64,000 nt of DNA from Eledone cirrhosa. Lineage: Eukaryota. Under the pieces are notes generated by a model. It ran no database searches and had not been told where the DNA came from. It saw nothing but the letters and a program-made list of their open reading frames with translations. Below are positions 1 through 64,000 of the stretch, piece by piece. Position 1 is the stretch's first letter. Each line of letters opens with the position of its first letter. The stretch is from the NCBI GenBank assembly GCA_964016885.1, contig OZ024745.1:35588001-35652000 (forward strand). The letters are read 5' to 3'. The position numbers and the translations under genes are program-made.

Positions 1-980
1 AAACACAGATTGTATTTAAAAAGATAAGAGTACAATGTTATAACACAAAAGAAGAAATACTAAAACAGCCTAACATCATAACACCAAAAATAACTAAAGA
101 TGACATCTTGAAAGAAGTCAACCAGAGGATTGAGGAAATCAGACCAAATAGAAACATTGGTAAAGAACAACTTAGGGAACCAGTTGCTCGAGATAATGAA
201 AACGACCGCAGGTTTCTAGAAAACAATGAACAAGTCATAGAAGAGGCTAAAGAAGACATTTTAAGAGAATTAAGTAGAAACTTATGCACTGCAATGAAAG
301 TTTCAGAACAACAAAAAGGATATACATAAGATCAATATTTACAATGCTGCTATGAACGAAATTTTAGCAGAAGGTGAAATCAAACTAACCTCTTCTAACA
401 ACCTCGTGTACTCTACAGCTAAATCTATAAGCTGCAAAATTGGTCTTAAAATTACGAAAAAGTAAACAAACATGTTATTAAGCAATCTAAATGCCAAAAA
501 AAAAAAAAATACTGAAAGAAATTGATAACCTGAGAGGTCAATAGTCGAAGAGCAACCATAGATGTGAGCGTAAAGACTCGAAAAGCAAGAAAAGTTAAAA
601 GAAAGTGTAAGATCATAGATGGAGAAAATCTATTGAATACCAATGAATCTCTGAAACAACGCACCCAGGTCAAATCACAGGGGATTGGACGATATGATAA
701 GAGAAGCAAACTCTACAAACAAAATAACATCTTTCAAACCGATACAAAGAAATTTTACAGGGAATTAGGAAAACACCAATTTGAGATTAAGGAACTAACG
801 TGTCTCAACAATTCTGGTAAAATATATGAAGCAGTAAAACAATGAAAAAAAATATAATAAAAAGCTGAATGGTTTAATAGAGAAATATACCGAATGAGAG
901 ATATTGACCTGTGAGAGCTAAAGTAGGCACTTAGTAAAGTACAAAAATGTAATACACCAAATCCTTACGGATGCAGAAAG
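1..980 (+). mobile_element. Heavily decayed R4/Dong-clade LINE fragment (region upstream of RT)
   Basis: ORF 564..845 has RYDKRSKLYKQNNIFQTDTKKFYRELG, matching RYESRVSQYRQNRMFDNNQKMLFGQLE of the R4 element at 9752..10843; many stops and frameshifts; ends approximate. Confidence 0.65.
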
Positions 981-1328
981 AACTTGCTAATGAAATTACG
1001 TCTATAATACAAAACTCAACGTTACAGCTTCTACCAAAGTAGAGTTGGTTGAATTACTGGTGTAATGTCCAATGAGTCCCGGACCATCCAACATGTGTTA
1101 CATGTTGTTAGTCGCGTTCAGCAATGATCTAACATATGTTTGCATACATACATATACAAGACAGTAAACATAATGAAGCGCTAATGAGACTTAATGATAA
1201 TTGTTACATTCATTGTAAATAGTTTTTCTCTAAATATGTATAGAATAGAATACATATTACATGATGTTGAGTAACATTACGGATATTGAGGTTATACAGA
1301 GGTAGAACCAATTGATTATTTTGCAATG

Positions 1329-1490
<162 letters not shown>

Positions 1491-2704
1491 TTTGGGGTTA
1501 TTATTATCTTGTTTATCTTTTTTAACTGGTTGACGGGATATCTTAAACTGAACAGACTGTTTAAAATGGATAAAAGGTCTCAGAATATTATTACAAATTG
1601 AAAACTTTACGTTGTTAATGTGTCGTTCTTTGGTAGATCTACGCATATATTTACATACTGCACATAAATATGAGCTCTTAAATTTAGTTTCTGTCAGACA
1701 GTGAAATATCCTACCAAGACTTAATCGCTTTCATTATCATTATTGATTCCTGGTGAATAATAGTGAATAATTTAAGCCCTTTCGCAAGATAAAGTGTTCT
1801 CTTTAATGTATAGTTCTCTTGGCTTTGTCGAGCAAATAACAGATATTTGTTTTTAACTAGACATTAAACTACTTGAACGGATAATTTTCTTTGCATATTA
1901 ACAACGTTCATTATTGTGCTCCGGGCTGTTAAATGGTTCAAAATTGTGAAGCAATATTTTATTGTTGTCGAGATTCCAAATAGTGATTTTGTCGATGTGA
2001 TTGAAGACTGAAAACATTTTGCTATGTCTCTTTTACCAAATTTGCCGAATATGCTGTCAAGCATTCCAGTAAATACACATATCTCTTCAAGAATTTACAT
2101 ATCAATATGAATTTACAATAAATGTATTTAAATTCATAGTCGTTTCCATATCTTACTCCAAATCTTAAATTGAAATATACCTTCCATGTTTTCTTTTCCC
2201 ATCTGATAAAACGTTCGCTGAATAAAGATAGAATCGAGATATCATTGAGTTGAAATCTCGCGAAGTTCTTTAATCGTTTGTTAAATCACCATGATTTTTT
2301 ACGCGATGCCTGACAAAGAAACATTAATCATATCACCTTGTCTTCTCAGGTGAGCGTATGTAACATGGACACCAAGAGAGATAATTATACGTTTGACTTA
2401 TTGGTGAAAACGTTAAGGTGATATGTTAGAGTCGAAGAAAGATATATAATAATTCAAGATCAGGTAGAATCATTGAAAACATTTCTGTCGATGTGTGGTA
2501 GAGTAATAGAACTACTAGAATATCAGACAAACAATATGCTATACAGAATATGTTTGGACTTTCAGTGTTTCTATCCTTCTAAGGTCAATACAAATGTAAA
2601 AACAAGCAATTTCCTCTACACACATCATTGGATTTGTGCTTAAATTAGAAAACCTTTTATGCAGTCTATAACTAGATATTTGCATAGAGATTATTTCTAG
2701 ACAA

Positions 2705-2862
2705 CCTAGTAGTCAACCAGGCATATTTTGTCCATCATTTAAATCCAAAATGTTAACAATTTGTTTTGTTATCCACATCTGAGCCTAGTAGTCAACCAAG
2801 CATATTTTGTCCTTCATTTAAATCCAAAATGTTAACAATTTATTTTGTTATCCACATCTGAA
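2705..2862. repeat. Tandem duplication, 2 x 79 bp
   Basis: CCTAGTAGTCAACCA...ATCCACATCTGA starts at 2705 and 2784, with few mismatches. Confidence 0.9.
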
Positions 2863-3131
2863 CCTGATAAGTTGCGCTATGGATCACAACTGATTAGATA
2901 TCTAATGCATGTCGATGAGCAAATCGTTGTGTGGTTATTTGATTTAACAGAAATTGCAGCCAAATTTCCTTCAAAGCACATAGTCTACAATATCGAAGTA
3001 ACACAGAGAATAAAGTTGTCTTATATACACAAGACAGTAAGTGGAATGCCAGCATCTGAAATGCTCCCTACCGAGGGTGATCTGAAATAGGACTTAACTA
3101 CACTACCACCACCATCATCATATTCCTCATG

Positions 3132-3350
3132 AACACCAAACTGAGTGTCAAAATCCGGAAATACAGTGGACCACAGTTTTTAACTCGGCATAGAGTACAT
3201 ATGCGTCTATGTCAACCCACATTGTTGCAAGCCCATACGCACAAACACGAGCCCAGGTACATCCCATAATCACACCCACCCACACACAGATTATACAAAC
3301 ACACACACACACCCATATATATATATATGTATATATATACGTGCGCACAC

Positions 3351-3434
<84 letters not shown>

Positions 3435-4150
3435 GTATCAGTGCATGTTCAATCTTAAATAACAGGATCTATGTATGGACATATGCATAAGTCTGTGCTG
3501 CCATAGGAGTCGATCGAGGTAGGGGTAGGGGTGGTGAAAGTGTAGGGGGTGGTTATTGTCCATAGAGCTTGAGGACAACAACAACACTTTGGGATGGGAA
3601 CTCCCCTCAAGCTATAGCGACTTCCACGGGACATGTAGACATCTCAGGCCGGGACCTTCCTCTAGCTATATGGGCAACAACAACGCGTTGGGAAGGGAAC
3701 TTCCCTCAAGCTATAGGGACAGTAGCCCCGCCACACCGAGCCCACGGTAAACCACCCCCTACACTTTCACCACCCCTACCCCTGCCTCGATCGGCTCCTA
3801 TGGCAGCTTAGACTTATGCATATGTCCATACATAGATCCTGTTATTTAAGATTGTACATGCACTGATACTTACATTTATGTGTGGGTGTGTTTGGGTGTG
3901 GGTGGGTGGATGTGTATGTGTGTGTGTGTGTGCGTGTGTGTGCGCGTATATATATATACATATATGGGTGTGTGTGTGTTTGTATAATCTGTGTGTGTGT
4001 GGGTGTGTGTGATTATGGGATGCAGCTGGGCTCGTGTTTGCGTATGGGCTTGCAACGATGTGGGTTGACAGAGACGCATATGTACTCTATGCCGAGTTAA
4101 AAACTGTGGTCCTCTGTATTTCCGGATTTTGACACTCAGGTTATGGTGTT
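3132..4150. mobile_element. ~1 kb fold-back element (about 400 bp inverted arms, about 190 bp spacer)
   Basis: CTGAGTGTCAAAATCCGGAAATACAG (3141) is mirrored by CTGTATTTCCGGATTTTGACACTCAG (ends 4139); arms about 3132-3555 and 3748-4150; no coding capacity. Confidence 0.85.
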
Positions 4151-4441
4151 TTACACTCCACTCTTGCCTCATTTGCTCTTAAAAAGCACCACCCCATGAT
4201 AGTGTAATCCTTTGCATTTCCCGATTCTGACACATAGCCTTTCTACTTCAGTCAATATTTTACAAATCTTTCAAACTTTAATATTGGCTATAACACACAC
4301 GCTCTTTATTCTTCTTGGATATTTGATATTGGCTATAACAAACATGCATTTTATTCTATTTTATTTTATTTATTTATTTTTTTTTTTTGCCTCTTCATTT
4401 TATTGTATCTTATCTTATTATTTTATTATTTATTTAATGAA

Positions 4442-4628
4442 GGTGGATTGGTACTATTGGTAGAGAGTCGGACGCCATGCTTTCCAGCATAGTTACGTCC
4501 CTTTACAGTCTGAGTTCAAATCCCGCCGAGGTTAACTTTACCTTTCATCCTTACAGGGTCGATAAAATAAAGTACCAGTAATGTACTGGGTAATTGCTGG
4601 CCTTGTGCCAAAAGTAGAAACAATTATT
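4442..4628 (+). mobile_element. tRNA-derived SINE, family A
   Basis: B-box-like GAGTTCAAATCC, core CCTTTCATCCTTAC.GGGTCGATAAAATAAAGTACCAG, tail GAAACAATTATT; five more copies in the window. Confidence 0.9.
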
Positions 4629-5044
4629 TTATTATTTATTTTATTTTATTTTATTTTATCTTTTTATATTTTATTTCTTCATTTTACTTTATCTTATTTC
4701 ATTATCTGTTTGGCACCCCCACCACGTGAAAGGGTGGTAGGATTGATGTCAGACCACACACACTCATTCTTCTAAAGACAGCAGCAGCAGAACTAAGGCT
4801 GACCTGCCAGCTAACCCCCTAACACCAATAAACACAAGAGAGGAGGTCAGCTGTACCTAACAAAAACAACCACAACAGATTGTCTTGCCTCAGAAAAAAA
4901 TGTCTATAGACTTTTGACTGAGTAATGTTCTCACAACTGACCAATGGAGAAATAACAACCCAACCAGGAGCTGGACATATCGGAGTATTGACGGAGTAAA
5001 ACATTTTAAGAACATGTGTACCTATCTCTACCACACCAATTCGG

Positions 5045-5099
5045 ACTGCCTGAAGAGGTCACAGCCAATGATGGCTGTCACCGAAATATATATAGCAGT
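5045..5099 (+). ncRNA. Minimal type I hammerhead ribozyme, canonical core
   Basis: ACTGC-CTGAAGA-[GGTCACAGCC aatgat GGCTGTCACC]-GAAA-TATATA-TA-GCAGT; stem I 5 bp, stem II 9 of 10 bp, palindromic stem III; AATAAA follows at 5108. Confidence 0.85.
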
Positions 5100-7029
5100 A
5101 CATCCATAATAAACGAAGACAAATTTTAAATATTTGACTTAATTACTTTATTTTACATTACTCCGGAGTAACCAAACCAACCTGCGTACTTCGTCGAGTG
5201 CTCCAATCTGCATACTGTGGTGTCGGTAAACAACCAACATATACTCAAAATATATATATACATATATATAGTGACTAATGGAAACTTCAAGTATTTAACT
5301 TATCAAAGGTTATCATGTTATTTCCTTTGTTCAATTTGTCGCTTTGAAAATCAAAACTTGAGATGGATATTGCCTTATGGTCCCAACGGATAGAGTTTTA
5401 AAGGCATTACACAGGAGGATATCGAGCGAGATTCGCTGAAAGATGTGCTCGGCGCTCTCTCTAGCAGGTGTTCAACGTCGGCATTATCGTAGTAAGTGGA
5501 AATGTTCTATGCACTAAGCTTATGGAAAACTTTAGAACGCCATATGTTGCGTATTTCTCTGTGTTTCACCAATGATGTAGAATTCTCTCATGATACAACA
5601 ATAAGGGTTGAAAATGAATTATGGATGTTCGTCACATTGCTCAATCAACGAGGATATTACTTGAATACGACATGTTTATATGTCTATATACTCAATGCAT
5701 ATATTGATATATCATTTACACATTCTTGGTTTACCTTGTTCTGTATTTGGACAGATCTGTATTTATAACAATCATATATGTATACTCAGTATATAACGTC
5801 AACTTTACATGTTAAATACACGACTTTAACATAATATATAGCTGCAATGAACACTTTAAATATAAATTAATTCTGAGGTCTAAGGGAGTTTGCCCATTCA
5901 AATGAAAAATTAATATTTATATAATAGCAAATCAATTCTGCGTTTCAACTTCGGAATATAAACAAAATTAATTTACTGTTCTGTCCGGTAGCCGAAAGAT
6001 TATTAGGGATAACGCAGGCAACAACTATCTGAACATATTTGTAACCGTATAATTTATGACTTTAATCATTTATGAATCTCATTCAGCTGCTTAATAGAGC
6101 ACGAGAGATATCGTTCTGTTGGCTGGAAGATCAGGAAATCAGACGTACGATGACAGAACTTTACTTCGTTCAAATATTTCATATTGACTAACTAAAAAGA
6201 TGGAATTCCCTAAAGACAATATAGAATTTAAATTTCGTATGTAATTTTTCCATTTATGAGAAATTGTTGGATAGACAGACATAAGTTGCAGCACATAATT
6301 AAATTGTTTATGGCGAAAACCTAATTCGTTATCATTTACAAAATCAATAAAATCTTTAACAAGACCAAGGGAGCCAGTAACAGTAACAGAGCAACATCAA
6401 AACCTGATTCAACATAATTTGTTGCAACATAAACAATGAATAGAATAGCAGGAAACCACTAAGGGATACACTACGTGGCTGTTAGAACTGCTAGATATAA
6501 CAGCGAAATCTCCCTCAAAATACATCTACCGATTCCATTACAAATTCTGTGACAGGGTCGCCTGTTTGAAGAAACATCATCCGTCATTTTTTTCTGACTG
6601 TCCCCTACAAATCTTAGGGATCCGCCAAAATTCAAGGGCACTTTGTCCTTACCATTTACAGAAATACATAGCCACTTGTATACTACATCGGTTTTACATT
6701 ATTGTGTGGTTAGGGGTGTTGCTCCTGATTTCTCTATTTGTAGAAGAGAACTATTTGAAAACGAGTTGGTTGGGTTGTACCTGTAAAATCAGGGTTGTAC
6801 CTGTCACATGCAGTCTCGAGCTCAATCTCCTTGAAAACTAAGTTAATGGCACACATTTCTATACTCTGATCAACCTCTCATCAGTTAAACGATATGTTTA
6901 AGAATAAACATTTGAAAGCCTTTCACGGTGAATTTTAAAGGTGATGCCTGGTGCCTTCTACCTTGTTCCAGCAGAAGCAAGGGGGAAGCAAGCGACAGCT
7001 GTTTCTGTCTGTGTAACTGTGGTCAAGAT

Positions 7030-8134
7030 TACTCACATTTAAAATTCATAGCATTACCAAACAATGTGTGGTGGGGGTTTTGGTGGTATTATTTCTATTG
7101 TATTGAGAGCAGTTTTCCTGATATGTGCGCAGTGCCTAGTAATGCTATTTTTTGTATGCTGTATATATTTGTGAGTCCTACGGCTTTGGTTATATATGTG
7201 TGTGGGTTTGACATCATCCCCAGAGCATTGATATAGGTAATATTTTTGATGTCATCATCGACATTCAGGTTGTTTCTATATTTAGTACTACATATTTGGA
7301 AAACATTTCTCTAATTCCTTAGAAGACACATTGTCTTCTGTAGCGATTGATGCATCAATCAAGAGACATTTTTTTTCGTCGTGGTCTTTGACTATAATAT
7401 CCGGTTGGTTTGCTTCGATCTCCCTGTCTGAGTGTATTGACAAATCCCAGAGTATGGTTGCTATGTAATTCTCTGACACCTTTTCTAATTTGTGTCTGCA
7501 CCATCATTTTTCTGCTGGCATTTTGTAGTGTCGGCATAACGTCCAGTTTATGTAAATTCGGACTCTATCATGTCTGTGGCAGTATTCATTTTTGGATAAG
7601 ACTTGGCAGCTAGACGCAATGCCATAATTATTGCTTTCCCACTTCCCTATATTCTACAGTTACTAAATGCATTCTGCTTTCTTTCTCACCACACACCCTA
7701 CAAAGTGTAAAATTCACTGACTGTCAATATTGAACATGATATAGTTCGCTCTTAGTGCCTGTTCTTGGGCTGCATAAATAAGGGCCTCAGTTTCAAATTT
7801 TACGTCACTTTCCCTAGTACATTCCCAGTTCCTATCCTTTTTAACTGTCTCCCGCATTTCACGTATGATTTGACCAAACATTTTTTCCTCCATCTATTTA
7901 ATGTGTCAATTTGTCCGTTTTGTTTAAATTCTCTCTTTTCATTTGCTTCATCACTATTTAGGAATTTTATCTTTGAATCCTTTAAATACCATGCCAGATT
8001 ATTTTCTTCCGACTTCACACACATTTCGCAGCTAATGAGACCTCATCGTCCTCTCTGTCGTGATAAATACAACCTGTCCACAATACTTCTAGGGTGTAGT
8101 GCCACTTGTTGTGTCACGATTTTCCTGGTCTTCT
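7030..8134 (-). mobile_element. Decayed R4/Dong LINE 3' portion with REL endonuclease
   Basis: Minus-strand translations KTRKIVTQQVALHPRSIVDRLYLSR, EENNLAWYLK, ILWDLSIHSDREIEANQPDIIV..CLLIDAS and QKIALLGTAHISGKLLSIQ*. Confidence 0.8.
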
Positions 8135-8211
8135 ATTATTAACATTATTATTATTATTATTTTTGTTGTTGTTCTTGTTGTTGTTATTATTATTATCGTT
8201 GTATTTATTGT

Positions 8212-8266
<55 letters not shown>
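8135..8266. repeat. (ATT/GTT)n switching to (AAT)n microsatellite
   Basis: Directly visible; strand switch near 8212. Confidence 0.9.
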
Positions 8267-8268
<2 letters not shown>

Positions 8269-8699
8269 TGATATGTACGTTCCAATAGACAAGAATGTAT
8301 CTATAAAAACATTTGAAATTTTGTGCAAGTATAAGGACATGGAGATAGAAATTGGAAAAATGTGGAAATTGAGAACTAAAACAATACCAGTGGTTGCAGG
8401 CGCTCTAGGAATGATACCTAAGGGGTCTAATGATTACTTATCGCAAATACCATGAAACCCGCGTATAGGAGAAATACAAAAGATAGTACTAATGGGAACT
8501 GCCCATATACTAAGGAAGATTCTGTCAATATAAGTACAACACAAATCTAAACACCTAAAGATGCATGTGTGAATATGTGTGTTCTTTCTTGAACATGGCG
8601 GACCTTGTTGTCTCTTGAGGTCACTGGTTGTGACTTGGTGATAACTCGTATGAACATAAAGCAAGATAAATGCAGCTGTAATAATAATAATAATAATAA
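8267..8699 (+). mobile_element. 5'-truncated R4/Dong LINE 3' end inside (TAA)n
   Basis: IDMYVPIDKNVSIKTFE..KYKDMEIEIGKMWKLRTKTIPVVAGALG..IQKIVLMGTAHILRKILSI*; (TAA)n on both sides. Confidence 0.85.
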
Positions 8700-8969
8700 G
8701 GGAAGAAAACGCACATGGTGGATATATATCGTTATGGAATCGCTCCCGTAACCTTTTGATTTTTACTTATTTAAAACAACTGTGATAGAATAATTCTTAT
8801 TACAAATGAAGTATAAGATTACAGTTTTAACGCTCAGCAAGCCATAACGCATCACTTTACGGCATAGGGCCCCAATATTTAATATTTAATTTTGGATCAG
8901 AAATGTTATAGTCAAAAAAGAGGAAAATGGCAAAATGGCTAAATGGCTAAATGGACAGACAGGCAAATT

Positions 8970-9229
8970 TCACCACCAACACCACCACCGCCACCATCAC
9001 CACTACCACGCCAAAAACTCTAGTCAAGTTGCCTCAACTTCTATTTCTACTTCAACTTCAACACCATCACTACAGTTCTACGATCACATCACCACCACCA
9101 CTGCCTCATTATCGCTACCGCCGCTATTCTCTCCCACTATCTCCTGCTAAGTACTACTAGCACAATACCACCACCACCACTGCCTCATTATCGCTACCGC
9201 CGCTATTCTCTCCCACTACCTCCTGCTAA
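8970..9229. repeat. (CAC)n-rich tract with an internal ~60 bp duplication
   Basis: ACCACCACCACTGCCTCATTATCGCTACCGCCGCTATTCTCTCCCACTA occurs near 9091 and 9170. Confidence 0.85.
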
Positions 9230-9589
9230 AACATGCATCGTAGTGTCCCCACTAAAAGAGGAAGGCATCAAAAGATATAAATAGACGGATTTGATGACCC
9301 GGTCAAAAAATCAAAATGAAAACAGCACAGCAGCAACGAAAAACGTAAAGAAAAGAAAAATGAAAAGAAAAACAAACAGACAGAGAAGGAAAAAAAAAGT
9401 TGGACATTCAAACATTACATTACAATGAAACTTATGCTTATTCTTTTTTTTTTTTTTTAACCTATTTGTTTGTTTATTTATGTTCGTCTACAGCGTGATA
9501 GTGCCACACTAAAATCACCGGGGGGGGGGGGGGGATGAAATCACCGGTGTTTATGTAACCATACCTTCACCAATCCTCGATAAGAGTGT

Positions 9590-12500
9590 TTAAATGTCGA
9601 AGTTAAACAGTTAGAATAACGGTGAAGTGGAGACTAGAATGTCATGTGACAGACTCTCACCCAGCAGCAGGGACCTGGCTGTCAACCAAATACTGCTGGT
9701 GTCGGAGGAAGAAGAAGAAGGAAAGGGACCAGAACCAACTGGACGAAAGAATTGAATAGAATTGTTATGCAATGTTACCTGAAGAGTAACCCCAAGGAGA
9801 AAGGCTATAGGAAACGGATGCATAACATCTGGAACGAGATTGGTCTATTTAAATTAGATGAACAAAAATTGGCCGGGCAGGCTCGGGTAATAAGAACTAA
9901 TGGGTGGATAAGCGAGCTGGAACTGGAGGAACTGAGCAGAGAGATTAGGTTGGAAATGGAGAGTGGAATATGCCAGGCAAACGAGCCATTGGGAAATGAA
10001 GGTGAAGAGGTTGAGAGAACGGAGGAACCATCCGAAGCAGACAATGATCTGAATGCTGAAATAAATAATACCTGGAACAAAGATACGGCCATTGAGGAGA
10101 TGAATCCTGACGGGCTAGGACAAGATTTGGTTGATATCCTAAACTTAGTGGTAGATGAATTGAACAATGATAGTGGGAAACCTATGAACCTAAGATTTGT
10201 AGACAGGAAAAAGTTAAAAGAAACAACAGCTAATGTAAACAAAGTCATCCCATACATTGAGGCGAGGAGCCTTCACCAGTGCAACAATATCCTCAAAGCA
10301 ACAGCAAATGCGGTGAGGAAATTACTTGGCATAAAAGCGAGAGGAAACAACAAACAAGAAAGATCAGAACCTTGGTGGAAGAAACGACTGAATGGTCAAA
10401 TCAGGGAAATGAGAAATGACATTGGAAAGCTTGAGTCCCTACTGAATGGGACACTAAAAAACATAGACACTAAAAATAGACTGGAAATAAAGTACAAAAC
10501 TAGGAGGAAAAAGCTAAATATAATCATAGAGGAACTGAAGCAACGCATTGTAGCAAAGAGTGCAAAGATTAGGCGATACGAGAGCAGAGTCAGTCAGTAT
10601 AGACAGAACCGCATGTTTGACAACAACCAGAAGATGCTGTTTGGACAGCTTGAAGGGAAAGAAAGAGGCAACGACTTGATCCCTGAGGCGGAACAAACTA
10701 AGACATTCTGGAGAGAAATATGGGAGCAGGATGTTAAACATAATGACCAGGCAGTGTGGATTGAGACAGTACAAAAGGAGATTAGTGAACAGGCACACCA
10801 ACAAACTGATTTGAAACTCTTAAGGGCCAGGCCAAAAAACTAACCAACTGGAAATCATCAGGCCCAGATGGTGTGCAGGGGTATTGGATTAAAAATATAA
10901 CATCTCTCCACCCGAAGCTGACAGCCATGTTCAATGACTGCTTGATGTCAGGTGAGGTACCTGAGTGGTTGACAAAGGGTACCACAGTTCTGGTAATGAA
11001 AGACCGAATCAAGGGTAATGATGTTACCAACTATAGACCTATCACATGTCTGTCCGTAATGTGGAAACTGTTGACAAGTATTATATCTGAGGAAATCTAC
11101 CATCACGTCCACGCAAACAACTTGTTACCGGACGAACAGAAAGGATGCCGAAAGAAGTCCCGTGGTACAAAGGACCAGTTACTTATTGATAAGATGGTAA
11201 TAAGGAATTGCAAGAGGAGACACACTGGTCTTGCCATGGGATGGATAAACTATAAAAAGGTATTTGACATGGTGCCTCATTCTTGGATCACCAAAAGCCT
11301 AGATATCTTCAAGGTGGCAGATAACATCAGACAGTTGTTGGGCAAAAGTATGAAGTCCTGGAAAACAGAGTTAACATTAGCTGGAGAATCCTTGGGAGGC
11401 GTGAAGATCAAGAGAGGTATCTTCCAGGGAGATAGTCTGTCCCCTCTGTTGTTTGTCCTTGCCCTGATGGCCCTGACCATTATATTGCGAAAAGTGAGAG
11501 CAGGATACAAGTTGGGAAAGGGAGAGCTTACCATCAATCACCTCCTCTTCATGAACGATATTAAGCTATTCGGGAAGAGTGAGAAGGAGTTGGATGTGCT
11601 CGTTGACACTGTCCGTATTTTCAGCAATGATATATGTATGCAATTTGGTATTAGTAAGTGTGGAGTCCTTGTGATGAAGAGGGGGTAAATTGAGCAGAAG
11701 CAACGGAATCCAGGTACCAACAGGTGAGATGATAAAGGAAATTGACACTGAAGAAGGATACACGTATTTGGGTGTTCTGGAGGCTGATGACATCAACATA
11801 AAAAATTGAAGGAATTGATAAGATTTGAATACATTCGGAGAATAAGGAGCGTATTAAAGTCACATCTGAACAGTAAGAATGCCATAAGTGCAGTAAATTC
11901 CCGAGCTGTGTGTATTATTAGATACAGTGCGGGAATTCTGAGATGGAATGTTGCTGAACAAAAAAGAAATGGATAGGAAGACTAGGAAGCTATTGACTAT
12001 CTACAACATGTTCCACAAGAGGAGTGATGTCGATAGACTCTACTTATCACATGATGTGATGGGCAGGGTGATCCACTGGCACCTATGCAAAGTAAACAAT
12101 TTACCACATTCTGAGAAGTGGTATGAGCATAAGCCAGAGTCGGTGATAGAAAACGATCAGGTGAAGGTGCTGTGGGATTTTAGGATACAGACGGACAAGA
12201 CACTGGAACACAATAGACCTGACCTGGTGGTTTTGGACAAGGATAAAAGATCGTGCCTGATTGTGGATGTGGCCTGCCCATTCGACACGAGAGTGCAAGA
12301 GAAGTAGAGGGAGAAAATTAACCGATACCAGGACTTAAAGTGGGAGATAACAAGGATTTGGAACTGCCATGAAGTCAGAGTGGTCCCGATTGTCATCGGC
12401 GCACTAGGTACTATCTCAACAAGTTTCCAGGGATGGTTAAAGAAAATTGGCCCCGCCACGCTTTTTGGAACGCTTCAAAAGGCATACTTGCTGGGAACAG

Positions 12501-12609
12501 CAAGAACCCTCCGATACGTCCTGAATATCTGAGGCTGCAGGTATTAGCTTGATATTAATGTTAACAAACTTTCCAGTTAACTAACATCAATGACTGAGAC
12601 TCAAAGAAC

Positions 12610-12670
<61 letters not shown>
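9590..12670 (+). mobile_element. Near full-length, disrupted R4/Dong-clade non-LTR retrotransposon (RT plus REL endonuclease)
   Basis: GYRKRM..IW, PWWKKRL, YRPITCL, GIFQGDSLSPLLF, HLLFMND (mutated YMDD), RPDLVVLD..IVDVACPFD; stop at 12530-12532; (TAA)n tail 12610-12670; frameshifts near 10830 and 11690; internal deletion near 12049; 5' end approximate. Confidence 0.93.
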
Positions 12671-12674
<4 letters not shown>

Positions 12675-14011
12675 TAATAATGATAATAATAATTATTACG
12701 ACTAGTAGTAGTAGTAGTAGTAGTAGAAGCAGCAGTAATGATGGTAGTAGTAGTAGTGACAATGCTATTATATTATATTTGATAACTTTAATTAGAAGTA
12801 AAGTAAATGTCTCGGTAAAATATCTTCATGCCAATTGTACTGAGCTGTCAGATGGAATGGAATTCATTTAATGCTAAAAAGTTTTTAATGGAAAGCGAAA
12901 AAGCGGTGAAGTAGAAAACATTGCAATCTGATTGTTGATATCAAAGAAGATGATGAGTGTAATGAAGAGTAAATAGGATATGTTAAATAGAAAGGAATTA
13001 TGCGAAGAAACGGAAAATGCAATTCAACAGAATCAAGACATTATATAGTGAGCCGTCGTGGACTAAGACAGCAAAATGTTCATATATGCTACGACAGTGT
13101 TGTTCCTCGTGGGGTAGGCCTCCTATATCATTATATATTCTTTAATGGTTCTGTTGCTGTAGGGTAGTCCAAATCGTCTAAATCCTCCCATTAGTCAATG
13201 ATAGAAAATTGTTTGTTTTAAAGTGTTTATTTTATATATAAAAAACATATTTCAACATTATTTTAAATAATATATTTCGTTAAGTTATGTTCCTTTAGAA
13301 GTCTGATCTTTACAAAATTAGTTAAAATATCGTAGGCCTTATCTTTCATTCAAATTATGGTAAAGAAATATCTATATTTTCCAGCCATTTCAACCCATTT
13401 TATTTTAAAACAATATTTTTCTATAACTCTCGTAATTTATGTATCTGTTTCTAAACACACATGCCCACTCACAAAACACATATTCACACATACCCATACG
13501 TATGGTGCTATATGTAACTAGCCAACATTTCATTGCTCAGACGATGTTGTGAATGTGTTCATTAATTAACACTAGTACAGAGGTGTCAGAATCAGTAATT
13601 TTCGGTAGACAAATATAAATTGTGATAGAAATGATTAACACTGAATATGTATTAAAATTATTTCATACAGAGAAATATAAATAACACTTGACAAAATCAT
13701 ATGAAGTCTATATTTTTAAAACAAATACAATTTTCACTTCGTGGAAATATCTTAATGATAATTATTCATTATTTTATTCTTTTCGTTATTATATATTTTT
13801 TCCGTTTTATATATCAACAAATTAATCATATGTTCTAATGAATATTTCAACAAAAAATGTACTGCAGCCTGTATCACCTCTTTAAAGGAATTAGTATTAT
13901 GGTACATTTACATATATTCACGCGGTTATATATTAAACAATGTTCTATGCCCGCAAGCAAGTAAAAACTAGGAAATATTTGTTTCTTTTTTATGTTAGTA
14001 ATCAAATCTTA

Positions 14012-14014
<3 letters not shown>

Positions 14015-14102
<88 letters not shown>
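14015..14102. repeat. (TA)n(GA)n microsatellite
   Basis: Directly visible. Confidence 0.95.
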
Positions 14103-14103
<1 letters not shown>

Positions 14104-14775
14104 CAGGGGCAGAGAGAGAAATAGAGAAATAGAGGAAAATAGAGAGAGAGAGAAAGATTATAAGAGTAATAGATATAATAAGGGGTATATAAATACATTA
14201 TAGAGGGTATTTCTCTTGCGGCTAGGTGACAGACTCGCTCAGTTCAAAATACTAATTGTATAATTACTCCTATTTACTGATCTATTGGTTTCCACATCTC
14301 AGATGAGTGAGTGCATCATACATGCACACGCATACACATATACATAACCACACACGCTTGCAGATATATATATATATCCTTTACAAAAGAATACTTTAGG
14401 AACATTTACTGGCCATGCATAAATGAAATATTTTCAATCTGTTCAAATTATAAACCACCATCATATATATAATCGTATCATATCACAAAACTAACGCAAC
14501 TAAAGAAACATAATCACATTTGTAAATGCCTACGTAAAATATGTTTAATACTAAGTTGGTTAAAGCATGACATTTTTGTCTTATATTCGTCATAGTTATT
14601 CAACGTTGTTTTGTATAATAATTATTGGAAGTCAAATTGTATTTAATCAAATATGACTAAAATAGTCTTCCATTGTTTTGTTTAAAGGTTTGTTCATATT
14701 TTAAAAAAATATGATGTCTGTCGCAAATATTATTTAATAAAATAAAACTCCATTAAATAATATTTAGTTAGATGC

Positions 14776-14859
<84 letters not shown>

Positions 14860-14921
14860 TATAGGTATACATACAAACAAGCGTATATACACACGAGCAC
14901 ACACACATATATATATAAATA

Positions 14922-14985
14922 CGGGGTCTCCCAAACTTTGATCGTAATGCTGTTGAATTGTGTATACATTTTTTGAGACACCCTG
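14922..14985. mobile_element. Tiny Tc1/mariner-type MITE remnant
   Basis: TA|CGGGGTCTCCCAAA ... TTTTGAGACACCCTG|TA: imperfect CAGGGTGTCTCAAAA TIRs with TA flanks. Confidence 0.6.
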
Positions 14986-14993
14986 TATATTTA

Positions 14994-15183
<190 letters not shown>

Positions 15184-15663
15184 TAGTTAACTATTGATTT
15201 CCATTCTGTAGCTTGTATTGTTACTTTTGTTCTATTAAAACACAGGATAACTGTCATCTTGGAGTGAATATTTTAGATACATATACAATTTTTTGCTTCT
15301 TATTTGTTTTGCGAATATTTCGTATTCTGTAAACTACAACTCTGCAATATTCGTGTTTATATTTATTTGATACTGAAAGCAATACCTTTGACATATATTG
15401 TAATTGCCTCTAGCCTTTCAGTCTACGAAATTCTTATTATGATTTACTTAAGTTGTTGTTTGGGAAATATAGTGCGGCGAACCGATGGTGTCGTTAGTAC
15501 GTCGTATAGACTTCTTCGCGGTGAAGTATCAATATAAATGGTAGTGATTGATGTGTTAGTATATGGGCTCTGCTTGTCATGTCTATGTATATGTGTTTAC
15601 ATTGTTTCATGAAAATCACTGTGCAAATTTATTAAATATATGATATAACTAGAGAATTATATA

Positions 15664-15712
<49 letters not shown>

Positions 15713-18700
15713 GGTATATTATGCACCTATATTTCCCATTTCTGAACATTGATTGCCATTGGATGATGTTACATATTTATTCTATGGCTGTGAAATATTT
15801 GTATGTATTCTTAAACGATTTTTGGACAATTGAAAGCTAAATTCTTTATATAACGATGAGGGTTTATAGAAAAGTACCACTTCACAGCCTGCAAAAATTC
15901 CCTTTTCTTTTGTTGTATAAAATATCAGCACTTTTATGTGTTCTATGTAAACTAGGGTTATTATTTTTAAGGATAGATCGGTGAATCTTTAGTGCGCTAT
16001 TTGTAATTCGTGTAGCTTTGAGGAATATTTTCGTATTATTTCAGAACTCATTAAGTTAAATGCCTGTATGATGTTTAAGTAAATATTAATTCATATACGG
16101 AAACTTCAAAATTTACTTCAATGCTGCTTTCTTATAGTTTCATCATATATATAATAAATTCACACTTTGAATTTTATGAAAACAATATAACCAGCCATAG
16201 ACTTCACATCCATAAAATCTTTACTAACACACCAAGCAGTACCATTATGAAAATTGAATAATATGGGACGTAGATATTTCTTTAAGGGAAAATATAAAAT
16301 ATATCCAGAATGGGCTATGTAAGTGTTTACTGATCCGTGTACTCACATATCAAATATGCATCCTTTCATCTATATGAATACACTTGCAAATTATAATGCT
16401 TGACAAAAAGTATTTAAAGTCTGGCTTAACGAACAGTAAAACATGTAAAAATTGCAATAATAAAAGACGAATCATCTATCACAAACATATGAATATCTGA
16501 TTCAGTCACACACTTTCAAATTTAGCTAAGAGTCAATTATAGTTTAGAAACAAAGAACGTTTTGTCTCTACTTAAAATAACTCAATTGTTAGCCATATTT
16601 GATATTATCAAAATTGTCTAAACATAGAGGATATTAGTTGTACTACTTTCATAGAATACAAGAAGAATTATTTCATCCTCCAGTGGAGATATTCATTTCT
16701 GAATATTTTTATTTAATGGAAAGATTCTGTAGTAATTGTTATATTGAACGGAAGGAAATTGCTGGTGAATAATAAGTAGAATATTTTGTCTTTTATAAAG
16801 ATTTAGAAGTTGATATAGTAGATCAGTTTCATAGAACAGCCTCCGGGTATTCATATTCTTTGCAGGAAAAAATAAGCACATATTGAAGAATACTGAATAT
16901 CTTTGAATATGAAACAGATAGCAACAAATCTTAATAATGTGTTTATCATTTCATTTTTCAATGATAACCTTGTTAACTATGAGACATTTCTACTTTTCTT
17001 TATTAATCAAACATTACTCATAATACAATAGCTACATTGTATTTAAATATTATTACTTAGTCACATCAGAATATGTTTCGAAATCTTCGACTTAGTTGAA
17101 AGAATAGCATCCATTTCGTTCCTCCAAAACTGGTGGAGGAAAGAGACAAAATATACGACGAATCATTCTTATACATTGATCAGGGGATTCGACTTTATTA
17201 ACGTCATCCATTGATTTTAGGTAAGAATCTTTAAGTTAAGTTTAAAACATCTACATCATTATGGAAAAAAATAATTATATTACAAAGTCCGTTCCAATTT
17301 TGTTTTATTTCCGGAATTATTTGAAAATCATAGGTAGTGCCTTTTATTGGAAATATGGCAAAGAAATGGTTAACGAGCGTAATTTTTCAGTCTACCAAGC
17401 AAAATCAGATACAGTTTATCTGACCCAATTTGAACTACATAGGTGAATCTGTTGTAGGAGAAATTTGTCCAGACTGACGCGTATGAGCATTGAACATGGA
17501 AAGAGCAATATTTATTGCGACGGAAATATCTTAATAATTGAGTCACGCAAGCACACACGTATTACTTTCTAACTTATGAAAATTGATTCTGACAATTTAG
17601 TGGAATGGAAATAATTACAAATATATAAGTTATGGTATTTAAATTGCTTTATTTCAATTCAAGTTATTGTTCTGAACTATATCCATACAATATCAGGCAT
17701 GTACAAAGAATACTGCCAGATCTTTGCATATTTTCTTAAAATAGTAAGTCATCTGGTATTAGAGGAGTTTCAAAACAGGGCGCTTCTGTAACAAGGAAAG
17801 ATATACTACAATAAGTGGAGCTACACATTACATTTAATAATATTGTTAACACATCTGGACTAAGCAGACTGAAGTTGCTATCCACATATGAGACAAATGT
17901 TTTATTCAAATCAGCCTACATTCCTACATATAGAGCCTCCATTTGTGCATAATTATAATCGGTTTCATTGCTGTTTAAGCCAAGACGATACCCTGTTGAA
18001 TTCATTTATGATCAAAACACGCATTCGTATGTATATCGACGCTTACGCATCTAATATGTCCTTTCCGTTGTTTTCAAATTAGCGTGTAATTTAAAAGAGA
18101 AGTGGTTGCAATTTCTAAATAGATAAACCATTTCAAGTGTTGTCAGTGATTCACTAACACGTTATTAAACGCCCTTATTTCCATCTGCTTCAGTCTCACA
18201 GTATATATCTAAAATGCAAACATGTAAACTTAATCTTCGTTTACATTTCATTCACATCAAGGATACTTTTAGGAATATTAAAAGCATACAGCACACTATT
18301 GGTACTAAATTTTGCAGTAGCTGTAACTAAATTCTGCAGGCATCTGTTCGAGTCTGTAAGAACAATGCTATACAGTGCCTATTATACAAACATTGCATGT
18401 AATATTTACGAGTAAATCAACTTGCTAGAAATAGTAGGCAAACATTTCTCAAACCATATCCAACTCTGTAAAGAAGGCATGTATTAACCAAAATAGTTGA
18501 AGATATACAAACTGTGTGTTGGTTACTGCATATGTTTGAGTATAGGTCAATTCAACGAGTTTACATCTTTCTGCTCTCATACACACACATGTATATATAT
18601 ACCCATAAATAGATGAAGACACACATACACACACGCGTATATATATATATATTTGTATATACCAGTTTAAGTGGTAGAGATATTAATAATTAGGCATGTT

Positions 18701-19061
18701 TTCCTGAACAATTGCCGATAATCAAAACAACGAACGGTGTTCAAGTTTAAATTGCATCATCGTTTCACTCTTTAACATTGAGCAATGTTTCCCCCAAATA
18801 GTAACATCTATATAAAAAATACAGAATTATATATAAAAGCTGTTGAAAAGAGAACAATATAGAAAAGTTGAATTAAGATCGTAAATTTGATTTCAAACTT
18901 AAACAGAAATGTGTCGCTCAAAGCATTATTATCATGAAAAAAATATCACTGCGGATACCAAGCTGTGAGATAGAAATGAAGTTGTCAAAACATATTTATG
19001 AAAACAGAATGAGAATACAGGTGACTATCAGATATCTACCCCCTCTATCTCTCACTCCTAG

Positions 19062-19215
<154 letters not shown>

Positions 19216-19625
19216 AATTTAATTAAGGGAGTCGTGTCCGAGACATGCGCCATATCCACCATAGAATAAGCCCAAAGATTCCAATGAATAGATCCGAGTA
19301 TTTTATATCAACTAGAAATTGATTGACATATATATATATTTAAAATAAACACATGAAACAATCACAGGGGATAATTTGTAAAGTTATATTTCTTTAATAG
19401 AATATATACAAGGAAGATTAACCATTTTTTAAAAGGTAATATTTGAAGATCTAGTTAAACTTTAAATGAATTAAATAATGAAATAAACATGTAGATATAC
19501 GCATAAACTAAAACTCCTGCATTCATTTGTGGACGTAATTAGGCATACACACACATGTGTATATATATATCTTTCTCTCTATACGAGTAATTATGGAATC
19601 TCTATATGTATATTTATAAATACAA

Positions 19626-19670
<45 letters not shown>

Positions 19671-20101
19671 AAGAGAGAAGAATAACATGGTTGGCTGTAC
19701 AAACAGTGTTTTATTTACAGTATTAACAATTTACTTGATTCTCCGATGTATCTATAAATACCAATGCCCTGTGTTACATCCCTCAGTATTGCGATGATCA
19801 GAGACGCACACTGTATTTAAGGTCGTGTGACACAATTTCTAGTTATTAGCGGCCTTTAGACTCATTTGATCAATGAAACAATTGTTGATACTGTAAATAA
19901 AACCCTTTTTGTACAGCCAACCATGCTATTCTTCACTGTTTCACTATTATTACTCCAAGAATCCCCTGCATAAGTATTCTCGTAAACTCACCACCGAACT
20001 TAGGAAACTTTTGTTGAGTCAAACAAGGCTGTACTTTAAAAGTATCCACAGTACAGAGTATCACACCTCTAACTGGATTACCTTAAACGGTAGCTTGTTA
20101 T

Positions 20102-20214
<113 letters not shown>

Positions 20215-20412
20215 TTATTTGGGTTTGTTGGTTCACCACTGGATAGAATTGGTCATTCCGTATGGTCAATCTCGATGTAATATTATGGAGAGTACTCAAC
20301 GTAATGCAGCTCACCCGTCGTCGTTTGTGTAGCTGGTGGTGCGAGTACGGAGTTAATTATTATAATAAAATAACAGAAGGCTGGACTTGTGTAAATCCTT
20401 GGAAGGTTTATT

Positions 20413-20470
20413 ATACTATGATCATTTCAATGACCGGGTTCCGTATGAATCCGGTGATATCATCAGGTAT
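20413..20470 (-). ncRNA. Minimal type I hammerhead ribozyme
   Basis: Minus strand ATAC-CTGATGA-[tatcACCGG attc atacg gaac CCGGTcatt]-GAAA-TGATCA-TA-GTAT then AATAAA; palindromic stem III ATGATCAT; base of stem II mismatched. Confidence 0.75.
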
Positions 20471-22243
20471 TCGAAATATAACAAAGGAATATAACAGATA
20501 AAATCCATGGTGCTAAAGATCATAGACAAGAGGACGACCGACCATCTAGCATCTTCTACTTTAGTCGGTCGCTCTCAAGTGTTGGCTATTCGGTCTACTT
20601 ATAACCATCTGGTGAGGGGGCGAAAGCTTATAATATGCTACTACCTCCCAGTCAAAGAGAAAAAAGAAGAAAGATAGAAAGAAGAAAAGTCAGCGTTAAG
20701 GTCATGCTACAATAAGGCTAGAAATTGCCGCGAAAAATGTTTTCCAAAAAACCTATATCTTAACAGAGGCATATATAGTGGGCGTCTGTATGGTATAACA
20801 GATAATTGGAACGTTAAACTTATGTTTAGAGTTATAGGATGAAATAAAAAAAATTAAGAAATTAAAAAAAGTTTAAGGTTTGGGTTGCGAGATTTAGTTA
20901 AAGAATTTACAGAGAGTGTCTTTTATGAAAAAGTGTAAGTGTATTATAGAGATTCTCGATAAGTTTTCAGGGTGGGATATAGAGTAAAGATTAAGCCCTT
21001 GTTTAGCAGTCAATAACACGCGACGACTGCACTCTCCGGCCAGCCCTTCCTAACCACGTGTCAGCCGTTCCGAGTAATATCGTCTAGCGAAAGAGATGGA
21101 AATTAATTTTTCCGAGTACTCCAGGAATGTAAATGTCTTAGGCTTCGGGTGTGTTAGCGGAAAGTCTGCCATCGCCGTCAGGCCATCGCTATACCAAACG
21201 ATTACTATTAATTCACACAGGAGGGGAATTTGTTTACGTGCCAGTAGAGGGAGGCATGATACAGCTAATAGTTATGATTAGGCTTAGAATTTTTAGGTAC
21301 TATATGGCGGTCAAAACCGGTGGCGCGGCGGGCCCCGGGACGAAGCTATCCGCTCCGAGTAATTTCATTTACCGAAAGAAGAGGGAATTTATTTTTCCAA
21401 GCACTCAAGGAAGGCACCAGAGCTCCAGGCGAGCAGCCGGGAAAAGCGCCACATCAGTCGGATCATCGCGTGTAACCAACGATTGTTATATATTCACACC
21501 CGTGATGTGAGGTTGAAAGTGATAAAAACCCGATGAAATGCGCAAATAGACTATATTTAAGTCCCCAGTTAGTCCGGGTTATAAGTAGTGTGGTTCTTTG
21601 GTGGGGAGGGGGAAATATAAGGGTACAGAGAGTAATATTCTAGTATCGTGTGCTAATGAGTACAATGATAAGTACATAATGAGAGTAAAGCGATTAAAAA
21701 TCTAAATAAAAGGAACAATAAGCAAAAGTACATAAATAAATAAAAGCAGAATACAAAGATAAAAATACATTAATAAAAATACATTAATAAAGTAAAAATA
21801 CATAAATAAAACGCCGTCATAGCTAGGGTGGTGATGGAGTAAAACGGAAGTATATAAGAACATATCGGAGAAATCAAAACACAGGGGAAATACAATATAT
21901 ATCAAGTTGCAGTTAGATAATACATATAGATATAGAGGATGGACAAGATGGAATGGTATCAGGTGATACCTAGTGTATGTTCGAGTCTCAGAATTCAGTG
22001 TGAATCACAAAGCCCTGAAGTATAGGGTAGAGAATTCAGTCACTATAATACAGGTTATAGTATAAACCGTAGAATTTTGTCGCAGTCTGAATATTCCCGA
22101 CAGGGAAGCAGCATTAGACCAGGTGGGCGGTAGACAAAGAACAGAGTAGCCAAAATCCAAATGGTGAGTAGATCAGTCATTCCCATGCTAGTGATAGCTG
22201 TACACTGGAGTCAGTGCAGCTGTTCATTATTACATCTGAAAGC

Positions 22244-22347
22244 CGAGGTTGACTTTGCCTTTCATCCTTACGGGGTCGATAAAATAAAGTACCAGTAATG
22301 CACTGGTGATAATTGCTGGCCTTGTGCCTAAAGTAGAAACAATTATT
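22244..22347 (+). mobile_element. 5'-truncated SINE A with 18 bp TSD
   Basis: ATTATTACATCTGAAAGC at 22226-22243 and 22342-22359. Confidence 0.9.
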
Positions 22348-22522
22348 ACATCTGAAAGCGCTCAACATTTCTGGAGCATTATTTATTTAGGTTTGTTGGT
22401 TCACCACTGGATAGAATTGGTCATTCCGTATGGTCAATCTCGATGTAATATTATGGAGAGTACTCAACGTAATGCAGCTCACCCGTCTTCGTAAATCCAA
22501 CCCCTTATATATATATATATAT

Positions 22523-22798
22523 AAGGGGTTGGATTTAGACCTTGGGGGGCTCGAGGAACTTCAGGTTTCGGGGACCTCTCAACACAAACGATTAGAATAA
22601 ACAGCAAACCCACCTTCCATATAAATTTACCTCAGCGCAAGTAATTGGAATTGAAATGCTATACATGCAGGTATTAAATTCAAAATTCTAACGATGCGAG
22701 AGCTAAAAAACGAGCTGAGTGCGCAAATAAATTGTTTCGGCCGTCGCATGGGGCCCGAAACAATTGACCGCTTTGCCTCCCCATTTAATCCGGCCCTG
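22523..22798. mobile_element. hAT-like MITE
   Basis: Right end AATCCGGCCCTG (reverse complement CAGGGCCGGATT); left end AAGGGGTTGGATTTA is degenerate; TA-repeat flanks. Confidence 0.5.
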
Positions 22799-22815
22799 TA
22801 TATATATATAAACAG

Positions 22816-22854
<39 letters not shown>

Positions 22855-22863
22855 TATATATGT

Positions 22864-22977
22864 GTTTTTTGAAATATCCAGTTCTGCGTTTACAGATTGA
22901 CTTTGTTAGTTTCAGAAGATCACGTTAAGGGTGAAAGCAGCGATTCTTTGCTTAAACTTTAATCTGTTATTTAATAA

Positions 22978-22980
<3 letters not shown>
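22864..22980 (+). repeat. Dispersed repeat fragment, family of 41266-41520
   Basis: TTTTTTGAAATATCCAGTTCTGCG...CTTAAACTTTAATCTGTTAT is the reverse complement of 41345-41458. Confidence 0.85.
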
Positions 22981-23064
<84 letters not shown>

Positions 23065-23358
23065 TATGTATGTATGTATATATACTACGTCTGGTTCTAT
23101 AATGTATTGCTTTATATACCACAGTCTTGTTTATCAGTCTGAGGTAGTATTCTCTCTTGTTTTCTTTCCTTTCACGTTCATGTTTGCCAGAAATGACATC
23201 ACTGTAAACAACATCTCTCACGTAATCATTATTAAATAAATAGTGGCTCAGATCATTGCAGTAACAATTGTTTACATCTCGAAACTATTCTCTGCTTTCT
23301 TGTGAAATTATCTATATTTGGTAGACAGATATCAACTATTTTTAAAATGTTCCTACAA

Positions 23359-23364
23359 AACAAG

Positions 23365-23404
<40 letters not shown>

Positions 23405-23436
23405 CCAACAACAACAACAACAACAACTACAACAAC

Positions 23437-23490
<54 letters not shown>
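23359..23490. repeat. (CAA)n(TAA)n microsatellite at the 3' junction of the Tx1 element
   Basis: Directly visible. Confidence 0.95.
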
Positions 23491-23492
<2 letters not shown>

Positions 23493-26400
23493 TTTCATTT
23501 ATTAACCACAAGGGCCGACATGTAGGAGACAATACAAAGGCAGGGACAATGGTGGTTTACAATAAGGTCGAGTAAAAGTGCACAGTGGCAAGACTAATTT
23601 AACAATGAAGATATAAAAATATAAAATAAACTATGCATAAATATAAAAAAATAAATTCCCCTATAGAGGATGGACGACCCAGGGGTGACTCAGGCACCCC
23701 ACCAATCCTGAACCACCCTGCGCTTCTAGGGCACCCAGGGAGAGCACTCCTCTCCTCAAGTTAGCTAGCTTATAGGCGCATGGTCAGAGTAGGCCCATTC
23801 ACATGGACCATTCTCGCCCCATTCATCCACCTCTTAGCAAATGTACTAGGGGGCAGCACTTCTCTCTCCACCCTCACCTTCCTTTCCAGGCGAAACTTGA
23901 AGAAGTTGATGAGGGATTGGCCGAAGAGAAAAGTGTCTCTCTTCAGTCCTTTTAATCTAGTCCACCATATAACCTCTTTGGCAACGGCCACCGGACAGAG
24001 GAAAATTGCCTGCTCTTCCTGACCTAAGGAAGGCGGCGGGTCAATCTTCCCTATGAACTCAGCCGATATCCGGATCCCTCCACACGTGACAGTAGCTGTT
24101 CGACATAATTCCACAAGTCAGTAATGCACGGACATTGGACAAGTGCGTGCAGAACGGTTTCGTCGCTCTGTGCGCATCTTGGGTAGGTCCGTCTGAGAGC
24201 ACTTCCGTGCCTGTAGAGTTTATCCCACTGGTCGCATTGCACGCTTGGTAGAGGGCAGTGAGTGATGGCAACATTCCAGGTGCCAGTCACCCAGTATCGG
24301 TCTCTTCTTGACCCAGGACTGCAGTTCAGTCAAAGAAACGAGCTGTGGAAAGGCCCGTCTGATAAACGGCGACCACACCTGTTCACCATTTAGGCAGAAT
24401 ATTGGAGATATCGGAGCCTCAGCGCATATCTGCGCATCATTAGCCACGGCATGCCCATCCCTCCGCGTAGAGGGTGCTGGCAGCAGATGGACCGCCTCAC
24501 CAACGGAACTTGTCCTTTCCACAACAATTTGAAGAGGAGCCGTTCCAACTTGCCGAGGGGCGGACGGGGGCAAGGCATGACGGTCAGGTGGTAGTAGATG
24601 ATAGACGCGATGTACTCGTTCGCCACCTCCGCGCGACCTTTCAGTGATAGCTTCCTCCCAGTCCATTTTTGGGTGAGACTGGCTACTCTGCTCGTTACAT
24701 TGTCCCAATCTTTCCACCTGGAGGTCTGGTCCGAATCAACTCCGAGCAACTTTACCGGTCCGTCCGTCCAGCGCCCCACGACGATGTTGGACAGCATAGG
24801 CTTGCCTCTTCAGATTCCGTGCTGCAAGCCCACCGACTTTTCCGGGTTAAGTTTGGCTCCTGTCAACCTTTCATATTCCTTCAATAAGGTGCCGACCACC
24901 TCGATTTCTGAGGTGTCCGACACCATCACGGTGATGTCGACACCGCCTTTGCACGTCCTGGTTCGAGTGGGATGCCCTGCAACAGCTCCAGCTTCCGCAG
25001 TAAAGGCTCGAGAGTCAATACGTACAGAAGGGAAGAGAGAAGGCACCCTTGACGGACCGATAGGGAGAGCCGAAATGGTTCCGAGAGGTGGCCATTAACC
25101 TTGACCTCCGAGCGTGTGCCGCTGTGCATTGCAGCAATCCGGCTTGTGAAGACAGGGCTGAAGTCAATTGCTTTGAGGACAAACTCCAGATACCGATGGT
25201 CGACTCTATCGAATGCTTTCGATTGATCTAAATTGATCAGTGCCCCACCGAAGCCAGGTTTACACCCTACCCTTTCTATGATGTATCGCATGAGATTGTC
25301 GTGTATGGACCTGGCTGGGATTGCACAAGTTTGCGCCTCCCCAACCAAATCCGCGACGACAAGCGCCAATCTCTTTGCTAACACCTTTGCCAACATCTTA
25401 AACTCTGTGTTGAGCAGAGTTATGGGCCTGAAGTTGTCTAATGTATCCCTCTTGTTCTCGTCTTTCCTTATCAGCGTCACCACTGCCCTACTCACAGAAC
25501 TGGGAGTACTCCCATTCTGCTGCCAGTTGCTGTAGAGTGTTTCTAGGAGATCGGAGAACAAGTCTGGCATATTTACGTAAAGCTCATAGGGCAGGCCATC
25601 CAAACCGGGTGACTTGCGCCTCATGCAGTCGACAAGGCCGTCCTGAATTTCGGCTGAAATAATCGCCCTTTCGCAGCGCTCAACGTCGACCCTCGATATG
25701 CGCGGCAAGCCGTCAAGGTGGGGACTGAGATCCGCTACTCTCTCTGACTCGCCACTCTCCCCGAACAACCGGGCAAAGTGCTGGCGAAAGGCCTCACACA
25801 TCCGCTTGGAATCGTTTATCTCGTGTCCGTCTCGGTCCGCCAAAGACCGAATTGTGGTTTTATTACCACGTTGCGCCTCCGCCACGCGGGCCCATCGAAC
25901 AGCTTTGGTTCCCTCGTTTCTCAACGCACGCGCCTTAGCTCTGACAATGCAACCTTCGTGTTTCACATAGAAGAAATGGTCTAATGCCATTCTCGCCGCT
26001 AGCACGTCAGTTGTAATGCCACTACAAATAGCATCGTCTAACTTATCTACCAGCTCCCCCGCTTTCTATTTTTCTCTAACGCTAGTTCTTTGCTGAACTC
26101 TATCGAAGTTACTCTAATCTCTCTTTTAAGAGCCCCCCCCCCCCACCATCTGTTGTTGATGATCCCCCTGTCAACCTTTGCTTAACTAAATTGTTGACTC
26201 GGTCCCTGTAAGCCTTACGTGCCGGAAATGACATGTTCAGCTTCCAGTAATCCGGTCCCAACCTACGCGTTTTATCTAGGTCGACTAAACAGATCACAAA
26301 TTTGTGATCTGAATAGGCGACCGTTTTAAAAATGGGCAGCGTACACTATTTCTATCTATTTTCCTAATAAAGATCCTGTCTATATACGATCCAGATGACC

Positions 26401-27390
26401 CTATGCGGTTGGTCCACGTCCACACTGGCGCATTGGGGAAATCTAGTCGATACCTGTCAGACAGTTGGAACTGGCTGATTAGGTGTTTGAGGCTTTTGCA
26501 CCCCCGCTCCTATCAGCTACGCTCACACAATCCCAGCGTACGTCTAAGATGCCGTTCCAGTCCCCCGCTAACAGTAGAGAGCGAAACGTACCCAGAAAGG
26601 TTTCCAGGCGCCTAAAGAAGTCTGGTCGTCCGATCCCTGTAGGGGCGTAGACGACCAGCACTCTAAAGGCACCATCTTCGCTACTGCTCACATCCAGGAC
26701 CACCAACTTACCGTCCGGGTCCCGGAAAATCGACCTTACCTCGAGATCCAGACCTTTTCTAAACAGCACTGCCACCCCACCTCCCATTCCCGGCCTACTA
26801 ACAGATGCGAAGATCTGATAGTCGTCGAAAATGGGGGCTAGTGCGCGTGTGTCAGAAATCCTGGTCTCGCTGACGGCAATCACATCCATTTCCAGAGACC
26901 TGAGGTCGTTGAGCAGGTGGCCCTACTTCTAGCGTGACCCCAGGCCGCGAACATTTAAACTTCCTACTCTTAATATGGCCGTGTTGGCAAGCTAAAAGAG
27001 AGAGGGAAGGTTTACCTACCTCCCGGGGTCTTGTGAAGGTCGGGTGGTTCGACCTCCATGGTTGGTGGGGTTTCTTTTGGGAACCCTTTTAAAAGTCTTG
27101 ATATGGGTTTCACATTCGGGGTCCCCACGTGTTGAGGAAAACTCTCTCGAATTTCTTTGTAGGAATTGAGGGACATTCGCACCAGAAGCAAATCTTCTGG
27201 CTCGCAAAAGGTGTTCAGTTCAAAGATCTCCCCCTCTGTTTGGATGTCCTCACTTCGTGCTAAGAGGGCCATCAATTTATCGTTGGCCCTTCTGACAAGC
27301 ACGAAGTTTTTAATGTTTTGTTGGTGTGGTTTTATTTGTTTTCGTTTTGGTGACTGTGGCGGTGATGGTTTTGGTGGTGTTGTTTCGGGA
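23491..27390 (-). mobile_element. 5'-truncated, disrupted Tx1-type (L1 clade) LINE: ORF1 C-terminus plus ORF2 (APE, RT, zinc finger)
   Basis: APE: GSLNVRGL, AVSET, VYAP, AGDWN, WKLN. RT: KSPGLDGLPYE, FRPITLLN, NLDQSKAFDRVDH, SVRQGCLLS. C-terminal ETVLHALVQC. ORF2 start appears mutated to ACG near 26981. Ends AATAAATGAAATC-(ATT)n. Confidence 0.92.
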
Positions 27391-27417
27391 TAATAATAAT
27401 AATAAAAATAATAATAA

Positions 27418-27758
27418 TGCCCATTCGACACGAGAGTGCAAAAGAAGGAGAGGGAGAAAATTAACCGATACCAGGACTTAAAGTGGGAGGTAAAAAGGAT
27501 TTGGAACTGCCATGAAGTCAAAGTGGTCCCGATTGTCATAGGCGCACTAGGTACTATCTCAAAAAGTTTCCAGGGATGGTTAAAGAAAATTGGCCCCTTC
27601 ACGCTTTTTGGAACGCTTCAAAAGGCATGCTTGCTGGGAACAGGAAGAACTCTCCGATACGTCCTGAATATCTGACGCTGCAGGTAGTGGCTTGATATTC
27701 ATTTCAACAAACTTTCCAGTTAACTAACATCAATGACTGAGACTCAAGGAATAACAAC

Positions 27759-27807
<49 letters not shown>
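27418..27807 (+). mobile_element. 5'-truncated R4/Dong 3' end, same family as 9590-12670
   Basis: Near-identical to 12275-12670 (CPFDTRVQ..KINRYQDLKWE..LRYVLNI* plus 3' UTR); (TAA)n on both sides. Confidence 0.93.
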
Positions 27808-27808
<1 letters not shown>

Positions 27809-28038
27809 GAAGAAGAAGAATAAGAAGAAGAGGGGGGGGAGAAGAATGAGAAGAAGAAGAAGAAGAAGAAGAAGAAGAAGAAGAAGAAGAAGAAAAGAAG
27901 AAGAAGAAGAAGAAGAAGAAGAAGAAGAAGAAGAAGAAGAAAAGAAGAAGGAAAGAAGAAGACGAAAAGAAGAAGAAGAAGAAGAAGAAGAAGAAGAAGA
28001 AGAAGAAGAAGAAGAAGAAGAAGAAAAAGAAGAAGAAA
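27808..28038. repeat. (GAA)n microsatellite
   Basis: Directly visible. Confidence 0.95.
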
Positions 28039-29850
28039 GTGATATATTTAAGGGATCCTTGAAAGTTATATAAATAGAACGTTTTCATTTGTCACGACAC
28101 CCAACCTTATCCAGCTAAAACACTCTTTTAGGTTTCATTATTAGGTTTCCTTTTGTATTTAGTGATATACATAACTAGTGTCTTCTTACAATACTACGTG
28201 ATTGTTATCAAGGAAAGCGGAGATGACGAAGATCTGTTAATGTGAAACAAATGCTACCTCGGGGATTTCATAGGAATATAAAGAATTTAGTTTCATTTCT
28301 ACGCCGTTTTCTTTGCTTTGTAATGCATTCATTTCTTTTATGGTTTCATGTGTGTTGAGTAGTGTTTTGATATGTAATAAGAATAAAATATTTCAATGTC
28401 ATTCTTATTCGCTCAACGGCTTTTCTTAATTTATTTCTAATTTTGTAGGCTTGCAAAAGGAAACGATTCTTTTTTTTTCTTTATTTTTCTAGAGTTGTAA
28501 GAGGAAGTCAGTCTGCAGAAAACGTTCATTACGTATCCTTAGTAAAAAAAAATAACGATTTTCTTGCGGTTTTATTCATTTTTATTCATTTTACAATAAC
28601 GTTAGTTTTATTTTAAGTTCGCTACCATTTAATTTGGCTCTATGAAAAAGTATGTTTCGTATATTTTCGTATCAAAGCGTTTGTATTGTTTTGTTATTTG
28701 CACTGAGGCTCATTTATTCCTTATTTTCCTATTTGTGAGTTTTACTTAAACGATATATTTTTTCTGTAATTAACGTGTATAATTAGTATAAATACTAGTT
28801 ATCCTTATTGGGATTATAAATCTTTGTTTTAATAGTGTCGGTGTTAGAGACAATGTTATTATCATCATCATCATCATCATCATCGTCATTATCATCATCA
28901 AAAACCTCATCATCAACATCCTCATTATCACTAATTTCTAGCAAATTGAAGGATATCTGATTTCTTTTTCTTGCAGATTAAGCTGCTACACCGAAGTACG
29001 TGATAACTCTTAAAGTAATTTGGGAGAAGTGGAATGCAAATTATATCGACTTAGTGCTTGAAAGGTGCATTATATTATCTACCACGTACTAAAGGTGACT
29101 TCGGCGGAATATGAAATGCGAGCGAAGTGAAATAATAAAATGATGAGCAAGGAAAAACAAACAACAGTAGATGTGAACTGTAAGGAACCTATGACAAATA
29201 ACGTAATGGAGCAACAGGCATGTAAAATTGCTGTGCATAAATGGAAAAACGAAACGTTAAAACACAGGAGATATTCAAATCTTTATTTGCGGATTTAAAC
29301 GAAAATGTAGTACAAAATTATGAAAACAATTGCATAGAAATAGTCAAAATAGCAAATTAAATAATTAGAAAAAGTGATTTGGAAAGAGCCGAATAGGAAA
29401 TATATAATGTATATGATATACATATTTAACGAATTGTAATTGGAAACACAGGCGGAATATAATTATGTGGAAATGTAGAAGCAATCACATGTGCACACAC
29501 ACTTACACACACTCAGAGATGCACATACACATACGACACATATATGTAGCTGCGACGAGGCGTGTAAAAGCCGCCTCTGCAATATAGACAAACACAATAC
29601 GCGTGTGCGCGCGCCTGACTGGCTCGGCACTTTCAGATCAATTAGTCTACTAACCCATTCCTCTTGCATTTTGACCCGTTTAGCCCCTTACCGACAAGAA
29701 TGTAATAAATGAAATACACGAAAATGAGCAGGACTATACCAGCCTCGCCACTCCCGGAGTAAAACAAAAAAGAAAGTCCAAAAAACTTTTAAGAGGTTTC
29801 TTTGATTTCTTTGATTTTTTGCTTTGATGTATGACTGTATACCCATATAT

Positions 29851-29955
29851 GGACTGTAGCCCTTGATAAGTTCAGCTAGATTCCCGCTGTTTGAATACCG
29901 GCGCTTTAGTTCGGATCTAGCTGTCGAAACGGCCGGAGATCAGCCGTAAGGGTCC
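29851..29955 (+). ncRNA. Extended type I hammerhead ribozyme, U3-A8 core
   Basis: GGAC-tgtag-CCC-TTGATAA-[GttCAGCTAGATTC...GGATCTAGCTGtC]-GAAA-CGGC cggagatca GCCG-TA-AGG-GTCC; bulged stem I with one mismatch next to the cleavage site. Confidence 0.7.
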
Positions 29956-30044
29956 TGAATATTTTCATATTACCCACTCAACTACCCAAATAACGAGTAC
30001 TCTGGTGGGTTATGGTCCACCTGGTATTTTACCTCACATTATCT

Positions 30045-30200
<156 letters not shown>

Positions 30201-31691
30201 TGTGTATGTATGAGAGTGCTTGTGTCTGTGTGCATAAACATCTGTTCAGAATATACAGATATTTCATAGTTGATATCCTCCTTGAAAAGTATATAGAGAC
30301 CTAGGTTAATAGTGTAAAGTAAAATCATTCCTCTACCCCAACATTATATCCATCAATCACTTTCGACTATATGCCTTCTTTCTCTCTCGCTTGTTTATCT
30401 TAATTTCTTCCTCTTTCTTTAATACAGGTCCCAATTGTATTTCAATAACTATTTATGCCATGAATCTGTCTATAGATATAACTATCTATTTCGTCTCCTT
30501 CTCTCTCTCTGCTCTCTTTCACCTCCCCATATATATATATATATATAGAGAGAGAGAGTGAGTGAGAGATAATAGATAGTGGATAGATATATAGAGATTG
30601 ATAAATAGATATAACGATAAGATTTTCTCATTTACTACGGTGTTTCTGCTTTCTGCTCTCTGCTTTCCCCTTTGTTGTCTTGTATCATGTATGTAAATCT
30701 CTATACAGTCGCGTCTTTGATCCTCTTTCAGCGTAGTCAATCTCCAGATAACGCTAATTGCATTGCCATCACGGTACAAAAGATACATTCCATTCAGCTG
30801 CTGTCTAACATTGCTAATCCAGTCAACTAAATGTTACACATTCTAAAAGCTTTGCAGATCATCGGTGATCTTTAACACACGCGTTGATCAAGGATATCTA
30901 CATATTTATGTAACGTATCATCAACAGAACGACATTGAACATGTTGTAGATATATTAGTGTAGTCATACATGTGAGTGGGAGAATATAGCAGGAGATAAA
31001 GACTACTCAATGAAAGGAGGGGTGACTGTGTTTGAGATGGACAGTGTGTTGGGTGTGTGTGTGTTTGTGCGTGTGACCCACAGAGTGTATATAATTGAGA
31101 GAGGAGTAGATTGAGTGTGTATGAAGGCGGTAGAGCGTATACGTGATGAGTTTTGTGAGAGTAGGAGTTAGAGTAAGAATGTGAGGCATGTGTGGCCGAG
31201 TAAGAAGAGTAATTGAGAGAAAGGGAATGAGAGAGAGATAATGTGTGCGAGAACTTGTGTGTCCGGGTGAGGATGAAACTTTGTGTGGGTGAGAAAGTAC
31301 AGGGAAGTAGGAAACATAATGACGGTAAAGAGGTTAAGAGATTTAAATAAATAAATGGGCAGATTGACAGGCAAGATGAATAGGAAGACAAAATAGATAA
31401 ACAGGCAGTCCTTTATTTGCATATCACTTTGTGAATATGACTACGGTATTTGTGTTGCAAATTTATTTTAAATGCTTCATCATTCAACTACATGTGTGTA
31501 TATGTTTGTCCCTTTAAATATATATGTATTTGTGTGAAAATGTAAATATTTACATACATGTAAATATTTACATACGTAAACCCATATCATTATAGATAGA
31601 TAGGTAGAAAGAAATAACTATAAATAGATCGATAAATAGGCAGATACATAAATAGATAGATAGTTAGATAGGTTGATATATATATATATAT

Positions 31692-31833
31692 ATAACGAAG
31701 GAAAAGTGGCAAGGAACCAGATGGACCATAACGCACCAAAGTACTCAATACTTAGAGTAGTAGAGTGGGTAATAGGAACGAGTAGGACCCCGACGACTGA
31801 GCTCAAGCCTTTTCGACGGCTAATTCTGGACTA
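31692..31833 (-). mobile_element. 5'-truncated HHR-family repeat carrying only the 3' half of the ribozyme
   Basis: Minus strand GAAA-AGGC ttgagctca GTCG-TC-GGGG; matches 55674-55802 and is related to 29915-30026. Confidence 0.7.
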
Positions 31834-32103
31834 AATATAGATAGATAGATAGTTTGATAGATAGATGTATAGATAGATACAGAATGAGGCAGAAAGGGAG
31901 ATTCTTAAACTATAAGCATTAGTTTGATAGAGAGTGCTGCAGAGAATGTAACAGAAGGGCTTCTGCAGGCATGTCAGTGTAATGAAAAATTTCGATCTTG
32001 ACTGAAGTGGTTCTGAGTTCGATCAGCCTTAGCATGCAACGCGATTCTGTTTTCTACTGTAACTCTGAGTTGACCAATAAATTTGGTCGACAGAACTTGT
32101 CTA

Positions 32104-32152
<49 letters not shown>

Positions 32153-32554
32153 TTGGCGGACTGGCGATGCTGCGAGGTTGCCCAATGGCAAGTGGGCCCC
32201 AGGGAGCCCACTGTAGTATGTTAGGGTCTAATGCTTTGCTTTAAAAAAATACCTGAAATCTAAGAGAAAGAATAAAATAAAAATAAATAAATAAAACAAT
32301 CAAGTAAAGCATTTGGTCAACCTAGGAGGGGGAGAATGAGGTCCAACAGAAATGTAACATGGATTGCAGGTTAAAATGTAGTCTAGATAGATGATAAACG
32401 AGGATGTAGTTTCTGGTACATCCAAATGATTTAGAAGTCGACCTTAAATAGGAGTAATAACATTAAGAAAGACATGAACGACACCAAACCACTTTGTTTT
32501 GAACATTTTGTAAGTAGGTTTATAAGTATGAATTTTCACAAAATTTTAGTAGTT

Positions 32555-32628
32555 GCCTCTGTTGCCTAGCGGTAGGTACTAGAGGTGGTGGAGATCCTGG
32601 CCTTGGGTTCAATCCTAGTCAAGAGGTA
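32555..32628 (+). pseudogene. tRNA-like sequence
   Basis: GCCTCT/AGAGGT acceptor, GCCT-AGCGGT-AGGT D arm, GGTTCAATCC B box, downstream T runs; no clean anticodon arm. Confidence 0.55.
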
Positions 32629-32698
32629 CGTGTAAACTTTTTCAGTTTTTCTTTTACAACCCATAGAAAAAAACTGAAAAGGTTTGCCGGGAACCTTA

Positions 32699-32769
32699 GT
32701 CCTCACTAGGATCGAACTTCAGACCACGATCGCCACCGTCAATGATTCCCCCAAGTAGGCCACCGAGAC
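32699..32769 (-). pseudogene. tRNA-like sequence
   Basis: Minus strand GTCTCGG-TGGCCTACTTGG (A box)...GTTCGATCC (B box)-TAGTGAGGAC, downstream T runs. Confidence 0.55.
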
Positions 32770-32931
32770 AGCTGTAAAAGAATAATGAAAATTGATAATT
32801 ATAAACCTACTTTCAAAATCTAAGTTAAAGATGTGGTGTCGTTCATGGCTTTCCTAGAGCTATTAGTAATATTTAGGGCCGTCTTAATACTGATATATAT
32901 ATATATATATATATATATACTCTATTGACTA

Positions 32932-33792
32932 GGGTGTGGTATGGTGTAGTCTGCTGTGGTGTGATATTAATTAGTATGGAGCGGTGTGATGTGTGTGGTT
33001 GTGGTGTGTTATAGTGAAGTGTGGTGTGGGGTGATGAGGTGCGGTGTGGTGTGGATTAGTGTGGAGTATTGTAGTGTAGCGTGGTGTAGTGTATTGTAGC
33101 GTGATGTGGTGTGATGTAGTTATGTGCGGTGAGAGGGGATGAGCTGTAGTGTGGTGTGGTGTGGTGTGGTGTGGTGTAGTAGTCTATAGTGTATGTAGTG
33201 TGGTGAGGTTTCAGGGTGTGTGGTGGAGTGTGTTTTAATGTGTTATAGTGCGGTGTACTGTAATTTAGTGTGGTGCTGTGTGGTGTTATGTGGTGTAGTA
33301 TAGTCTGATGTAGCAGTGTGTGGTATAGCGCGCTGTGGTGTGGTGTGCTGTATTTGGTGTAGTGAAGTGTGGTGCGGTGTATTGTGGTATGATGCATCGC
33401 GGAGTGGTTAGATGTAGCGTGGGGTGGTACAGTGACGTGGGGTGTAGTTGAATGCGTAGGGCAGTGGGGCGTGGTATTTGGTGCTTGGGTGTATTGTGGA
33501 GTGGTTTGGTGTGGCGTGGTGTGGTGTGGTGTCTGTGTGGTTTGGTTGAATCTGATGGTGTATGGGGTAGTGTGTTGTGGTGGAGTTTGAGTGGTGTTGA
33601 TTGGTGCGGGGTGGGTGGGTGGGGTGCTGTCCCGTAGTTTAGTGTAGTGGGCTGTAGTGTAGTATGATGTAGTGTGATGTAGTGAGATGTATTGGTGTGG
33701 AGTGGGTGTGGTGTAGGATAGTGTGGTGGTAGTGTGAGGTAGTGTGATGTGGTCTGGTGAGGTGGGGTTTGGAGGGGTTAGGTGGGGTGTGG
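32932..33792. repeat. Degenerate (GTGTG/GTGTA)n pentamer tract
   Basis: Directly visible. Confidence 0.9.
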
Positions 33793-34621
33793 TAACCGAA
33801 CTTATATTCTTTCTGTTTATTTAGGCATAGTCCGAATTAATAACCTATTAGATGACTAATTGGAGTTATCCCCCTTTTGTTTACCACTTTCACGCCGCGT
33901 CATTTGTTTGACTACTAAAACGTCACCAAATGATGGGCACTTAGCTGAGTGGCACTAAATAGTAGCAAGTTATTTTGAGCCAGAATTAATTTACGTGGTA
34001 CGTAGGCTGTATTTCTATTTCTTATTTTTATTTTTGTATGTATTCTCTTAATGTCTGAATATATTGAGTTTGACCCTACCTAGAAAGCATGCTAAGGTAT
34101 TTGGTGGATTTAATGACTTGGGCACTGGAGTTGTTTTTCTTTTTCTGTTTTTATTTAGATTGGTTAGCCATGCGGATTGCCGCCACTGTTGCCAGAAATT
34201 GTATTGACATGTTCGGGACCTAATGGTGTGTGGAGACTTAGTTGGAACTGATTCTTGAACAATGTTTAATGTACGGCCGGTGACCTTCTACACAGAGTGG
34301 TTATTTGTTGCATTAACTTTGCATGGAATTGCATGAGTTTAGATGTGATTGTTACGTTTAATTAATATCCTATTACTTCTGTTTAACCAGAGGATATTTT
34401 GTGAAATATGTAACCAATTAATCTAGCCTGTGTTACTAATATACATGAGTAAGAACTTTGACGGTTATATTGCAGCAACTAATATAATTAGATTGCTTCA
34501 GCTATATCGTACAATAACCCTAATCTGTATATACTTAGCTTATTTTTATGCTGTGATTGTCTTCTTACTTGTATTACCCAGCCCTACCATATAATAACCA
34601 TATTGGACTTGTGTAAGGCTT

Positions 34622-34741
34622 GTGCTTTTGTGATACCGTCCTATATACTTGTGAGTACCCAGTGCTTTTGTGATAATGTCCTATATACTTGTGAGCACCC
34701 AGTGCTTTTGTGATACCGTCCGATATACTTGTGAGCACCCA
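34622..34741. repeat. Minisatellite, 3 x 40 bp
   Basis: GTGCTTTTGTGATACCGTCCTATATACTTGTGAG(T/C)ACCCA repeated three times. Confidence 0.92.
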
Positions 34742-34917
34742 TTGGCCACCTAGTTCGGGTACCTACCAATATACCTTGTGTATCTATATCATGGAGGTGA
34801 TTCGGATTGCTGTGGTCTTTTGGGATTGTACCCCTAAATCCTTTTAACTTTTAATTTTATTATATCATTATATTATTTTATTATCTTATTATCTTTTATT
34901 ATTTTAGTATTTCATAA

Positions 34918-35111
34918 AGCGGTGGATTGGCAGTATCGGTAGAGGATCGTACTCCATGCTTTGAAGTATAGAGTTACCTCCCTGTATGATCTGAGTTCAA
35001 ATCCCGCCGAGGTTAACTTTGCCTTTCATCCTTACGGGGTCGATAAAATAAAGTACCAGTAATGCCCTGGATAAATTGCTGGCCTTGTGCCAAAAAGTAG
35101 AAACAATTATT
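34918..35111 (+). mobile_element. SINE A with 18 bp TSD
   Basis: ATTATTTTAGTATTTCAT at 34898-34915 and 35106-35123. Confidence 0.92.
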
Positions 35112-35534
35112 TTAGTATTTCATTATTTTATTTTATCTTTATTTCTATATATTTTTTTATTTTATTATTATTTTTAATTATATTTTATTAATTTTTTCAT
35201 TATATTTTATTAATTTTTACCTTATTTTATTTTATTTTACTTTATTATCTTTACTACTTTTATTTTTATATTTATTATTAATTTATTATAATTTATATCA
35301 TGTCTGTATTGTTTGTATTTTTTGTAATTTTTATGTATTTTTTCATGCTTTTGCATTGTTTTGTGTGCCATCTATTATATTTTCATCTTGTTGAATACGC
35401 TTTGCCTTGGCAGTGATGCTTAACAACCCCAGCATACACCTCTTCTTTCGCCATCTCCAATCTCCCTTTCTTTATTCTGATTGTTCGTGTGACTAGGTTA
35501 TTGTGGAGCTTATACTCAACACTGTATTTTTTAG

Positions 35535-35579
35535 GCTCTGAGGATACCTGCCAAGAGGTGAGGATGAAACATTGTAAGT
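35535..35579 (+). ncRNA. Degenerate hammerhead-like motif
   Basis: GCT-CTGAGGA-[TACCT gccaag AGGTG aggat]-GAAA-CATTG-TA-AGT then AATAAA; stem II is out of register. Confidence 0.45.
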
Positions 35580-35643
35580 GAATAAAGACTGTTTGAGTAT
35601 GTAAGCGTTCTTTGGTTTCTTTTGCATATATATATATATACAT

Positions 35644-37240
35644 ATTAGAAAGTGAGTTTTTTTTTACAAAATGAAAAATAACCGAGGTGTCCTACACGAG
35701 TGAAAGTATAAGGAAAAAAGATGAAATCGAAAATGCAACTGGAGTCTTATTTAAAAAAAAATATATATATTTATTTGGTTCGCAGTTCTTCTGCTTTTCA
35801 AAAGTAGAGTTGAGATGGAGGGTCTGTGGTTTTTCTCACATCTGGTTGGTCTCTGAATGTTACTTGTTTTATATGGAAAAAAGTGGCTCGAAATGCCAGG
35901 TTTTTAGAGAAGTAATTTGATTGGTTGGTCAATAATTATAATAAATTTCGCGCCAGTTCGCGTTACAAAGTTCTTCAAACGGGGGGGGGGGGGGGGGGGG
36001 CGGCTCAGGTTGTTTTTTTCATGTATGAGTGTTTGAATTTCTTTTTACTTAAAAAAAGGGGCTCACGAAGCCTTTTTATTTTAATAAACGTAATTTGATT
36101 GGTTATAAATGAAATTATGGCCGTCACGTGAACAAGTTTTCATTAAATTTCGCGCCCTTATTTGGAAATCTATTCTGTATTAATTTTAGAGAATTTTATG
36201 ACAAGCAAAAGATAATGGTCAAGAGAAATGGGATGGGAGAATTGTTCTGGTTCAGTGAATATGGTTAGTTCGCTGGGGTGTCAGAATTCAGATTTTCTAT
36301 TGAAATAAAGAAAGTAAAGATATGCATGTTTATTTGTGTGCATGTGTGAGTGTGTGTGTATGTGTGTGTGTTGTATGTGTGTGTTTGAATTTCTTTTTAC
36401 TTAAAAAAAGGGGCTCACGAAGCCTTTTTATTTTAATAAACGCAATTTGATTGGTTATAAATGAAATTAATGCCGTCACGTGAACAAGTTTTCATTAAAT
36501 TCGCGCCCTTATTTGGAAATCTATTCTGTAGCAATTTTAGAGAATTTTATGACAAGCAAAAGATAATGGTCAAGAGAAATGCGATGGGAGAATTGTTCTG
36601 GTTCAGTGAATATGGTTAGTTCGCTGGGGTGTAAGAATTCAGATTTTCTATTGAAATAAAGAAAGTAAAGATATGTATGTTTATTTGTGTGCTTGTGTGT
36701 TGTGTGTGTGTGTTTGAATTTCTTTTTACTTAAAAAAGGGGCCCACACAGGCTTTTCTTTAATAAACGTAATTTGATTGGTTATAAATGAAATTATGGCT
36801 GTCACGTGAACAAGTTTTCATTAAATTCGCGCCCTTATTTGGAAATCTATTCTGTAGCCTTTTTAGAGAATTTTATGACAAGCCAAAGATAATGGTCAAG
36901 AAAAATGGGATGGGAGAATTGTTCTGGTTAGTTCGCTGGGGTGTCAGAATTCAGATTTTCTATTAAAATAAAGAAAGTAAAGATATGTATGTTTATTTGT
37001 GTACTTGTGTGTGTGTGTGTGTGTGACCAACCAATCAAATTACTTCTCTAAAAACCTGGCATTTCGAACCACTTTTTTCCATATAAAACAAGTAACATTC
37101 AGAGACCACAGACCTTCCATCTCAACTCTACTTTTGAAAAGCAGAAGAACTGCGAAACCGGTAAAGGAACCAAATAAATATATATATATTTTTAAAAATA
37201 AGACTCCAGTTGAATTTTCGATTTCATCTTTTTTTCTTTA
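35644..37240 (-). mobile_element. Non-autonomous PLE terminal-repeat element (family F) with internal tandem units and an inverted 5' arm
   Basis: Reverse complement of 54530-55135; three tandem units start at 36031, 36383 and 36712; plus-strand arm 37024-37240; (TA)n on both sides. Confidence 0.85.
37131..37166 (+). ncRNA. Minimal hammerhead ribozyme, U3-A8 core (family F)
   Basis: CTT-TTGAAAA-GCAG aagaa CTGC-GAAA-CCGG-TA-AAG. Confidence 0.75.
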
Positions 37241-37335
37241 TATATATATATATATATATATATTGATACTGATATATATCAATATTAATCGTAAATAAAA
37301 GACCAAAATACGGAACGGACTCGATAAGGGATGTC

Positions 37336-37403
<68 letters not shown>

Positions 37404-38459
37404 GGGGGGGGAGCGCCTGTCTGTCTGTGTGTGTGTCAGTGTTTGTATAAATACCTTTATTCGATTACAAATATTTATCATTTTTTTTTCAATTTACAGA
37501 GGAACGTGTCTATTTGGCCCATTTACAAGTCTTTATGCAAAACAAATATGTAAATTTATACACACATTTATGCAGTGTCGGTTACCTCAGTTCTGTATAT
37601 ATACAAATAAAATATTATCACGCAACTTTATATAGATCCTAAATAACCAGGAATATAATAATACCAAAATTAGTACGTTCATTTTAGGATATAACTATAA
37701 AGAGAGGATATATAAGCACTTCAATTAAATAATACCTTTTAGTTTTTTAAATGGTCTACATATCTTCCGATAAAAGCCAAACTAGTCTGAAATGTAATTA
37801 AAAGTGTCATTTATCTTTGGTTTTTCCAATCTAGAAACAAATACTTATATTTGGCTTGCTAATGTATGTATGTACTAATCATTTATGAAATCATATACAG
37901 TTTCTGTTATTTCTAATCTGTATATTTATATATATATATATATAACAACATTATATACTTTGGCTGCTAATCTCCCAAATTGTATGTATATATAAAGAAG
38001 AAATATAGACATAGATGCAATCTAGTAGAAGAATAAGCGCATAAACGTATTTTGTGGAGGGAATTGCGTGTTTATTTAGTCAGATATATACAGAAAAGAA
38101 TGGACGTCACCTCAGCACATGCACAATGCTGAAAATCAAATACTACAGCTGTCATGATTAAGTCAAGAAAGATTATTAATTCCGATTTAAATTTTAACGA
38201 AAACATTTAACAATCTCATCATTATCAGAATGTCTTTGCAATAGGTGCTTGAAATAAACATATGGGAATTTCTCTGAAATAATTAACAGAAAAAGGAAGA
38301 AATCAATTCAAGCCACATGATTTGGAAGAATGACTCATTAAAAGCAAAGAATAAATGATGGGAAGTAGGAATATGGCGAGCAAATGTTTGTTAAATGGAT
38401 TCCCAAGGATAGATTCGTACGTTGCGAATGCCTACTGCGGGTAAAATAAAATGGCATGC

Positions 38460-38507
<48 letters not shown>

Positions 38508-38511
<4 letters not shown>

Positions 38512-39397
38512 ACAGGGAGAAGCAGACGATTATTAGGAAGAAAAATATATTTGTTTCCCTTTTTATTTATTTCTCTCTTTTTTTCTGGGTTAGAAAATTA
38601 TTAAAACGAAATATTTTACTTTGTGTGAAGTGTTAAGGTATTAGTTGATTTATTTATTAATTAACAATGGCATTTATTTATCCATTTATATATTTCATAA
38701 TTGTCTATTACCGGCTTCAGCATTTTTATGCATTATCAAATGATAGTGATATGTATTGGTGTAGAATGGTGGTGTTGCACATGTTAAAGAAATGGTGCAG
38801 AAAGAATAATGTTATTTACAAACAAGGTTTATGAAGTGAAAAGAAAAAAAGAAAAAAGAAAAAAAAGCGGGGGGAGGGGGGAGGGGTAATGTGGAGCATA
38901 AAAGGTCAATGTGAAAGAAAAAAATAATGTTATTTACAGGCATAGTTCTTGAAGTTAAGCAGATCAAAATGTGTTAATATAGCAAGGGTGCTTAGTTGAT
39001 CCATGATGGAGGCAAATGGTAGACTGGGGCTTGATATGATTTCCCTTTTTAGAGAGTTAATATGCAAGGGGAGGCAATTCATGCTGGATGATATTTAATT
39101 TATTTAAGAAAAAGTATTAGGTAGGGTGTGAGGGAGGTAACTCTTATAAATGTTTGATTGTTTGTTCCTGTTTTAGTTTGGTCCGAAGTTTAGTGCATTA
39201 AGTAGAGGTTGGAATTTATTAATGAAACATGTTTCCTTATTGGTACGATGGATGAAAGTAGCGTTGTCTATGAATTTGTAAATGATTTCCTGGATGAGTT
39301 CCTGGATGTCGACTTTTAGGGCACGTTGGAATCCATTGTTGATTAGGGTTGGTGGGTAGTTTCTGCTGATAAGTGTGGTTTTTAATTCTTCTAGTCT
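38508..39397 (-). mobile_element. Internally deleted Penelope-like element
   Basis: 39397-39173 reads RLEELKTTLISRNYPPTLINNGFQRALKVDIQEL fused in frame to IYKF..HRTNKETCFINKFQPLLN..*, homologous to two separated parts of the 53063-54007 ORF; (TA)n flanks. Confidence 0.85.
38705..38746 (-). ncRNA. Decayed hammerhead, U3-A8 core
   Basis: Minus strand AT-TTGATAA-tGCAT aaaa ATGCt-GAAG-CCGG-TA-AT; GAAA has mutated to GAAG; lies in the PLE 3' region. Confidence 0.6.
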
Positions 39398-39627
39398 ATA
39401 TATATATATATATATATTTATATATGAGAAAAGAGAAGTGAGATTCTATACAAAATAGTGGGTATAGAGAAAAAGATAAAGTTCAAATAGCACGGGAGAT
39501 ATGCTTAAGGGTCTGTTTTTCTTTTTTGATTCGTCAAAGTGACATTATTGAAAAGATAGTGTTATTAAAAAAAGAGGGACAATTCTTTTTTGAAAATTTT
39601 TTTATCGAGTATATAAAGTGTATGGAA

Positions 39628-39670
39628 AAATTACCGGTTTCGATGTATTAAAATTCATCTTGTCAAATTC
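39628..39670 (-). ncRNA. Minimal hammerhead ribozyme, U3-A8 core
   Basis: Minus strand GAAT-TTGACAA-GATG aattttaata CATC-GAAA-CCGG-TA-ATTT; core and all stems intact. Confidence 0.8.
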
Positions 39671-39957
39671 AGTGAAAAAAGTTAATTATAAAGGGAGGAA
39701 AAAAAGTGTTTAAAATAAAAATAAAAATTAAAATAAAAAACGAATGTTAGAGCAAAATTTCTTCCATCATGCCTATTGGTCAATAGTTCAAAAGGGGGTA
39801 GGGGGATGGAGGAGCTGACTGCTGCTGTAGGAGCTGACTACTATGGTAGGTTGGTAGGTGTACATACCCAACATATCTCCCGTGCTATTTCCAACTTCAT
39901 CTTTTCTCTCTCTCTCTCTCTTTATTTTATATATATATATATATGTTATATATATAT

Positions 39958-40005
39958 GTATGCAGATTGGAGCACTCGACGAAGTGCGCAGGTTGGTTTG
40001 GTTAC
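39958..40005 (-). repeat. 3' fragment of the HHR-bearing family at 5045-5250
   Basis: GTATGCAGATTGGAGCACTCGACGAAGTGCGCAGGTTGGTTTGGTTACT is the near-identical reverse complement of 5167-5215. Confidence 0.85.
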
Positions 40006-40015
40006 TTATTTATTT

Positions 40016-40140
<125 letters not shown>

Positions 40141-40450
40141 AGTGAAAATTAGTAATATCGAAGCTTTGGCTGCGGCGAAGCAAAGCTACCTACAATTAGG
40201 AATGAGTAGCAAAGCACTCAATAAAGTAGGGCCTTAGAGAAATAACATACGTTTAGACAGCTTGACAAATTGAAAACTGCGGCAGGAAAAACCCACCCAT
40301 ACAATACCTAAACAACGAAAAAACTAATCAGGTTAGACAACAGACCTGGACAAATCGAACGATTTTCTGTAATACGTCCGATATGTTTCTATGAATTCGA
40401 AATCATCCATACAACTTACGTAACATGTAAGCTTGTGGTATTCTATGATC

Positions 40451-41239
<789 letters not shown>

Positions 41240-41265
41240 AATATATATATATAGTAATAATAATA

Positions 41266-41520
41266 AATTTGAAGACTAAAATCCAAAGAGAGCTCGATAA
41301 GGATAAATATATATCAAATATATAAGAACCGCAGAGCAAATATTTATTTAAATAACAGATTAAAGTTTAAGCAAAGAATCGCTGTTTTCGCCCTTAACGG
41401 GATCTTCTGAAACTAACAAAGTCAATCTGTAAACGCAGAACTGGATATTTCAAAAAACGTTGCAACCGGAGGAAGACAGGAAGACGATACTTTGGTTCGT
41501 GGAAACGTTCGCTGGCTAAG
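41266..41520 (-). repeat. Dispersed repeat sharing segments with 22864-22980, 52772-52847 and 55250-55322
   Basis: Shares GAAGACTAAAATCCAAAGAG and AAATAACAGATTAAAGTTTAAGC. Confidence 0.75.
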
Positions 41521-41540
41521 AACGGGAAAAAAAACGAATA

Positions 41541-41728
41541 TAATTGTTTCTACTTTAGGCACAAGGCCAGCAATTACCCAGTACATTACTGGTACTTTAT
41601 TTTATCGACCCCGTAAGGATGAAAGGCAAAGTTAACCTCGACGGGATTTGAACTCAGACCGTAAAGGGACGTAATTATGCTGGAAAGCATGGCGTCCGAC
41701 TCTCTACCGATACTGCCAATCCACCGCC
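41541..41728 (-). mobile_element. SINE A with TSD
   Basis: Reverse complement of 4442-4628; ACGAATATAAT at 41534-41544 and 41739-41749. Confidence 0.92.
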
Positions 41729-42184
41729 CTTTGAAAATACGAATATAATACGTCATTAATAGGAGCGGTGAAAAACAATTACGCGCAAAGACAGAACCAC
41801 ATTTATGGTATAAAAGAGGTCGTAGACTAATGTTCCCTTAGGTGGTGCATAGAGACGTTCTCTGGCGATGAACGAAAAAAACGAAGATAATACGTCATAT
41901 GTGGAGCGTGGAGAACAATAGCACGCAAAGACAAAAGCACGTAAATGGTATAGCAGAAGTCGTAGACTAAATTCTAACTAGGAGACCGAATGAATCTCCG
42001 CTACGGAGTTAAGAACAAAGTAAATAAATACAATACAGAAGTAATAGAAATAAATAAATACATACACGCAAACAGAAACGTACATACGCAAGCATACGCA
42101 AAAACTTACCATAGGTAAACAAAACCACGCACATATAAATATGTGTGTGTGTGTAAGCGTGTATACAAATAAATAAATAATTAT

Positions 42185-42316
42185 ATATTGTTATACTTGG
42201 GGAGGGTCATATTTGCGTAATATTGCCAGAATTAATAACAGAACACACTCACTGTTTGGTTGGTTTTCGCTTCTCGCTGTCTTTTATATCTGCGATCTAA
42301 CTTACTCGGTCCTCAT
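42185..42316 (-). repeat. Solo fragment of the 40555-41155 family
   Basis: ATATTGTTATACTTGGGGAGGGTCATATTTG...ACTCGGTCCTCA. Confidence 0.9.
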
Positions 42317-42849
42317 AATAATTATATAAACTTATATAAATAAATAAATACGTATATAACAAGCGCACACACATACCTACATGTAAATACACGAATGTTC
42401 GGAGACGTAAGTCAACCAAAACATGAAGTACACATATACACACGCCCCACATACGTACGGACCTGCATACTCACACAGACGCAAAACTCCCGTATACACA
42501 TAGCCGAACCATATGCACCAGAATATATGTACATATATTGTTTGTGTTCCATATCTTTTTCGTTTGAGTGTTCTATATGAATGTTTGTATGTGAGAGTTG
42601 TAAAGATGGCGTTAGTAAATGGCATTGCGACATGCTCTTAAGTTTGATGTAATCTCTTTAAAGTGTCATCTTGTCTCAGTCAGGTTTGCTTTCTGACAAA
42701 CTGCATTAGGAGAAAGTGATGATATGCGTGATACAAGCGCAATAGTGGAAGGAACTCGTAAAACATCGTTACTATGCACATCAACTTTATTTATTAAAAT
42801 TTCCTCCACCAAAAGAGCTGGCTAATTAATCAATAAAATCAGTTTCTTT

Positions 42850-43620
42850 TACTTGCAGTTGTTGATTGTTTCTAGTTGTTGGCAAATGTTCTGGCTGAAA
42901 CTGTTGCATGATGGCTCCTATATATGTTGTTTTAGAAATTGTTAACTGTCGTAACGAAGCTGGTGTAAATGTCTTTCTTTAAAACAATATTGAATTTGTC
43001 AGTGATGTATTTGTAGTTTTCTCTTGTTTATTTTGGCTTTACAAGGCCTGTCCTTTTTATAATTGTGGCCATTTAACCACAGGTAATCAGTGATGATTAA
43101 ACAGAATTATGATGAAAGACATTTTGGCTATGGCCAACCGTTTTATTTTCAGGCTTTTTAGAACTGAACTATGGAAAGCGTTCATTCTCTGTTTTTAGCA
43201 GTCTGCCTACTATTCGTAACAAGTTGAGCGACTAACTAGACGTTCTTTTGCTGGCTTGTATTCAGTATTTCTAAATGCTTTTAATGCTTGTTTTATTGGT
43301 TGGCTTTTATTAGCTTTGAGGTTTTTCATCTTTTGTACCTCTCTTTATATATATTTTTTACGTTATTAGTTTTAGTTTTTGTTACTGAAAGATAGTCCCA
43401 GTTGCGATACTATTCCTAGTTCATGTTGCTGGTTGCTGCTAGGTTGAGTTGGAAACTATACATGTTAATATCTGATTAAATTTTCTAATATTTGTAAAAG
43501 AATTGTCTAATGCTTGTTAGTGTATAGTAGTTGTTGAGTTCTCTTAATGTTTGAGTAATAATGTTTCTTTTTAATGGTGAATAATGGTTATTTTTAATGA
43601 CCAGTCTTTACTAATTTCTC
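42850..43620 (-). mobile_element. Possible ancient LINE RT remnant
   Basis: A-rich minus strand with SQLGLSFSNK(KTK)-like and SLNLLRIVG-like peptides; heavily decayed. Confidence 0.35.
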
Positions 43621-43644
43621 TTGGTGTTATTTACTGTTAGTAAA

Positions 43645-43838
43645 GGCGGTGGATTGTCAGTATCGGTAGAACGCCGTACAATATTTATGTTCAGAGTTCA
43701 AATCCCGCCGAGGTTAACTATACCTTTCATCCTTACGAGTTCTATAAAATAAAGTACCAGTAACGTACTGGCTCGATTTAATCGACTTTTCTCTTTCCCC
43801 AAAATTGTTGACCTTTTGCCTAAATAACAAACCATTAT
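43645..43838 (+). mobile_element. SINE A variant with 15 bp TSD
   Basis: TTATTTACT(G/A)TTAGT at 43627-43641 and 43835-43849. Confidence 0.88.
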
Positions 43839-44004
43839 TTACTATTAGTTTCCTTTTGCATTATTCTTACTGACATCGTAAATTATAAGGGTTTTAAAAG
43901 TTAATGTCGAAACGAGATCTTAAATATAATAAAAAAATATATATTCTTATATATCAGCAATTAAGGAGAAAATATAAATAGATTCATAATCACATATCTT
44001 ATAC

Positions 44005-44269
44005 GAGGCGGAACCCATCGCCTATCCAGGTTTGAATTCACCCGATTTCTTCCATGTGCGGAGTGGGCGTGATAGGGAGGATGTGTGTAAGAGATATAGA
44101 GGATGAATCGACACCAGTACTGTACACCAGTATTTATAGCCTCAACATTGTTGTGAGTAATTCGGGGATAAATATATATAAACTGTTCACTAGGATGATG
44201 GCCTCTAACGCGCGCGTTCTTGTTGGTAAATATAGCTGATAAATCTCAAGCAGATCCTGTCTCGCCATT
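44005..44269 (-). pseudogene. Candidate decayed Ig-like exon
   Basis: Acceptor TTTTCTTTATTTAG; frame with one stop reads ...YPRITHNNVEAINTGVQYWCRF, resembling the Ig I.NV...D.G.YWC motif. Confidence 0.25.
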
Positions 44270-45029
44270 CTAAATAAAGAAAACATTGGAAAATGCAGTC
44301 TTTCATAAAAATAAAAAAAGTCTAGATGGTCAAAGTTAAGAGGTATTTGATCGTAGGGCTACTCGATGTGATCTCCCCTGCAGTTAATAAGCAACCATCT
44401 CATCACTTTGCACCCAGGAATTTATGAACTGGTCTTCAAAGATTTTCCAGTAGGATAGAAAATGATTCCGGAAGAAAAGAGTAGTTATCTGTACAATTCA
44501 TTGTCACAAATCAATTATTCAATTATTTATTCAGAAGATGGTACGTGATGATACAGAATTGCCAAAGAATATCCTATTATACGTTTGGATCGATTACCAA
44601 AAACACGTTTGATTAAATTTTTCTTCTTCAAAATGCTGAATGCCCATAAATGTAATGGCATAATCAGGAAAATTCTTTAAAATGGCAATAAAGAATTATC
44701 AGATAATTTTTATTCACTGGAAACACATCAATTGTAAGCGCTAGAGTCAGTAAAATGAATATTAACTGGGTTTAATCAAGGTTATATAACGTCTTATCTT
44801 CACTGATATAGCTTTTAACAAAGTGAGGCGAAGGTATTCTCACAAGCACTAGTTCCTTAGTTAACAGTGTGCATACATTTCTCACATTTACTGATGTGTT
44901 AAATCTTTTACATTTATTAAAATTATTTTTGACGTTTTCTCCATATTACTAATGTGAGTTTCAATATTCAATAAACAAAACTCACAAAGTTAATATGCAG
45001 ATAGAAGGAATGTTTTCTCTGTGGTAAAA

Positions 45030-45245
45030 AGGAAATGTGCGTCCCTTTACCTCAGCTAGCACTCTTGCCTTCCTCATCTTTTCAGCTCCAGTCAAATATA
45101 TTGTGCACCCTTCCCATTATAACCTCAGTAATTAGTGCTTCTTCTTTAAAAGGTCATCTCTCTGGAATGTCCTTCCTGAACGTGTTTCTATCTGCAACCC
45201 AAGCCTGAAATTGTTCAAGAGGAGTATTAACTACGTTGATCACAT
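45030..45245 (+). mobile_element. CR1/L2-type LINE 3' remnant
   Basis: FFFKRSSLWNVLPERV..PSLKLFKRSIN resembles the SFF.R...WN.LP C-terminal motif. Confidence 0.55.
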
Positions 45246-46896
45246 CCGTAACCGAACGTCTGTGAACGTGATGAGCAATGTCTCACCTACATGATCAACC
45301 TAACAACAAACAAATGATAGAATCAGATTGCAAAATTTTTCGCATTAGAAATACTAACTATCATTTAACTGCTGGTTCAGACAAATTTGCTAAAATATTA
45401 CCATTATCATACAGCTATTATATTACGCAAAATTGTCTGGCATCTACTGTTCTAAACTGAAGAATAGACATATTTATAGCTAGATTTATTGTTTCGGTCT
45501 CGCCATTCATTGTTTCCTGGCAACAATCACTGCATGCAGTACTACTATTCTGGTATACTTTATGCCTGCTAATACTTTGATCTCTGTCTAAACTAACGTG
45601 TCACAGTGTTTATGTGTAATTTCTATTGCTGTCGTGTGTATGTTTTCATCTAGTTCTTTTAGAGAAGTAGCATTCTCTAAATTCAAACATATTTCCCAGA
45701 TAACCACAGGATTTCTGATAAAAAAAAAAAACTCCGATTCAAATTAACCATTATAACCTGTCATCCTAGTTACTGTAGATAGTGTTAACATGAAGTCATT
45801 CAAAGGAGAGGAAATAGATCGTCTTGTTATTAAGTTGTCTAATTTACCGAAAGTTTTAAGCATTTCTTTCCCATTTTTCTATGTCTATACTTTTCAAATC
45901 ATATTGAATATAATCAATAATTTGGTGGGATTGTGTAATATAACTAGCTTTAGCATGATAACGTTGGTGTTTAGAATATGATTTAACAAAGGTGCATACA
46001 TAAAATTATAAAATAAGATTTTTTAAAACTAAATACAATCACTTTAAAATGAACAGTTCGGGTGGTTTAGTGATAAATGTGTAAAACCTGTCAGTATCTA
46101 CAAAGTAGTAGTGACTATTAACAAGAATAGTAGATATTATTTTCTAAACCTATCAATTATCCATCATTTAGACAATTATAATCAAAAGAATTACAGATCA
46201 AGTAATACTAAGTATATAGCACGTGCACATGTTCCCGAGTTTAAAGAAGCGCAACTTAGTATTTCGACTTTCCAGTTCCAATAACTTAATTCCATTTTAT
46301 TCTAACGTCGGCTGTGGCTATTGATGTTTGACTAAATAAAGAAATCAATAAGAGTAAGTTAAATTCATGAATGTTAATCGTACATAGCTCGATTGAATAG
46401 CTTAAAAAAGGAGGACGTGAGAGGGTTAGAACCCTAATTTTGTTAAAATTTATTTGGTTTCCATAAGAAAGTTTTCAGTTTGAGAAGTTTTAAATGCTTG
46501 CAAAATCAATATAATGAAAATCTTCGTGTGATATGATTCCTTTGCATGGCCACTTAGGTCCGTTTGCATTACTTACAGAACATTAGATTCTTAATGCTTA
46601 ATGCCATTCAGATCTTTGTGACTTACTACAAAACGTAAAATTTGCGTTTGCTATACATTAAAGACATTGGTGAACGTTTAATGGACTAAGCTCTTCAAAG
46701 CCTTAAACGATTAGTAACAAACATTGAACAGATACGCATAGACTGTGTTTCAATAATACTATTATTGACGATAAAGGCTTCTTAGTTTACGCCATCAACA
46801 AAGGCAAACATTAGCAAAAGGCCTTGATCGTGTAAACGACTATACAAAAAATCAACAACAAAAAAACATACAACCATATACACATTAAATATAAAC

Positions 46897-46960
<64 letters not shown>

Positions 46961-47084
46961 TCATACAAACATGCACGCACACACGCAGACACGCACTCAA
47001 ATGCACACACACACACACATATATACAAACACACACACACACACACACACATACACACACACACATATATATATAAGCAGAAGG

Positions 47085-47552
47085 GATATTTAGTTTGTTG
47101 GTAATTCAACAAATATAAATGTTTATAACTGATTCAGAGCACTCGACAAATTTTCGGGAGTATAATATACAATGATATTAAATAAATGGAAACTATATTT
47201 ATAAAACAATTCCTTTCTCTTCTTTCATACGCATACAATAACTTACCATAATTATTTAAATTTTCCATGGCGTCTAAAATAATGTTTTTTTCAACCCTTT
47301 TACCTAAACCTCATTTGCATACCCATCTTAATAATTTGAAATATCTGACTTTTCTTCTCTTATCCCTTCACTATCCAATGAAAACTTGAACCGTTAAGGT
47401 ATATTCTCATTGGTTATGTCAAAATTTATAAAACACACTTCGTATTTTATCTGATAATAGCGAACCAAAATGTTGGTACCCTTGAAATATATATAATAGA
47501 ATAAATATGGTTTTATAAATATAGTTTCCATTTATTTAATATCATTGTATAT
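47085..47552 (+). mobile_element. HHR-bearing repeat with an inverted terminal segment
   Basis: ATACAATGATATTAAATAAATGGAAACTATATTTATAAAAC (about 47167-47207) is mirrored at 47510-47550. Confidence 0.65.
47446..47500 (+). ncRNA. Decayed minimal hammerhead
   Basis: TTTAT-CTGATAA-[tagcgaACCAA aatg TTGGTaccctt]-GAAA-TATATA-TA-ATAGA then AATAAA; C3-A8 mismatch. Confidence 0.6.
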
Positions 47553-47701
47553 ATATATATACACGAAATGCATACAATTTTCTGTATATACTGCGGTGGT
47601 TCTATGAGAAGTGGTTTGATATATTGGAGCATCTGATAATTTCGTGTCATTTACAAAGTGAAAAGAAGATAGGTCATGACATGCTTTCAGGATCTAGGTC
47701 A

Positions 47702-47740
47702 CTAAGAGATAATTCTTTAATTATCAGAAACATATGTCTA
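47702..47740 (+). ncRNA. Hammerhead remnant
   Basis: CTAAGA (one nucleotide short)-GATAATT cttt AATTATC-a-GAAA-CATATG-TC; stem I is poor. Confidence 0.4.
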
Positions 47741-48939
47741 TATTAACTCTGTAAATCGGGCATGGTGTAGTAGTAGAATAACTAGATTGCTGCTAGTGTG
47801 TCACCAAAAGTGTTAGCTTGACGGTAAATCAATGGTGGGGGATTCGTAAATGTGTTTTATTTACAGCCAGACTCTAGACAATGTCAACATTGAGTAATGC
47901 TTCTCTCAGTTATGTGCCCATTCTACGAAATAAATATACTTCAGCTTACACTTTCGTCCGCCGAACAACGTAGTGTTTGAACATTTTTGATCTGATCACA
48001 CTAAGACAATTATTAAGCCTACATTTACCACCACACAATCCACTTTCCCCCATGCCAAATCAGGTGACTGGTCACAAAACCATACATCCCTTTTCATCAA
48101 TTTCAATATTTCCACAACGTTGCTATGCAGTGAAGATGGTGGCGATTTATTTCAAGTGTGAGGAAAGTATTATATATTTAATACAATTATAATTTCTTTT
48201 CTTTTTATGCATTTATGATCCGTTAAGGTTTAACAATGCGTGACTCTGAGTTCTACGACTTATGGGATTGGCTAATTGATAGTGCCGTCCTGGGTAGTGG
48301 GTAGACCGGGCTCTGGAAATAGCCCACTGCAGTCAACTATGGTTATCATCCTTGCGGGATCGTTAAGCCAGTACAACTCAAATATTTTGGGCATTTCTAA
48401 AATTTCCTTATAATAAGCCCTGTATTGAAGACGTGACAATGCCTACACGGTTTGTATACATATTTTTATTCGAATATTTAATTTTAATTTTCTTTTGAAC
48501 TAATCAATTTGACATATTTTATATCATGATATACGTCTGAATGTTTACAATGCTGTTAAAATTCATACGATTTCATCATTTAACATCTATCATTAAATTA
48601 TTATTTAAATTCACATATTTTCTTATTCCTAGCACGATTTTATTTCAACTGTTGTTCTTGTCTGTTACTGTCTCGCGGGAATTTCTGCTCAACTAATCAG
48701 GTGTCAAACGTTGTGCAAGATATACTGTTGGTGGTATGAAGCCTAAGTTTGTCCCCTGCTGTTGTCAGATGAATACATGATTTGTCACTTAAAGCAAGAT
48801 ATATTTCATCTTCAAAACATCTTACTGTACTACGGTGTGTACTTGTGTGTGTGTGTGGGGGGGGGGGGATCGAGCGCGTGCGTGTATACAATCCTATAAC
48901 TATTTCTCTTATTATTTCCATATATAAATACATACATGC

Positions 48940-49067
<128 letters not shown>

Positions 49068-50589
49068 TCGTATGTATATATGTACGTATGTATTATTTGA
49101 TAGAGTTAATAGAATCGGACAATACCCAGAGGGATAATGTTGGAAAGAGACAGTGATTGAGAGAATTAGTTCGCGAAATATTGACTGCTGTTATGAGTAA
49201 ATGGGTGATTGAATGTTATGCAGTGATGGTCGCATGGACTTGAAGGAGATCAGTTTAGTGATAGTGTAATGATAATGGATGCTTCTATGTATTGTAACGA
49301 AAGTTTTACATGGAATTATGTAACATAATTTGTGAAATAATCTTATCTGTTTAGAGTTGAGAAATATTTATTGAATCCTATAGGCATAGACGAACAGAGT
49401 TATTTCAACTATTATACAAACTCGATACCCGTTGTTCTAGAGATACAACAAGAATTAATATCTTCATTTGAAATTCGATTATTGACATTGTGATTCATAT
49501 ATTACGAAATTATTCTATTATTCATTTAACTAGGTTTTAATGTTGGATTAACATTTTCTACATTGGCATATAGCCGTAGATGAGATGTAATACATTGAGA
49601 ACATTGCTGAATCGACCGCTCAGCATGGAGTTATGCTTGTATTATAGACATCGGATTATGAACTTGTGATTTCTGTGAAATTTGATGTCAGTAGTAAAAT
49701 GGAAACATCTAGCTTATTTAGTGTTCTTCTAAATATGTTATAATATTTCGTCCATTCACATATCAAATGTTAGTTGATTTCTAACATTGGTAGGATAATG
49801 TGTTTCAATGACGACAATGATATCCTATATAGGAATTGTTATTCAAACATAAATACACAAAGAATATATGGGAAGCATTCGCATCAATATTTCTATCATG
49901 TTCTTTGATATTTGCTGGTTATTTTTACAAGCCTCGTACACATTTTATGTATCTATTTTTCGGACAGCTAATCAACTGAACGTAAACAAACAGAAATATG
50001 ATAACTTTGTTTATCTTTCTCTGGAACGGACCGGCAGTGTTATGAACTGCAGAGGGATGGAAACCGCCAGGTTTAAAAGGCACAAGTCACCTTATACCTT
50101 TTTGTGATCCAAACGTAGTCAACACAGCCACACACACACACACACACATGCACACACATGCACAGACAGACACAGACATACGAGCACACAGAGACAAACG
50201 CACATACGAGCACACATGTATATGTTGAATTGTGTTTCTTATAGCGTACAGTAATGCAGATTGCACTTTAAATATCGACAACTGTAACAAATATAATAGA
50301 ATAATCATGACATTTCAGGTAAAATGCAACTTCACCGTGGTGCTTTGAAGGAATTTTAATATATACAAGCGTACATATATATAATCCTGCAATCACAGAC
50401 ACAAACACAGACACAGACAGACATAGACAACAGACAGACACAGACAGACAACAGACATATATAATATAACCATGGAAAATGTTACACATACGGACATACA
50501 TGCCTGCAAATAATTTAGTTCCACTTAGATTGACATACTGGGATTGAATTAAGAGTAATTTCTTTTATACAAGCCTTTTATGCATAAAC

Positions 50590-51189
50590 GTATTATTAGT
50601 ATTAGTAATGTTGTTGTAGTTTTGCCGTTGCTATATGTGTTTTTTTCTTTTCTTCCAATTTAGTTTCCATTTCTTCCCGAATGTTTTCGCAGGACCTTGG
50701 GCAGAGAAAGTCAATGCTTACATTGATAAACCACACAATAAATACACTAGATTATTCACCCCACGTACTTTACACAGATGCATAACATAAGTAGGACACT
50801 GACTTTATACATGTGCACATTATCTATTTAAAATCATATTTACAACAGAATGATATTCAGTCATATAAGCGTGCTCAATTATTTACAATTTACATAATTG
50901 GAATATAATCTAATAAGGTAAAGTAAAAACATTACATTGTTGATTATCTTTTTAAAACGATACTGTTCTTCTCACTACGTGCGCTGTACCAGTTAAAACA
51001 ATGTTCTACACCTCTTGCAGTGATTGTAACCCACGGATCATTCGAAAATAATTTTTTGTTCCCTTCTGCATCTTTCATACTGCCCCTACAATCACTGGTT
51101 TTGCATCCACATTGAGATGCCACATTTTTACAGCCTGGAAGTCTTATATTTTCTGACCTTGTCAAATTCTTTTACCGCGATGTTATGAT
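50590..51189 (-). mobile_element. Decayed R4/Dong 3' end
   Basis: DHNIAVKEFDKVRKYK and KMWHLNVDAKPVIVGAV..LQEV*NIVLTGTAHVVRRTVSF* (stop at 50952-50954); degenerate TAA tail near 50590. Confidence 0.7.
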
Positions 51190-51889
51190 CACATGGAAAA
51201 AAAGTGGTGGTTCGTAAACTAAGCCACCCTCCCCCCATACACACACGCCATGTAGAAATCTTTCCCTAATGCATTTGTAGGCACCCAGTGACATTGTACC
51301 AGCATATAACCGAAAATACAGGTTCAAATTATGGCCTAACAAACTTTATGTCGAAAGTAATTTATTTCAGTGAATGGAACGCATGGCTGGGAAGAGGGGC
51401 GTGATATCTAATGTTTAATAAATACCGATGGGAGGGCTTCGGTCTGCCAAAATAATGTAGATGGAAAACTGATTTAATATCAGGGCATGTATAATAAACT
51501 TGATGCCATGCCCTTGCGCATTAGAATCATATAAATACCGTCGTTACTTAGAAGCAATGAAAGCAGTTGGAGCAACAATTTGTTCCGGGTGGAACCCAAC
51601 CGATTTTTACCGGAGAAATAGAGAGGATGAGCGTGAACAGAGAGGGGGACTGAGAAGCTATATAAAGGAAGAGTCTACCTAAAGATTGAACTATATGAAA
51701 GACAAAGAAGACCTAGTCGAGATTTGAACAAACACCTCAAATCATTCTATCGTCATTCTAACGACTCTGCCACGTCATAGGCTTGAAATAAACATTATAA
51801 TCCAGCTATGCAAACACACATACACATGTTCATGTGACGATGTATGTACATATATACATACGTTCATAACATACATATATACATACGTT

Positions 51890-51933
<44 letters not shown>

Positions 51934-52504
51934 AGTCAAGGAGATACAAGTAGGAAAAGAGTTAGTAATGATGTGTCTGGAGACTTATCATCGTAATATG
52001 TCAATAAACGGAAATTGAAGATCTAACTAAAAATGAAAACAACACTACATTAAACACATACATATATACATATACTTGAACACACACACACAGCCACAGA
52101 CATAGACACGCATATATATACATACATTTTTGTATCCTGTGTACGCGTGTGTTTATACATTTATATGTGTTTGCGTGTGTTTGCTTTTGCATATGTATAT
52201 ATGCTTATATATATACACACCTCACTATGTGTAATACAGATTCGTAAACATCGGTTTTGGTCGGAAGCATTTCACACTAATGCAAATCGTGACTAAAGCA
52301 ACACATTTATCGCTTGTCGTGCGACCGCTTAGAGTTATAACCACACCAACTTTTTGTTCCCTATTTTCTCATATTAGTTATAAACGTCTATTTGATTTAA
52401 CTGAATTTGTAATAAAAATATAACGAAATATGTATCTCTGTTTTACACAGAAATATATTAACACTTTACACGAAAAATAGACTTTATCAGTATGAACGAG
52501 GTAT

Positions 52505-52535
<31 letters not shown>

Positions 52536-52548
52536 ACACACACACTCA

Positions 52549-52590
<42 letters not shown>

Positions 52591-52631
52591 CGAAACATAA
52601 GTCAATTGCATGAACTCATAATCCTTTATTT

Positions 52632-52687
52632 ACTGCTATATATATTTAGATGATAGCCATTGAATGGCTTTGACCTCATCAGGCAGT
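52632..52687 (-). ncRNA. Inactivated copy of the 5045 hammerhead
   Basis: Minus strand ACTGC-CTGATGA-[GGTCAAAGCC attcaat GGCTATCATC]-TAAA-TATATA-TA-GCAGT then AATAAA; G12 changed to U. Confidence 0.7.
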
Positions 52688-52771
52688 TAGTCAGTTGTTA
52701 GATATGCCAGCTCTGTGTTTATGGTGTTGATGGTATCAGAGGCTTGGGACATATATATATATATATATATC

Positions 52772-52847
52772 ATAATAATAATAATAAATATGAAGACTAA
52801 AATCCAAAGAGGGCTTAAACTTTAATCTGTTATTTTAATATATATAT
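52772..52847. repeat. Left arm of a ~73 bp inverted repeat (partner 55250-55322)
   Basis: Core is the exact reverse complement of 55251-55321. Confidence 0.9.
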
Positions 52848-52850
52848 TTT

Positions 52851-53063
52851 AATCGATCGACTTTCGTCAAATCGGACCGAGCAAACAATATTTCCGTTGG
52901 TCTTTCCAATTGCTAATACTAACTATCGGTCGCAACTCCAGGTAGAAGGAGCAACGTGAAATAAAGTGTCTTGCTCAAGGACATAACGCATCGCCCGGTC
53001 TGGGAATCGAACTGACAACCTCACGATTGTGAATCCAGTTCTCTAACCAATCACCCACACGCC
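52851..53063 (-). mobile_element. tRNA-derived SINE, family B
   Basis: Minus strand GGCGTGTGGGTGATTGGTTAGAG..GTTCGATTCCC..GTCCTTGAGCAAGACACTT. Confidence 0.8.
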
Positions 53064-54007
53064 AAGATCAACTCCCATTTCTGGACATCTTAATCACAAA
53101 AAAAGACACAAATATTGAAACTGACATACACTACAAAGCAACAGATTCCAAACAATATCTGCTATTCACCTCCAACCATCCAAAGCACACGAAGACGAAC
53201 ATTCCTTTTAACCTAGCAAGAAGAATTTGCACAATTGTCTCCAATTATGAAACGCGAAATAAAAGACTTCAAGAATTAAAGGAAATTCTACTTGAGAGAG
53301 AGTACCCACTATTACTAATAAATAATGGAATAGAAAGGGCTAAAGCAATAGGCATTGATGAATTACGGAAACAGAAACAAATTCAAGGTACGTCCAATAT
53401 TCTATCATATATCTCAACACACAACCCAAGAAATGCGGAAGCTTACAACACTATTCACAATAACATCCCACTACTAAAACAAAACCCAAGAATAAAAAAA
53501 GCCCTTGAAACACACAAAATAATCAAAAGCAAAAGACAACCAAAATCACTGAAAACATTACTCACCAATGCCAAATTACCTACCACAAACCCACAACCAA
53601 GTATCAAAAAATGTGGTCGCTCTAATTGTGGAACCTGCACTCACCTCATTGAAGGCAACACGTATACATTTAAATCAGGACAAAATTTTACTGTAAAAAA
53701 TCACTTCACTTGCTCATCAAAAAATCTAATTTATGCCATTAAATGTAAAGGATGCAATGAAGATTATATAGGACAAACTAAACTCACACTCAGAAACAGA
53801 ATGACAGTTCATCGCCAACAATTACGAGATCCAACCACGAGACAGATACCACTAAGTGCACATCTAGACATTTGCGCAAGTAATAAGACACCCAAATTCC
53901 AAGTCTTCCCATTTTACCTTTGCGCTAACAATACAACAGAACAAATGCGAATAAATAAGGAAAATATGTTTATTCAAAAATATAGACCAACATTAAATAA
54001 GGTTTAA
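53063..54007 (+). CDS. 5'-truncated Penelope-like (Neptune-type) ORF: RT C-terminus/thumb, Cys linker and GIY-YIG endonuclease
   Basis: Uninterrupted frame: LPFLDILI, TDIHYKATDSKQYL..SNHP, CGRSNCGTC, TCSSKNLIYAIKCKGCNEDYIGQT, RNRMTVH, KENMFIQKYRPTLN. Confidence 0.93.
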   Translation, partial: QDQLPFLDILITKKDTNIETDIHYKATDSKQYLLFTSNHPKHTKTNIPFNLARRICTIVSNYETRNKRLQELKEILLEREYPLLLINNGIERAKAIGIDELRKQKQIQGTSNILSYISTHNPRNAEAYNTIHNNIPLLKQNPRIKKALETHKIIKSKRQPKSLKTLLTNAKLPTTNPQPSIKKCGRSNCGTCTHLIEGNTYTFKSGQNFTVKNHFTCSSKNLIYAIKCKGCNEDYIGQTKLTLRNRMTVHRQQLRDPTTRQIPLSAHLDICASNKTPKFQVFPFYLCANNTTEQMRINKENMFIQKYRPTLNKV

Positions 54008-55130
54008 TATACATTATGTCAACACCACAATATGACATACACACACACACATAACACCTTCTACTTTAGAAAATAAAAACCCGAACTAAATAAACCTTAA
54101 CATACGTTTGCACTGGCAATACAACAGCAAACACGAAAAAGTCAGGAAAATATGTTAATTCAAAAATATTCCTACTAAAGGAATCATTTTCCTACACACA
54201 CACAATATATATATATATATATATTCTCTTCATCTTAACATGCTAACCATACTCCCACACACATAACACCCATACACACACATAACAACCCCCACACCTA
54301 CAACACCCTCCCCATTTCTACTAATAGAACCACTTTCCTACACACATATATATATACACACACACAAAATATATATTCTCTCCATCTAACATACTCGCAC
54401 ACACACACATAACACCCATATACACACACACACAACTCCCTCCCCCATCTCTACTAATAGAATCATTTTCCAATACACACATACACACACACACACACAT
54501 ATACAGACACACAAGCACACAAATAAACACATATCTTCAGTCTCAATAGAAAATCTGAACTCTGACACCTGAACTCTGACAGCTGGCCATATTCACTGAA
54601 CCAGAACATTTCTCCCAATCCCTTTTCCCTTGACCACTATCTCTCCATTGTCATAACATTCACTATAAAGACTACAGAATAGTTTTCCAAATAAGGCGCA
54701 AAAATGTAATGAAAACTTGTTCACGTGACAGCCAAATTTCATTTATAACCAACCCAAAAAAAGCCTTCGTGAGCCTCATTTTTTCAAGTAAAAAGAAATT
54801 CAAACACTCATATATGAAAAAACAACCTGTGACAACCCCCCCCTCTCTTATTTGAAGAACTATTGTAACGCGAACTGGCGCGAAATTTATTATAATTATT
54901 GACAAACCAATCAAATTACTTCTCGAAAAACCTGGCTTTCGAGCCACTTTTTCCATATAAAACAAGTAACATTTAGAGACCAACCAGATGTGAGAAAAAC
55001 CACAGACCCTCCATCTCAACTCACCTTTTGAAAAGCAGAAGAACTGCGAAACCGGTAAAGGAACCAAATAAATATATATATTTAAAAAAAAAATAAGACT
55101 TCAGTTGCATTTTCGATTTCATCTTTTTTT

Positions 55131-55135
<5 letters not shown>
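54008..55135 (+). mobile_element. PLE 3' UTR / terminal repeat (family F)
   Basis: CA-rich sub-repeats, then sequence shared with 35644-37240 and 59589-59950; HHR and AATAAA near the end; runs into (TA)n. Confidence 0.85.
55024..55061 (+). ncRNA. Minimal hammerhead ribozyme, U3-A8 core (family F)
   Basis: CCTT-TTGAAAA-GCAG aagaa CTGC-GAAA-CCGG-TA-AAGG, then AATAAA at 55067. Confidence 0.82.
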
Positions 55136-55211
<76 letters not shown>

Positions 55212-55322
55212 CATATATATATATGTATATATATATATTTATATATACATATATATATTAAAATAACAGATTAAAGTTTAAGCCCTCTTTGGATTTTAGT
55301 CTTCATATTTATTATTATTATT

Positions 55323-55512
55323 GGTGCATTGGCAGTATCGGTAGAGCGTCGGACGCCATGTTTGACGCATAGAGTTACGGCCCTTGACATTCTGAGTTCA
55401 AATCCAGTCGAGGTTAACTTTGCCTTTCATCCTTACGGGGTCGATAAAATAAAGTACCAGTAATGCACTGGTGTAATTGCTGGCCTTGAGCCAAAATTAG
55501 AAACAATTATTA
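55323..55512 (+). mobile_element. SINE A inside (ATT)n
   Basis: Same consensus as 4442-4628. Confidence 0.9.
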
Positions 55513-55514
55513 TC

Positions 55515-55605
<91 letters not shown>

Positions 55606-55615
55606 ATATATATAT

Positions 55616-55802
55616 GGGAAAAAGTATGACCCCGACGGCAGAGCTCAAGCCGTTTCGACGGCTATTTCTGGAGTCCAGAAATAGCCGTTGAGCTCTGGCG
55701 TCGGGGTCATAATTTTTCCCATTTCCCACTCTACTACCCTAAGTATTGAGTACTCTGGTGCGTTATGGTCCATTTGGTTCCTTACCACAATTCCTTTGTT
55801 AT
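55616..55802 (+). mobile_element. 5'-truncated HHR-family repeat with a fold-back 5' end
   Basis: Hairpin centred on 55673; left arm on the minus strand reads GAAA-CGGC ttgagctct GCCG-TC-GGGG; family of 31692-31833. Confidence 0.8.
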
Positions 55803-55940
55803 ATATATATAAGTGTGTGTGTGTGTTATGATACCTCGTTCATACTGATAAATTCTATTTTTCGTGTAAAGTGTTAGTACATTTCTGTGTAAAACAGAGG
55901 TACATATTTCGTTATATTTTTATTACAAATTCAGTTAAAT

Positions 55941-56106
55941 CATACTATTGTACCGGGACGTTAGGGCCCATGGATGGATTTGAAGGAGGAATGGTAATCA
56001 GTAGAATCAGATGTCGAACATTTATATTTATATTTATATACATATCCTCTCGCCGGTCTATATTTTGCTTGGCGCCATCCTTGATTATAGTATATTCCAT
56101 ACACAG

Positions 56107-56176
<70 letters not shown>

Positions 56177-56342
56177 ATGGAATATACTATAATCAAGGAT
56201 AGCACCAAGCAAAATATAGACCGGCGAGAGGATATGTATATAAATATAAATATAAATATAAATGCTCGACATCTGATTCTACTGATTACTATTCCTCCTT
56301 CAAATCGATCCATGGGCCCTAACGTCCTGATACAATAGTATG
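55941..56342. repeat. ~400 bp palindrome centred on (CA)n(TA)n(TG)n
   Basis: CATACTATTGTA...TATATTCCAT mirrored by ATGGAATATA...TACAATAGTATG. Confidence 0.92.
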
Positions 56343-56711
56343 GGCCTTGTAATATCATACCGCATGCCTTGAGCTATTAAAGTAAAACGATCTGTTTCGG
56401 AGGAAAAGAGTGAAAGAAAGAGAAAGAGTGCGAGAGCGAGACACAGAACGCATGAAAAATAGAAATAGAGAGAGAAGTTAGAAAGAATCTACCCAGTCCT
56501 GGAATGGCACTGTGTTTCGCAAACTCAAATGTTGATTATGAGAGGATTTGAACACAAAATACGGAGGGCTAAGAGGAATAACGCAAAGCTTTCTTCTCTA
56601 TCTGAGGCTTTTTATTCATATGTTAAATCTGCGAATTTGACTTTGCCTTTTATCTTTGCTTGTTGAATTATTTATAAACATTATTTATAAAAATATAAAG
56701 ATTTATGGAAC

Positions 56712-56845
56712 TGAAGCGAAAACCAAACCAAAGCAAACAGTGAATGTGATTTATTATTGTTTTTGGCAATATTAGGACAATATGACCCTCCCAAAATATA
56801 ACAATCTGTTTCAACACGCGATTTCATATAAAAAAAATCTTGCAA
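56712..56845 (+). repeat. Diverged copy of the 40555-41155 family 3' end
   Basis: GAAGCGAAAACCAAACC..GGCAATATT..ATATGACCCTCCC..GATTTCATATAAAAAA. Confidence 0.75.
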
Positions 56846-59452
56846 ATCAAATACATCGCCGAAGGTAAATTTTCCAGTAAATCATTTCATGGTGACGACT
56901 ATTATTCGAATCTAACCAACTTATGAGACTTCGTGCTTATGTCGACACCCTTGCCCAAAAGAAAAACATGACAATAGTAGTAATTTCTGCTCTTTGTACT
57001 ACCCCGAATACATTGTATACATCACGCATATTTCTAGTATTAGAAAGTAAAAGGAAAAGACTCTCTGAAAAATAAAAATAAAATAAAATAAAATTGATAA
57101 TTAACATGAAATGTAGGAAATAAAATGTGCCGAAATTACAAAATGAAATAATCATTTTGCATACGTATATAATTGCTAATAATTTTCTGATAACGAAATA
57201 TATAACAACTTTGTCAAAGTGAAGAATGGCGTTTACCTTGAAAATACCATTTCAACATCTACTGTTAATTTATTGCACTCACTTGCCTAAAGCATGAGTA
57301 AACCGGAATATAAGAACAGAAAAACCATATATGACATCGTGATTCAACGTTGAAAATTCATTTACGAATTATCTGGTAAACATCAATGAAGATTTGAAAA
57401 TGTTCTTCCTACTTGTCAAATGTTACATATTCGTTGAATGAAGAATGAAGAAATGGTGTTATATATAAATTATATTTTCCTTTTCATGTTATACTGACAA
57501 TGTCTTTATACAAGTTCTTCAATTTTAAGACAACTACGATATCTACTGCCACCTATACTTGTTTTGTCTTATCTATCTTAATAAAAGTCTACATTTTAAT
57601 GATATCAATGCCACAGAAAGGCGTTAATAGTTGACATGTAGAAGACACTAGCCACGAGTGGTGATAAAACTGACGAATACAAAATTAGAGGAAACATAGT
57701 AAGCTGAATACCCTCTCGTTTTCAAACAAAAGCAACGGAGCAAAACAAAACAACAAAAAAAACCCATCTCATACGAGAAAGTTTATTACATGATTTAGTA
57801 TGTGTCATTTTGGGTGAAAGTATAGAAACCTGGAAGTTAATATGTATGGTAGAAACTTATTTTCATGTTATATAAAATAATGTACGAACATGAAATCATT
57901 AGAGATATGAAAAGTCGACATTTATTATAGTAATCGTACACACATATATTGTATGTGTATGTGTATTTGCTCGCGCATCTTTGTGTACATGAATTTGCGG
58001 CGTGCATGTGTAGTTGGATACATGACTTGAGTGATTTTATGAAATCTAGAAAAACTATTTCAAACTTCTGCGTAAGTAAAAATCAATAATTGCAAAGAAA
58101 GAATCTTTATTCTTACGTGAGATGTCATAAGAATTTACGAATATATTTGCATTATATTAAGATTACTTACACATACACCATGTCACATATTTAGTGGAAA
58201 GGTGTATTTGACATAGTCGGCTGCAATACTTAGTTTTTCCAGTTCAGTAAAATTGAACAGCAAAATCAACATCGTTAAGATTTGAACTCAAGGGGTAATG
58301 GAGGCAAGTAAATAGATTATATATGAAACCCATCGCTTAACTAATTCTGACTATACAACAGTCTTAATACTACATTATTTTAGGACGTAATGAGACACAG
58401 ACAAATATTTCATGTATGAAATTCACCGCTCAGCCAATCCTAATTATATACCAGTCTTAATGTTATGTTATTTTATGTATAGAGTGATATCTTCTTAAAC
58501 CAACGCAATTAAGACGGATATTGGATAAATCGGATAAAAGTTGAATTAAAAGAGTAAAAGCCACTTTTAAGTATCAGTTCTGTAGTGGCATTACTTTTGT
58601 GTATCATTGTTGTAGAGGTGTATACTCTGCGCATGTTAGTTTAGCGCTGTACACCGATCAAAAGTAGTACAGTCATGATAAATATTTAAGTCTATCATAT
58701 TTAAGTTTAGCATGTTTAGTGCGAGTAATTGTAGGTGAGACGATATGTCTCGGACATTTGAAAACTGGTGGAAAGCATCTCTTTCTAGGTTTGAACACAT
58801 ATAACTTCTTCCACAGAACGAAGGGGAGAGAAAAGTGAAAAAGAGAGATATCAGAAGAACCGTTTCAACTACTTTTCTGATAATTTATTCTTCGATTCTA
58901 TTTCCAATATAGTATATGAGTAAACCTATATCTTGTAACATCGGTTAACTCGGCCAATTAGCTAAAACGGACATACATCCATCTATTCAACTATATAGAT
59001 AGTTAAATTGTATTTTGTTAAAAAATCCGAAAAAAAACCCAATTACAGTATGATATTTAATACAAGTAAAAAGGTTTTGTTGGTTCCATTTATGGAATGT
59101 GAAACCGCGTTGTAAAAAGACTGAAGTGTCATCCACCATTTCGTCTATATTAAGGACAAAAAAGAAGAAATTAACATTATATATTTGGGAGAGAATTGTT
59201 TCCTAATCATTAAAGAACTAAACTTATGACTGTAAAAATAAGAATCTTTTTAACGCAAACTTTATGTATCGAACAGGATGTAGAATAAAGAAATGGTCAG
59301 GCTAGATGGAATTACGCCCATCCTTTTGGCAGTGTAATAATTTAAATGATAAAACACAACAACGTATACTGGAATATTTAAGGTGGGTTTAATACAGATA
59401 TAACTGCAGTTTATTATATAAGAAATGAATATATGAATATATATATAAATAA

Positions 59453-59556
<104 letters not shown>

Positions 59557-59659
59557 TTATGTATATATATATATATATACATATATATAGAAAAAGAGAT
59601 GAAATAGAAAATGCAACTGAAGTCTTATTTTTTTTAAAAATATATATATTTATTTGGTT

Positions 59660-59697
59660 CCTTTACCGGTTTCGCAGTTCTTCTGCTTTTCAAAAGG
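59660..59697 (-). ncRNA. Minimal hammerhead ribozyme, U3-A8 core (family F)
   Basis: Reverse complement of 55024-55061. Confidence 0.8.
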
Positions 59698-59772
59698 TGA
59701 GTTGAGATGGAGGGTCTGTGGTTTTTCTCACATCAGATGTGAGAAAAACCACAGACCCTCCATCTCAACTCA

Positions 59773-59810
59773 CCTTTTGAAAAGCAGAAGAACTGCGAAA
59801 CCGGTAAAGG
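59773..59810 (+). ncRNA. Minimal hammerhead ribozyme, U3-A8 core (family F)
   Basis: Identical to 55024-55061. Confidence 0.8.
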
Positions 59811-59942
59811 AACCAAATAAATATATATATTTTTAAAAAAAATAAGACTTCAGTTGCATTTTCGATTTCATATCTTTTTCTTTATACTTCCACTCGTGTA
59901 GGACACCTCGGTTATTTTTCATTTTGTAAAAAAAAACCTCAC

Positions 59943-59985
<43 letters not shown>

Positions 59986-60134
59986 GAAAGAGAGAGAATG
60001 AGAGAGAGAGATAAAATATAGTAGCGATCAGATTTCGTTCGTGGAAATCGAAGACTATGTCAAAATGCAATGGGTTTGACTCGACAAGTGAATTGTTTAT
60101 TTTAGTTTTTCCGTGATGATAAACCATGGGTACA

Positions 60135-60365
<231 letters not shown>

Positions 60366-60974
60366 TCACACATATGTATATAAACATAGAACGTTAGATG
60401 AACAAACATATTGATAACTAGACTATGGCCGGTACCTATAAAACTCAGAGTAAAATAATTTTCCGTTTATAGAATTTTCTCATTCCATTAATGTCTAGGT
60501 TATTATAGTTTCGTCTAAACAGTGGCATGAACAAAGCATAGTGGTATCAATGTTTGATTGTCATTAAGTAATTATAAATGTTCTTTAAAGTAAAAATGAA
60601 TGGACGAATATCTGTTTGATTTGATTAGTAAATGAAAGAGAAAAAAATATAGGAAAACATTTCAGCGTGGTTACATTATATGGTTATTTTTGTATACTTC
60701 TTCGTTTGCTCAATCACTTAATTATTTTTACATTTGTAGATCATGAAAGATCAAGACATACATACAAACACACACGCACAAACATACACACATATATATA
60801 TGAATTGACACAGGCATACACACACACACATATATATATTTTATATGTAGAGAGAGATATAAAACTTCTGATGATTTTTGATCAATAAATAAATAATTAT
60901 TAATTTAGTAAGAAGTCAGATGATTACCCAACTAGTATAATTGTTCTTTTATATGTGCTAGTGAATATAATTAA

Positions 60975-61117
<143 letters not shown>

Positions 61118-61853
61118 TGAATTGATATCATATATGAATTGATATCACCTACAATATCAGTTATGAATTAAATCATATTTTAATATTTCTTAAAGCTATT
61201 TTCTCATAAATTCCTAAAATGATTATACTCCTTTTTGTCCATATAAGTACGGATTTCTTTACTTAGTTATATCGCTAGCGAATCATGGCTTCTGTTTTAT
61301 GAATCTAAACATATAGCTTGCAGTTATACACCAGTCTACGTTATTATAGCTGATTGCTTCCCAAGCTAAGGGTTCAGAAATCATGCGCGAATAATACACA
61401 AATCCCATTGTCTACTGTATGCTTGGTACCTAATATAATAATGTTGGAACCTATAATCATATCATTGGTGTCTATTATTATATCATTGGTACCAATTATC
61501 TATTGTTTAGAAACAATAGTATTCTAATTTTACACCTCTAATTTACTTTGCTACTTCTTTATTCGATAGTAAGTCAGATTTCAAAACACCTCATGTTCAA
61601 GTTTCCCTTTTAACATTTCAGGTTCGATAAAAAAAAACAGTCAATAAGCAGTAGGTTGGCGAAATAAAGAATGCAGCAGAGAGCTTTACAACAATCGATC
61701 CTACCCAACGTGTTCTGAGCTGAAATAGCCTTTCCTTCTGTCAAGAGGTATGGCTGGCTGACAATATTTCCAACGGAAAGGCCAATAGAAAACTGCTTTT
61801 TTGATCCGATCTGAGGATCGGCTCCATTTCTTTTTTTTCTTTGTTTTGTTTAC

Positions 61854-62058
61854 CAATGAAGGCTGTTCATGGTAATGCCTCTAGCGTCTTTCATTTACCC
61901 CGAACATAGTGTCTCCCATATTTCCTGTGTTGTAACGAGACGGAATTGATTGTGAAACAGATTATCTGATATAGATATTCTTGGAGTGAATATAGTATCC
62001 ATGCACAACACAGTGTAAAATCAATGGGGGTATTAATCAGTTTACCGTTAATTTCAAA
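61854..62058 (-). pseudogene. Candidate decayed Ig-like exon
   Basis: AG and GT bounded; PLILHCVVHGY (B-strand-like) and FTINSV in different frames; stops present. Confidence 0.22.
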
Positions 62059-62858
62059 CTAATAAGATTTAAAATAGACTATAATGATATTTTCTGGAAC
62101 TATTTTCGATAAGGATAATATATTTATTTCATAATTGGATTTAAAAGACATAGGAACTGTATATTAAATGCTATTTTCTGCACATACAAATTAGCTCAGT
62201 TCTAGTACATTTCACCTAAAATGTTCTATATACAATTTGATAATCTAACAACGGTATAAGGTTGAATAAAACAGTTAAGCTGTCAGAAATGATGCAGCCA
62301 TTTTTGATTATTAATGAGTGATAATCGAATTTCCATTAAAAGATAGCTTCATAATTACAACAAAAGTCACGAATTAATTAATTAATGGAAAAAAGAAAGG
62401 GAAAATAATATAGCTAATGAAATTCTTAGAAGGAATATAGTATATTGTCTTAACCAACAATCAAATATGTCATTTATATATAATGATATCAATTGTGAAT
62501 GATTATATAATGAAAGCAGAGTGCAAAACTTGTTGATGACAGTAAATAACGAAATTTAATAAATCATTATGCAAGGAAGTCTACACTGCTATGAGATTGG
62601 TTTAACGAAAATAGAACAATAATTGATTATACACCAAAACATAAAAAAACGTAATTATATTGTGTCTTCTTGAACGGTACAGGTTCTTTAATCAAAATAT
62701 TCATAAATAGTTGATATATTTCAAAGGCAACTTATTATAAACTATTCACGAATTGTTTAGGTTTCCGTACTATTAATGTGATCCATTGTATTTCTCATTG
62801 TTTTAGTCTATAAATTCCTCAATCGTTCACCGTACTACTACAAAAAGGACATACATAC

Positions 62859-63155
62859 GTTGAATTATAGGCCATGTTGGGTTGTTACCGATTTCCCCTC
62901 GCAACTAGATTGTATCTCGATTGGTTTCATTGCACCCCATCCTTTGCAAATGACTAAAGCCTTGTAAGTGAGAAATTGCTGATACACAGAAACCGTGGCA
63001 CTGCTCATCAGTGGATGGATAATTGGTGGTAGAATTAATACGTTGGCCATCTTAATGATTTCCACTAGAGCCCAAATATGTTGGCATTGACTGATACCTT
63101 CCTGTCATCCTCCTAACTGATTAGAACAAAGTTGTATTTTCTCCTCTAACTAAGC
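62859..63155 (-). pseudogene. Candidate decayed 297 bp phase 1-1 exon, possibly Ig-like
   Basis: Acceptor TTTTCTGTGTTTTTAAG and donor GTATGT; frame VRGENTTLF*SV...NPTWPIIQ with three stops. Confidence 0.22.
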
Positions 63156-64000
63156 CTTAAAAACACAGAAAATATAGAAATATGATTGTAAGGGTTGGAA
63201 TTCAATTACTATTTCAAAACCTACAGAAATCATCTAATGACAACCACTTTGTTAGCTGCTAGAAACAGAAGTGATATCTCTCTCAATTCACACATTCATA
63301 TCTTAAACAAATAAACATAGCATAATGCAGTGATGAATACATAAAAAGAGGGAGATGGATGTAATTGTATCTTTTATTTTATCGTATATTTGCAGCATCT
63401 GAAATGATCAGAGGTTAATAACAACAACAACAACATCGACAGCATAAGTCACAAAAAAAAAAAAAGAAATACTAGAATAATGACAGACAAAAACGTTATA
63501 ATATATAATGAAGAATCTTTACGAGTTTCTTACTCATGAATTATGTATTGTCAACCCTTAAAAAATAAGTATGTGGTATGCATTTAATGTACCATTCCCA
63601 CTAGATAAACATATTAGTAACATATCTTTGAAGGGCAACCTTATGTTCCTACTTATATCTCTCAAATAGTTTTCTTTCTTTTTAATGTGTTTTAGTAAGG
63701 ATTTTTCTCATGGATCCATTATAGCTTTAAGTTTAGTTTAGCAAACTAAAATTCTATCATGCGTTTTTGATCTTTTACTTCTTATCATCTGAATGGAGCA
63801 TTTGATATTGCGGCGAGTTATTGATAAAGCAAAGCAAGAGACAACCGAGTACTCGAGTTGATTAAATAGAATATCAGGACCTTCAACTTATATATTTGTA
63901 CATATATATAAGTGGTAAAATGCCATGTGATATTCAGATACGTATATTTACGAGTTCAAATCCCGCATATGTTATCATTGTAAAAATAAATACAATAAAA

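Follow-up and report, generated by a model that had tools for sequence, protein, structure and literature searches.

A hammerhead-shaped motif with a U3-A8 core, lying downstream of a Penelope-like open reading frame in Eledone cirrhosa, raises the question of how such motifs are distributed in this genome and what they do for the retroelements that carry them. Family D, one of four motif families of Penelope-like elements (PLEs) distinguished here, carries a C3·A8 series that can serve as a natural test of the part played by cleavage in mobility. U3-A8 cores in PLE hammerheads have been in print since 2014, and the motif at 55024 is a new member of that class. The window, here the whole 64-kb stretch of DNA analysed, is 35% GC, rich in (TA)n and part of a host genome of 3.0 Gb.

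Hammerhead motifs in the window

All seven U3-A8 hammerhead motifs are confirmed in the window and fall into families A, B, C and D. Every motif named in the preliminary description is found at its position, that of family C spanning 38707-38741 on the minus strand; the motif at 59660 also lies on the minus strand, which had not been stated. The features are as follows.

29851..29957, plus strand: family D (Hydra clade) hammerhead, U3-A8 core 29863-29869, 56-nt helix II arm, 5-bp helix III with near-palindromic loop
31646..31835, minus strand: 5'-truncated family D end without the first core strand
35644..36389, minus strand: another tailed family A end, missing both helix III and the cut site and absent from the preliminary description
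37131..37166, plus strand: family A hammerhead of an older subfamily, 3-bp helix I, within an inverted arrangement
38707..38741, minus strand: family C hammerhead, UUGAUAA, U·U then GCAU/AUGC, 2-bp helix I, private GAAG
39180..39397, minus strand: remnant of a Neptune-type ORF with an internal deletion, located upstream of the family C motif (56% over 34 aa by tblastn; 3' end approximate)
39628..39670, minus strand: family B hammerhead, UUGACAA, GAUG/CAUC
53060..54007, plus strand: family A ORF2, 5'-truncated, with RT thumb, CX4CX2C linker and GIY-YIG endonuclease (Pfam GIY-YIG, E 2.8e-07), sharing 97-99% identity with 122 further matches in the genome
54008..55137, plus strand: family A 3' UTR / pseudo-LTR that stops 80 nt beyond the predicted cut site and adjoins a (TA)n tract
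55024..55061, plus strand: family A type I hammerhead, 4-bp helix I, U3-A8 core 55028-55034, 4-bp helix II, GAAA, palindromic ACCGGU helix III, predicted cut after A55057
55616..55810, no strand assigned: palindromic stub of family D that breaks off within helix II and consists of right halves only (minus strand 55628-55656, plus strand 55684-55708)
59660..59697, minus strand: family A hammerhead, left arm of a head-to-head inverted insertion
59773..59950, plus strand: family A hammerhead (59773-59810) followed by the 3' end and a tail of 69 nt, forming the right arm of this inverted insertion

The motifs carry the core Y3-UGA-N-R8-A ... GAAA ... UH in type I order, the exception being a GAAG at 38718. 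This is a private mutation, the relatives of family C having GAAA; at 29948-29949, the GUA and the mismatched first helix-I pair of the family D motif are likewise private, its relatives carrying GUC-GGGG. A strict U3-A8 pattern yields five matches in the window versus none in 100 dinucleotide shuffles, and 20,511 matches genome-wide versus 19 for a reversed-pattern control, which bears out the claimed expansion in this genome; N7 is a base other than A in 2,974 of the genome-wide matches. Folding energy shows no excess over shuffles in any of five folds (z -0.77 to +0.74), and the support therefore comes from pattern excess and conservation, not from thermodynamics. The 148 Rfam matches at E<=5 include no hammerhead family, and a CUGANGA-only search misses the motifs, as had been predicted. 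As judged from the DNA, the window features are thus confirmed as genuine type I hammerhead-shaped motifs at the ends of PLEs. All seven are U3-A8, so covariation of positions 3 and 8 cannot be shown from the window alone.

The window additionally contains canonical C3-G8 hammerhead-like motifs at 35538-35576 (plus), 57670-57701 (plus) and 20432-20466 (minus), the last belonging to a small ACCGGU/GUC family with two extra bases before C3. Two decayed non-LTR retrotransposons, at 9650-12307 (plus) and 24220-27617 (minus), match Pfam RVT_1 and are unrelated to the hammerheads. Copies of a SINE-like repeat, presumably of cephalopod identity, are abundant (4397-4705, 22241-22348, 34870-35203, 41530-41750 and 55289-55523).

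The ACCGGU families A, B and C

The window copy of family A corresponds to the last 2.1 kb, at the 3' side, of a PLE; truncation falls within the RT thumb, and the zinc-finger linker and GIY-YIG domain are retained. Whole units measure 4,679 and 4,689 nt between successive motifs (two of 12 long regions fetched), such that a full-length unit carries a motif at each end. Within the unit, ORF1 (409 codons) overlaps ORF2 (775 codons) by 91 nt, and the motif is positioned ~1,050 nt past the ORF2 stop and ~200 nt ahead of the ORF1 ATG. The 123 scored genomic matches to ORF2 are 97-100% identical, with the 775-codon frame kept in 27 of them; family A is young and intact. As in endonuclease-bearing PLEs, an RT with a C-terminal GIY-YIG, pseudo-LTRs, a tail and inverted truncated copies are all present. 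Pfam places GIY-YIG above its cutoff and RVT_1 just under its own (E 1.3e-06), and assigns ORF1 to no family at significance. Copies terminate in (TA)n either 79 or 148 nt beyond the predicted cut, thereby defining a 69-nt tail, and head-to-head pairs are common. Both termini lie 3' of the predicted cut site (789 and 858 in locus L081), and copies with a whole motif span that site, which means that the template was uncut or rejoined there.

At the ORF1/ORF2 overlap of these Neptune-type elements, a U UUU UUA heptamer occurs in a -1 arrangement (L081:2011-2020; L219:2401; also L216, L289, L290 and L294); it is conserved in family A, in two ORF2 copies at family C loci and in relatives from other sources that are 41-46% identical. 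Programmed -1 frameshifting at the overlap is likely on these sequences. A recurring family A-like subfamily with a weakened helix II (GCAU/CUGU) and a further U3-A8 family with an apparent 5-bp GAUUG/CAAUC helix II were also observed.

Families B and C are related to A. Relatives of family B link to a Neptune-type ORF2 that is ~50% identical to that of family A, similarity being found in two of 19 oriented loci (20 fetched), once in cis and once as an inverted copy. Related ORF2 sequence precedes the family C motif at several of 30 loci, as it does in the window. A protein tree of 39 rows places A, B and C in one clade (support 100/99) together with six unlabelled relatives. The CX2-5CxxC linker and DKG motif are found in the family A ORF2 translation and in family C fragments, B being connected by tblastn similarity only; the Neptune-type label for the three families rests on these motifs, the protein tree having used unnamed relatives only. 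Some relatives of the PLE protein are labelled as bacterial symbiont or MAG proteins, which are probably host contamination. The preliminary description had attached only one family to a Penelope-like ORF; in fact all four link to RT/endonuclease ORFs of PLEs and occur as truncated or inverted ends, for which reason an identity as non-LTR retrozymes, which consist of short non-coding tandem units that each hold a hammerhead, was rejected.

The four nearest motif-bearing outgroup loci of the A/B/C clade are C3-G8, one of them with the same ACCGGU helix. A descriptor search of 83 related loci from other sources finds the motif in 29, comprising 25 C3-G8 matches, two of which fall inside the ORF match and may be chance, and four U3-A8 matches. 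Together, the single clade and its C3-G8 outgroups make it likely that A, B and C share one derived U3-A8 origin. Over 27 labelled rows, the protein tree requires at least five changes of core type, so that the U3-A8 variant recurs among PLEs.

Stem pairing differs between the helices. Helix II differs in sequence between A, B and C and remains paired, as had been claimed of stems I and II; helix I measures 3-5 bp in A and D (3-4 bp in 52 of 58 A motifs), 2 bp in 11 of 14 B motifs and 2 bp or fewer in 26 of 27 C motifs. With only 1-2 bp, helix I of B and C may not be strong enough to support catalysis. Family C mostly carries a U·U at 10.1/11.1, and a U·U beside the core is also present in many Hydra-clade rows of File S2 in PMC8557442. 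In folding predictions, the ACCGGU strand has no monomer fold and self-pairs at -10.3 kcal/mol; the palindromic helix III is thus unstable as a monomer in A, B and C, whereas that of family D is stable.

Within the ACCGGU group, genome-wide counts are 20,511 U3-A8, 146 C3·A8, 133 U3·G8 and 105 C3-G8 cores, the last from a pattern that allows any H17. Most of the listed C3-G8 matches form a separate family ending in GUC, and the mixed cores (0.7% each) look, from their sequences, like scattered point mutations. A reading of 20,511 versus 105 as dominance of U3-A8 in this genome was rejected: a generic canonical C3-G8 pattern gives 100,169 matches versus 6,918 for its control, or ~93,000 above control. 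Canonical motifs therefore far outnumber U3-A8 ones.

These families closely resemble systems already described. Like the U3-A8 hammerheads of Schistosoma mansoni Cercyon (Cervera and De la Pena 2014, PMC4209133), they are type I motifs in pseudo-LTRs with a palindromic helix III, a short helix I and a U3-A8 core, and occur as dispersed single motifs and close opposite-strand pairs. They differ in copy number (>20,000 here versus ~1,300 matches in Schistosoma) and, for A and B, in having a 4-bp helix II with no extra base after A9; the Lottia and Crassostrea rows of that alignment are C3-G8. As in Neptune-type PLEs (Craig et al. 2021, PMC8557442), the RT is followed by GIY-YIG, the CX2-5CxxC linker, DKG and a tail, with inverted 5'-truncated copies and (TA)n targets. 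The separate ~400-codon ORF1 with its 91-nt ORF2 overlap at U UUU UUA and the 69-nt tail, against a usual 30-40 nt, set the present elements apart; the Fig. 1 legend of PMC8557442 mentions frameshifted ORF1s, the clade not being apparent from it. Poseidon of Anolis carolinensis (Frangieh et al. 2024, PMC11167929) likewise begins RT at either of two points downstream of its hammerhead, which set the limits of a tail, and has AT-rich targets; its core is C3-G8, overlaps the ORF start and comes with in vitro data, whereas the motif here lies ~200 nt before ORF1 and is known from sequence. Natural C3-G8 to U3-A8 covariants from all domains (Perreault et al. 2011, PMC3088659) show the same compensatory pair and are active in vitro. 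Further related literature comprises PMC6765202, PMC3884650, PMC7151607, PMC3846280, PMC5408684 and bioRxiv 10.64898/2026.07.22.740005. A literature search conducted largely outside subscription journals gave nothing, among the papers listed, on octopus Penelope hammerheads of this kind.

Family D and its C3·A8 cores

Relatives of family D read ACCCC-UUGANAA, followed by a long helix II, a 5-bp helix III with a GAGCUC loop and then GUC-GGGGU. Their translations contain RWR, HSDKT, a CNC-x5-C linker, CNLC and CKH, with no CCHH, corresponding to the Hydra-clade motifs given in PMC8557442 (RWK, DKT, CxCX5C linker, CxxC and CxH, no CCHH). Pfam returned no significant family for two family D ORF pieces. 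A Naiad identity, considered from the RT thumb motif, was rejected because the endonuclease is C-terminal and bears Hydra motifs. Since family D lacks the ACCGGU helix, it represents a separate U3-A8 origin, and on sequence grounds U3-A8 is likely to have arisen at least twice in this genome, in the A/B/C clade and in D. Instead of the four unrelated families first described, there are three related Neptune-type families and one separate Hydra-clade family, and the proposed U3-A8/ACCGGU lineage stands for A, B and C, with their C3-G8 nearest motif-bearing outgroups, and excludes D.

Family D shares with Hydra-clade PLEs of PMC8557442 the RW[K/R] and DKT motifs, the CxCX5C linker, a C-terminal GIY-YIG with CxxC and CxH and without CCHH, insertion into (TA)n and a hammerhead near the 3' end. 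It is unlike the Hydra rows there in its 55-56-nt helix II arm and 9-nt near-palindromic loop III. Moreover, CUGANGA and short helices are the rule in File S2, in each of its 26 Hydra rows from 25 families, whereas D has U3-A8 or C3·A8. Predicted energies of its helix III are -6.8 to -7.8 kcal/mol alone and -29 to -32 as a duplex, and a compensatory A-U/G-C change at one helix II pair distinguishes subfamilies D1 and D2.

Genome-wide, right halves of family D number 49,562 and left halves 3,935, with controls of 0 for both; the two counts come from different patterns, and the left-half pattern, closing as it does with a fixed start of helix II, captures no more than a portion of the family. 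The first core strand is seen upstream in six of 30 right-half loci. Most insertions amount to short palindromic stubs that break off within helix II and lie in (TA)n (window 55616-55810; loci L151-L180), which suggests that reverse transcription often stops or inverts at helix II.

The first 100 listed left halves, all on contig C1, comprise 64 U3-A8, 32 C3·A8 and four U3·G8 cores and no C3-G8 core, so that canonical CUGANGA is absent among them; the 32 C3·A8 cores correspond to 25 insertion sites if inverted pairs are counted once. The preliminary description held that positions 3 and 8 change together. This is true between lineages and fails within D.

A tree of 52 of 76 recovered copies, each with at least 330 alignable bases and with positions 3 and 8 masked, forms a ladder in which nine older U3 copies are followed by 22 C3 copies along the backbone and then by 20 U3 copies nested inside, among which sits one lone C3 copy. 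Trees from short alignments were noisy, and results were taken from the longer ones. The tree forces three core changes versus a mean of 17 after shuffling, and holding the U3 copies together (the lone C3 copy included, 10 older copies as outgroup) is rejected with p-AU 8e-52. The root of D2 is unsure owing to a long outgroup branch, and the number of reversions to U3, the base found again in the youngest subfamilies, is accordingly one or two.

ORFs of nearly full length lie in cis with the C3 motifs. When C3 majorities are compared with young U3 ones (three and four copies), the endonuclease shows dN 0.012 and dS 0.127 over 208 codons, a dN/dS of ~0.1, and low dN/dS together with ORFs in cis implies that the C3·A8 masters coded for a working protein. 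The C3·A8 core persisted in this ORF-constrained lineage through ~0.26 upstream changes per site, a rate possibly inflated by alignment error. Across eight subfamily majorities, change in the motif is confined to position 3, N7, loop bases and the distal arm: none of 13 core and closing bases and none of 30 proximal stem bases differs, against 110 variable columns among the 238 upstream. Within the C3 stretch itself, P for invariance is 0.10 with the nine unpaired core bases, 0.036 with 13 bases and 1.6e-05 with 43 bases, stems among them; these values are rough, given the small groups, and the nine single-stranded bases alone are not significant. In predicted folds, the core-unpaired structure lies 1.6-3.3 kcal/mol above the MFE in four of four C3 copies versus 0-1.2 in five U3 copies, such that C3 appears to favour a competing pairing.

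A C3·A8 mismatch carries a large cost to hammerhead cleavage. As a tentative interpretation, to which we give less than an even chance, an autonomous Hydra-clade lineage may have broken its 3-8 pair to C3·A8, transposed in that state through successive subfamilies to make up about a third of core-bearing young copies, with the other catalytic bases and stems intact, and then restored U3. PLE hammerheads would on this interpretation be tuned-down switches or protein-dependent folds, with mobility not selecting for cleavage rate, or C·A would be a functional third core pair. If true, the broken and then restored pair would be genomic evidence for one or other of these conclusions. Family D in any case provides a dated allelic series, U3-A8 to C3·A8 to U3-A8 in one master lineage, that is directly assayable. 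The covariants given in the accessible part of PMC3088659 include no C3·A8 mismatch, and our literature search, again largely outside subscription journals, retrieved no report of a C3·A8 phase in a PLE hammerhead, which does not establish absence from print.

Cleavage, structure, splicing or decay

From the observed location, copy numbers, ORF linkage, clades and termini we infer a mechanism that seems to us somewhat more probable than not to be right: the motifs would be slow, conditional self-cleaving RNAs that trim tandem precursor transcripts and are not required for each insertion. In families A, B and C, helix III is a bare palindrome unable to fold alone, so that two motifs, whether the 5' and 3' copies of one 4.7-kb unit or those of two RNAs, would have to pair before a cut after GUA; dimers are needed, and in vitro activity is low, for the PLE motifs of PMC4209133. 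Cleavage would probably be helped by the element's own protein, as reported for the Anolis PLE (PMC11167929). A cut at the upstream copy would leave an RNA 5' end ~170 nt before ORF1. In family D, the stable helix III predicts a monomer fold, and the palindromic loop would also permit a dimer. Since inserted copies run across the cut and stop 79 or 148 nt beyond it, the template copied to DNA must have been uncut (or rejoined) at its 3' motif; since the template must stay uncut, selection would favour a weak ribozyme. Such selection would explain the tolerated U3-A8 pair, the 1-2-bp helices and the long C3·A8 stretch of D, with the other core bases fixed. Cleavage is predicted after position 17; for the Anolis element, PMC11167929 found no RNA ends at the cut site.

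Persistence of C3·A8 in an ORF-constrained lineage and the competing C3 fold count against a slow ribozyme, as do folding energies no better than those of shuffles, the 1-2-bp helix I of B and C and, within the C3 stretch, the non-significant invariance of the nine single-stranded core bases. A different explanation, which we consider possible and rather doubtful, would have the fold maintained for its structure or as a protein-binding signal, serving RT recruitment, template positioning, inversion or self-priming, with catalysis expendable or a mere vestige in these families. That the C3·A8 masters of D spread with intact stems while their endonuclease was under purifying selection suits such a role, as do the lack of the first core strand in most D copies, given the two half counts from their different patterns, and the near absence of helix I in B and C. 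Catalytic mutants of the Anolis PLE moreover left in vitro insertion unchanged (PMC11167929). A purely structural signal does not readily account, however, for unpaired catalytic bases, and not stems alone, being fixed across four families in two clades, with N7 the one freely varying base, as catalysis would predict. Nor does it account for the return of U3 in the youngest D subfamilies, or for the lack of any evident C3·A8 or U3·G8 subfamily in the ACCGGU families. Slow, conditional cleavage remains the preferred reading, with the suggestion that fast cutting is possibly unneeded for jumping, as one family spread through a long mismatched phase.

Alternatively, the G|GUAA at the cut site of A, B and C could be the 5' splice donor of a ~97-nt 5'-UTR intron, in which case splicing and cleavage would be mutually exclusive and GUA kept for splicing. 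The CCG|GTAA is donor-like and is followed by a pyrimidine tract and TAG in A and in the window copy of B, and other PLEs have 5'-UTR introns (PMC4209133, PMC8557442). We nevertheless regard this as very improbable: no genomic copy has the spliced junction, the three matches being other deletions, and the joint is also missing from four runs of contigs whose type is unrecorded; moreover, GUC takes the place of GUA in D and in a C3-G8 family, and GUA is an ordinary NUH triplet. Decayed relics, converted from C3-G8 to U3-A8 by two transitions in an AT-rich genome with nothing maintaining them, are less credible still. Both changes are indeed transitions toward AT (window GC 35%) and both intermediates occur in D, but family A is intact and of recent origin, the flanking UTR has diverged around an unchanging core and stems, a constraint that largely refutes decay, and ~93,000 canonical motifs persist in the same genome without such drift.

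The separate origins of U3-A8 in two PLE clades of one genome, and its recurrence in a small sample of PLEs, mean that CUGANGA-only descriptors and Rfam undercount these motifs by tens of thousands; U3-A8 motifs are nonetheless a minority beside the canonical ones. Among the canonical hammerhead-like motifs are tandem arrays of 310-311-bp units in inverted blocks (C1:1239857-1244284 and 5388706-5392670), which look like non-LTR retrozymes.
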